Positions 1 to 64,000 of a stretch of 64,000 bases of DNA are shown here, in pieces. Every line of letters begins with the position of its first letter. Within the stretch, counting starts at the first letter, position 1. The stretch is from positions 109,988,001 to 110,052,000 of the forward strand of contig OX597816.1 in NCBI GenBank assembly GCA_951406725.2, read 5' to 3'. The notes beneath the pieces were generated by a model. That model searched no databases. It was given only the letters and a program-made list of their open reading frames with translations, and was not told the origin of the DNA. Position numbers and translations under genes: made by a program. The stretch is from Octopus vulgaris (Eukaryota).

Positions 1-13
1 GAGTAACTTAAGT

Positions 14-130
14 CACACACACACACATACACACACACACACACACACATATATATATGTGCGTGCGTGTGTGTTAGTGTCTATATCTATCCATATGTAT
101 GTATGCATATATATATGTTTGTGTGTGTGT
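14..130. repeat. Compound (CA)n/(TA)n/(TG)n microsatellites
   Basis: Visible dinucleotide runs. Confidence 0.9.
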
Positions 131-834
131 GTTTGCTTCCATATGTGATATATGTGAGGTGTTTATATGTGTGGTGTTTATTTTTGTGTATTTAAACTTG
201 TGTAACACACATGCACTAGGGAAGTGTTTCTACATCTAAATTCGAAATAATTTCTCAAAATCATTTTAGTCATTAAAAAAGCACGAAAACTGTTACGTTC
301 TCTTTCGTTTATTTTCCAGTTGTATTCAATAGATTTAAGACATTTCGTAAAAGTTACAGTAGCAACATTTAAGTGTTCTTTAATGACTGAAAATTTCTCT
401 TCCGTTATAATTATTTGTAAATTACTAGCTCGAAATAATGAACATAGAAAATAATTTAGAGCCCACAGTTGTGTGAACGTAGCTAAGAATGTCGGCTAAA
501 TTTCTAGTCGCCAATACGTAAGGTTGATTCGCGATTTATGGAAAATATTCGTCCCTTCCAGAAAAAGAAAACAAATGCCTAGGGAATGAAACCAAAATTC
601 AAGAATGGGTTGGAACTGAATACTAATGGAAATAAGAAAATTTCAAAATATTCCATTTACTACATCTCATAACCACATCCCATAACTACAATGGAAAGAG
701 AACTACATAGGTCAAACAGGCGCTAAATAATACAGTAGTATTATTTTCCAGCTAAATAGAGCACCGTGAAGGTAGAATTATAAATAGGAAATATTGTATT
801 GAAAATAATACTACTGTATTGTAATAACATTTAT

Positions 835-835
835 A

Positions 836-895
<60 letters not shown>
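835..895. repeat. (TA)n microsatellite
   Basis: Pure TA run. Confidence 0.95.
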
Positions 896-899
<4 letters not shown>

Positions 900-3709
900 G
901 TGTGTGTAAATACAATACCAAATAAAGTAGTCGGAGAGCTTCTTACAATAAGACAATTAAAAGATGAAACAACACGTTCATCTTCTCACTTTAATATTTT
1001 TCAGAAGGTTGACCTTGGTAAGTGATCTCTTTACTGTTTCTTTATTACATTAGTTTTTATGTCTTGTAATTTGTTAGGTGGTGGAATCTATTTCGGATGA
1101 CATATCAGGAAATGTTTGCCAGTCGGCCAATAATCTGAAAAACTCTATGCTTATAATATTTCTCACTGTCGCTGCTTTAGAATATTTGAGAACATCATTA
1201 ATATTAACGACCAGATTCTGTTTACTCTAAATATGTATCAATATCTGATATCAAATAATTTTGAACAGGTTTCAGACATAATTCCTTTCTAAATTATTAA
1301 TTACTACGTTGAATACTTTATTGGAAATTTCATTGGAATAACAATTTTGAAAATTTGACAAATAAATAATGGTTATTGGGAGAGTAATTTCATTTTCTAT
1401 GATATTCTATTGATTACTTCTCTGTGGCATCAATATTTCTCTTATGTAATAGTATTCTTAATCGACATTCTGTATTTACATTCATGAATGCACAAATATT
1501 TATACGCTCAAATACTCGCATATTTTTTTTTATCACTGATCTTCAGAATTTCATAGCAACTCAAGACATTTAGCCATACAATGATAACAATATATAGTAC
1601 ATAATTTAGTTTTGGCTAAAATATTCTAGATATATTACATTGTATTACATTCTGTCATCTGATGTTAATAAGAAAAAAACATCAATAACAATATATAATA
1701 ATTGCTCTGTCTTTATTCTGCATCTTCAAAGAAGACAAAATGGAACATTGCCCAGTTAAGGAACCTTTGTTGTTATCGTGACCTGGTAGAAATAATAAAT
1801 ATATATCCTTCAAAACACATCCTACCATTTGAAAAAATAAATATACATCCAGTTGCAGTGAGGTTGTGCAAATTTAAACATAGAGAATATATTGACCATG
1901 GATAATGTGCAATGATGAGGATAAAACAGCTTAGCTTCTGGTGACATCTATCTTGAGTAATATCATAGTCATAATATATAAATAAAATTTGTTTAGATAA
2001 TTTCCTACTCAGTTTGTTAAATGTAACGCCGTTCGTTACATGTTTCTCACGGATAGATCAATGTTTCAACGCATTTAAGAAGCAGAGTGAGAAATTAGTG
2101 CGTACTATAAAAATATAAAAGAATATCGTGCGCAATGCAGTGGGGTTTCAAATGTCTCGTTAAGGTTCAATTCCTTTGGTGATTCTACTGAATATTACTC
2201 TCACAGACGAACATAGAGATACACATTTATACATTCATATATATTTATACCCACACACACACATATTATATATATGTATGTGTTCTATGTATATATGAGA
2301 TAAACTTACGTTATTTAATACTTGTGAAACCTATGCTTTTGAAAGTAAGCGCGTGAAGACATTATTACTCTGTTTTATTTTTGGTTTATTTATATTTGTT
2401 TAATTCCACGGGTAGTCATTTGAAACTGAAGAACAACTAATGTTAATTGGCAATTTCAATATTCAATCTTTTGGATTGCATTTCGTACAGATTTGGTTGG
2501 GATTGCTTTTTAGTAAATTTAAGTACACAGGAACACCGCTATCGTTGTTTCTGTTGTGACATTTCGTTTTCGTTTTTTTATGTTCATTTCTTTGATAGTT
2601 AATTACACAACGTTCTAACTGAATGCTATGTAGAATTAATTATTTACATTTCGTAGAATATTTTCAGCATTAAATTTTAGACTTTCAAATGTCACGAAAA
2701 TCGATTTCTCTTAAAATTGATGTTTAATATATCAAATAAATTTCAACATGGAAATAGTTCAACTGAATCTGTGACACACTTAAATAGACGAAGCATTTAT
2801 TAAGACAATTAAATACTCTGATGACAAATCTACAGATATATATATATATATTTGTGTGTGTGTGTATGTATGCTTGCGTATGTGTGTATGTATGTATGCT
2901 TGCGTGTGTGCGTATGTAACGAAGGTGCGTGATAATTTTTGAACACAAATTTCGTATTCATGTCAAATTATGACCAGTGATCAATTTTTTTTATTGTTAG
3001 GAGTATTAAAATACTGTTTAAAATGTGTCACCACTCAAACATTTCCAGTGTAAGCATTTATATATATAATCCATAATATAAACCACAACCAATATGTATA
3101 TATGAATGAATATAAAAAATAGAAGTTGCATTAGCTTCCTCTAATAATATGAAAACTTTGTGATATTTTTAAGACTTAAGTTTGCTTTGTGTGAACCACA
3201 ATATTAAATCAACAGCCTTGTTGATATACAACTGATTGTAATGGATTCAATGAGAAGTCAGTTGTACAGTGTATCACATATTTTTTATTTCTGGTGTATT
3301 TAAAATTCTTTTTTGTTTACAATTGACAATTGTATCTTAAATGATGTTATATTTTGCGCTATAAAAATGTACCTTTTCTGGAGCAATTAATGCAAGAGAT
3401 AAGCGTTCTGTGCGGCACGAAAACTTGAAAACTTGTTAATACTATCATCTTAAGAATTAGAGTTAATTGGAGGTAGAGAGGTAGTTAGCCAATTTCTGTA
3501 CACCTAAATGAATACATATGTTAAAATCATCTTTTTCGTTATTGTACTTGTGGTCAGCCTTAAGCTTGTTGTTAGCCTTTATTCGAAAAATTTATATCAG
3601 CTTCAAAATCCACTGTCACATGCATTAACTTTTCTACGTTATGGAAAACATCTGTGCTAATACTTCTATATATATCAAAATGATAAGGGATCATAATATT
3701 AAGAATTAC

Positions 3710-4070
3710 AACGTGCAGTCCAGAAGGTTGCAGGCATTTTCAGGAGCGATAACTTTAATGTTGAAGTAGTATCAAATTCTAATCTCTTTCACTGGAAGAT
3801 CCTCTGATTTGGATGTTCTTGCTGTAGCCTTCAATCACTTTGTGAAGGTCTTACGGAAGTCCTACAAACTGAAGGTTTCCAGGACCCTTGTCACAGCCGC
3901 GTATATATTTTCAAAATGACTATCCTTCATGTTCAGCTTGGGGAACAACCAAAAGTCACAGGAAATAAAATCTGGGTAGTAGAACCATTGAGGAACAGTT
4001 TCGATGCTCGTTTCTGTCAGAAAGATGTAGTTAGTTATCAGAATGTTCGTAACTGAGGACCCCGATAACA
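3710..4070 (-). mobile_element. Mariner (Tc1/mariner) transposase 3' remnant
   Basis: ORF 3862-4071 reads YYPDFISCDFWLFPKLNMKDSHFENIYAAVTRVL, resembling the mariner YSPDLAPCDFWLFPKLK motif; boundaries approximate. Confidence 0.75.
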
Positions 4071-4289
4071 ATCTCTTTTCTCATAGAACACATTAACCAC
4101 TATATTAATAAGTCCAAATGTTGTGATCTTTGCCTGTCGAAGAAATGTGACAGCCAAATACGCCCTTTCGAGTCTCAACAAAATATTGGAATTTGGGAAT
4201 TCTTCCAAACACAGACATTCATATTTATTGAGATATGTCTAAAAAGAAATCGGCGAAAATATTTTATTCATTATATAGCAGATACTTGT

Positions 4290-4930
4290 CCAGGGCATCG
4301 GAATGTCCACAGATGGTGGATAGAGGAACAGCTTCAAGATATGGAGGTTAGCTACGAATAGGCAAATAAGCAGCCGCGGACCATAGATGCCAAGCCGGCA
4401 GAAGTGGCTGGAAGTGATACTCACCACATTCACTTCCTATATTGGGTCTGTGGTTGGTTAGGCTCGCTACATAAAAACTGAAACCTCTCGTGGTACCCAT
4501 GCCCTGTGGTTCGAAAGGATGCAAGGCTACAGAAGCACACATCAAACGAAAAAGCAACCAATGGCTTACTTGCCTAGCCAGCGGAGTGGCATCAATTTAC
4601 GGCTAAAACAGCATCAGGAAATGGGCTTCACTACCCTGCTCATCAATCGTACCACTCACTGCGGCGGCGTGTAATCCGAGCGACGAGAGGCTACTGAGAA
4701 TCAAAGGCTGCTAGAAGCCGCCAAGGAAACTGACAAAACTTGCAATATACACCTACAACTACAGGTCTTTGGCAAGCAGGACCGGCTTGGACCACTTGAT
4801 AGAGGGAAGAAGATAACCAATTGCAGCAGGCTCGAGCTTTGCGAGACACGTCAACAAAAATGGTCGAACGGAAACGTCTTGAGACTGTAGATCCCAGCTG
4901 GTGTACGTTTGCTGATCAGCAAGGAATTGG
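4290..4930 (+). mobile_element. RTE-clade LINE 5' remnant (5'UTR and start of APE endonuclease)
   Basis: GC-richer block; from ~4737 it translates as KLAIYTYNYRSLASRTGLDHLIE and, after a frameshift, LELCETRQ, matching APE motifs T(Y/W)NxRxL and GLxETR. Confidence 0.6.
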
Positions 4931-5081
4931 CTGAGATCATATCTTGCCACTTAATTATTTCTACACGAATAGGTATGCTGGATGTCCAAATCTCGAAGAA
5001 AGCGACATTGAAGATCATTCAGACGTATGCTTCTACTAGTGCAAGGTTGTAAATGATAAAATAATTTTATAAAAAGCATTT

Positions 5082-5117
5082 CAGTACCGGTTTCACTCAT
5101 TGAGACTTTTTCAACTC
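5082..5117 (-). ncRNA. Hammerhead ribozyme-like motif, U3-A8 core variant
   Basis: Minus strand gag TTGAAAA agtctc aat gagt GAAAC CG GTA ctg; weak stem I. Confidence 0.4.
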
Positions 5118-5279
5118 TAAGTATGGAAAACAATTGAATTTTGGAAAAATTAAATGAACAGTACTTTAAAAGAATAATTGCATAGCATTTAAATAGAAGC
5201 GGCATTTTCTTTGTTTCTGCCTGTCTCTGTCTCTCTTTTGTACTCTCGTGATTTCGAGGTCGTTGTGAATTATTGGTAG

Positions 5280-5306
5280 GGAAGAAGAAGAATAATCATA
5301 ATAATA

Positions 5307-5379
<73 letters not shown>

Positions 5380-5470
5380 TAATAAAAAGAAGAAGAAGAA
5401 GAAGAAGAAGAAGAAGAAGAAGAAGAAGAAGAAGAAGAAGAAGAAGAAGAAGAAGAAGAAGAAGAAGAAG
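5280..5470. repeat. Compound (AAT)n(AAG)n microsatellite
   Basis: Trinucleotide runs; source of the poly-N/K and poly-I/L ORFs. Confidence 0.95.
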
Positions 5471-6151
5471 ATATTGTTTGGAGTCCGTGCGCTTATAGTA
5501 TATATCTGTTTCTATTACGTTGTTAGATTTCTTAATGAGGGTGTCGAGGAAGGAAGCTTGTTGATGGCTATATTCCATCGTGAAATGAATGTTCACGTCA
5601 AGTCCATTTATAAGTGCTTGGAATTCTTTAAGTCGCTCCATACTTTCATGTCAAAAATGAAATAATCATCTAGGTATCTCTAGGTATTTTCTATGTAGCG
5701 GGCGAATGGGCTGCCGTATTATTTTTCTAGAACCTTATAATAAAGACTGATTTTTAGATATCCCATGACTAGGTTAGCAAAGGAGGGGGCCATTCTTGTA
5801 CCCATCGCGGTCTCCGATTTTTGTCGATAGAAATTGTCTCAGTAGTTTTCTCCAAGATAAATTTTAGCTCTTCTATCTCAAATTCTTTTTTGGTGCGATG
5901 TGAGAGTTCGTTGGCGTAATGCTCTAACCAGAATTGAATATTGCCCCTATTCCTAGGGTGTGGGGTATATGGGAATAGAAGTTGGCTACATCGAAGGATA
6001 CTAGTTGTTGTTCATTGTTTTAGGAAGGTGATTGAGTTTATGCGGATCGTCCTTTAAGTAGCTTTTGACATGCTTGAGGAATGGTTTTAAGAGGGCATCT
6101 AAAAATTATTATATATATAAAATATGTATGTACGTATACATATATATATAC

Positions 6152-6186
<35 letters not shown>

Positions 6187-6609
6187 CATGTGTGTATGTA
6201 TACGTATATAGATACATCATCATCAACATAAAATATACTGTGCAACAACACGCATTTATAAATAATTCTTTGTTAAAATTATCACTGGCTTTTCTTAGGT
6301 TCACGTTAGTATATTCTGAGACTATATTTCTGGATAAATTTGTAACTTCAATGACAAGTTCATATCATTGTTCTAATTATCTGTATCAGTAAGCTACGCT
6401 CCTCCTTTCTATTTCTGTAGATGGAATGAAGATTATGATGTTGATGAGCTGATATGGACTAACGACATTAGTCTAACTTTTACTTCATACCATTTTGCAG
6501 TTAGAACCGCTTGTATACTCGGTTTCTATCCTCCGAGCAATGATGCTAATTGCATCTTTATTAACCGTTCCTATTTAAATTATCACGAAAACGTTTCTTT
6601 ATATATGCT

Positions 6610-6612
<3 letters not shown>

Positions 6613-6687
<75 letters not shown>

Positions 6688-6715
6688 AAATGAGAGAGAG
6701 AGAGAACATGAGAGA
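6613..6715. repeat. (TA)n(GA)n microsatellite
   Basis: Visible runs. Confidence 0.95.
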
Positions 6716-7431
6716 GATATGTATTTGTGCAATGTATGTAATGTATACATACAATTTTCCTGTTTACATATCAGACGCTGTCGCTATAATTCAGAGTAAG
6801 ATTTAGGCTGCACAATTGACAGTATTCTTCTCTTAGATTCTACAAATGATAAATAATCGGAAGTTGTTTACAAATGAGAGCATGTTTACTATACCTGACA
6901 CTAGCTTTACGTCTTCAAAGAGAGTCTTATCACACTTCTAATATTGTAATGGTTATTGTATTTTTTTTTGTTTTACTTATATTGTTAAAGATGTTTCTGT
7001 TTATCTGATGCTTAGTCCAGATCTATTAGAATTGATGCTGTTAGCGTATTTTAGGGAAATGTAAAGCTACGATATATGTTGGTGTCTTTTGTTTTTCTAT
7101 CACTGATGCGAATTCTGTTTCCGTTGTCGAGTTCAGCTAGATCTAAATGTTCGGTGTTGTGTAACATCCAACGAACAAACACCTGACACTTAGGTACGTA
7201 ACATATATAAGAACAGTAGATATCATGCATTGGATTTATTTTGTCTTGCAGTTCTTAATCTAATAAAGTCCAGATATGTTGTGCTTTCTGTTCTGTTCAG
7301 TAGATATAAGATTTTTGTTTGTGATGTTATTGTTTAACACATCTGTAATCAAAATTACTTCAACCTTGTACATTCTATCGTATTAGATGCATGTAAGACT
7401 ATGTTAGTCTCTGTGTCCAGGACTCATATAA

Positions 7432-7820
7432 TAACCTTTTCTACTCTAGGCACAAGGCCCGAACTTTTGCGGGAGGAGGCCATTGGATTAGATCGAGCCA
7501 AGTACGCAACTGGTACTTAATTTATCGACCCCGAAAGGAAAAAATGTAAAGTCGACTGGGGCGAAATTTGAACTGAGAACGTAAATCAGACGAAATACCT
7601 ATTTCTTTATTACCCACAAGGGGCTAAACATAAAGGGAACAAACAAGGACAGGCATAGATATTAAGTCGATTACATCGCCCCAATGCGTAACTGGTACTT
7701 ATCCGAAAGGATGAAAGGCAGAGTCGACTTCGGCGAAATTTGAACTCACAACGTAACGGCAGACGAAATACCGCTAAGCATTTCGCCCGGCGTACTAACG
7801 TTTCTGCCAGCTCGCCGCCT
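7432..7820 (-). mobile_element. SINE family A (head GGCGGCGAGCTGGCAGAA), with internal duplication
   Basis: Minus-strand head with A-box-like TGGCAGAAACG and B-box-like GAGTTCAAAT; ~7490-7600 is repeated at ~7670-7770; homologous copies at 29790, 33940, 35545 and 35935. Confidence 0.8.
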
Positions 7821-8455
7821 TTGCGCTCATTTAATAACGTTACGTTATGGGCTTTGGAGATTTGGCCACTATTTCTAGTAGGTTAAATGATCAGGTGGTT
7901 CGTCTGCACATCAGTACGTCTGTAATTTTCTTGGTGTCTACCTGCATGGTGGGCATGTTGGGCTCTCAGAACGAGATCGTTGTTGCATTCCGCACATAAT
8001 GTTGATAGCTTCCTTATTTCGAAGCAATGTGTTTTATGTCTCTACTATTTCACTATCTATTCTTTAAGTTTCTGTACTGAACGAGGTAACGTTGTTGCAG
8101 TAGTGTTCTATGATGTTTCATGTGCGTCTGTCTGAGAGTGAATGGAACGAAGTGAATGGGACTGTGATGACAGGAACTCGCTGTAATAACAATATTCTCC
8201 TCACATATAAATCCTTAATTTTAGAATTTAGTTCCATCTATTGAGGGCTCTACTGTAGTTTGTTTATGATACACTGTAATGCGTTGGTGTGCCTTTGTAG
8301 TTTGTTGTATTTTTCTGGGGAGAAATCGGTAGCACAAGATCAACAGACCATAAACATCAATAGATAAAATGCCTGTCTGCATCAGAATTTTTTTTCATTA
8401 AGCAAACGTAATAATCTCAAGTGGTGATTTTTGCTCGTGCAGTATTATGCATCTA

Positions 8456-8457
<2 letters not shown>

Positions 8458-8491
<34 letters not shown>
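8458..8491. repeat. (TC)n microsatellite
   Basis: Visible run. Confidence 0.95.
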
Positions 8492-8493
<2 letters not shown>

Positions 8494-8999
8494 GTTCTGT
8501 CAATTCAATCAATTCATAGCTAGTTTTTAAAATGATTACCATGTTTAACTAGATTAAAGATGCTATCATAAATATACTATGAAATAAAGGGATCTCAGTG
8601 CGTGGCTGGCAGTTATTTTATGAAAGTTGAAAAAGTGAACTTTATGAGAAAAGAGTATAACTAAATAAATCGAGGTTCTTTTTCCCGTTGTCCTGCTAAT
8701 CCATCAACCATCTGTTGAATTATATACAGCCATGTCACTGAATATAGAATAAACAAATTGAAGGCATCGGTAACACGAAATTTGAGAACTAAAATGTTGG
8801 TACATGAAACACAAGAGAAACTACATACAGATTTATATGCATTGGTCTGTTGCTTTCATTTGCCGTCTCTGTTGTAATTCAATATAGCATGTAATTCAAT
8901 GTAATGTGATATAGAGAAGTCATATGCAAAAATGACATTAGGTCCATAACAGAAGTAGAAAAATACATATATATTTACTTGAAATATGTCTTCATTTCC

Positions 9000-9850
9000 C
9001 TCTTTGAAATGCAAAAATTTATATATTTTGATAGGGCTTCTGCATATATCTTTCCAAAGGTCATTCAACGGATTTCGTAAAGAAAACGATTGGGGAAATA
9101 AAATTATTAGTGGGCTACAGATTACATATATAGGAGGTGATGTATTCCAAATTATACCTAACTCCGGCAATCAGATTCACTATTTTCGCACAGCGCCAAC
9201 ATACAAATTATATAATACTCGTGATCGCGGTTGACGTGAAGAATGTTTACAGGATACAGATGTGGCAGCCACCTGTGATGTCAAGTCTTTCAATATAATC
9301 GCACAAGCTATTTTGGGAAATTAAGAGGAAGTGAATAAAATTGCGTCGCTCGTGTGCGAGTGGGATGATATTTCTAACTCCAAATAGAACCACGCCTCAA
9401 GTAGCATAAATTGGTGCTCACACCACTCGGAAATTGAGTGACACTTCTATGCTGGCTACCGTATGTTGCTTGATCGTACGTCTGGCTAAAATACTTGGGT
9501 CATCGTTTGGGCCAATGCATTCCAGTGTATCGTGTATGGCCTGGGCAGGGTAGCCATTATCATCCAAAATTGGGATTAAAGGTCAATGAAAGATCGGACA
9601 GGGTAAGTGAAACCTACATCACATCCGTTATTTTACACTATCTTAGCTTCATCACTTCCTCTAATTTGCTCCTGGGCCGATACGCTTATCTGTTCTTACA
9701 CATTTTATGGATAGTCGGGTTTTTACTCCACAGGTACTGCTAAAAGTTTCTATTTGATGGAAGTCGATATACTTCCGTTGTAAGTGCATAGGTTATTGGA
9801 CGGGGAACATGTGGCTTCAAATGACAGCCGGTTTTTGTCACTGTTCGTCA
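9000..9850 (-). mobile_element. Old Penelope-like remnant (RT thumb/linker, possible GIY-YIG start)
   Basis: Across frameshifts: GSISTSI..QYLWSKNPTIHK (~9700-9780), LIPILDDNGYPAQAI (~9535-9580), SII*FVCWRC (~9190-9220). Confidence 0.5.
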
Positions 9851-9899
9851 TCTCTTTCACAGGCTTGCAGTCCGGGATCGGACGAAAGACAGATTTAGG

Positions 9900-10330
9900 C
9901 GTCTAGCACCTGGAATACTATGAGGCAAGCGCAGTCTTCTGTCGGTTGGATAGCACAATATGAATATATTATCCTTTACATTCTGTGAAAGAGTAGACTT
10001 GGGTTTGGGAAATAGTGTTTGTGACGGTATTCGGTCCACACAGGATTATAAAGTTACTGGTAGATCTGTAGAAATACAAATGTCCCAGTTCAGAATTCCT
10101 TCCAGAACTCCTTGCTACAACACGGCTATCAAGTGGTTGAGGCTCATCAGTTCAGGTTAAATTCTAGAGGCATGAAAATGCAGAAATGCTCGCTGGTCAA
10201 AGAGACTGTCTTCATTCACTCGTTCAATGATGGTCATTGCTTATCTGCAAAGTTATATCGAGAAGCAATTAAAAAAATTCTCGGTGAAAAACCTCTGGCC
10301 GACAAAATCAGACAGCTTTACATACCCTGA
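9900..10330 (+). mobile_element. Possible PLE GIY-YIG C-terminal remnant, opposite orientation to the neighbouring piece
   Basis: LQHGYQVVEAHQFRLNSR...KETVFIH..CLSAK loosely fits the PLE HxxxxxHx..FxIL..EAxxI..LCxQK pattern. Confidence 0.3.
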
Positions 10331-10599
10331 TAACTACAGGGAAAGAGAGTACGCGTGAAGTGATTTCTGTCGATATTTTTACTAATACACGTGTGGAAAT
10401 TTACGAGTGTCACTGTAGATTTATGCAGTTACACTCAGGTGTCTCTCATCGTATGAATTGCATCTCTCTATATTTCATCTCCCGTGGCTTTACTGTTATT
10501 TATGTCGTGTTTTATCGAACACTCAGGGCATTAGGACCTCTACCATCTTGCGATTTATCCCTGTAATATTCCTTCGTCTTTCTTAATTCTGGCTAAATA

Positions 10600-11340
10600 A
10601 AGAAATGGTTATCATTATTATAGCTAAATGAGATGACGATGTCGTTATTGATGTTACTTTTAGTACTCTTGTTACTTGTAGTGCTCTAGTACTCGGGCTA
10701 TTGTAGTTACAGCTGTTTTAGTCCTTAAAATAGAACTTTACTTCATATTTTTGTTACCGTAAAAGCAGCTACCATTATATTGTAATGGTCATTGTAGTTG
10801 TTAAGTTTTCTTTTCTTGCTCCCGTTCTATTTAAGGATGATATCGTTATTTCAATTTTTTTTATTTGCATTCTTATTCTTTCTTTTAGAGGTATTCGTTT
10901 TTCAGTGCTAACGGTGATGCTGATGCCATTCATTTTCTTGTTACTCTGTTTATTATTAAATATGTTGAGATTGTTTCCTATTTATTTATTATATTTTTAA
11001 AAAAATCAAGTGTTGTTTTGTTGATAAGATTGTTAGTATTTTTAAAAATATTATTTTATTATTATTCATTTGTTGTGAATTAATGCTTTACTTTTTATGT
11101 TAATATTGGAATTCTTGTTGTTGTAGTTGTAACTCTTAATGGTTCTGTTATTGTTAGTGTTAATGGTATTGCAATATTTTATGTTGATGGTGTCAATCAA
11201 TTTGTTTTTGTTGTTGTTTTATGACTATTATTGATTATTCACAGTACTGTTATTATTGGTGTCATAATTGTTACTATTGTGGTTGTTGCTCCTGCTATCC
11301 TACTGCTCATCTTCTATTAAATAGCAGCAGCAGCATATTC
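10600..11340. repeat. Degenerate (RTT)n low-complexity tract
   Basis: Strong ATT/GTT periodicity and T skew. Confidence 0.6.
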
Positions 11341-11450
11341 TAGTTCTACCCAGCTTATCTTCATGAGACATATGCTGCCATTACCAATGTGCAAAGTATC
11401 TATATCATATATATATAAATACATACAGGCATACATATATATACTACATG

Positions 11451-11488
<38 letters not shown>

Positions 11489-11943
11489 AGAAGAATATAT
11501 AAATATATATATGTACATGAGTAGGTAAGAGCAAGTATGTGTGCGTAGATATATTAGAAAACACACACACCTTCGCAAATACAAACACACATATATGCCT
11601 ACATGTATTGTGTATGCATAGAGCAAGACACGTTAGTTAAGTGATGCATCACTTCTTTTTAATTTATGATGTAATTAACTGTGTATCGATTTATGTGTTA
11701 TCGCAATATTTTATTCCAATATATTGATGTAGTGTGGCCGTTCAGTCAATGGCAAATACTTGCAGACATTTGCTTAGTGTTGGGTCCAATGGTTTAGATT
11801 TCATTTCAGCCTTCGAATCTGTCACTATGGTGATATACAATATATTCACGTTGTCATCATGGTACCTACCTCTCTCTCTGTCTCATTTTTCTCCAAGACC
11901 TTTACACTCCGAACAGACAGATGCGCGCGCGTATACGCAGATT

Positions 11944-11980
<37 letters not shown>

Positions 11981-13416
11981 GCTACCTCTCTATATATCAT
12001 ATATGTATACATTTCTATGTTTTTCATATATGTATACACATGCATGCGCATATATACATATATATATACATACAAACATACATGCATAAACACATATCTA
12101 TTTTATATTCGATTTGCCAGACTGTTCTATGTTGGTGGTGATTATTTTTCCAAGATAAAAACACATTCTAACTCTATTTCGCTTCTGTTTATGTTTATTA
12201 ATCGACTACTTAACTAACGAAGCAATTAATCATTTGCTGCATTAATCGTTTGATCAATTAAAATATCAGTTGGTTTTTGAGAGCTGTTTCGTTGCCATGC
12301 ACGACCTCATTATTACTGTGCCTTAATTGCATGAGGTCTCTTGTTAAGTATAGAAATTGGATAATTTAAGTTCTGTTTTTCTATTTATAATTTTTAGTAA
12401 GTGTGTAATTGGGAGGGATTGAGGGTATGAGCATTAGTGTATGACTACATGTGTGTTTCGATAGATATGGAGATATATTTCTGTTGTTCGAACTTTAAAT
12501 GTGTCTGTATATCATCTGTGCACGTGTATACGCTCGTGGTTTGTGTGAGCGCGCCAATGTGCGTGGTTGTATAGGAGCGTGCTTGGAACGTAAAAATGCT
12601 AATGTCGTATTTCGTTATTGGGTAACAACTTCTTTCAAACTAATATGCGTTCAACACGTGGGGGTTAGGGTTTTAGAGTCACCAGAGTTTCGACCCTTGT
12701 ATTATTCCTCAACGAAAACTACCCTATATCAATCGAGCTAATATGGGATTTTGGCTCACGTTTATAGTAACCTTTTTCCAATGACAAAATACAACAGTGA
12801 TTAGCATATTGACGTTCGAAACTAGTAGAACGTATAAAGAATTAATATACGCATAATCGTTTTTATTCGTACTGTTTATCAAGAATATGACGATATTAGC
12901 AGATATTACCGCACATTAGCAAACAGATAATTTGCTAATTCCTATAAACAAAGGAGCAAAATCTCTCGTTGAATTCATTGGTACTGTGTAGAACTAACTG
13001 ATGAAACGCTCAACAAGCTCTTACTCCAAGGAATCGAGTGATTTATGAAAACTTTTCGTCTGAAAGATGTTATATAATAAATACCACAGTGCACAATAAT
13101 TATTGCAGCCTCAGTTTTAGTGACAGACGTCATTTATTTAGGAAGTTGATATTATAAAATGGTAAATCATCCAAAATGTGCCACTGTATTATTCAGAATT
13201 GCATAATGTAGCATAATCATTAGTTAGTTAACTTTCAATACGCCATCTAAATTCCACCAGATCAGGCTAACTTTCTTTGTATGTCGAAAAACTAGATAAT
13301 TTCTTAAATTCAGGCAAGATGAAAATCTTCAGCTTTTGGGTAGTAGACAAGTCAGATGTAGTGCTACATCCCAATTTATGCCATTCACTTTGCGGCTATA
13401 CTGAAATTTATGAACC

Positions 13417-13625
13417 TTATGCAACACCATGTCTTGTAACACAATAATTGCTTTGTATTTCTCTTATCCTGTATGCCACTGATTTTACATGATGAATGAA
13501 ATTGGCCTTTCGTGGACTTGCGGTAACCCAATATACACTACCCTTTACTTCCACGTCATCTCTATATAATGATAATTTTGCAAGGTACCTGTTATGAATA
13601 AGACAGTGCATCGTGATCACAGAGG
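13417..13625 (-). mobile_element. Possible hAT (Charlie/Buster-like) transposase remnant
   Basis: ITMHCLIHNRYLAK resembles the hAT CxxH motif HCxIHRxALAAK. Confidence 0.35.
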
Positions 13626-16289
13626 GAAATTTATTATAATGATTAATGATTTCGAATTTAGATCTCTATCTTCCAAAGTGTAGTTCACAGTAATAGTGCT
13701 TTTGTAAAATATTTAATATATCTATGTGTGTTGGGAAATATACCCATAGTTGGCGCGGGGTGGAGTATTTATGCTTATATTGGCAATGTAATTATATAAT
13801 TATATAGAGAAATGAATCATATGACTTTGCTACACACACGTCTGTTGGATTTTTACTGGATATATCTTATTTATCATATCGTCGAAACCACTCACGAATG
13901 TAGTATTATAATTGGGTGACTCCGACAAATATATCTAGGTGGGAATATAAGATTATATACGATTAATTATAATAATATCTATTATGTGCTTAAGTGGAAT
14001 AATCAGCCGATTGGAAATATGTTGCTGCAAATAGTTTCTTCGTTTGGCTTGTAATATGGCGAGTGCATAATGCGTTTAAATATAGTTATAAATAAAAGAA
14101 TGTTAAGAACGATATGGCAATTAGTTCTAATCCTTGAGAAATATTTCTAAAAATATCGAAGAAGATGTTTTGATATATTTTTGTAACACGATTTTTATTG
14201 TACAACTGATCTCCAGCATTCGAATTATATTAATATCAGCGCCTTTTACTGTTGCACAATCCTTATTGAAATGGAAGTAGTTTTACTGGTGAAATGCTTT
14301 ATCTTGAAGTGCATGCACACACATGCACATACAGACACTGACGCTCACGCGCACACACTGATACATATACACACACATGCATATGCAGAGATGAAGATTA
14401 TATCTAGGATATTCACGTTCAATTTGCCACAATAACATTAATAATTTCTCATGTAGCACTCTGTGTAAGCTATATATTATAAATACAAATGTGTGAGTCT
14501 CTATGTTCGTGTATGTGCACGTGTATAATGTCTTTGTGCACACGCGTGTGTGCATGTGTGTGCATGTGCGCGCGCGTGAATGTGTCTACCGTAATACTGA
14601 AGCACTGCCAGTTTATCTACATGCATATCTCTCATCAAACATGCTACAAGATACCATTTAAGTCTTAACTTTTTAAGTAATCATGCTCAGTGAGTTATGG
14701 ATCTATCCTCAGTCAACTTAAACGTGTCCATTATTGAACATATTTCACAATGATCACTTGCCCATACAAAGTTAGTGGGGCGAACTTCACAAGATACTAA
14801 ACTCTGTTGTTCTATACATCTTTACATAACAACAGTCCTCGGGCTGGAGACATGTATGTGTGTGAATAAAAGATTTATCTTATTGCGCGCATCTCAAACT
14901 AACTTCATTCACGGTTTCTCCTCGCTTATAGAGCTTATATGTAACTAGTGAGCCGCACTTTATTTTTTTCCCCGAATTCAGTTTTCTATATCCATATATT
15001 TCTTAAATACATCACATACAAAAGCCAATCATTTAAAGTTATTGATTTCTTCGGAAAAACACTATTTTGTTTCATTATTTTGTGGTTATGGCTGAGAATT
15101 CAGCAATGTATTCTGTCATGATAGTAATAGTGGTGATAAAATATGCTGCTGAGGTATCCCTTTTATAATCTCGTTTTTCTTTGTATCATTATCATTTCGT
15201 TACACAAAGGTCATTCTTGAACGATATTCAAACAATAACTACTCTTTCCTTTAGTTGCAGTGTCTCTAGACACACATTAGCTAAATTATCTTACCACTGG
15301 AAGTTGTTAGGATAAAATGAGATACAAGTTGCTACTACCGGATCGAGTCACAAGAGGGAGGCTTCCTTGTAGGCTTATATATTTTTTTATTGCCGGTCAG
15401 TGTTGCTTTGGTAACAAAATTGTATTAATGACGTTACTTTCATTTTGTGGTCCTGTTTTTTTTTTTTTGATGGGTGTGGTGCGGGAAGTGTGATTCAATT
15501 GTGATGTTAGTGTTATATTTTATTGCATTTTGATGTGTTGTTTGGCAGCTGGCTGCGTAGGAGTGACAATTAGAAACATGATATACTGTTCAAATTTGTA
15601 TTTTTTAGATGATGATAAAGAATTTGCTGTTATTGGCTTTCTTGATATATAATAAGGGTAATTTGAGTTTGCAGAGGTGGTAACATTCGTGTATGTTGTT
15701 CTCGTTCACATGGCTGAATGGGTGTTGATTAAATTGCTAGGTGTACACCCAAACTAGGATGTCGTCGTTGTAGCGCTCTAGTCACACCTTTCTCAGCAAG
15801 CTCTATTCCTTGTAGATGTTGTTTTACTAATTTTGCCCTATTATCAAACATGATACAAATTTTAACATTCTGTGCAGAGGAAAAATCTTTTTGGTTTACA
15901 TTAGTGAAATCCGATGAGAGAAAAGCAAGATATCAAAAAATATATAAAACTGTATCCTATGCTAATTATGTTTTTCTTGATGAACAAAATGTTGCATTTT
16001 ATTTTGTAATTAATGGAGGGTGAAAGTACTACACAATACATCTCGTGTGAGTAATTATAAAGGAAGAAAGTTACTGCTGGAAACCCATCTAAAATGTGCG
16101 TGTCCTTTTTTTTGAAAATGAAGGAGGTGCTTGGTTTCAGTTAAGAATAGTGATTCTAAACGAATTTACATAGCAGCACAACAACCTATCAGGTTAGAGT
16201 ACAAACTACGTGACACCATCATCATCATCAGCAGCAGCAGCAGCAGCAACAGCTGCGGCGGTATGTCACACAGCTCTATATTAAGATAT

Positions 16290-16540
16290 GAGTAATTATG
16301 TTCATTATTTACATTTGAAGGATATTTGTCCTCATCTTGTTTGTAGTTAACACAACGTTTGGGCTGATATACCCTGCAGCGTTCATCAGTTGTCTTGGGG
16401 AAATTTCGAACCAGAACTCTCATTCCTAAGGTATTTTTCGATGTTATGATTATTATTCAGGTCACTGCCTGAAATCGATTTCGGAATCTTGGGGTTAGTA
16501 GCCCGCGCTCTTAATTACTATAAAAAATGCCCGTGGGCAA
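16290..16540 (-). mobile_element. PLE-associated terminal module: tRNA-like segment, HHR motif and tail
   Basis: tRNA-like stretch 16459-16533; CTGATGA-stem II-cAAAC GTT at 16349-16395; the tail GAGGACAAATATCC.TCAAATGTAAATAATG recurs at 63040-63080. Confidence 0.6.
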
Positions 16541-16619
16541 TTATGGAGTGAATTTTTACGGTTTATAAATCTAATATTTTACTATATATTCATCATCTGC
16601 ATTTATAATTTTACATGGA

Positions 16620-17200
16620 ATGTATGTAGAGTGAATCCAAGTCATATACCTTACAATAGGTTTGTTGTCGGTTTATGTGAGGAAGTGGTCCATGCTGGAG
16701 TATGTAATAGTGTTTCCTTGAATCGTTGGCTGGTGCGGTATCGTCGTTAAGTTTTCATCCAATATTTAATGTTTAATGTTTCAGAAGAGGTTTCTTTTAT
16801 ATTTCTCATTTCCTTAGGTAAACCGTAAAAAAAATTGTTTTTGCTCGTGAGTTCGAAAGTGTATTTCGAAGCTAACAATATCTGCCAATTTGTGCATAAA
16901 GTTCTCTCTAACACCGATGTTCTGGAACATTCTTCGCCCAGAATTTCCATGCATACATCATAGCACATCTCCTTCTTCATCATTCAAGAAAGTAGAAGCG
17001 CAGTGTTTTCAGGTGTTTCGAGCAACTAAGGCTTGTAAACGAAGGTATATTACTGGTAAATGGTTTTAGTAAACCTTCAGTTTCTGTTTTGTGACAGATG
17101 AATTTGAGACAAATCTGTAAACAGTAATCTAATTGATCAGCATAGAGTTTCCATACAAGAGCTAATTAGCGATAGCCTTGTAAGTAGGTTCGTAGAATCC
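16620..17200 (-). mobile_element. Degenerate Penelope-like thumb/linker remnant
   Basis: KPFTSNIPSF..SKHLK, MKKEMCYD and LCTNWQILL loosely match PLE RKPT..SxHP..RRICS..WxIL motifs. Confidence 0.4.
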
Positions 17201-17235
17201 AACCATAAGTCTGCGTTTAGAGGTCATATTCATTG

Positions 17236-17236
<1 letters not shown>

Positions 17237-17305
<69 letters not shown>

Positions 17306-17367
17306 GATCTAACTAACTATCTTTCTATCTAAATATATGTATGTATGAGTATATATATATAAATATG

Positions 17368-17445
<78 letters not shown>
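17237..17445. repeat. (CTAT)n followed by long (TA)n
   Basis: Visible runs. Confidence 0.95.
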
Positions 17446-17449
<4 letters not shown>

Positions 17450-17544
17450 AGAGGAATTTCGATTATCCCCACGTGTGGTCTGTAATGTATATAAGAAATT
17501 AAAAAAGGAAAATACGCACACTTAAATGGTTTTAATAATTTTTA

Positions 17545-17822
17545 ATATATCGATCGGTTTCGCTATCGCTATTCATGATATTATGTTTTATCTGTTTGAA
17601 TATATATTTTTGAATGTATGGGTTTGAATATATAACAGTTATCTCCCTTACACACAACAATCACAATAATAACAACCAATTACCTCCCTTTATTTGTCTA
17701 CTTGTGAAGTCATTCGTCGTGGATTTATTCACACAAATGGTCCAAATTTCTTCTTAAGAAAAATTATATATTCAAACAAATACAACATAATATCATGAAT
17801 AGCGAAACCGGTCGATATATTA
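17545..17822. mobile_element. Inverted-repeat element (PLE pseudo-LTR-like) with an HHR motif in each arm
   Basis: 17545-17610 is the reverse complement of 17762-17822; the centre has TATCTCCCTTACAC...TACCTCCC.TTAT, shared with the PLE 3'UTR at 47237-47280. Confidence 0.7.
17547..17581 (-). ncRNA. Hammerhead ribozyme-like motif, A3-U8 core variant
   Basis: atatc ATGAATA gc gata gc GAAAC CG ATC gatat; 5-bp stem I, G-C closed stem II. Confidence 0.55.
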
Positions 17823-17839
17823 TGTATAATATTTATGTG

Positions 17840-17895
<56 letters not shown>

Positions 17896-18040
17896 AAATA
17901 TACATATGAATGATAATGTATATATATATATATATAATTGAATTTTAATATTATTGGTGAATTGAAATTTTTGCTACCAAGGTATCGGTTAAACTTTTGA
18001 TTAATCTGCTACAAGATTATTCATCTTTCTATTTCACATA

Positions 18041-18087
<47 letters not shown>

Positions 18088-18114
18088 GTATACATATATA
18101 CATATATTTACATA

Positions 18115-18872
18115 CAACATCTCATCAATAAGTATCCGGACTGTTGTCATAGTAACGAAGCTAAAGCATGCAGAGCAAAGCTGCTTGGAACGGATGTGTG
18201 TAGAATGTGATCATCGCATTGACCACGACAATGAAAGTTGTCATGACGGTACTTGCTCAGAGTTCTATACAAATTTGCAGAAAGTGTATGGAGAAGAGTT
18301 TATAAGCTGCACACAAATGTACGAGGGATTCACATTTTTCCAATATGGCCGAATAAATGTCGATATTGATGAACTGAAAAAAACATCGCAGATGTGCCTG
18401 CAACTGTGGAAGGAAATGGTTGAATCACCATCCGTGAGTTATCAGATGTGCAGGCTAGTTACAGTTCGGTTCAGTCTATTATCACTGAAGAGATGGGTAT
18501 GATACGCGTTACTTCCAAGTTTGTGCCAAAATTGCTTTCAGCTAACCAAAGAGACACTCGGTTTTAGCTGCACAGAACGATGAAAACCTTTTGAAAATTT
18601 ACGTAGGCCACTGAACAGGTATCACCAAGCTTTTGACAAAATTTAATGCCAATTCTTTCTTCAACTACCTCTGTCATGGTCAATGCAACGATCACCCGCT
18701 AGACACCTTCCTTCCAAACACTGCTGTAAACAGCAGAAGTGAGGTAGAGCATTAAAACTTAGTGCGAACGCACAGTGAAGTTCAGGTTCAATTTGTGCCA
18801 AGCAAATTTAGTGTGCGTGCTTTTAGGACCGTTACTATGGCAACAGTCCGGATACTTACTGATCAGACTACG
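18115..18872 (+). mobile_element. Internally deleted mariner with TIRs and TA TSD
   Basis: TIR ATCA(A/G)TAAGTATCCGGACTGTTG(T/C)CATAGTAACG at both ends; flanking TA at 18113-14 and 18873-74; HTH remnant LQKVYGEEFISCTQMYEGF..FQYGR and KFVPKLLS. Confidence 0.85.
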
Positions 18873-20570
18873 TATGATTTCATTTATTACTTTTGATCTG
18901 TAATTTGGATACAGCACGTCTATCAAAATATGGGGACGATAATTATAAAAAGAAAACAAGAACCATCTACTATAACCAGTTTACGTGTAGATAACAGCCT
19001 AAACGAAGAATATAGACCATATAAATATTATTCTTAAATATATATGCATATGAAATATGAAAAGTTAATCGAAACATTTCACATTACTACAACATTTAAA
19101 TTTTTCAATTGCATTAGCAACATTAGCTTTCTTGTTATGCTTAAATGAAGCTATTTTAGCATACATATATTCCAGATTTCTTCGTAATTACCAAGATGCT
19201 AAATAATTATCACAAACTGAAAATGTCAGTCATTCGAAATACCCTCCTTTCTGATAGCACGCATTACATGTGGATGGAAATGGATACATATACTGTCAGA
19301 TGAATCACTGGCGGGAGATTTTTCAGCAAATATTAGCAAAATACTAATCAATTTTCTGTTAGTCTTGTTGGTTTGCACTGAAAATCAACACATTCTCAAA
19401 GAATGCTTGTAAATCCCCACATTTTAACTCAGGTAACTTACATAATGATGACACAAAGCGAACACTAATATTTGCATATTTCTATGCATATATATATTTA
19501 CACACACACACACACATATATATATGTATATATATACATATATATATATATGTGCGTGTGTGTGTATGTATGTGTATGTGTGTGTGTGTGTGTAAATATA
19601 TATATGCATAGAAACGCACACATATCATGGAGAAACGAGAAAATAAAACAGTAAATTCAAGGAAGTTCATCACTTACAAATACAATTGTCGAGAACTGCT
19701 GATGATTTATATTGATATGTCTTTGTTTGTGGTAGATGTATGAATTAAAGAACATATAAATCTTATCTCAAACAATCTGAACAAATTAGCCAGTAACAAA
19801 TGGGGTATTATAGATAAGATAATACCAGTAACAACAATATTTTTATAATAGTCTTTCCTCTGATTCTTATCTACTATTGTCTGGGTTTCTTTTTGCTATT
19901 CCTCTACATTTGCTTACTTTTTGTTAATGTTGTCATTAAATTCATAATAAGATGACTGCTATATCAGAGTAATCTAAATAGCTTTCTTAGCAATCAATAG
20001 TTTCGTGTTTTTTGCTCATATAACGTAAACAAAAGTTAGAGAAAAACTTTATGGTCAGCTTACTGAGCAGAGATATCAAATCATATTTATTAATCCTTTG
20101 TTTTAGTCGGATTAGAGGCAGTAATCCTGAAAATACAGAACTATGCAAGAGAATTCGGTTTTCCAGGGCAAATATATTGTTCTTAAAATTAGAAAATGTG
20201 TTTTCATTTGTGATATTTAAACACCATCCGTTGCTGAACCTGCTATTCTGAAATTCAGGGGTTTTGGCGAGTAAAGATCTGTCGCTTTGTCAACACCATT
20301 CCTAGGGACGCTCCACCCACTAGGCTTCTAGCAACTTCTAAGTTCCAGAAATTGTAGAAGTTGGTCCAGGAGACATAGCACGCATGAATGGGGAAAGTGT
20401 TGTTACCTAAACATGTTTTAAAAAGCAACAGAAAGTCCATGCTCTATATTTCTCGAGAAAAATCGAGAATCGTCAGATTCTGGATCTATGATCAATCTTT
20501 TCGGGCGTCTGGAAGCATAACGCATGCAAGAGAAAGAGAGTGTGTGTGAGAGAAATATAGAGAAAGAGGG

Positions 20571-20618
<48 letters not shown>
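20571..20618. repeat. (GA)n microsatellite
   Basis: Visible run. Confidence 0.95.
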
Positions 20619-20620
<2 letters not shown>

Positions 20621-21344
20621 TCTATCTTTTATCAACATAAACTATGGGAAGACTGATATGAGTGCATTAGAAATAATTTGCTGACTCTGGAATAGAAAAT
20701 TTGAAGCGTATATAGATGCGAAAAATCCTGTTAATGTTACGGGCAAAAACTTCTTAACCGCTTAGTATTATGCCTGGATAGCAACATTGAATGTATAAAA
20801 TTTGTCACAATCACAGTTGTGGTTGTTAGTAGCCACAATGAAGTGATGGCCATCATAATGATGACTTAACAGAAATAATAAATTGCAGAATGAAATTTAT
20901 TGTGTGCCACTACTATGTCGAATCTAATAGATGCTAATATAATTACAGCTTCTGCATGTGATAAAATACTTCACTGAAATATAGGAAATATGTTAGAAAA
21001 TTTAAGTGAGAATAAATCATCTCAAAATGCTTTTACTTTTACCAGAGCTGTACCAAAACGCTTTATTATTATTGCGTGAGAAAGCAATGTATGCCATCAA
21101 AGTGAAACTGGGATACAAATATACGAAGTCCAATCATGATAACCCGTCTGAGAAGGATACACCAAATACATGCATCACGACCATATGTGCGCGACACAGC
21201 GATGCCATATCAAGATCACCAGCACTTGACTTTGCAGGTGGAGGCTCATTTAGAATTTTTTTCTTCATATCGAGCAACTAATTCTTCTCAGAAGGTCCAT
21301 GTATAAGGTTTGTTTGAGGATGATGAATGAAACACCTATGTTTC

Positions 21345-21595
21345 CAGATGTGAATTATGTAAACCCCAAATAATTCCTCTCAACACCTGGCTATAATGCT
21401 CCCCCACTATTCCTACTCATGATCAGTGATGAGCATATCATCAGCATCTAAGGGACAGGCTCAACAGATTAAGGGTAAATTGAGCAGAATATTTGCTGTA
21501 GCAGCCCATGTTACCAGAGGTGAATTATTCAAACCCCAAAGAATCCCCGTCAACACATGGCCATGATGCTCCCCCACTACTTCTGCCCATGATCC
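21345..21595. repeat. Direct repeat, ~170-bp period (1.5 units)
   Basis: CCAGA.GTGAATTAT..AAACCCCAAA.AAT.CC..TCAACAC.TGGC.AT.ATGCTCCCCCACTA at ~21345 and ~21514. Confidence 0.75.
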
Positions 21596-21960
21596 TGTAC
21601 CATTGGAAAGTCAACACAATTTAGATTAAATAAAGAAACATACTTCATTGAAAAATATAAGCCAAAACCTAACCATTTCTAACATTTTTAAATAAGGAAA
21701 CTCACCTCATTGAAAAAAACATATAAACGAAATACTAACCACTTGTAACATTCTATTACTTCTAAACCAAATCATGTCAAATTAATAAAACCTAGTCATT
21801 CCCAACATTTTTATTATCTCCATTATACCGGAAAAATATCTGATTATCTTACCCTGTCTGGAACTCCATATTTCACAACATGGCAAAGACATGACACAAT
21901 ATAGGTAAAGGAATTTGAGAAATTTTAAAAGAAAATACGAAACCGGTTATTTCTCCCAAA
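21596..21960 (+). mobile_element. PLE GIY-YIG C-terminus and 3'UTR
   Basis: STQFRLNKETYFIEKYKPKPNH is nearly identical to the C-terminus of the PLE at 47085-47975. Confidence 0.75.
21910..21953 (+). ncRNA. Hammerhead ribozyme-like motif, U3-A8 core variant
   Basis: ggaat TTGAGAA atttt aaaag aaaat ac GAAAC CG GTT atttc, at the end of a PLE 3'UTR. Confidence 0.5.
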
Positions 21961-21971
21961 ACAATATTACT

Positions 21972-22173
21972 ATCTTTCTTTTATCTTTTATCTTTTACTT
22001 GTTTCAGTCATTTGACTGCGGCCATGCTGGAGCACCGCCTTTAGTCGAGCAAATCGACTCCGGGACTTATTCTTTGTAAGCCCAGTACTTATTCTATCGG
22101 TCACTTTTGCCGAACCGCTAAGTGACGGGGACGAAAACACACCAGCATCGGTTGTCAAGCAATGCTAGGGGGA

Positions 22174-22249
<76 letters not shown>

Positions 22250-22298
22250 TACATATATACAGACTTCTTTCAGTTTCCGTCTACCAAATTCACTCACA
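21972..22298 (-). mobile_element. SINE family B (tRNA-derived, internal microsatellite), head missing
   Basis: High identity to 59325-59729 (TTTCAGTCATTTGACTGCGGCCATGCTGGAGCACCGCC...). Confidence 0.9.
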
Positions 22299-22783
22299 CG
22301 CAAAATTTTATAATATTTTTCTAACATAACGATTTAGATATATTTTAACCATATAACACAAGCCTTCTGTATACACTTTCACTCTATTTTGTCTTTTATA
22401 TATCCAACTACGTGCCTTCACATACCAACTCTATCACCTATATGTGTATGTGTGTGTGCGCGTGTGTTTGTGTACGTGTGCGCACGTGTTGCGGTGTGTG
22501 TGTACACACGTACACATATACTGTAACGGAATTTCATGTTATCAATACTGTTACCTTGATTTAAACTGTCTCTTCAACATTCATCTATTCCTTTGCGCAC
22601 TTACTGTTTAAAAAGCCTTAATTAAAATTCCCCAGTTAACTCTTATGATATTTTAAATTTTTATCTATTCGTCTCCAGTTACCAGTCCGAATTATATTTT
22701 TGTTTTACCCTTGATTTTAAATGTAATTTTAATTCAAATGATTAAACCTACTGGAGTTAAATTTTTTATGTCACATGTTAGTG

Positions 22784-23123
22784 CAGTGGTTCCCAACCTG
22801 GATTCCGTGGCCCTCTGGTTGTTCCCAAATGTAGTACTGAGAGTCAGTGAACCTAATTCAAAATTTCATACGTATATATGTGTATTATGTATCTGTTTTA
22901 CTGTGTTACTTGTTTCAGTCATTTGACTGTGGCCATGCTAGAGCACCACCTGTAGTCAAGCAAATTGATCCCAGGAATTATTCTTTGTAAGTGTAGTACT
23001 TATTCTATCGGTGTCTTTTGCCGAACCGTTAAGTTACGGGGACGTAACCACACCAGCATCGGTTGTCAAGCTATGTTGGGGGGACAAACACAGACACATA
23101 AACATATACACACACATACATAC

Positions 23124-23193
<70 letters not shown>

Positions 23194-23510
23194 GGCGGGT
23201 TTATTTCAGTTTCCGTCTACCAAATCCACTCTCAAGGGCTTTGGTCGGCCCGAGGCTATAGTAGAAGACACTTGCCCAAGGTGCTACTCAGTGGGACTGA
23301 ACCCGGAACCATGTGGTTGGTAAGCAAGCTACTTAACACACAGCCACTCCTACGCGTATATATATATATATAATATTCACACATATATTCTATATATATA
23401 TTCACACACATAAGGATAAGGATATTAAAAGAGTTCCGTGGAAAACTCATTTAAATAAAAGGATCCAGAACCGCTGTTGGGAACCACTATGAAAAGATTG
23501 GGAACCACTT
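22784..23510. mobile_element. hAT-type MITE interrupted by a SINE
   Basis: CAGTGGTTCCCAAC at 22784; reverse-complement TTGGGAACCACT at ~23477 and ~23498; no clear TSD. Confidence 0.55.
22905..23357 (-). mobile_element. SINE family B, full length
   Basis: tRNA-like head (TGGCTGTGT..AAG; GGTTCAGTCCC), internal (TA)n, conserved tail. Confidence 0.9.
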
Positions 23511-24723
23511 AGCAGGCACAGAAGCCTTTGAAGAAATGTCTAAAATAAATAGATAATTGAACAAGGAGATAGTTCTAGTTCATATTTCTTCTTTTTGACT
23601 GTAGTGTATGTTGTTACTTTTACTTCCACATTTTAAACAGTGACATATAATTATATAGAACGTATTCGTGCACGAATTTCATTCTGGTTGATATTCTGCA
23701 AAAAGATGGCTTCATTCAGATAAGTGTCAAAACGGCTTTCTACTCTGATGTAAATTCGACTTTGCAAAGATCATACGTAAACCCAATACTGAATAAATTT
23801 CTCGCTACGTTAAAGGTTGCAAAATGCGAAAAAATATAATTAAATATTATATGCCTCACTTTTCATATATCTAAATACAGCGAAAAAACATTGACACAAC
23901 GATAATATTGATCATAGCACATTTAATATTTTTAAAACTAATTTTTGAAAAATATTTGCAAACATCTTGCTTCGCATAACTCTAGCATAGGCGGGGCAAA
24001 TGACCTCTACAATCAGAGCAGGTTGTAACGTTTCGCAACTCCTTTGATAATTTTCGAAGACAAACATCTTTAAGAATATGAACGAATTCTAAATTAGGCC
24101 TCAATCCTTTATTTCAAAACATTAAATAGCACTCATACCTAATTTCAAATTTGAAATCACGGTGATAATCATAAAGTATAAAATTGTGTATCTAGTCTGG
24201 TTCAGAATAATTATATTCTTAAAACTTGAGCCTTTGATACTCAGTTTTCTATCATATGAAAACATATATTCACTTGTATATCCTCATAACAGAGAAAAGT
24301 ATCACCAGAAATCTTGAAGATGTACATAATAAGATAAATATTGCACAATCAAGAAGCCAATACAAATGGTGTTTTTCGTGCTGTGTTGAGTTGTAAGAGA
24401 TGATTTGCCTTTTACTTGCTGCTCAAAATGTTATCTTCCATCCTGCCCCATACATCTGGAAGTCATGTTAAACTATAGTCACAGATCATAGAATTAATAG
24501 ATTGAAACATAATATGTTTTGGCCTAGGATACGATAAATTGAAGTAATGTTGATGCAATGTAAACTGCAAGTGGTTTAATGAATAGGAGAGACAAAAACT
24601 GAAATTGCACAGTTATTAATCACGACGAAATCATTTAATTTCGAACATTTCATAAATATTTATTGTTCTCCCTATGCATACTAAAGCCAATTGAGGAGGA
24701 CTATAATTACTGTAATTTTCTAT

Positions 24724-27700
24724 TCTTTGTCAGGTCTCCGCTTGGAGCTACTGGTAACATGTAACCCAGTACAACCTATTACATGGTCGGGTCGCTGGCG
24801 ATTAAACTGGCAACCCCACCAAGATTTCTTGGTGAGGAGGGTGAGTTGGACACCCAGCAGGACTAAAAACAAAACCTGTCAAAGGGCAGAGGAACTCTCT
24901 CATGAGTCAATGGCCATCCAAAAACCTACATAAATCCGGAGTGGAGCCCATAAGGCGGTTGGATTGCGCCATGCGTGCCACCTTCTGGCAGCTCCTGCAT
25001 CCTGGTCTACCCCCAGCCGTCTTGATTTTGTCTTGCCACTGGATCCGGCGCACCAGGACGAGAGAGTGAGGCTGATCCTGCGCAAGTCACCTTCACTATA
25101 ATCCAAGTCACGCGCACGTCATGACATCATGACACCAACATCACAAAGTCCTGTGGCGATGGGGAAACGGCTGCAGTCGTGAACCCACACACAGGCGGCT
25201 CAGGACATGTGGTCGCCCCTCACTGAACTGAGGCAGCAGTGGAGTCCAGCAGCCTCCTGAGTGACCGAGCAGCCCTCTTCAGGATCGCTCTGCTCGCCTG
25301 CGCAGCATGAGGACGGGGCTAGAAAAGGTTGCCCTAAACATAGCCTGCCTCACCTCACCCTGGTCAGTAAATCGTGGCTGGCGGGGATACTTTCTAAGCG
25401 GTCGAAACAAAGAAAGAAAACGAACAAAGGTGCTCACTTTCGCAACTTGGAACGTGAGAACTCTGCTTGACAACACCAAAGCGGACAGACAAGAGAGACG
25501 AACTGCCCTGGTGGCCAGAGAACTGAGCCGATACAATGTCGATATCGCAGCACTGAGCGAGACCCGCCTTGCGGACAAAGGCCAGCTGACAGAGACAGGC
25601 GGCGGCTACACTTTCTTTTGGATTGGTCGCAGCAGCGAAGAGCGTCGTGAGGCTGGTGTTGGTTTTGCCATCAAGTCAGTACACGTGCGGAAACTGGAAA
25701 GCTCCCCCGAGGGTATCAACGATCGGCTAATGAAGATGCAGCTTCCCACTTGGAAACAAGACTATTGCGACCATCATCAGCGCTTACGCCCCCACCATGA
25801 CCAACCCTGAAGAAGTTAAGGACAGGTTCTATGAGGAACTCGACTCCCTCATCACGTCAGCCCAGCCTGGGAAGCTCATCCTCCTTGGGGACTTTAACGC
25901 CCGTATCGGGACTGACCACCAAGCCTGGCATCGCGTACTGGGAAAGCACGGAAAGTGCAACATCAACGGGCAGCTCCTCCTCCGGGCGTGCGCCTCTCAT
26001 GATCTTACCATCGCCAACACCTTGTTCCGTCTGCCAACACGCAACAAGACATCATAGATACATCCACGCTCCAAACACTGGCATCTGATAGATTACGTCA
26101 TCGTCAAGGCGAAAGACAGGCAGGACGTGAGACTGGTCAAAGCCATGTGTGGAGCTGATTCCTGGACGGACCATCGCCTCATCATCTCCAGGATGGATTT
26201 CTACATCTAACCTAAGAGAAGACCACAGAAAGTGACGAGGAAGCTTAACATCACGAAATTAAAGAACCAGCTGACTGCACAAGATCTCCAGTCACGTATG
26301 GACAGCAAGCTGTTGGACGTTCGGAATGACCAGTCCAGCATCGATGAGCAGTAGGAATCATTCAGGGACACGGTTCATTCCTGCTCAGCTCGGATGGAAC
26401 CTCACTCCTGACTAACAAGAGGCTGATCCTGGAGAGATGGGCGGAGCATTTCAACATCGTGCTCAACCGACCAGCCGAGATCAACGAGGAAGCCATCGCA
26501 CGACTCCCCCAGGTGCCGACAAACCACGACCTGGCTGTTCCCCCCGCAGAGCCATTAAAAAATGTCCACCGGCAAAGCTCCAGGCTCTGACGCCATCCCT
26601 GCAGAGGTGTTCAAGTCGGACGGCTCCACCATGATGAGTCAGCTCACCAGCCTGTTCCAGTCGATGTGGGACAAGGAACAACTCCCTCAAGATTTCCGGG
26701 ACGCAACAATCGTCCACATTTATAAGCGGAAAGGAGATCGGCAGTCCTGCGAGAACTACCGAGGAATCTCCCTCTTGTCCATAGCAGGCAAGATCCTGGC
26801 CCGAGTCCTGCTTGACCGCCTTCTGGAACACTTGGAGCAAGGCCTTCTCCCCGAGAGCCAGTGTGGCTTCCGCGCGGGTCGGGGGACCACTGACATGATA
26901 TTCGCCGCCCGCCAGCTCCAGGAGAAATGCATGGAGCAGCATCTTGACCTCTGCATGACCTTTGTTGACCTCACCAAGGCTTTCGATACAGTCAGTCGGG
27001 AGGGACTTTGGAAGGTCATGGGAAAATTTGGTTGCCACAGCAAATTTATTGCAATTGTCTGCAAGTTCCACGACGGAATGACAGCCAGACTCCTTGAAGA
27101 CGGCAACTCATCTGAAGTCTTCCAGGTGACCAACGGAGTCAGGCAGGGCTGTGTCCTGACCCCAACACTGTTTAGCATCATGTTCTCGGCAATGCTGTCC
27201 GACGCCTTCAGGGACTGCAAGTCCGGTATCGACATCAAGTACAGGACGGACGGGAAAATTTTCAACTCCAGAAGATTGCAGGCCGTCACAAAGGTAAGGG
27301 AGACAGTAGTCAGAGACTTTCTCTTTGCTGACGACTGCGCCCTTAACGCAATCGATGAGCAGGAGATGCAGCTCGGGATGGACAGGTTCTCATCAGCCTG
27401 TGACAGCTTCGGTCTCACCATCAGTGCCAAGAAAACCGAAGTGATGTTTCAGCCAGCCCCCGGCAAACAATACCATGAGCGTCAGATAAAGGTGAACGGA
27501 CGGATCCTACGGGCGGTGGAAAACTTCACCTAATTGGGCAGCACTCTCTCCTGCAATGCCAACATAGATGCTGAAATCATCAACAGAATCTCCAAGGGAA
27601 GCAGCGCGTTTGGGAGACTGCGAAAGAAAGTCTGGGAGCGGAGAGGAGTCAGCCTCAACACCAAGCTGAAAGTCTACCGGGCAGTCGTGCTTACCACCCT

Positions 27701-28322
27701 ACTATACGGCTGGGAGACGTAGACTGCTTACCGAAGGCACGAGCGCCAGATAAACTACTTACACCTCAGGTGTCTTCGGAACCTCCTTCACATCCGCTGA
27801 CAGGACAAAGTCCCAGACACGGAAGTTCTGAAGCAGGCAGATCTCCCTAGCACCATCACGATCATGCGCAAGGCCCAGCTGAGATGGGCAGGCCACGTCT
27901 CCCGCATGTCCGACACTCGCATCCCAAAACAGCTCTTCTACGGTAAACTCAGCCAGGGCAAACGTAAGGTCGGAGGGCAGAAGAAGCGCTTCAAGGACAG
28001 TCTCAAAGTCTCTCTCAAAGACTTCTCCATCGGCACAGAGACATGGGAGACACTTGCTATCGACCGCTCATCCTGGCGCAGCGCAATCACCACAGGAGCA
28101 AAGACAGCCGAGGAGAGACGGATTCAGTCAGCAGAACAGAAACGCCAGATGCGGAAAGCCAGAGCCACCTGCACCAATAGCACAGCCCCTACCCACTTCT
28201 GCCCCACTTGTGGGAGGGGCTTTCGTACCCGGATCGGCCTCACCAGCCACCTCCGGTCTCATAGCAGCAATTCCACCGAATGATGTCAATGGTCATCTTC
28301 GAACCCGAAGGACGAACATTAT
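24724..28322 (+). mobile_element. RTE-clade (BovB-like) LINE, both ends present, 11-bp TSD
   Basis: TSD TAATTTTCTAT at 24713-24723 and 28323-28333; ~600-bp 5'UTR; APE, RT and C2H2 finger; short ATT tail; GC-rich relative to flanks. Confidence 0.95.
25307..28283 (+). pseudogene. Disrupted RTE ORF: APE endonuclease, reverse transcriptase and C-terminal zinc finger
   Basis: ATWNVRTL, ALSETR, LGDFNAR, KAPGSD, YRGISLLS, FVDLTKAFD, GVRQGC, LFADD, QLRWAGHV, CPTCGRGF..GLTSHLRSH; frameshifts, in-frame stops (e.g. 26055, 27531, 27720) and an apparent deletion near 26380. Confidence 0.95.
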
Positions 28323-29789
28323 TAATTTTCTATGAGAAGGAAGCGTATACTTTCGTAGAATTATTTTATTACAAAAAGCGAAAAGACGAATATGTAATAA
28401 TAAATTCACTTGCCAGGAACAGGTTGAGAAGCCTATATGTGATTTTGTAACACCTTTTAATGACATAATAAAAGAAACATATCCACGATCTTTTTCGTGA
28501 ACCCGAAGGCAAATTAAAAGAAGGTGCGATAACTCGAAGCTAGACTCTCCTAACTTTTACAAGTAAAATAGGTGTTGCACTCTAGAAAAGAACAATCCGT
28601 CTGATATGCTGTCTCATAGATTCTGTCTTAAAGTGTTACTCATAAGTCTTTGGTCAACCTGGGTCTGTCATAATAACAGTATACCGTGAACTGGAATTGA
28701 AACCGAAACAGTGCTACTGCAAAACGAAACTCCTAAGTATACGCAATTGCTAAAGACTACATACTAGGAATGTTATCTAAGGTCTGCGCTTTATGGGAGC
28801 TAACCAAGGATAAAATTTAATACAAATAATTCGTAAGATGAAAGCAGAATCCACATGCGGTAGAGTTGGATTTGTAATGTGTTAGGAAACATAAATGCTG
28901 GCAGTTACTAAATTTATGTCTTCCGACTTACAAGCTAACAGTCCTGCGAGAAAAACTATCCCATACTCCATAATAATTAACAACACATAATAATAAACTA
29001 CATAGCTAGCTATGCGAATATGTTTACCTTGCTGGGAATAGAAAGCGAATATGCTTCAAATGACTCCTCCTATCATAAAAGCAAAGGGTATCTTGGATAA
29101 TAGACATAGTGTGTCTGAATAGCTAAGATGATGAACACAGCTATGTTGTCTTTCAATGTAGGTCACGCCATCACAATTAACTAACAACAATTACTTGTTC
29201 CACACGCACCAGTCAAATACAATATCCATTTTCAATAAGATAACTTCATTGATGTGAAGTCAAACCCTAAACAATATGTATGTAGAGACATCCATAATGA
29301 GAAGGAAATTATCATTGATTTTAGGTGAAACTATTTTACATAAGTTTAGTATTGATACAGCGGTGTCATTAAAGATGAACATGCATATTATAATTCAAAT
29401 CTACTAAGAAGGCATGTCTTATTTTAGGTGGGAGGGTAGTGTTTTTTTTAGTAAGTTTGTTTTAACGTTGATAAGCATATTAGTTGCATAAGTCAAATGA
29501 AAGAGATAAAGGAGGAAACATCGACTTGGGTCACATACTTAGGTGAGTTGGAAGTTGCAATCCACATCATAACACTCAGTATATACACCTTATATATGCT
29601 TATTTTTTTATTACGGAGCTCTTAAAATCATGTTACAATATGATACGTTATTGTACTCATGACTTAATGCGATTTTGCAGCAGTACAATTTCAATGTAGT
29701 ACCTCGTCAGGAATTGAAATCGAGTAACTGAGTGGGTGCGTCATTTTTCCATTTAGTATTTGACATCCATGAGTAATAATGTTTTACAA

Positions 29790-30622
29790 TTTTGGCAGAA
29801 GGTCAGTAACTTTGCGTGTATGTGTGTATGGGGGAAAGTAAGTCGATAAAATCAACCCGTGTTCACTCTATACTTATTTTATCGATCTATAAAATATGAA
29901 CGGTAAAATCGACATCGGCGGTATATGAACTCAACGTAAAGAGCGGAAATATATGTTTTCCAAACAACTTGCACATGCAAGTGCTACCAGTCGAAAGCTC
30001 CGCATACTGGAAGCCAGTAAGTGTATGGGATCATCAGGAAAGAATACACGCCGTTTCGGGGACTACCACGCGACGGAATCATTGCGCATGGAGCCCCCTT
30101 CTGATATGAGGCCTCATCTTGTCTGGTGCCGTATGATATCTGCCAATACCCCGCGTTCAACATCCATGCGTAATAAGGAGGTATCTTTTTTGATTGTATA
30201 TTGCCTATTCAAATCGCAGATGTATACTCAGTGGCATTTATTTTTCTATGTCTTTATACACAGAAACGAAAGATATTAATTAGTAAAGCAAGTAGGTATA
30301 ACAATCTGATAAAGAAATCATCTGCTTAGATAGAAACAAGAAAATATTCTACCATCAATCCTGAGGAACGACACAGAAAAGAACTCATTTAAGAAAATTT
30401 GAAAACATTTAAAAAATAATTGTAAGTAAAATAAATATGCTAGTTAATAAAAACTGTGATGACAATAAACATGTTCTGGCATATCATCTACCCCGTTGAG
30501 TTATCGCGAAGTCGCCTGATCAATATAAAGGGGGGAACTGGCTCAATGCGTTAATAACACTCAGTGTATTGCCGCTCAGCATTTAGCCTTTCGTGCTAGC
30601 AATTCTGGCTACTCACCGCCTT
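29790..30622 (-). mobile_element. SINE family A, degenerate, split by a ~610-bp insertion
   Basis: Body at 29790-29950 and head at 30567-30622 are collinear with the uninterrupted copy at 35935-36137. Confidence 0.6.
29954..30120 (+). repeat. Unclassified dispersed repeat (copy 1)
   Basis: Reverse-complement similar to 44296-44475. Confidence 0.75.
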
Positions 30623-31462
30623 AGAATGATTTATCTATCGACACTTAACTGCAAATGGCTAAATATGCGACCAATTTTATTTTTTTAGCGTAATAAGTTT
30701 CTTTCTTTCTTTTTTGTTTGAATAACTGTTAAAATGTGTTTCACTTCAGAACTGCAATTTCGGGGAAAAAAAGTGTTAACACAATTCAATGAAAGAAAAT
30801 AACGGCCCAAGATAACTTGCAACGAGATCGAACTGGGAATGCCGGAATTCAGAAAAAATAAATTATAAACTTGTTCGTTCTCCGAAATTATTAATTTACG
30901 TCGTACAAAAATAAACCAATATTCTCATCACAATTCACCAGAAAAGGTCTAAAAAAACTGAAAATACGTAAAGAAGAGAGATAAAGATGAAAGGGGCCAT
31001 ACACTGTGTTTTCTGATAACACAAGCCTGCGTATTGACGATATATTTTTTTAACAATCAATTATTTACTTCCAGGTGTATTCAATTACTTTGCGGCAATA
31101 ATTAACTATAACAAATACAGAAACAATTAAAGCAAAATTGCCATTGCATGTTTACTTGTCCTTTAGAAGATAGCAGGACTGTATGCGTATGTATCTGTAT
31201 GTGTGATCGTATATGTTGTTATTATAGTGCAAGACTGTGAGCAATGATGTGTATGCGTGTGTCTATATTTATTCATTTATTTGTTTTTTTTTGTTTTTGT
31301 TTTTTTTATACATTTGGCATCTGTTTAAGAAATATTCCAAGTATTTTCAGAAGCCTTTATAAATTGTAATAAAAGGATTCGCATCTTTTTTTTTTCTAAT
31401 TGTTTATTTAATTTAAATGTTGCAAAACCGAATTAGCAAAATAAGAAGAACGACAGGTGTGT

Positions 31463-31465
<3 letters not shown>

Positions 31466-31510
<45 letters not shown>
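31466..31510. repeat. (GA)n microsatellite
   Basis: Visible run. Confidence 0.95.
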
Positions 31511-31513
<3 letters not shown>

Positions 31514-31800
31514 TGTGTGCGTGTGTGTATGTGTGTGATTGTGTGACAGTGTATGTGTGCCTATTTTACAGCTAATTTCGGTATTCTTTAAATATTTAGC
31601 TCCTCTGTTTTCAATACTTTGAAACCAGTAAACAATTATAGAAAGAAATTAGTTGACTACTATTACTGTGACGTAGTCTTTAAATATTTTACAAGTTCAT
31701 TTCGCTCAAAATGCTTTATTTAAACATATTTTTTAACATTCCTCATAATCTTCATTTTCTTTTATACCGTAAATATTCCCATATCTCGCTGTCTTTTCCC

Positions 31801-31883
31801 TACATACATACATACATACATACATACATACATACATACATACATACATACATACATACATACATACATACAAACATACATAC
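31801..31883. repeat. (TACA)n microsatellite
   Basis: Visible run. Confidence 0.95.
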
Positions 31884-32181
31884 GTGAGTGTGTGAAATTA
31901 AATGTGAATGCAACAGGAAATTATGTAATGAACTTCGTTTGGTATAAGTTGTAGTTTACTCAGAACTGAGTGCTTCTACATCACCTTATTTCTTCGTGAG
32001 GCTCTAAGGAAGCTCTAAGGTGATGCAGACGTACTCAGTTGGGAGTCCATTGCTTTTTATAGCAAAAAAGGCAGTAAACAGATGAAAATAATTAGATAAG
32101 TTTCTGTTCCTTTCTCTTTTCTTTCATTCCAGATTACGCTGCAGCTGACTAACGCTTTAGTCTGAAGACTATGTTGAGATT

Positions 32182-32530
32182 TAACGGATTTATTCCATCT
32201 CAATCACAGATTTTATAATTAATTATTTTTTTAACTAAACAGTTTGAAACTTCGAATAATGGTAGAATTCCTCACGTAGAACACGGTTTACTGTGAACGT
32301 TTTTGACAAAAGTTCCTATTTTAGAAGTTATTTCGTGTTAAAGTTGTATTTGGGTAATTTGAACCAATAAACGACGTGTGTTCGTTTGTAGAAAGCTACT
32401 GCTGTTTGCGATAGTAATCGATCCCGTGTTTTTCGTGAGAAATTCGACCAATATTCGGAGTTACAAACTGTTTATTAAAAAAAACTAAATTAGTTTTAAA
32501 ACCTGTGATTGAGATGGATTAGATCCGTTG
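32182..32530. mobile_element. MITE with ~110-bp imperfect TIRs
   Basis: AACGGATTTATTCCATCTCAATCACAG...AAACAGTTTG versus CAAACTGTTT...CTGTGATTGAGATGGATTAGATCCGTTG; TA on the right flank. Confidence 0.8.
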
Positions 32531-32589
32531 TAATACCATGTTCTTAGTATCGTAATGCCTCCACGAAATGTGTGTGTCTGTGCGTGCGT

Positions 32590-32620
<31 letters not shown>

Positions 32621-32779
32621 CGTGCGTGTGTGTATTACTGGCAGCATGCAACCCAGAAGAGATTATTACATAATCGGGCTATCGGCTACTAAAACTATGC
32701 TGTGGCAAAAGCAACTAAGTCAGGAATTGGAGAACTCTGAAAACAGAAGACTGAGGGATGTTGTCCATTGATTGTGTGA

Positions 32780-33700
32780 CATATATTTTCATTGCCTCTC
32801 AGTATTTCGGGAAACTGTGGCTGGTCGTTTCACAAATCGTCATTGCTGTAAACAAGTCATGTTTGTGTGTATTGTAACAGCTATAATACTGTCTATGCAA
32901 TTCTACCACTATCCAAAATTCCACCAAACGCTTAAACACCTGATCATTTGTAAGAAAGTTAAGTTTATTGGTTCCAGTAAAGGATGTTACTACCAGCCAT
33001 TGTCGGAGTTCTACACAGCACATCTATTTGATGATGCCCGTTCATTCGTAAAATATCCGAACATTGCGCCGTCTGCGATCTCTAGTGATGTCAAAGCAAA
33101 TTTGTTCAGATAAAGTACTACTTTTCCTATACAAAAAGAGACAACAAGAAAATGAATCTTAAATACTACTTGCTCATATTTCTAAGTTGGCAGCCTGCTG
33201 CATCTGTCTCGTAATTCAATACAAATTGGCAATTTAATAACAAAAACAAATGTAACAACAGAAATTGGTACACTCCTCCCTTAAGGGACAAAATAGTATG
33301 ATAAACGACAATATTTCATGCTCTACATAAATCTAGAACTGCCATTTCTGCAGTCTGTGAAGACGTTTATCTAATTTTGGTGGAGAATACTCTTTCGTCT
33401 GGATCGGTAGATCCAAAGAGGTCTGCTTGGCAATCATTTGAGGCTCTATCAAATGTATGTTTTGCTATCAAATCACGTCTCAAAAAACCCTTATCTTCAC
33501 TTTCTTCTGAAATCGGAACAGATAAATGAAATAAACACAATTTACTAACTCCATCCTCTGATACATTTTCATGATATACACTCTCTGTTATACTGTGGAT
33601 TTCCGGATTACTAGTGCAATGGCGTCCTGGGTGACATCACTACCCTTCAATAGCCACATCTGCGGAAGTGTTTCATGAGTAAACGTCTGGATCATATAAC
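32780..33700 (-). mobile_element. Possible very degenerate hAT (Charlie-like) transposase
   Basis: LNFLTNDQVFKRLVEFW...LFTAMTICET resembles the hAT C-terminal dimerisation region (L..D....EFW....F.TTYLCE..FS). Confidence 0.3.
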
Positions 33701-33937
33701 CCACTCCACTCGCTGTATGTATGTACGTACGTTTTTATGTATGTATGTAACCGGGATAAAATCTAAAAATATTTTAGATAATGTGAATAATATTTGAGCG
33801 CAACGCATTCTGTTTGAATGCAACCAAAGTACAAGTAAGTATTTCAAGCTCATTCAAATTATTTAATCTTTCATTAATCTATTTTTATACCACATCTAGA
33901 TAGGTATTGTTTCTTTTAATTTTATTGCAATATCTTA

Positions 33938-34140
33938 TCCTTTCTACTATAGGCAAAAGGTTGGGAATTTTGCGAGACTAGTCAATTAAATCGACTCCTG
34001 TGCTTCACTGTACTTATTTTCTCGACCTCGAAAAGATGAATGTAAAGGTCTGCTTAGGTGAAACTTGAACTGAGAAAGTGAAGATGGGGTAAATGCTGTT
34101 AAACATTCTATCCAGTGTGTTAATGAATCTCCCAGCCAAA
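33938..34140 (-). mobile_element. SINE family A, degenerate
   Basis: TTTCTACTATAGGCAAAAGG...TACTTATTTT.TCGACC.CGAAA.GATGAA, collinear with 7432-7820. Confidence 0.65.
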
Positions 34141-35544
34141 TGTATTATTTTTATATCATATCACAACTGTGAAACGCTTGTATAATTGTTCTTCTTATAT
34201 TATTTTGAAGCTACACTGTTGTACTCACTAGATTTTATTTTAGAATTTCCTTTAAAATGATAAATGCAGCAACTTAAGTGCAGGTTATTTAATTGGCAAT
34301 TATATTTTCCTCAATACATATACATATGATGAAAACAATCTTGCAAACCTCTGAACGTTATCCAATTTCAAATTTTAAGTGACATTTTTCCCTATAATTT
34401 ATGGGATATGACGGGCCAAAGCTTGATATTTAAAGACTTGTCCATATTTCACAAACTAGAAAATATCTCGAATCATTGTTTAAATGCATCTTAGCTGTCA
34501 ATGACAGAAGTACTATTATGTTAGAATTATATCAACCACCTGTATTAAAAAATGTTAACTTTTAGTTGACAGAGTACAAAAAAACAACAACATTTTCTTA
34601 TCATCGTTTATTCATAGCTTTTATATAATGTGTAATCGATTACTTCTTTCCTCAACAGATAGCACAACGTCTCTTTGTGAGGAAATGTATAATGAAGAGT
34701 GCAAACATTACTTCTAAGTGTAGACAATACTTCTACCCGTTACTTCTGTTCAAGTGCAAATTATGCACAAATTATCCATAACATAAGTTTGTTCAACTGA
34801 CAATTAGCTGACGTCTTATTTTTTTTATAGATTTGTCAAGAAAACAATTATGCATGTATTTTCAACGGGTAACTGGACAGAATAAAAAATATATAACAAT
34901 GCAAATGAACAAGTGTATTTTAAGAGTCCACTACCTATAGCACTCCTGTAAATCAAACGATATTTTCAAATGTTAGTAAATTATGTCCTAACCAAGGTTT
35001 GGGCAAAACTAATTATTAGAAGATATAAAAGGAATGAAAACAAAAAAACATTTTTAATATAATTAAATATGAAATTAAATTACAGTCTCTTCTATATTAT
35101 TTCACTGAATCATACTTTTAAACAAACTTTAAGTATTCCATTAGTCCTTTGTAAAAAGCAAAACAATTCTTGTATAGAGATAGCTATGAAAAGGAATTGT
35201 CAAGGAAAGCTAATAAAGCAATTATAAGAAAAATTCATTATATTTCTATTTTATTTCAAGCAATGAAACTGAAATTAAAGCTGGTCTTAAAATTATATTA
35301 ATTTTTCTAGAATAGAAAGAGAAATTTAATTAAAAATTTCCTTCTACATAGCAGGACTTAATGGATGAAATATAAACATTCAATCATTTACCAGAACACC
35401 CAATACCACTAACACACTAATGTGCAAATCAATTGACAAAAACTGCCATAAATATAAACGGCATTTTGAAAATGGATGAAATTAAAAACATTGAAAATTA
35501 AAATACTACTCAGTTTGATAATGTTAACTTTTATACCGTGATTT

Positions 35545-35675
35545 CAAATGTTGGCACAACTCTAGCAATGTCATGGCGGGAGAAAATTCGACGACATCGA
35601 CCCTAGCGATTCCACTATTATTTATTTTATCAATCCTGAAAGAATGAAAGGCAAAGTCGACCTCGACGGAATTTT
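35545..35675 (-). mobile_element. SINE family A, partial
   Basis: GAAAGAATGAAAGGCAAAGTCGACCTCGACGGAATTT. Confidence 0.65.
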
Positions 35676-35934
35676 CTTTTCATGCAATTAGAATAAAATG
35701 CAGGGTTAATATATTAAATATGGATATTTGGCAAGGAAAATCATTGTTTTGTTTTCTCTAGTTTCAGCTCAGATCTACGGCCATGCTGATGCACCACCTT
35801 TGTTAAAATTTTTAAGAATGCAGTGGGGCCAAGCATGAAGAAGTTTCATGGGAATTTGGTGCCATTCACTTGTAGGCAACACAGTCTCTTTATGGATAAT
35901 TTAGAAACTAAAATTTCCTTCAATACCGAAATAT

Positions 35935-36137
35935 GGATTTCAAATTTTGCCACGAGACCGGCAATTTCACTGGGAGGAGTAAGTCGATTACATCCACTGG
36001 TACTTATTTTATCGAACCCGACAAGATGAAAGACAAAGTTGACCTGGGCAGTATATGATATCAGAACACATAGAAGAACGAAATACTGCAAAGTAATCAG
36101 CTCGGCGTGCTAACGATTGTGCCAGATCGCCGCCTTT
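35935..36137 (-). mobile_element. SINE family A
   Basis: GTCGATTACAT..ACTGGTACTTATTTTATCGA...GCTAACG..TGCCAG.TCGCCGCC. Confidence 0.8.
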
Positions 36138-36385
36138 CACTACCGAACTATTAACAAAGTGTACTACAAATTTATTTCATATTGCCTACATAAAGGGATG
36201 TTTGTAAAATGAATATTTTTGCAAATGGTATCAAGTAAACCATGCGTACAGAGTAGTGAGTGGTTGTATTGATTGTACACTCATGTTTTAGCAAATGCCT
36301 AACAGATATTTCTATGACATCCTTCAGATATTTGGATCAATTCACCTACAAATGTATACATAGTTGAATTTGAAACGTAACATTT

Positions 36386-36424
<39 letters not shown>

Positions 36425-36427
<3 letters not shown>

Positions 36428-36611
36428 AGAGAATTCACAAAAAAAAAACAAAAGACGATGACAGGTGGTGTACACAACAAACAGATAAACAGATGTATTA
36501 CTTTTAGCTCGGGAAGTGAAAAAATCTTTAACGTTTCGAGCCTGCACTCTTACACAGAAAGGGACAAAGAAAGAAACAAGGTTAGCTGAGTTAGAGGTTA
36601 AAATAGCCATC
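36425..36611 (-). mobile_element. ~200-bp HHR-bearing element (degenerate core)
   Basis: Homologous to 50433-50648; minus strand cttt CTGTGTA agagtgcaggctc GAAAC GTT aaag; abuts (TA)n. Confidence 0.7.
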
Positions 36612-36762
36612 TAAGAGATAGAAGTATCTATTATACTACCGGTATATTACCTATGTTTAACTATGTGCATACATATGCAAGCATAATAAGCTCAGAAATT
36701 GTAGGTAAAGACAAGGATAAGTTCTGTTTTCCTTAAATTTATCAAGAATCAGGATTTAAAGA

Positions 36763-38227
36763 AAACAGAAAATGGAGAAATATTGATGAAAAACAATTGA
36801 CTTACAACAATTATTATTTATTGATTCAATACAAATAGACTGCATCCCATCTAACACCTATTCCTGCTTTCAATGTTGTAAATGTTGTATGGTATTGCCA
36901 TTGACATGCTAGAAATATTTATCATATTTTGTAATACAACCGATCTGAAACATAGAGCTTCATCAGAGTAAATAATACATATAAAGAAGAGCATAGACAA
37001 GAAAATGGGAAAAATTGAATATGGTTGTAATCATACCATTTTGCTTATGTATATCTTTGGGATGTTAAGTAAATAACTAAAAGTAAATAGTAATTGGTGG
37101 ATTAATCCTTTGTGCGGTGTGGATAAGATGGATAAATAATAAAAAAATAAGAAATAAAAACAATAATAGGTTTTAGTCGGAGATACAATAATCTTTTTGA
37201 TTAATCATAATAATTTATAATAATTATCTTTGTAGTACTAAATATTAGTATTTATAATGATAAAATGCTAATGCTAATCGATTAAATGTAAACTAGTAGG
37301 CGGTTAAGCCCTTCTACCTGTTTTCCGAAGTGAGATAGGCCAAGGTCCAGCGTCCGATGTAATTGGTCAGTTGAAATTTAAAATCTAATGAACAGCTATT
37401 GAAACCGTTATACGCGGTAAATAAATAAATAAATGAATGGGAAATTGTTTATGGTGTAGGGGGGCCCTAAAACGCTTAGAACAGTATATAATAGATTAAA
37501 AATAATATTATGAAATAAATATTAAGAGAGAAACTTGGTCCAAAAGATTTTTCAAATAGGAATGTGAACTTAGCAAAAAAAAAACTGAAACAAATTTATT
37601 CCGCAGGAAAATTAGGGTAATATTTATGGTTAAGGGGAGGTAATAACTAGGATAAGTTGCTTAAATTAGAGACTGCTTGTCTGCCATCTAGTTCACGTAA
37701 TCACTGATTATTAAAATAGATACTATTGATTAGTGCTACAAGCATAATTATTAAAAATTATTATGATTAATTAAAAACCTTATTGTATCTTCAACCCTTC
37801 TCAGACTAAAACTTTGCATATTCCACTATTACTGTTTACTTCTTGTGTTTTTATCATTTATCCATCCTATCACCCCTGTACAAAGAATTATTCGCCAATT
37901 ATTATTGTAAGTTTAGTCATTTACTTAACGTCCCAAAGGGCAGAATGTTATGATTATCATAAGCAAAATGTTATGATTACAGCCATATTCAACTGTTCTT
38001 TTTTCTTCTCTATGCTCTTATTCTTTATGGTATTGCCATAAGCTCCATGTCTCAGATCGGTTTTATTACCAAATAACATAAATATTTTTGCATATCAATG
38101 GCAATACCATACAACATTGGAAGCAGAAACAGCTGTTAAATGGGATGCAGTCTATTTGTATTGAATTTAATGAATAATAATTGATGTAATTCATTTGTTG
38201 TTCACCAATATTTCTCCATTCTCTGTT
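36763..38227. repeat. Long inverted repeat (~500-bp arms, ~450-bp spacer)
   Basis: 36763-37260 is reverse-complement similar to 37705-38227, e.g. ATTCAATACAAATAGACTGCATCCCAT versus ATGGGATGCAGTCTATTTGTATTGAAT. Confidence 0.85.
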
Positions 38228-38243
38228 ATAAATATATAATATA

Positions 38244-38302
<59 letters not shown>

Positions 38303-38303
38303 T

Positions 38304-38490
38304 TATCGCCATGCTTGATCGCTAAATTCCCAAGTACTTTTTATTCTCTCTCTATTTTCTTATATTCCTTTCTGTTGAAGAGTGTAGGTTCGAAACGTAA
38401 AAGGCTTTCTCACTTGCCCGAGCGTCAAACTAACACACCTGCTTGTTGTTCATAATCTCTCTTCGTCCGTTTTTCTGTAAATTTCAACTA
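38304..38490 (+). mobile_element. ~200-bp HHR-bearing element
   Basis: Starts ATCGCCATG like 50433; ccttt CTGTTGA a gagt gtag gttc GAAAC GTA aaagg at 38367-38404; (TA)n on both sides. Confidence 0.8.
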
Positions 38491-38524
38491 TATATACACG
38501 TATATATATATATATATATATATA

Positions 38525-38720
38525 GGGAGAATTTACAAAAAACAAAACAAAATAAAAAACGAAACAGGTGGTGTAAACAAGAAACAGCTGTATTAGTTTA
38601 ACGCTCGGGAATTAAGAAAAATATTTAATGCTTCGAGCCTACGCTTTTCCACAAAAAGGAAAACAGAACGAAACAGGGAGAGAAAGTAAAGAATGTGTAG
38701 TGCCTAGCGACCTATCGTGT
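38525..38720 (-). mobile_element. ~200-bp HHR-bearing element (degenerate core)
   Basis: Homologous to 36425-36611; tail-to-tail with 38304-38490 across (TA)n. Confidence 0.7.
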
Positions 38721-40070
38721 CTGTTCACGATAGTTTGGTTTCATCGTCCAAGGCAAATGATTTTATAAGAGACAATGCCGCTCGATAATGTGTCAACGCA
38801 TGGGTTGCCTCCAGTCTCCAGGTGCCGATATCCTATATCCCATCCGCTAGCATTTCCGGCAATCCTCTACACTGGTTTGTTAAAATTGACACTCAAATGC
38901 ACAGGAACTGTCACTCACACTATAAATATATACATCATATACTAGAAAACTCAGAAGGACAAAAATTATCATTGTTTTCCCAGTTGCACAAATATATAAG
39001 ATACATTTGGTACATTGTAAGTCTGCATGCATCTGTTTATAATTGTATGTTTATAATTGTATGTTTATAATTCTATGTGTATGAATATGTGCGTGTGAGT
39101 TTGCGTCTAGGTGTATACGTGAGAAACATAACTGTTCCATGACATCACGCTGATGATAGATAAAAAGCTTGTTGGAAGAAAACAAATTTCTACCTGCTGT
39201 GGAATATCGACAATTTCACTTTTTATAGTAAACAGTGAGACACACAAAAACACGGACAGACAAATGCACTTACATGAATTTGTGTGTATGAATGGGTATG
39301 TGTGTGTACGTGTGTGTATGTGTTAATAGTTTCACTAAAAATCGACTTGCATAAGACTGCATGGAAATGTAAAAACACTTCAATCATGTGAATAGTTGCT
39401 TCTCAGACACAAGGGTTTCACACGTAGTTAGAACAGCTTTTCATTGTATAATGAGTCTCGTTTGAATTGCTTTGTTCAGATGACGTGACGTAAATACCAT
39501 TTGTAGACTGGTGTTGTTGAATGTATGGAGGTCACTAGGAAGTGTCAATCGCTACTGAAAAAGAAGGTTACTGGCTGGTGTTAGAATCAGAAGCTGGCAG
39601 CTAATAGTATGTCAGAAACTATTGTAGCATGGGTTGATGAAATACTCTCGCTTGCTTTAGGTAGAGATTGCAATAAAATATAGAAGTTTATGAAGGATTT
39701 CAGAAGTACTGTTTGTGATAGTTTCCCTGAAGTTTTGTGGAAAATATGAATAGAATGTGTTGTATATATGTTTAGTTACTGAAAGCAATAACATTTGTAA
39801 ATATATGGCAATAATTATTGAATAATATTAATCTCCCTTTGTTAAAAGTTATCCTGCAGAAAGTACTAAACACCAGCAGAGTTGCAACTATATATGATTG
39901 TTACTTGATACCCCTGGCTTATAAAATATGTGTGATTTCACAGAAAAACAAATCGACTACGCAGCGAGCAAAGAGGCAGCTAACATCTTACAAATACCAA
40001 GCAACATACACTTCATTTCTTTTCATTTTTCCCGAAAAACTTTAATACCAATCACCTTCTCTAGTCTTTA

Positions 40071-41210
40071 CGGTGTTGGGCTGAAAAGTTCATGAGTTGA
40101 TTATGAAGTAGTGGTGCAAGAGCTGTGAAATGTGGCAAGTGTTAATTTTAGCTTTTCTTATTAATAATTACATTGTTTTTTCTCCAGGTAAACTGACATC
40201 CGACTGATCAAGGAACATGTCAACATAACTAGTTGTTATCACCCTTGAAAATGGACAAACTTTGGAATCGTAGTATTATCAAGTACCTGCAGAAGAATGT
40301 TATAATCCTCAAGGCCATTAATGCAACATGGTAGCTACATTAGGAGATAAAGCTCCATCTTTATCAACAGGGAAAATGTGGGAAACTGAATTTAAGTAGG
40401 AGGGATTATCTTGAAGATAACCAAAGTCTAGGCGTCCAGCAAATATCACTATCGAAGGAAACATTGATGTTCACCACATGGTGATGGATGACAGGTCATT
40501 GATTATGTATTAAATAGCCAAATATATTAGCATATCCCGTGAAAACGTTGAGAATATATTGCATAAAGAACTTGGCATGACAAAGGTTTCAGGCAGATCC
40601 AGCTGATTTCTTTAAATGTCTCCTACCCCCGGCTGCATGCTGAGTTCATTGCCGTGAGCCAGAGAAAAAGGAGAATCCATGCATTAAAAACATCCCTCCT
40701 CAACTGCTCCAAGATGATGCATGGAAGATGATGGACTCAGTAGTCTGGGATGTGTAAGGCAATGTCTTTATTGACTACCTTCAAAATGGCCACAACATCA
40801 ATGGAGGGGGCCATGTCTATCTGTTGAAGTTGTTACGAGAACCTATCAACACCAAAATCGAGGAAATTGACGAAAGTTACATTGTTTCGTCAGGACAATG
40901 CTCCAGCAAAGCATCTTTGGTTTCAATGACTGTTGTGCGTGGCTATAGATTTAAACTAGTTGATCAACCACCCTATTCTCCTGATTTGGAACCATCTGAT
41001 TATTCTCTCTGATCCCTACCATGAAAACGCACTTGCCTGGGAACAAGTATCTCAGTGATGGCGTTATACCCGCTGCTGATATCATTTTGACCAACAAGTT
41101 GAAAGCTTCTTTACCAATGCGTTCCAAGTACTGCAACAACCATAGGTTACATTTGGTTACGTTATCTGAGTGTATCTGGATCAGTGTATGAACGTTTCAG
41201 CCCATACTCG
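40071..41210 (+). mobile_element. Mariner transposon, near full length, degenerate
   Basis: TIRs GGGCTGAAAAGTTCAT / ATGAACGTTTCAGCCC with flanking TA; MDKLWNRSIIKYLQK at 40251, LHKELGMTKVS, FRQDNAPA, PPYSPDLEPSDY. Confidence 0.9.
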
Positions 41211-41499
41211 TAGTCTATCCTCGTTTACAATACCTTGCTTTTAACCAGTCTTTGAGAAGTACCTCGGAGCAAGACAATTTGTTTCCTCTATCCCACTATA
41301 ACTTGTTGCAAAACTTTCACATAGAAAGTTGATCAATTCAACATCTTCATAACATTACTGGAGACTGCAGCATATCAAACACATGTTTATCAGTTGGATA
41401 ACGGAGTTTTATTGCAGATATAAAATGAAGACAATTCCACGAAATGTACGTGTGACACTGTTTGTTTTAAGGCACCCATGAGTAGTATACCCGTAGTTG

Positions 41500-41785
41500 T
41501 GTTGCCTTTGAGAATCCTACTCTTCTCCTTCTTCTTTGTAGTGTCTGCCACGAAGTATCACCTGCATTTCTGACCCTACACAATGAACCACTGCTTCATA
41601 GCTAGAAATTTCACACCGTTCCTGGCAGATTGCATCGCACCGAGTGTCTCCTTCCACATCGCAAATGCAACTCTCTGGTCCACCGCTACCTTCGCTTTTC
41701 ACTTATGTCCATTATAGATTAGAAGCCACGTTTTGAAGTAGGCGAATTCTCAAATTCCTACATCCTCATAACCAAGAAATCTATG
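41500..41785 (-). mobile_element. Possible old LINE 3' remnant
   Basis: GC-richer block; DISEKRR*RW resembles the RTE xxxKxRWAGH region only weakly. Confidence 0.2.
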
Positions 41786-42759
41786 GTCGCTTTCTTTCAA
41801 TAGACAAATAGTAATATTAGGGAATATCCTTTAGACACGGAAACACTTCATATGCTTTATACGCAGTAGTTGACGCAAAGTTGTTGGTAACTATACAAAC
41901 AGGTGACAATAAATCTTTGCCTTTTCATAAATCAGTTTCCTGTTTAACAAATTCAATCACTCGCTACTATATATAAATCATATTTATTCATATGCGTATG
42001 TATGTCTGTCTTTTGTTTGTATTTGTTCTCCCAATGATGTTTTTTTTTTATTTACATCTATGTAAATTAGCATTTCCCTCAAGAGAACGTTAGAATAAGC
42101 ACCGCCTTTAAAAAAGTTAAATTGTGAGATTGATTCGTTCGACTAAAATATTTGACGATGGTACCTCAGCATGACGCATTCCAATAACTAAAACACGTAA
42201 AACATATATATTTACATAAGTATACATATGTATATACATGTGCATATTTCAGTTCGTGTGTGTGTGTGTGTCCGTGTGTGTATATGTGTGTGTGTAAGTA
42301 TGTCGGGTCAGGTACTATTTTAATGCAGACCATTTTAGCATAATTGTTACAAGGATTCATAACAGACACACATTAGCAGCAATTATGCATAAAGATACAT
42401 TTACACATATACATGTATGCACACGCATTCACACAGGCACACACACGCATACACATATAATGCGAATGGTGCTACTGTTACTAGAATGCAAGGCAGTGCC
42501 CTTGCATCGCCGCAGTCTCGTGACTGGAACAAGAAGAAATATATAACACACATACATGTTATAACGGTAACATTGGAAACATTACGAATAATAATAGTAA
42601 AAATAACGATACGATTAATACCAATTTTATTAACGTTAATAACCTTAAGAATAACGATTATAAAGCCATACTAATAACAACATAATCAACAGTTATCGTA
42701 ATAATAATACACATAGTAGAAACATGAAAAACACTAATAAGAACTCATTTGTTAATAAA

Positions 42760-43200
42760 GAAGTGAAAAGTTGCAGTTTAAGAGAGAAAGCTGAATGTCC
42801 TATGGGAAATGAATGTCTACGAAAGACCATTATATATAAAAGCATATTCTAGGTTCAAACAAAACATTTGCATATATAGTTGCTACAAGTGATTTAGAAA
42901 TAAAAACTCGATGGCCTAATCGTGTTGTATTATTCCAAAGCGAAGACAAAAGGCACAAAACATCTCTCACCAACCTTATATGGAATGCCATAGAAAAAGA
43001 GCACTATGTAATATTTCCTGTCACTGACAAAAACTGCGTACCCATACAATGCGAACTATAGTTTAAGCAATCTTTGCTTAGAACATATTCTGTGTCTTTT
43101 ACTGTTCGAGGATTAATTAATCAACATACACTCTGACATCATTACGATGCGTACCTCTAAGTTTAGAAAAGTTTTCAATACATATTCAGAAAATATTTAA
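42760..43200 (+). mobile_element. PLE GIY-YIG remnant (CxCR..CP..C type)
   Basis: SCSLREKAECPMGNECLRKTIIYK, then KTRWPN and KTSLTNLIW across frameshifts. Confidence 0.7.
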
Positions 43201-43399
43201 TACCCAGCATTTAATTACTTAATCAATATAAGTGAGCACTTTATTCATGCAACTCTCTGTGAGTAGTTTTGCATATATCAACCACCGTATCTATTTAGAA
43301 ATGTGATTATGCTAATTTATTCATATAATTTTGTCAACCTTTACTGTTTTAGCTCTTAACTATATCGTAAATTTTAAATCGTTAACGTTTGATTTCCCT

Positions 43400-43500
43400 A
43401 TGTATGTATGTGTGTAAGTATGTATGTATGTATGTACGTATGTATGTATGTATGTATGTATGTATGTATGTATGTATGTATGTATGTATGAATGTATGTG
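43400..43500. repeat. (TATG)n microsatellite
   Basis: Visible run. Confidence 0.95.
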
Positions 43501-43514
43501 TGTTATATATTTCT

Positions 43515-43717
43515 TCTCGTTTCAGTCATAAGACTACGGCCCTGCAAGGGCACTGCCTTGCATTCTAGTCGAGCTTATCGACCTCAGAATTTATTATCTA
43601 TTCGTTTGTAAAGCCTGGCACATTCGATCTAAGCCGAACCGTTAAGAAACGGAGATGTAAGAACCAGTGTTGGGGAACAAGCACATAAACAGAGGCATAC
43701 ACACTCATGTACATATG

Positions 43718-43759
<42 letters not shown>

Positions 43760-43845
43760 CGTGCGTGTGTATATAGGACGGGTTTCTTTCAGTTTCGGTC
43801 TACCAAATCCATACACAATGTTTCCGTTAGCACAAGGCTATACAG
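43515..43845 (-). mobile_element. SINE family B, degenerate
   Basis: TTTCAGTCAT..GACT.CGGCC...GCCGAACCGTTAAG...TTCTTTCAGTTTCGGTCTACCAAATCCA. Confidence 0.75.
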
Positions 43846-44295
43846 GTCTGTATATACGAGTTTATAGTAGGTGGCAACTGAAAAAAACCCATCACAGACA
43901 AGGACGCAACACACATACGCGTGCACATACGCACGCACACACGCGCACCCTCCCACCTTTTTCCATTTCTTTTGACAGGCTGAACTGAATTTGTGGTTTA
44001 GGATCATATGATATTTTTTCTTAACTATCATATGGTAATGAATTGATTGTAATTGAATCAACATGAGGTATCTATTCCGTGGAATATATTTGGATTTAGC
44101 AAACTCTTTGTATTTATGACTTATAAAAATAGACTTACCAATCTTGCAGAAATACTAGTAAGATGATGTAAAGCAAATACCACCATGAGTGATATCCAAA
44201 CTATAGTGGAAATGTAAGCCACTGGATTTGGTTAAAAAGAGACGGTGAACAATGGCTAGAAGAATATTGAGCTATATCTGATAACCATGATAATC

Positions 44296-44480
44296 ATGAG
44301 AGGCCTGTGCCCGATTATGCAGTCAAGAGATAGGCTCCGAAACGGTACGCATTCTCTCTTGATGATCCCATGCACTTTCTAGCATCCGGTATGCGGGACT
44401 TTCGACTGGTAGAACTTGCATGTGCAAGTTGTTTACAAAACATCTATGTCCATGTGCAAGTTGTTTGGAAAACATCTCTG
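44296..44480 (-). repeat. Unclassified dispersed repeat (copy 2) with 32-bp terminal duplication
   Basis: Matches 29954-30120; CATGTGCAAGTTGTTT..AAAACATCT occurs twice. Confidence 0.75.
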
Positions 44481-45874
44481 GCAATATTTCGGCAATGATG
44501 TACTGGTAAAGTGGAGATTAATCCATTGTAGTATTATACCATAAAGTGTGTTTACTCAATCAATTATATTTTCTTTATATGTTATTCAACAAATATCCAC
44601 AGATTTCAACATGTATCTTTGGCAATGTAATCTATTTTGGACGTATGTTAGTCGATACCTGTAGAAGGTCTATCTATAGCAAACTACGAGGTATATATCA
44701 AAATTGAATTGTACCTTACTTTCTGCAATATGGACACCTCATCGTTCTCATTCGTCATCCACTTCTTTAGATCCGTAAGTCCAGGTCATTTTGGGGGAAA
44801 TTTAGGATTTCATTCTTAACTGAGCTGCTATCCTACATGTTTTTGCTAACAACGATTTCAGCATTGTTCATCACAAAATGACGGAAAAAGATGCTTATAA
44901 GAAAGAGTTATTTGTTTCACGTTCCTCGTGAGCCGATTCTACCCATAATAAATAAATAAATAATACAAAGTGACAAACGCCGGGATGCATTACTGGTGTG
45001 TGTGTATATATATGTATATATATATGTGTGTGCATGTGTGTGCGTGATTTGTATGTGTGTGTGCGTATGTATTTATGTATGTAATGATATTTATATTTAT
45101 ATGCAAAGATAGTAACATATATTCACATACATGCTTACCTAGAAAAATATTTACTTATATGTGTTGGAATATTTGAATATATATTTATATATGTGTGTGT
45201 GTGAGTGTATGTGTGTTTGTATGTGTGCGTGAGTATGTGTGAGTGTGTGTGAGTGTGCGTGAGCGTGCGAGTGTGATTACATATATACATATTATATTTG
45301 TTTGTTTGTATATAGATATATACGCACAAAATCGCATAATTATATTATTTTGTAGAAATATATATATATACACCTGTTTGAATGTAACTGAGGTATCTAT
45401 CTAATAATGTGTCTACTTATTCGCGTATCTCTCTGCCTACTTGCCTCGCTCTAACAATTTACCTTCTTTTTATATTCATTCTATGCTTTTGTATTTGTGT
45501 CTTTTTATATACAGGTATATTAAGGCATATATATTAAACGCTCACAGTCACTCATATATACTTACACTTATTTTTCTTATGTGATTGCGTGCTGCCAATA
45601 ATGTGTATGATTTAAAATACACTAACCCTGAAACGCTGTGAATAAAATACGAAAACTATAAATTTCTTGAAGAAATTCGGTTTAATGCCCTAGCCTAATT
45701 ATAAATTCCACCCAAAAAATAATAATGCATAGCTACTGATTATATAGTTCCTGCATAAATAATTACTAGGTTAGGTTACAGCTAGAAGCAATAAGGTTTT
45801 AATTTTCTCTTCCAATTGAAAGTGAAAAAATTACGTGTTTGTGAATAAATTTACAAGATTGGGATCCTATATGC

Positions 45875-45967
45875 CTACATACATACATGCATACATACAT
45901 ACATACATACATACATGCATGCATACATACGTACGCACGTACATATATACATACGTGTGAGTATGTT

Positions 45968-46043
<76 letters not shown>

Positions 46044-46110
46044 GGCAATATGTGTATGCTTGTGTGGGAGTCTTTACCTGTTCGGGAACACATTCAGACA
46101 TACATATTAA

Positions 46111-46162
<52 letters not shown>
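45875..46162. repeat. Compound (TACA)n/(TG)n/(GA)n/(TA)n microsatellites
   Basis: Visible runs. Confidence 0.9.
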
Positions 46163-46356
46163 GCATCGTTTCATGTTTTACGAGCTGTTAATAGTAGCCA
46201 TATACATATACATACTCACAAATATGTGTGCGTGCCAAGCAATCAATTCAGATCAGGATATATTACCAACCTCAGCTTTTCTCTTTATATCTCTCGTGTT
46301 ATATATATTTCGCCCTCTCTGTCTCTTTGAATATATACAAACATACATTCAAATGA

Positions 46357-46823
46357 ATGAACCGATTTCGCTCCGCAATATATAATAAAGAAATGCAAAA
46401 GAAAATTCTAGCTAAGTCACAAGTATTTACTCACAATCAACTTATATTTCCTGCCTTACAAATATTCAATGTCGCCACCACCGGCATCACAGGCAACAAC
46501 AGTGCGATAACAGAATTCCTCCCTGACGAGTATCAGCATATCAAAAACTTTATTATAGAATGAAAGAAACAATTTGCTTCGCTTGAGGCGATTCCAGGAG
46601 ATATTGTCATAGAAGGGAAACGGAAAAACTTCGATAAAGCATTCAGCCAGATAGCCAAAGAAGTACTCAGTGGATCATGATATGCTGATACGCGTCTGAG
46701 ACAACATTCATGTTGTCCGTGCTTCGGGAAATAAAAGATGATTGGGAGTAAATACTTGTGACATAGCTGGAATTTTCTGTTGCTTTTCCTTATTAAAATA
46801 TTGCGTAATGAAATCGGCTCATT
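46357..46823. repeat. Fold-back inverted repeat
   Basis: GTCACAAGTATTTACTC / GAGTAAATACTTGTGAC; AATGAACCGATTTC / GAAATCGGCTCATT; inner GTATCAGCATATCA / TGATATGCTGATAC. Confidence 0.8.
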
Positions 46824-46861
46824 ATTTTTGAATAATTGTATATATATATATATATATATAT

Positions 46862-46946
<85 letters not shown>

Positions 46947-47084
46947 TAGATAGATAGATAGATAAGAAAGTTGGTTTGTAAAAGCACGTGGGTGAATATA
47001 TAGAAAATAATAAAGAGTGAAAAAACGACAGAAGGCTTAAATGTTAAAAAATATATATATTTTTGCGTCAATATGTCTGAAGAA

Positions 47085-47975
47085 TATTAGAAAATTAAAA
47101 AAAAATTTTTTTTTCTCTTATAATGACATAATTTAAAAGAAAGACCGGTTTCGCGTGTAGCTTTCCAAATTTCTTGCGACGTTATGTTTATGTTGAATAG
47201 AGTCATCGTTATGTTTATATTCAGGAGAGTTCAACATAAGGGGAGGTAGTGAGTGATTTCTTCCGGTGTAAGGGAGATAATCGCTTAAAAATTTTTTCCT
47301 TTCCCTTGGTGTGAATTTCTCTGTATCAGTATGTTCGGATGGTTGAGTCTGGGCTTGTACTTTTCAATGAAGAATGTTTCCTTGTTTAGTCTAATTTGTG
47401 TTGATGATCCGAAAGCACATTGGTAAAATGGAAAGATTAAAAATCGTGGTAGAAGTTGCTTTGCGCATTTCTCAATGTGCTCACTAAAAGGTATCATTCT
47501 ATATTCTGGGAATGCAACCTTTGTCGATGCAGTGTGCATCTACGTCTGAGTGATAGTCCCGTGGAACCCACGTAGTCTTGGTGGCAGCCTGAGCATTTTA
47601 TGACGTAAATTATGTTTTCAGAGGCACAAGTAAAGTTAGATTTGATCTTGAATTTCTGTCCCTCTTTAAAGAGGCATTCTGATCCTTCTAGCAGGTTAGG
47701 ACATGTTGCACAGTTCTATCTACCACATTTTTTTACTTTTGCATCCGTAATTTCAGAAGACAATTTTGCCTTTGTGAGAATCTTTTTAAGTGATTTAGGC
47801 TGTTTGTAGCTTTTAGTGATTTGGTGTATGTTTAAAATTTCCTTTAATTTGGGGTCTTTATGAAGTATTGGTAAATTCTGGGTGATGATGGTGAAGGCTT
47901 CTTTGTTTCTGGGGTTGTATGTAGATATGTAAGGTAGTATTTTCGGGGAAGGTGTGTTGTTGTGTTGAACTTTTC
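47085..47975 (-). mobile_element. Penelope-like element 3' part: linker, GIY-YIG endonuclease and 3'UTR
   Basis: LPYISTYNPRN..KQPKSLKKILT..KCGR*NCATC..NFTCASENIIYVIKCSGCHQDYVGST..IRLNKETFFIEKYKPRLN. Confidence 0.92.
47137..47175 (-). ncRNA. Hammerhead ribozyme-like motif, U3-A8 (G6) core variant
   Basis: aagaaa t TTGGAAA gc tacac gc GAAAC CG GTC tttctt; 6-bp stem I; ~110 bp past the GIY-YIG stop. Confidence 0.55.
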
Positions 47976-48327
47976 TTATATATATATATAATTTATAAAC
48001 ATAGGCAAAAGAAAAAATATTTCTATGCTAATATGCTGCGAATAGATTTTAAATCATCAATTTTCACTTTTATAATATACATTCACTATAGATACACGTC
48101 ATGCTGAAATTGAGGAAGACAAGCAAACAGAATTTAAAAAAAAATTGTTATTTCTATATTTAATCAATTTCGGGATTAATCCTACGGATTTTTCCCTCTT
48201 CAGTAGAAAATGCGATATGAATTAAATGAAATACTTAAAAGCACCCTTGGAAAAAAGTAGAAGCAAGAGTCATGTATACACAAAAGTACTCCAGTTATAT
48301 CTAAGTGTAAAATCCTTTAGCAAGCCT

Positions 48328-48440
48328 CGTGAAATATAGTGTCTTCCTCAATAACACAGCACGCAGACCGGTCCGGGAATCGAACTCGCACTCTCACGAT
48401 CGTAAGCTCGACGCTCTCACCCCTGAGCCATGCGCCTTCA
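48328..48440 (-). mobile_element. tRNA-derived SINE head (family C)
   Basis: GGCGCATGGCTCAGGGGTGAGAGCGTCGAGCTTACGATCGTGAGAGTGCGAGTTCGATTCCCGG with A and B boxes. Confidence 0.75.
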
Positions 48441-48517
48441 CATATATAAATATCTATCTATCTATATACGACATTTTTTTGTTTACGTATATATATACAT
48501 ACACATATATGTATATA

Positions 48518-48704
48518 GGCTCCGGCAGTGGGGGTGGCGATCCCTGCCGTAGTCTTTCGCCGCAACTTTCTCTCACTGTTTCTTCTGTTGGCCTGCTCGT
48601 TTAGCCAGTGGGGTGGCGTCATTTGAAAGTTAAATCAATGCGAAGCGCATTGTGACCAGCGATGTGTAGCAACATCTGATAGCCTGGTCGGTCATGTGAT
48701 CACT

Positions 48705-48708
<4 letters not shown>
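48518..48708 (+). mobile_element. SINE-like element with an RTE 5'UTR-related segment
   Basis: 48590-48637 is similar to 4563-4610; flanked by (TA)n. Confidence 0.5.
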
Positions 48709-48759
<51 letters not shown>

Positions 48760-48887
48760 CATATATATATATACATACATATACAATGGCGGTGCCCCAG
48801 CATGGCCACAGCTCAAGAGCTGAAACTGGAAAACAAACATAAACATAATACATACATACATACATACACACATACACATATATACAT

Positions 48888-49330
48888 GTTAGGTTGTCCA
48901 GACAGTTCCGAGAGTCTTTACGCTCACTATCATAATCCATTGTTTGAAGTGGTAGTGCATCTCTTCTCCCTCATTTAAAGTAGATTTATTTTTAGTCCGG
49001 TTACCTGTTGTTGACATTAAGATGGATAACCCAAAATTTCATATTGGTGTTGTAATGCTTCTCTTTTTTAAACATAGAAGAAAATACTGCATGAGTTGCA
49101 AAAATATTTGTGAAGTTTATGGTAGTATTGCTGTAGGTGAATCAAGTGTTCAAAGGTGGTTCGTAAAATTTAATGCTGGAGAGTTAAGCTTCTAATATGA
49201 CAGTCACAGTGGAAGACCTTCAAACTTGGCGGAAGAGATTTTGAAGGCAAAATTCGAAGAAAACTCAATTATCATGACAAGAGAACCTGCAGAGGAGGTG
49301 GGAGTTTCTAAAAGTACGGTTCATTAAGCA
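48888..49330 (+). mobile_element. Mariner 5' remnant (HTH region)
   Basis: KNICEVYGSIAVGESSVQRWFVKFNAGELSF*YDSHSGRPS...MTREPAEEVGVSKSTVH. Confidence 0.85.
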
Positions 49331-49379
49331 TATAATTTTTTGCATATTAAAAAACACTCATAACTTTCTGGACAACATG

Positions 49380-49585
49380 ACAGCGTGTGTACCGTTGGCG
49401 ATTTTTTTTTCCTCTGTCTTCCCTTCTCTGGATCTTTCCTTCTTCTATGTTTCCGATGAAGAGCTCCGCTCGAAACGTTAAACCCTACTTCTGTCCTACT
49501 TTCCTGAGCGTCCAATAATACTATATTTGTTCCAGATCCTCGCGTTGTTGTGTTTTTTTTGTGCTTTCATGTTTGGATTAACTTT
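49380..49585 (+). mobile_element. ~200-bp HHR-bearing element, related subfamily
   Basis: gttt CCGATGA a gagc tcc gctc GAAAC GTT aaac at 49449-49483; shares TTTCCTGAGCG with 50433-50648; ends in (TA)n. Confidence 0.7.
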
Positions 49586-49978
49586 ATATATATATATATA
49601 TATATAATTCAGCTGCTGACACTGAAGACACTTAGTCCTGTCGCACATAACAGATGATTCTTGTTTTCTAATAAAAAAAGTATGAGTGATTTTATGCTTC
49701 ATGTTCTGAAAAGATATCCACTTTAAAATGGATATTAACATTGCAAAGTGAAGCACAGCTTTATATATTTCATAGAGATACCTGGTTTTTTTTTTATAAT
49801 TGAGGAGGGGGAAAGCCTTTTTATAATTTTTCCATGAGCTTTTAACGGTTTTCTAGTGATTTTACAATTCCAATATTTGTGGCGGACAGAAGTAAAATCG
49901 TGTAAAATGACAAACCTAATTTTAATTTTTTTATTTCATTTTTGAAAACCGACGTAAAATCCAGAACGACTTAATCGA

Positions 49979-50351
49979 AACGACATCGTACTCATCGCTG
50001 AAAACATGGATCAGCTTCAGACATCAAAAGTTCTGCAGTAGGTCTCAAGATGAACCGCATGAAAACAAAGTTCATGCGGTCAGACAACATACCAACAGGT
50101 CGAATGGTGATCGGCAGTGATGAAATAGAGGAGGTGAGAGAATATGTCTACCTGGGACAGGAAGTAAATATGTGCCGAGATATCAAAAAAGGAGATCTCA
50201 CGGAGAGTAAGGGCCGGATGGAAGGCGTTCAATGGCATAAGGGACGTGCTCAAGTGAAGGTTGGACAGGACCACCCGCGCCAACCTCATTAACAGTGCAG
50301 TTTTGCCTGCAATGTTATATGGTAGTGAAACATGGGCCACCACAAAGAGAG
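49979..50351 (+). mobile_element. RTE-clade RT C-terminal fragment
   Basis: DIVLIAEN..VGLKMNRMKTKFM..EEVREYVYLGQ..EISRRVRAGWKAF..VLPAMLYGSETWATT. Confidence 0.9.
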
Positions 50352-50352
50352 A

Positions 50353-50411
<59 letters not shown>

Positions 50412-50432
50412 TCGCCATATATATATATATAC

Positions 50433-50645
50433 AGATCGCCATGTTGATTCGTTAGCTACTGCACGCATTTTTTTTCTCTCCTTCTTTCTGTGTTTTTCTC
50501 TCTCTGTGTATCTTTCTGTTGAAGAGCGTAGGCTCGAAACGTTAAAGACTTGTTTTATTTATATTTCCTGAGCGCCATACTAATACAATTGTTCGTTTGT
50601 TTTCCACCTGCCTTCGTCTTTTGTTTATTTTCATAAAGCCTCCCG

Positions 50646-50648
<3 letters not shown>
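50433..50648 (+). mobile_element. ~200-bp HHR-bearing element, best preserved copy
   Basis: tcttt CTGTTGA a gagc gtag gctc GAAAC GTT aaaga at 50511-50548; (TA)n on both sides. Confidence 0.8.
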
Positions 50649-50688
<40 letters not shown>

Positions 50689-50690
<2 letters not shown>

Positions 50691-50852
50691 CGCACGAGTG
50701 GCTGTGTGGTAAGTAGCTTGCTAACCAATCACATGGTTCCGGGTTCAGTCCCACTGCGTGGCATCTTGGGGAAGTGTCTTCTGCTATAGCCACGGACCGA
50801 CCAAAGCCTTGTGAGTGGATTTGGTACACGGAAACTGAAAGAAGCCTGTCGT
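50689..50852 (+). mobile_element. SINE family B, 5' half
   Basis: GGCGCACGAGTGGCTGTGTGGTAAGTAGCTTGC...GGTTCAGTCCCACTGCG. Confidence 0.9.
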
Positions 50853-52330
50853 ATATATGTATATATATGTATGTATACATAGAGTGAAAATAGTATGGAT
50901 ACATACATGCATATATACATATATATATAAATAATATGTATATATGTATATATTTATATATATATATATATACATATCTATTTATCATGAAGTTTCGCTG
51001 AAATAGTTATATATATTGAATAAATTTGAGAACACCTCGTAACTTGTTTAATCTCACAGCGTAAATAGTGAACATGAGCCATCTTTCGTATCTCCAAGCA
51101 GCCTAATGATTAGAGAGCAAATAGTTTTATTTTTTTGATTTGCCAAAATTTGTGGAAGATCGAAGTTATTCAAGATCCGAGAAGTTTCTGTAAGGCATAC
51201 ATGAATCTCTAGGTCCTTTTGTGCGTCAATGTTTATAATGGATTACATTTCTAACAATATATACTTTAATAGTATATGAAAGTGTGCCTATGTGCCTTTG
51301 CGTGTGTACATTCAACCACACTTTATAGAAATCTTATTATAACGAGAGAACTAAAGTTTAGTGGTTTTACATTTTCCTTTTTATCTTCCCTCCTCAAAGT
51401 AAAATATTCCAATGCGATTCTATTCTTTGACTATTTCGAGCCATTTTGGCTCTCATCAATGATATGTCACTATGAGAAGTAACTATGAATGATCTTAGAA
51501 AGCTATAGCTTTATTTATAATCCAGTCAATACATTGACTGATTTGCTCTTGTACATTGCCAGACCTAGGTATTCTATTCTTGGGCTGCAGTTTTTAAATT
51601 AAAGTATTTCAATACGTTCCAGAAATTAAGCTATTTCTCAGTACAAATAAACATCCAACAGTTTTCGAGCGGTTTGAGTAGTTCAAATACATTATGATAT
51701 CGTTACCCGTACTACTAAGTTCTCTTTCCATCATATATTTAAAGTCTTAATTCAGTTAGGATTTATGAATCACTCTTGCTATATTTGGTGTTCGGATTAT
51801 TTGCTTTTGTAGACATACATAAGGAAGAGGAAACTCAGTACACAATAATACCCGATTATTCGTGTTTCCTCAACTATATGTCTATTATAATATAGCATTA
51901 GCAGATTGCCAGCAGATACCTAGTCAAATGACTATCCAAGCAGTTTGAAATTCGCTCGTCATACCACAAGAACTAACATGAAAGGAAATAACCAGAGGAG
52001 AGATTCCTTATAAATACCTTCTCGTCCATGCAATTGTCAATAGATTTCAGAACCAGTTCATAGTAGCTTAACGCTCGCAAACCAGTAATCCACAAATAAA
52101 TATCGTACTGATCATAATGCATAAAATATTTTTGGTCCTATAACTCTACATTTGGTTTTATGTATCAGTTAAATTTCTTTAAGGTTATTATACAGAATCT
52201 CTTGTTTTACAGCCCAGTACAAACAGAAAACGAATTTGGGAACATTTTCCCATCAGTTTATCACCCTTTAAATTTTACATATTTCAACGTCCAAACGGCT
52301 CTGTAACGTTAACTAAGAAATACGTTCTAC

Positions 52331-52998
52331 ATTTATAGAACACATGTCCAATTGAAACTCAACAAACAATTAAAGATGGAGAAGAGGTGTTATAAGTTTT
52401 AAAATATTTAACCCATGCATGCAATCGTTTCGAACGGTAATATTAACATGTAAATAACATGGTAAAAAAAATTAACTTAATTATAATTATAATAACATGA
52501 ACTATATATTACTATTCTCCTCAGTGCGAAAAACGAATACATCAAAAAGAATGTTATACTGTTACAGAAGATTAGGTGGGGTGAGTGTCACATAACATAT
52601 TCGGATATACATAATATCTTTATGAAAGATTATAGTTAGAGTTCATACACAACTAGACTCAACACTATCTTAGCAAGTTTTTATCTTTCATACAAATATA
52701 CTGTATATCCGAATATGTTATGTGACACTCACTCCAGCTAGTCTCCTTTGACAGTATAACATTCTTCTGATGTATTTATTTTGATGCATTCCTTTTTTGC
52801 ACTGAGGGGAACAGTAATATGTAAGCAATTTAATTATAAGTATAATTAAATTAAATTTTTACCATGTTATTTAATGTTAATATTACCGTTCGAAACGATC
52901 GTATGCATGGATTAAATTTTTTATAAAACTTATAACACCTGCTCTTCTCCATCTTTAATTGCTTGTTGAGTTTCTATAGGATACTTGTTTTATAAATG
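52331..52998. repeat. Long fold-back inverted repeat (~300-bp arms, ~50-bp loop)
   Basis: GTGAGTGTCACATAACATATTCGGATATACA / TGTATATCCGAATATGTTATGTGACACTCAC; CAATTAAAGATGGAGAAGAG / CTCTTCTCCATCTTTAATTG. Confidence 0.9.
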
Positions 52999-55900
52999 CT
53001 CATAACACACTACCAATGTAACATGAAGAATATTTATAAATCGGCTTTTGGAACTCCCTAAAGGAAAGGATGAAATAGAACTCAACCTTCTCCCTCATAT
53101 ATATATATATACATACATATAGATATGTATGTGTTTGTGTGTGTGTGTGTTAGTGTGTGTATGAGTGTATGTGTGTGTGTATGCGTGCACGTGCTTTCGC
53201 CTGTAAAATATAGTAACCATATATCATGCAAATCGCACATTATCGCCTTGGGAAATAGACACTAGGACAGTGTAGCTGTGGAGGAATAGTTTCACTAAAT
53301 GGTATGAACGTGAAAATAAAAACAAAAATAAAGTTTTGCTGTTTCGATTCGAGATGATTAGCATCAAACAATATAATTGACGTTTCTAATTGATTTAGTA
53401 TTTAATACTATTTCTCTGCTATAATTTGAGAATTAAAACTTTCATTAAAAGAAATCAGAACAACACAAGCAAACGCAAATATTAACGTGCCCGTTATAAA
53501 TATTGTATCATGTGATATATTTCCTTGTATTCAACAATTATCATCCTAAAATGTCTATATTGATATTCCAAAAGTTGTGAAAGAATACTGCATGATAAAA
53601 TCGTTCTGTTCCCATGTTGGATTTAATACAATAAGTCAAAGCGTATAAAATTCATGATAAGCCATGAATATGACAAATTTCCATTGACACTCCCCATCTA
53701 CAAATATACAGCATCATAAGAGATAATTAACTATTTCTGTAAAAAAGACCTTCATGGATTAAACGAAAACGTCTCTCTGAGTAAACCATTTTTTTCAACT
53801 TTTAATCGTAGTATTTACTATTGAACTTCTATATTTAAAGATGACAATATGATACAGTCACGCATTCCCAATATTTTATCCCCAAACAGTTTTATTATTC
53901 TTTCACACTAAAAAATATCATATAATTCCAACACAAACACTTGCAAACGGAGTTGACAGAAATTTAGCTGTGCACAATTATATTTAACACGTTCGCGTAC
54001 ACTCTAGGATACAAATTGCGAACCGAGGATCTTTAGAATTTTGCGAGTACACGAACGTACTTAGGATATCAGAACTCATCCACATTTGAATCAACGCTGC
54101 TTAAGGCACTTCTAGTTTATTAATTCCCGCTTGGCAAATCTCTATATACATCAGCATATTTACAGTTCGCTGCTTAAATACAGGGACGGTAATTCTTAGT
54201 ATACTATGATTGATTCTGCATCTGTAGAGATGGAGCTTAAATATGCAGAAACACGTATCCTATGTTGGGATTTATAGCTCAGTTGTCTGTTGTCTCATAC
54301 ATTAGTTACAAGAAGAATTTCTCCCGATATACACTCGAATTTGGGCGCATGCAAACTTGCTAAATTGTACGAACCTATGCTTAAATTGGTTTTCAATGTC
54401 ATTTTAGCAGATGCGAAAATTAGTAGAGTGTCTATCTGGGTCAATAGATTAAGGGAACACTGAAAGACTCATTTTGATGTAATTTTATTGAAGTGCAGAT
54501 GAAAGGAATTATGAAAGAAACAAATAATTGGTCTAGCAATGATTTTTTTAGGAATATAATTTCCTACGTGTGTCCTGTAAATGGAGATTGTAAGCTAAAA
54601 CGCTTCGTTAAAATATTAAAACAATAAGAAATAAAAGACTGTCATAATCATGATACTCGTCATCATCATCTTCAGTCAAAAGGCGACAACCACGACAGTC
54701 ATTGGCATTGAGATATCAACTTGGTTTCATCCTATTCTATTTGTCTACTTGGCCGCATGTTATAGGAACAGATGTTATTCTAAAAGGTGGGTCTCGATTA
54801 AATTAACTCAGAAACACCAAGCTTTTCTCAAAGACTTGGATCACCTTGTATATAGTGACACTATTCGGAACTTAGACAGGGTTTATGGGATTATTGTCCA
54901 GGGATTAAGTAAGCTTTGAACCTAAGAATGTAAAGTATGGTTTCGTTTTCACGTAGAGAAATTACCATTTGCTCAAACGTCATGAGCAGTGCTCGATTAC
55001 ATTGAATGATCCAACCAAAACGGAATTTTAGTCGATCAGTAATGTTTCAAGGGAGCGAACTATTGGAAATAATTCTGGATGTTTCTGTTGATTTCTAGCA
55101 CAACAGTGGACTATACGTTTCTTTGTACTTACTTAAGTAGCGAAGAAAATATTTTGAATTTCAAGTTTAAATGCTATACGTGACATAGATAATTGAGGAC
55201 GGAGACTCACTAGCAGAGACGAGAAAATTTAATCATGTAAAATTATATTGAATGACTATGAAGTCCAAGGAAGTACTGTAATTTATTATGGACAGTTAGA
55301 CATTAAATCTTGTGAAGGTTTCGTAAGCGGTAGGTAAGATAATGAAAGTAGTTTAACTATGATTTCAATCAGTTTTGATATAAATTAAATAATATTGCAT
55401 TCTTGGGTAGGACGATGTTGAACCTTTCCTTTCCAACAAGTACCGATTTTGTGGGGAGATTTCCAACATTTTCCAAAGTATTAGTTCTTTTCTAAAGCTT
55501 GGGAAAATGTTTTGACAAAGAATTAACTGCTATATACTACAAGCTGAAGATCTGTATGAATGGTACATCTATTTAGTCCTGGAGCAAACTTGAGATTAGA
55601 TACTTATGATCAAATGTATTTCAGCCATAGATATCTAGTCTTTAGGGATTATTTAGGATTTCATTATCACCTGAATTTGAATGATTCTTTGCTGCGATTT
55701 CAACAGGAGTAAAGGACCACATAGAGACATCTTTGTATAACACATTAGTGCTTCGTAAACATGCTTTAACTATGAAGAGAGGCGTTGTTTCTCTTGAGGA
55801 TATTACTATGTAGATATTATTTGGTTGCTCTGAAAGTTTGGCGATACATTGAACTATCCATCATTGGTTGAGCAGAAAGGCAGATAATGTTGTTATTGTG

Positions 55901-56099
55901 TTTATTGAGTTATGTAATATATCTGGTTTTGTTCCGTTGCAGGATTCCAATAAGAGAAAAACCTTTGAAAGATATATTGCTCGCATCTATTCATGGAAGA
56001 TGAGTAGATCTCGTTGAAAGTTTCAGATTGCTTCCGGGCAGTATCTTTTATACTGAAATTGATTCAGTGGAATAAAATGTGCGAGCTTATCACAGTTTA

Positions 56100-56158
56100 T
56101 ATATATGAACACACAAACGCACGCATACACACACACACTCACTCACTCACAGACGCAC

Positions 56159-56200
<42 letters not shown>

Positions 56201-56348
56201 ATGTGTGTGTGTGCGTATGTGTGTGTGTATGTATATGTATGTATATGTATATATGTATGTATATATATGCCCATACAAATATACATAGATACTTAACATA
56301 CGTACATACATGCATATACATATGCATACATATACATACATGCATACC

Positions 56349-56410
<62 letters not shown>

Positions 56411-56442
56411 CATACATACATATACATACACTATATATATAT
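56100..56442. repeat. Compound microsatellite block
   Basis: CA/TA/TG/TACA runs. Confidence 0.9.
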
Positions 56443-57444
56443 CAAATAGGAAGGGGAAAACTATTAGGAATTGTTAAATGAAATATTCTCCACAGAAGAC
56501 CAGAAGTCTTGGGTTTAACTTGACATAATATGAATTCAAGAAACCATAAATTTTACAAATGCAGAAACGTATTAAAATTACTATTTTATTATCCTTTTGC
56601 AGAAGTTACCATTTAGACCCTGATAATCATTTATGCGTCAGATTATGAGCAATGCCACTCCAACCTTAAAATTATCTGTTTTGCAGGAACACAATCTATA
56701 TTTCTTTTAACGGCAAAACGGGGATAATTAATAAATGAAGTAGAACTATATCCATGAATTCGATATACTAGAAAACAAAATTATCCTTTAAATAAACATT
56801 CCGATTTGGATCAAACCCTAGAAAATTCGAGGGAAACTTTTAAGTTATTTACACTTTAACCCTTTCCGTGAATCAAGCGCAATAGATATCAACTTGTCTC
56901 GCTAACTTATAAGAGGAAGTGTTCCTACTTCTGTTGCCTTTCTGAGCCAATACTGTGGCATTAGACTGATTTATATATAGTGTGTTCCTGTGCCTTCCAC
57001 CTTTTCAGGTTGCAAAAATCATTTTTTATTATTACGTATTTCAATATGTTCGGTGTTTATAACTATAGCTGCTACGTATATGTGTACAGTTTCTATATTT
57101 TTAATAATTAATAATATGCAAAAATACAGAATGAATATTACAGTTCAACATGAAAAAATATACGCATACTTTCAAAGTGCATTAATATAGGTTGGTGCAA
57201 CATCTCTTTATTGTTAGTTAAGCAATAATCATTTCTTAGTTGCTTCTCCTCTTATTCAAAATATAATGTATTCCAAGAATAGAAAGGAATAACGTCGCTA
57301 GATATAAATATTTTCACATTAATGAATGTTCAGTTTCAAATATTTTTTCAACGTTGCAAGTATGAAAACTGTATGCCATCCCAAAATAAATGTATATTAG
57401 ATAAATACATCTCTGTACTTATTAATATTCTACAATGTACACGC

Positions 57445-57504
57445 ATGTATGTATGTATGTATGTATGTATGTATGTATGTATGTATGTATGTACATACAT
57501 ATTG

Positions 57505-57564
<60 letters not shown>

Positions 57565-57639
57565 ATATAAGTATATATACATTTGTTTACATATATATTC
57601 ATATGTATACATATATTTGTATATATATATACACAGATA

Positions 57640-57706
<67 letters not shown>
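57445..57706. repeat. Compound microsatellite block
   Basis: TATG/TA/TG runs. Confidence 0.9.
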
Positions 57707-57708
<2 letters not shown>

Positions 57709-57789
57709 GTCGTTGCGTCTGTGTGCATTTATTTGTATATATGTATGCCTGCGACTACCTATGTATGTATATACATAATAACTTCGCTT

Positions 57790-58470
57790 GATATAAATAT
57801 ATTCATAATAAAGATGAACCCCTTCTACATCCAGAGAATGTCTATATGTCCTCGATACATTCCTGAACGCCTAGTTAGGATTATTTCGTCGGTGGCATCC
57901 GATCATACCGAAAATGAAGGCATATTTTATAATACGAAATATATGGCTCTCAGATGGACTGTCTATACAGACAGAATTAAGCTTGTCACCGGCATTACAC
58001 TAATGTGAAAATATCAACTTATATAGGCCAACTAAGTGGCAACACCGGATTACAACTATAGGAACCCAGATACATGCCCATGAGATAAAGCATGTACGGT
58101 TACCTCAATTTTTTGCAAAGACGAGGATAGTCCCCTGCCAGAAAATTAAAGAAACACAGAAATATATTTATTGAACAGTGTGCGAAAAAACTTGTAAATG
58201 AGATACTTCAAATATCAGTAGCCTCTCTGGCCGCAGGATGACAATAATAGCACAAAGATCGCAATCCACATTTGGAAGCAGAAAGACAGCCATATTCTGC
58301 ACTCATTTATTTGGAACATCGCAGAAAGATGATCACACATCATCAACTGAAATATTGTAAATACTGAGTGAGCGCATATTCTAATTAGAGAGCATATTCT
58401 TATAGAAGCGCGCATTGTTATTAGATCGAATGATTGTGCCGACCATCTAAGCTCAAGGACAGAGATATTT
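57790..58470 (+). mobile_element. Degenerate Penelope-like remnant (thumb and GIY-YIG end)
   Basis: RYIPERLVRIISSVAS..IFYNTKYMALRWTVY and NSTKIAIHIWKQKDSHILHSFIWNI fit PLE IPxxIxxRISxxSS..YxxAL..GY and STxLSxHIWxLK..IxWxI patterns. Confidence 0.55.
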
Positions 58471-59324
58471 ACAAGATGTAGATATCTTCACGGAATTTTG
58501 TGATCAAAATGGAGCACTTGGTAACACGAAATGGAGCACTTGGTAACACTAAAACATACATTAGCCTTTCTCTCTTCTGGTTATAGATACTGACACGCAG
58601 AGACACACACGCACACATGCACAGGCACGTTCACGCACACACATACATTCAGTCATACACATATTGATTAGTTGTACAAATAATATATTTCTAGTGTTTC
58701 TTAATTGCACAATGTCCGTAATTTGGAAATAAGTATCGATTGATATACTGATATACATGCAACGTTAGCAAAATAGAATTCTTGATTCTTTTTGAGTACT
58801 AAATCTGAAAAAATGTTACAAATATGAACATCATGATTTTTTTTTGGGGGTGGGGTGGTTACTGGATCAGAATTGACATTTAAATATTTGCATAAAAATT
58901 ATAACTAAGAATGTAAAATATACATACATGGAACTAAATTATACAATCTACAGTGTATTATATATTTGCCGATTTGTGTAGAACACAAGAACTATATAAT
59001 GTAATATGTAACTGAAAACTTGTTCTGACTATTTGAAATGATCATAAATTTGAACATCTGAATGCGGTGGAATACTGCAGGTTTTGTGGTTACTTCTGTT
59101 TTTCTTAAATTTTTAATTTAAAATTTTCGTAGTGAGAACATGGAGGCAAAATAAACAATATGGTGTATTACTCTGCATAGATTTCAGCGACAGCTTCCAG
59201 TTAGTTTTACTTTCAGTTTCATGTCTTCTTAGTATTATTACTTGCAAATGATGAGTATTTTGAATAAACAATTCCATCATAAAATAATTACACATAATTA
59301 TACAAAGCACGTTATTTTATATAT

Positions 59325-59729
59325 TTTCTCTTTTCTCTTTTACTTGTTTCAGTCATTTGACTGCGGCCATGCTGGAGCACCGCCTTTAATCGAGCAACTC
59401 GACCCCGGGACTTATTCTTTGTAAGCCCAGTACTTATTCTATCGGTCTCTTTTTTGCCGAACCGCTAAGTGACGGGGACGTAAACACACCAGCATCGGTT
59501 GTCAAGCAATGCTAGGGGAACAAACACAGACACACAAACAAACACATATATATATATACATATATACGACAGGCTTCTTTCAGTTTCCGTCTACCAAATC
59601 CACTCACAAGGCATTGGTCGGCCCGGGGCTATAGCAGAAGACACTTGCCCAAGATGCCACGCAGTGGGACTGAACCCGGAACCATGTGGCTGGTTAGCAA
59701 GCTACTTACCACACAGCCACTCCTGCGCC
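59325..59729 (-). mobile_element. SINE family B, full length, well preserved
   Basis: Head GGCGCAGGAGTGGCTGTGTGG...GGTTCAGTCCC, internal microsatellite, GAAACAAGTAAAAGAG tail. Confidence 0.92.
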
Positions 59730-59932
59730 ACTAACTACAACAAAAAAGAAAAAAATAGATGAAAAAAAGGAAACATATCTCGCAGACCACGCCTCCATGT
59801 CTTCAATAAAGAAGGGCCTCATTGAGACACCTAATTGCATCATGTTCGAATAAAAGGATATGACCTCAGCTGGAAGATCGAATTGATCAGTATTAAGCCG
59901 GTTAATGAAAATATACAAACTGACCAACAGTA

Positions 59933-59996
<64 letters not shown>

Positions 59997-59997
59997 T
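59933..59997. repeat. (TAC)n microsatellite
   Basis: Visible run. Confidence 0.95.
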
Positions 59998-60738
59998 AGC
60001 AGCAACAACCGCACCATCAATTATATTAATACCTTAGTTGACTGTATAATTTAACTTTCGGTTGATCCCAATTATTTATATCTGTTAAATCAATAACTTT
60101 CTATTTTCCAGTGAAGACTCCGAGGTAGACATTGTTCGTCGTATATCATCCTCATATTATTTCCAATTTTATTCGTTCAAATTTTTATCTTTTGACTGGC
60201 GAATATAACATGTAATTTCTCTGCACTGGTGAACTTAGATTGTTTTAGCCAAATTATGAGGGACAGGCTACATTCTATGAGTTACCGGTCAATATGAAAT
60301 GATAAAAATATTGGTTTTGTCTGCAAAAATATGTGTGTGGATCAGTGGTCAATGTGATGATTTCATGATCATAACTTCCATATTTTGACTCCTAAATCTC
60401 GTTGTGCAAGGCATTTCAATTCTTGGTGCTCCGTTGCCCAGCAAAAGTGTAGCTGTCAAATATGGATATAGCTTAGTCTCCCGTTGTTACACCCTTCATG
60501 TTCGTGTAGGACAATAGGAATTGAACTGAGAAGGTATCTCAGTTTACTTGCGACTTCATAGATACCTCAAACAATTGTCGACAAACTGTAAAACGTCATC
60601 AGGTAATCCTCGTGACATATAAGCATGTTGTTTGTCCCATTTAATTCCTCATGATTTTGTCTGGCCTAATAGTGAATATGCTTGAAGGAGCATATCAAAA
60701 TATCGTCCACGAAAGTCAAAGGTAATTATATTGATTAA

Positions 60739-61381
60739 ATCTTGACCAGCTGCCAACAAAGCACGCGGAGTTCTGTTTTTGATTCGACGGTCATTCGGAA
60801 TGCTCACATCAGCCATATTCCTACCGCTCTATGTCACGCTGGTGAGGCCCATATTGGAGTACGGGATTCAAGCCTCTTCTCCTTATCTCCTCAAAGACAT
60901 ACATCATCTCGAAAGAGTCCAGAAGCTGGCTACCCGTATGGTTCTTGGTCTCAAGCATTTGTCAAATGAAGAAAGGCTGAAGACGCTCGACCTTTTCTCT
61001 CTTGAAAAACGACGACGCCGTGGTGATCTCATTCCCGCTCACAACATCATAAGTGGAAAGTGTAACCTCTCAAAAGAGCTGTTCTTCACTCCTGCTCCAG
61101 AGCGTGGACTGCGGGGTTACTCCGAAAAGCTCTATCTACGACGATTTCATCTCAATCGAAGGAGAGGGGCTTTCTCCGTTCGGGTTGCGGATCCGTGGAA
61201 TAAGCTGCTAGACGAGATAGTGAAGATGCCGACGACCGCTCGGTTCAAAGTCTCTCTTGACCGGAAATGGCCTGCACTCTTTGTATGACCATCCTCCCTG
61301 TACATAACTCTCTGTCCCCCTACATGGCCTTGCTTTTGCTTTTTGAGCTAATTAAAAATTAAATAAAAAAAATTAAATTAA
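60739..61381 (+). mobile_element. 5'-truncated CR1-clade LINE with (AAATT)n tail and 9-bp TSD
   Basis: LYVTLVRPILEY..PYLLKDIHHLERVQKLATRMV..LFSLEKRRRRGDLI..FSVRVADPWNKL; TSD ATTGATTAA at 60730-60738 and 61382-61390. Confidence 0.92.
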
Positions 61382-62909
61382 ATTGATTAATGCTGAAATA
61401 AACTGATTTAGACATACTGCTACATTTATTCATTCCGCAGTCTTCGGAAAGCATTGTCAAATGTAAATTTTTAGTATGACCATAAGAAACAATAACCATA
61501 ATATATTGCATGTTGTTGAAGCCGGCTTCTCAATGGTTATCGGATCATTATCAGTAGAAAAGCATTGGAAGCTGAAGAGTGAGAGATGGTTATTAAGATG
61601 CTGAATACTTCAGTCAATGTAAATAATATGATAATTAAGTCGCATGGTTAATAAGATAGTCAAGAAATTATCTGAACTACTGTTATACAAATATCACTGA
61701 CAGTTGCTGATGGCAGATATAAATACGACAGTTTGTTTGTAACATTTTCCGAATGAGGTGAATATAAATGAGCAATATTCATTGCAAGACACAATTAATA
61801 TGGATAAGAGGAACTTCTAGTTTGCGCAGAGTGTGAAGCTATAGAGGTTAAGTTTGAACAAGAGTACATCTCTATTAGGAAATAATTTAAGTGTTTAGTT
61901 GGTGATCAGAAAAGCATTTTGACATATTTTTTCGCCACTCTCTCTACATGGGTCGTTCAAAAACGTATGCAAATATATATTATTTTAGGGTTAAATTTAA
62001 TGCAATTTATTCTAAATAAATACTCACTAGCTATGTCAGGCAGGAGCGAATAAGACGAATGCAGTAAAGGTATATAATTACTGACAACATTCACAAAATA
62101 TATATCAATAAGCATTTTCACTTCTTATTGTTAACGTTACAGCTTTATCCGCTGTAGTTTATAATGCTTGTTGAAGGACATAAATAATCTAAAATTCATC
62201 ATGAAAAAATAAAATATACAAAAAGGACAAATTTTAGCTGAACGCATTAAAATAAAGAAATATTGTTAAATAAGATGAGGCACAATACTATCTGCCTGTG
62301 TCTAAAATGTCGGCATCCCAACGACATGATTTCATTGAAATTTAAAAGCCGCTAATCAAATAAATAAATAAATAAATACAAATATAAAAAAAAACAAAAC
62401 TATGAATATCAACAAAGATAAAAATCAAATCTGACTTCAATAACTTTACATCAAAGATAATTGAAACTGTGTGCACACAGAGAATAAGAGACCGTTTATT
62501 CATGTTAGAATTTGATGCGACTGAACCAACATAGGATAGGGAATATTTCCCATCGTTTATTCTGCAAGACACAAGGCACAAATATCTGTCAAGAATAAAT
62601 AATCTCTTGCAAAGCGGAGGCACCTATGGAGACAAAGCCATAGATTAATTATGTCGAAGGAAAATATGTCTGCAGGTGGAGAACGCTTCAAAAGTCTGTT
62701 CCATTAACAAAAAGCGGGATAAAAGAAATAAGATTTCTGCGAGAAATTGTCCGCAAGACATATGTTTGTAATAAGTAAATGCCTGTAGGAATTTATTTTA
62801 GCTTTTCTTGCATCACAATTTATTATTGATCTATTGCAAGACGTAGCAAACAAGAAATCTCAGAGAAATGCCCAGCCCCCCCCCTATATATATACATATA
62901 TATAAATAC

Positions 62910-62960
<51 letters not shown>

Positions 62961-63009
62961 GCAGTTTAACGCAGGTGTAATTCAAATACTTTTACTTCCG
63001 ACACATGTT

Positions 63010-63082
63010 TCGAAGTGTTGTGTTAAGAACCAACAAAAAGAGGACAAATATCCGTCAAATGTAAATAATGTAAATAATGTGC
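63010..63082 (+). repeat. Tail fragment of the 16290-16540 module
   Basis: GTTGTGTTAA..AACAA...GAGGACAAATATCCGTCAAATGTAAATAATG. Confidence 0.7.
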
Positions 63083-64000
63083 AAACCCTGTTCTTGTAGT
63101 ATGTTTCAGAGGAATTTTGGTTTCGTTTCTAAGTAGTGGGTGATATACCTTAAATATTTACCGTATCAATCTTGCGTTCCTTGGCGGATTTACGTTTGAG
63201 CCTTTGTTTTGACAGTTAATTCGCTGTTAACATTCTTTTTGTCTCATTATGCATATGCTATTTAAGATTATATCGCTTAGCCTTAGAGTTTAGAAATATT
63301 CTGCATATACTATTAGAATCGTATACTAATTAATGGTTCAGTAGGTCTAGGAGAATAATGGAAAATTGATCTTGCATGATTTCTTGATAAATATGTACAA
63401 CCGTTCAGATTGTAAGCATATTTATATCCTTTTAATTAGTTTCCATTTTAAAAACTGTAAGTTTAAGAGCATTTCACATTCTATCTGTTTATAAATATTT
63501 TAATGAATTTTGTTTATGGTCTAGTATTAGCTTCTTTGTCATTTTAAAATTTCTCTTTCATCTCTTTTCTTTGATGTTTTCCTTATTTTTACATGGTACT
63601 TGAAAAACGGTTGGGGTAGACGAGCAGATTTGTGTTTTAAATGTATAAAATATTACAAGATAATAAATATATCATAAATATTTTATGTGGAAAATACAAG
63701 ATAAAATAATTGGCTGGTGAGGAAGGGTCGAGTGCAAGTCCAAATTCTTATGAAAGACGAGTGACAGAAAGATAGATAGATAGAGAGAGAAAGGGAGAGA
63801 AGAGAAAGAGAGAGGGGGTTCTTTGTCCGGGTTCTTTGTCAATCAAATTACAGCTACACGCCAGACCTAATTAAACCTTCTGCTGTGCTGGTGATACTTG
63901 CGGTAGACGGTTGACAAAGGTCGTCGAACAAATCTGGCATTACATGCACATTTGGTAAGCAGACTATAGAAACCAAGCCATCTGTTCCTCATGCAGCCAG

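Follow-up and report, generated by a model that had tools for sequence, protein, structure and literature searches.

Inverted hammerhead motifs with an A3-U8 core pair in a decayed Penelope-like element

Introduction

In hammerhead ribozymes, the pair formed by core positions 3 and 8 positions the general acid. G8 has been named a catalytic nucleotide, and when all double mutants of a type III hammerhead were scanned, the G-C swap was the only one to rescue, with low activity for the other double mutants of that region (PMC9901934). Covariation of the 3-8 pair in nature was described for U3-A8 hammerheads (Perreault et al. 2011, PMC3088659), and this is what the motifs analysed here have in common with them; the swap in those hammerheads is pyrimidine-purine, whereas here the purine-pyrimidine pairs A-U and G-C are found in whole families.

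Among the closest described systems are the minimal hammerheads of metazoan Penelope-like elements (PLEs; Cervera and De la Pena 2014, PMC4209133), which cut poorly even with C3-G8. The motifs analysed here resemble them in type-I order, a short stem I, the pair G10.1-C11.1, a palindromic stem III for which dimerisation is predicted to be necessary, a location in the pseudo-LTR (pLTR) and copies that occur either singly or as opposite-strand pairs at distances of 100-700 bp; in addition, U3-A8 appears as a covariant in Schistosoma. They differ in the core, which is A3-U8 here and G3-C8 in a sister lineage, while none of the 56 motifs in Fig. S3 of that paper begins with AUGA or GUGA. Furthermore, stem II has 2 bp here as opposed to ∼3-8 there, and no extra nucleotide is present between positions 9 and 10.1, as is also the case in a few of the published motifs.

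The anole PLE PAc (Frangieh et al. 2024, PMC11167929) is likewise an element with reverse transcriptase (RT) and GIY-YIG domains and a hammerhead in its pLTR, and it shares with the present family two copy ends that define an optional tail, AT-rich targets and copies made from uncut RNA. Protein must be present for its motif to cut, the 3-8 pair is needed as well, and insertion does not require the motif. In contrast to the family described here, PAc has C3-G8, belongs to the Penelope/Poseidon clade and has a start codon inside the motif; its optional tail measures 30-40 nt, compared with ∼55 nt here, and G3-C8, an engineered rescue in PAc, is natural here (PMC11167929). The role of hammerheads in PLEs is regarded as an open question (PMC8557442, PMC11167929). 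Previous papers have documented minimal hammerheads in PLE pLTRs as well as opposite-strand pairs, the palindromic stem III and U3-A8 in nature.

Lunse, Weinberg and Breaker reportedly described, in 2017, small PLE-tied hammerheads with a reduced stem III that cut as dimers. Small PLE hammerheads with a reduced stem III that cleave as dimers are also the subject of a review (PMC6765202). A full-text literature search did not find natural A3-U8 or G3-C8, where notation varies and the 2017 work may already list such variants, and the excerpts of PMC6765202, PMC3884650, PMC10085705, PMC7229834, PMC13725137, PMC11014351 and PMC6466107 did not settle this point. Non-LTR retrozymes (PMC7229834; bioRxiv 10.64898/2026.07.22.740005) are comparable in their type-I order, palindromic stem III and occurrence in animal repeats. 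However, they form short tandem repeats, whereas the family found here is the end of a protein-coding PLE; instead of short head-to-tail units without a frame, its copies are dispersed and continue into the PLE frame. In the genome that holds this family, a C3-G8 type-I hammerhead was observed in retrozyme-like tandem units of 359-360 nt with inverted junctions (L149-L168, L172-L174 and L176; e.g. G000:C1:20002278-20004542).

Results

Two inverted arms within a (TA)n tract

The locus lies in a 64-kb window, the whole stretch of DNA that was analysed, from a microsatellite-rich animal genome of 2.8 Gb. A sequence-only reading had described paired inverted hammerhead motifs at 17545..17822. Both motifs proved to read exactly as described, with an A at position 16.2 in the left one and a stem II shortened by 6 nt in the right one, and the complete type-I hammerhead that had been reconstructed by combining them corresponds to the majority sequence of the family presented below. 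A search with the 25-nt motif at up to 3 mismatches gave one match in the window and none in 100 shuffles.

The stump to which the motifs belong extends beyond the coordinates first given (Table 1). Its two arms, whose 5′ ends face each other inside (TA)n, form an inverted repeat of each other (85.5% identity over 69 nt, E 2e-16). The minus arm was 89% identical to the 5′ pLTR of the partial-tandem copy L124 over 169 columns, while the direct arm stopped 8-9 nt past C17, and the filler between the arms did not align to the family copies L124 and L101. Other inverted pairs of the family are alike in carrying the tail on one arm and none on the other. Since a one-sided tail on inverted truncated copies matches the pattern described for PLEs (PMC8557442; PMC11167929), the two arms can be attributed to one insertion. 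The locus is almost certainly an inverted, 5′-truncated and decayed insertion stump of an endonuclease-bearing PLE in (TA)n.

Table 1. Positions of the parts of the stump and of other features in the window
Feature	Position	Strand	Basis or remark
Left (TA)n tract, likely insertion target	17333..17444	none	TRF; (TA)n also at the ends of other family copies
Inverted pseudo-LTR arm with 34 nt of sequence upstream of the core, the hammerhead, the pLTR downstream of it and most of the optional tail	17447..17610	-	
Left hammerhead: 5-bp stem I, A3-U8, 2-bp stem II with GAUA loop, GAAA, broken stem III palindrome, C17	17547..17581	-	
Left hammerhead, stem I 5′ strand	17581-17577	-	
Left hammerhead, A3	17576	-	
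Left hammerhead, U8	17571	-	
Left hammerhead, position 16.2	17554	-	A, not G
Left hammerhead, C17	17552	-	
Left hammerhead, stem I 3′ strand	17551-17547	-	
Inter-arm junction filler, part of a local 14-nt duplication	17611..17633	none	TRF period 14 at 17594-17634
Direct arm: 3′ untranslated element end (∼160 nt upstream of the core), hammerhead motif	17634..17822	+	Alignment to long copy L101 and to L124
Right hammerhead: A3-U8 core, intact ACCGGU palindrome, 6 nt of stem II deleted	17790..17818	+	Alignments to L124 and L101
Right hammerhead, A3	17795	+	
Right hammerhead, U8	17800	+	
Right hammerhead, C17	17813	+	
Right (TA)-rich tract	17823..17936	none	TRF 17815-17936
Degenerate U3-A8-family hammerhead	5085-5114	-	
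Degenerate U3-A8-family hammerhead	21915-21948	+	
Degenerate U3-A8-family hammerhead	about 47143-47170	-	
Broken PLE coding fragment (RT, linker, GIY-YIG)	47309-47979	-	Leads into the motif near 47150
Broken PLE coding fragment (RT, linker, GIY-YIG)	5471-6105	-	
Broken PLE coding fragment (RT, linker, GIY-YIG)	21596-21676	+	
LINE with endonuclease and RT frames, presumably RTE-like	25265-28283	+	
Presumed second LINE fragment	60746-61288	+	
Fragment taken to be possibly mariner-like	18005-18600	+	

Although the paired inverted motifs are real, the first reading had overlooked both their identity as part of a PLE stump and the inability of this locus to form an active dimer. The stem III self-duplex of the left arm amounted to -1.3 kcal/mol, compared with -8.3 kcal/mol for an intact family copy, and in the predicted fold the left arm with its broken palindrome did not form a double hammerhead. 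The locus as a whole was predicted to fold as one long hairpin on either strand, and the RT and GIY-YIG frame that is present in family copies is absent from the stump. Because both arms are damaged and lie on opposite strands, and a read-through RNA would form one long hairpin, the copy in the window itself is expected to lack activity, as an ordinary dead stump.

In Rfam searches at E up to 10, no hammerhead was found at the locus, nor on an intact family copy, which supports the earlier claim that CUGANGA-type searches would miss the motif. Likewise, no hammerhead was among the matches listed (150 of 232) when Rfam was run over the 64-kb window.

The PLE family carrying the motif

A DNA similarity search with the locus gave at least 83 matches, from 40 of 1462 candidates scored. 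Several of the copies extended more than 1.6 kb upstream with 90-93% mutual identity, and their upstream translations contained an RT (YLDD), a C-x4-C-x2-C linker and a GIY-YIG domain. Pfam detected GIY-YIG in the family frame above the cut-off (E 3e-6) and RVT_1 just under its own (E 8e-7). Family copies have, as endonuclease-bearing PLEs do, one frame with an RT, plus GIY-YIG at its C-terminal end, and the linker between the two conforms to the CX2-5CxxC motif of Neptune/Nematis (PMC8557442). The motif is located ∼230-280 nt 3′ of this frame in the longer copies and, in tandem copies, ∼170 nt before the start of the next frame. In the partial tandems L124/L251, L146 and L256, a pLTR stretch leads into the beginning of the next frame, an organisation that corresponds to a pseudo-LTR; the inverted 5′-truncated copy, the optional tail and the microsatellite targets are further PLE features of the family. 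Among 16 + 6 regions, none contained a full-length tandem copy of the window's family that was intact. In the tandem copy L110 of the U3-A8 family, which has an internal deletion, the motifs are 3468 nt apart.

The ends of the copies were distributed in two groups. Of the 50 copies whose stem I is intact, 23 ended 95-102 nt and another 23 ended 146-154 nt from position 3, so that the ends of 46/50 cluster ∼70 and ∼125 nt beyond C17; three copies ended earlier and one was the alignment reference. All 18 distinct A3-U8 motifs that were found without a downstream requirement also continue past C17. Since family copies run through C17, the inserted templates were uncut there. Near-full-length copies starting at the cut site gave no signal, as 30 loci began at scattered positions from -67 to beyond +200; one of these frame-start loci had its start at +26, with the sequence of its family going on further upstream. 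Two near-full-length copies, L125 and L122, were observed to begin 2 and 15 nt before position 3, beside an inversion; two such cases are not enough for assigning a transcription start.

In both the A3-U8 and the U3-A8 families, the optional tail carries a CACGTG palindrome (L124:1950-2010 (-) and L110:2540-2600), and a second one is located just before the start codon. The palindrome is possibly a stem-loop where reverse transcription starts.

Covariation of positions 3 and 8

The genome was searched with exact patterns in which the letters at positions 3 and 8 were free where stated, and controls across these searches gave 0-9 matches. As U4-A6, GAAA and stem III were built into the patterns, a set of copies chosen instead by DNA similarity was considered as well. 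All 29 of these copies carried A3-U8, in agreement with the AUGAAUA core that had been read in place of CUGANGA.

With positions 3 and 8 free, the scaffold matched 2125 times in the genome, while the reversed-pattern control did not match. U3-A8 was found in 1178 of these matches and A3-U8 in 801, so that a Watson-Crick 3-8 pair was present in 1979/2125. The remainder consisted of 37 matches with A3 and another partner, 27 with C3 or G3 (C3-G8 and G3-C8 each being 0) and, by subtraction, 82 with U3 and another partner, including a U3-G8 wobble subfamily. When C or G was required at both positions, 233 matches were obtained (control, 7), and the first 100 of them were mostly the C3-G8 tandem retrozyme-like repeat. 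The G3-C8 families gave 109 matches (control, 2), and G3-C8 motifs were also found behind PLE endonuclease frames. Freeing positions 3 and 8 in the G3-C8 scaffold resulted in 214 matches, of which 109 were A3-U8. The first 30 of these loci comprised 16 A-U, 10 G-C and one each of U-A, G-U, G-G and A-C, which amounts to 27/30 Watson-Crick pairs; Fisher's test, restricted to the 28 rows in which position 3 is A/G and position 8 is U/C, gave p 9e-6, but the copies do not count as independent. Within this sister lineage, the A-U and G-C subfamilies shared ∼87% pLTR identity when both positions were masked (43/47 rows).

The first reading had taken the double change shared by the two arms for a compensated 3-8 pair. 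As both arms stem from one insertion, their agreement at positions 3 and 8 is expected and is no evidence of compensation, but the pair is indeed kept across other families. Independent variation of the two positions, the outcome opposed to that claim, was looked for across families; the positions change together, and the claim survived. Four other runs, on organisms A, E, F and G, covered the motif, and the rows listed contained no alternative letter at position 3 or 8; as an absent row proves nothing, no weight is given to this.

Several related groups were noted alongside. An old related family, with too little coding sequence for use as a root (L257, L070 and L044:2298 (-)), has G8 with C, A or U at position 3 and is possibly a C3-G8 relative of the PLE radiation. 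Thirteen of the listed G3-C8 matches lie on one contig (G000:C17:44.6-80.0 Mb) and nearly all share one stem II variant, which suggests local duplication rather than transposition. Large U3-A8 subfamilies (L001, L009, L014, L017, L019, L110, L113 and L114) lack one nucleotide at the 17/1.1 junction, so that stem I has to shift by one base in order to pair; in sister subfamilies position 17 is C, A or U and the stem has its full 7 bp. The idea that position 17 avoids complementarity to position 3, taken from G3-C8 families with A17, was abandoned in view of 4130 matches with A/U at positions 3 and 8 and a position 17 other than C. The first 100 of these were mostly U3-A8 with A17, and about half of them belonged to a very abundant U3-A8 family with A17 and a longer stem II (L177, L187-L189, L194 and L196).

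Number of pair swaps

An unrooted FastTree phylogeny of the endonuclease region, for which 68 of 84 rows had enough cover, comprised three lineages, namely the A3-U8 group of the window, a U3-A8 lineage and a G3-C8 lineage with A3-U8 inside. A second tree was based on 26 of the 68 rows, with paired states only and up to three best-covered rows per group. At least three paired changes were needed on this tree, and a single A3-U8 clade was rejected with p-AU 1.3e-7, the A-U group for this test having been named after the first tree had been seen. Two A-U origins and one origin followed by a reversal are indistinguishable on an unrooted tree. Three events are a small number, yet the pair was kept in every large family sampled.

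Stems, fixed positions and dimers

Pairing was evaluated in 17 hand-picked intact representatives, four of 21 rows having been dropped (the right arm, two misaligned retrozyme rows and one long-loop row). In these representatives 95.3% of the cells paired, compared with 21-40% in slid controls, a figure that overstates independence because the representatives were hand-picked as intact and related. All five stem I pairs showed changes on both sides, in the type-I order with a closing stem I, and 2 of 5 covariation-tool measures did not exceed shuffles. Between families, compensatory changes occur in the 3-8 pair and in stems I and II, while U4, G5, A6, A9, G10.1, C11.1, GAAA and ACCGGU are fixed. 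Among the 17 representatives, G12, A9, U4, G5, A6 and U16.1 were invariant, and position 17 was C, A or U but never G.

Apart from the C3 and G8 of the CUGANGA core, which the family lacks, its motif displays the features of a minimal hammerhead (U4 G5 A6, A9, G12 A13 A14, A15.1-U16.1, H17 and G10.1-C11.1). Stem II is only 2 bp long, A9 is directly followed by G10.1, and the ACCGGU palindrome of stem III is present in the family but not in the left arm of the window. The minimum-energy fold of the self-dimer was an exact double hammerhead in 4/6 natural copies, and the two that deviated from it were both G3-C8.

Discussion

We consider it probable that the locus is the remnant of a PLE whose pLTR carried an A3-U8 minimal type-I hammerhead, and that its parents likely formed a double hammerhead whose cleavage was likely weak and assisted by protein. 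Two motifs would pair via the palindromic ACCGGU to give a predicted shared stem III of 6 bp. By analogy with the anole PLE, cleavage of the parent elements after C17 would be weak and protein-assisted, would depend on the element's protein and on the 3-8 pair, and would not be required for insertion. The tolerance for any Watson-Crick pair at 3-8 would follow from such weak, assisted activity. Keeping the 3-8 pair may not by itself keep catalysis. Against catalysis count the type III scan with its single rescuing swap (PMC9901934), the poor cutting of minimal PLE hammerheads even with C3-G8 (PMC4209133), the continuation of family copies through the cut site, a stem II of 2 bp and the 2/6 dimer folds that deviate.

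Conceivably, the fold is kept as a non-catalytic structure, such as a site serving the element's protein for binding or dimerisation; the 3-8 pair would then matter for shape alone, and the A3-U8 families do not cut. This alternative, which we regard as unlikely though deserving of weight, would fit the making of copies from RNA uncut at C17 as well as the anole data, where insertion by catalytic mutants is normal and none of the RNA reads ends at the site (PMC11167929); it is, however, the same anole motif that cuts once protein is added and that needs its 3-8 pair to do so (PMC11167929). The type III scan, in which A-U gave no rescue (PMC9901934), points toward a non-catalytic role, while the existence of natural U3-A8 hammerheads (PMC3088659) points away from it. 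Moreover, a change from C-G or U-A to A-U or G-C would take two transversions via an unpaired state, which suggests weak selection on rate, but a purely structural role does not sit easily with the invariance of G12, A9, U4, G5, A6 and U16.1 and with a position 17 that is never G in the 17 representatives.

Two other explanations appear far less probable. In one of them, A3 was selected since A3-U4-G5 reads AUG, either as a start codon or as an upstream AUG that cleavage can remove, and U8 followed as compensation. The frame of the anole element does begin inside its hammerhead (PMC11167929), and the core AUG of L124 opens a frame of its own, but this frame stops after 18 codons, whereas the long frame starts at GAAAATG, at a distance from the core of ∼170 nt in A3-U8 copies and ∼230 nt in a U3-A8 copy. 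As main start codon, the core AUG is refuted by this early stop and the downstream start. A short intron following the core-AUG frame was also rejected, as the intron-like stretch ends with ACAA and not with AG in most copies. Since U3 and G3 families thrive without a core AUG, selection for AUG seems very unlikely. It is even harder to credit that the motif arose by chance or is a decayed canonical hammerhead whose 3-8 pairing reflects few founders. Copy counts do reflect few parent elements rather than independent events, and only three changes are needed on the tree; yet a Watson-Crick 3-8 pair characterises all large families sampled (1979/2125 and 27/30), single mismatches are scattered at the level expected from decay (37/838 A3 copies), stem I has been rewritten with compensation and the controls yielded 0-9 matches.

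Beyond the weak, protein-assisted A3-U8 hammerhead of the parent elements that we favour, a wider reading is offered more tentatively, as one that is possible but rather doubtful. One PLE radiation would have left C3-G8 and moved among U-A, A-U (at least twice) and G-C, giving families of 100 to thousands of copies each that would still be self-cleaving with the assistance of protein. If this is true, the natural A3-U8 and G3-C8 hammerhead families would be unreported and genome-wide hammerhead counts would be far too low. What is added to the published record is a view across the genome in which swaps among three non-canonical pairs have recurred. The near-identical A-U and G-C sister subfamilies, so similar in the pLTR yet different at both position 3 and position 8, represent a natural experiment and would, if the radiation reading holds, offer a ready-made test of the purpose of the PLE hammerhead. 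Should the variants cut, purine-pyrimidine pairs would work in nature and CUGANGA searches would miss thousands of motifs per genome; should they not cut, the fold would be kept for something other than catalysis.
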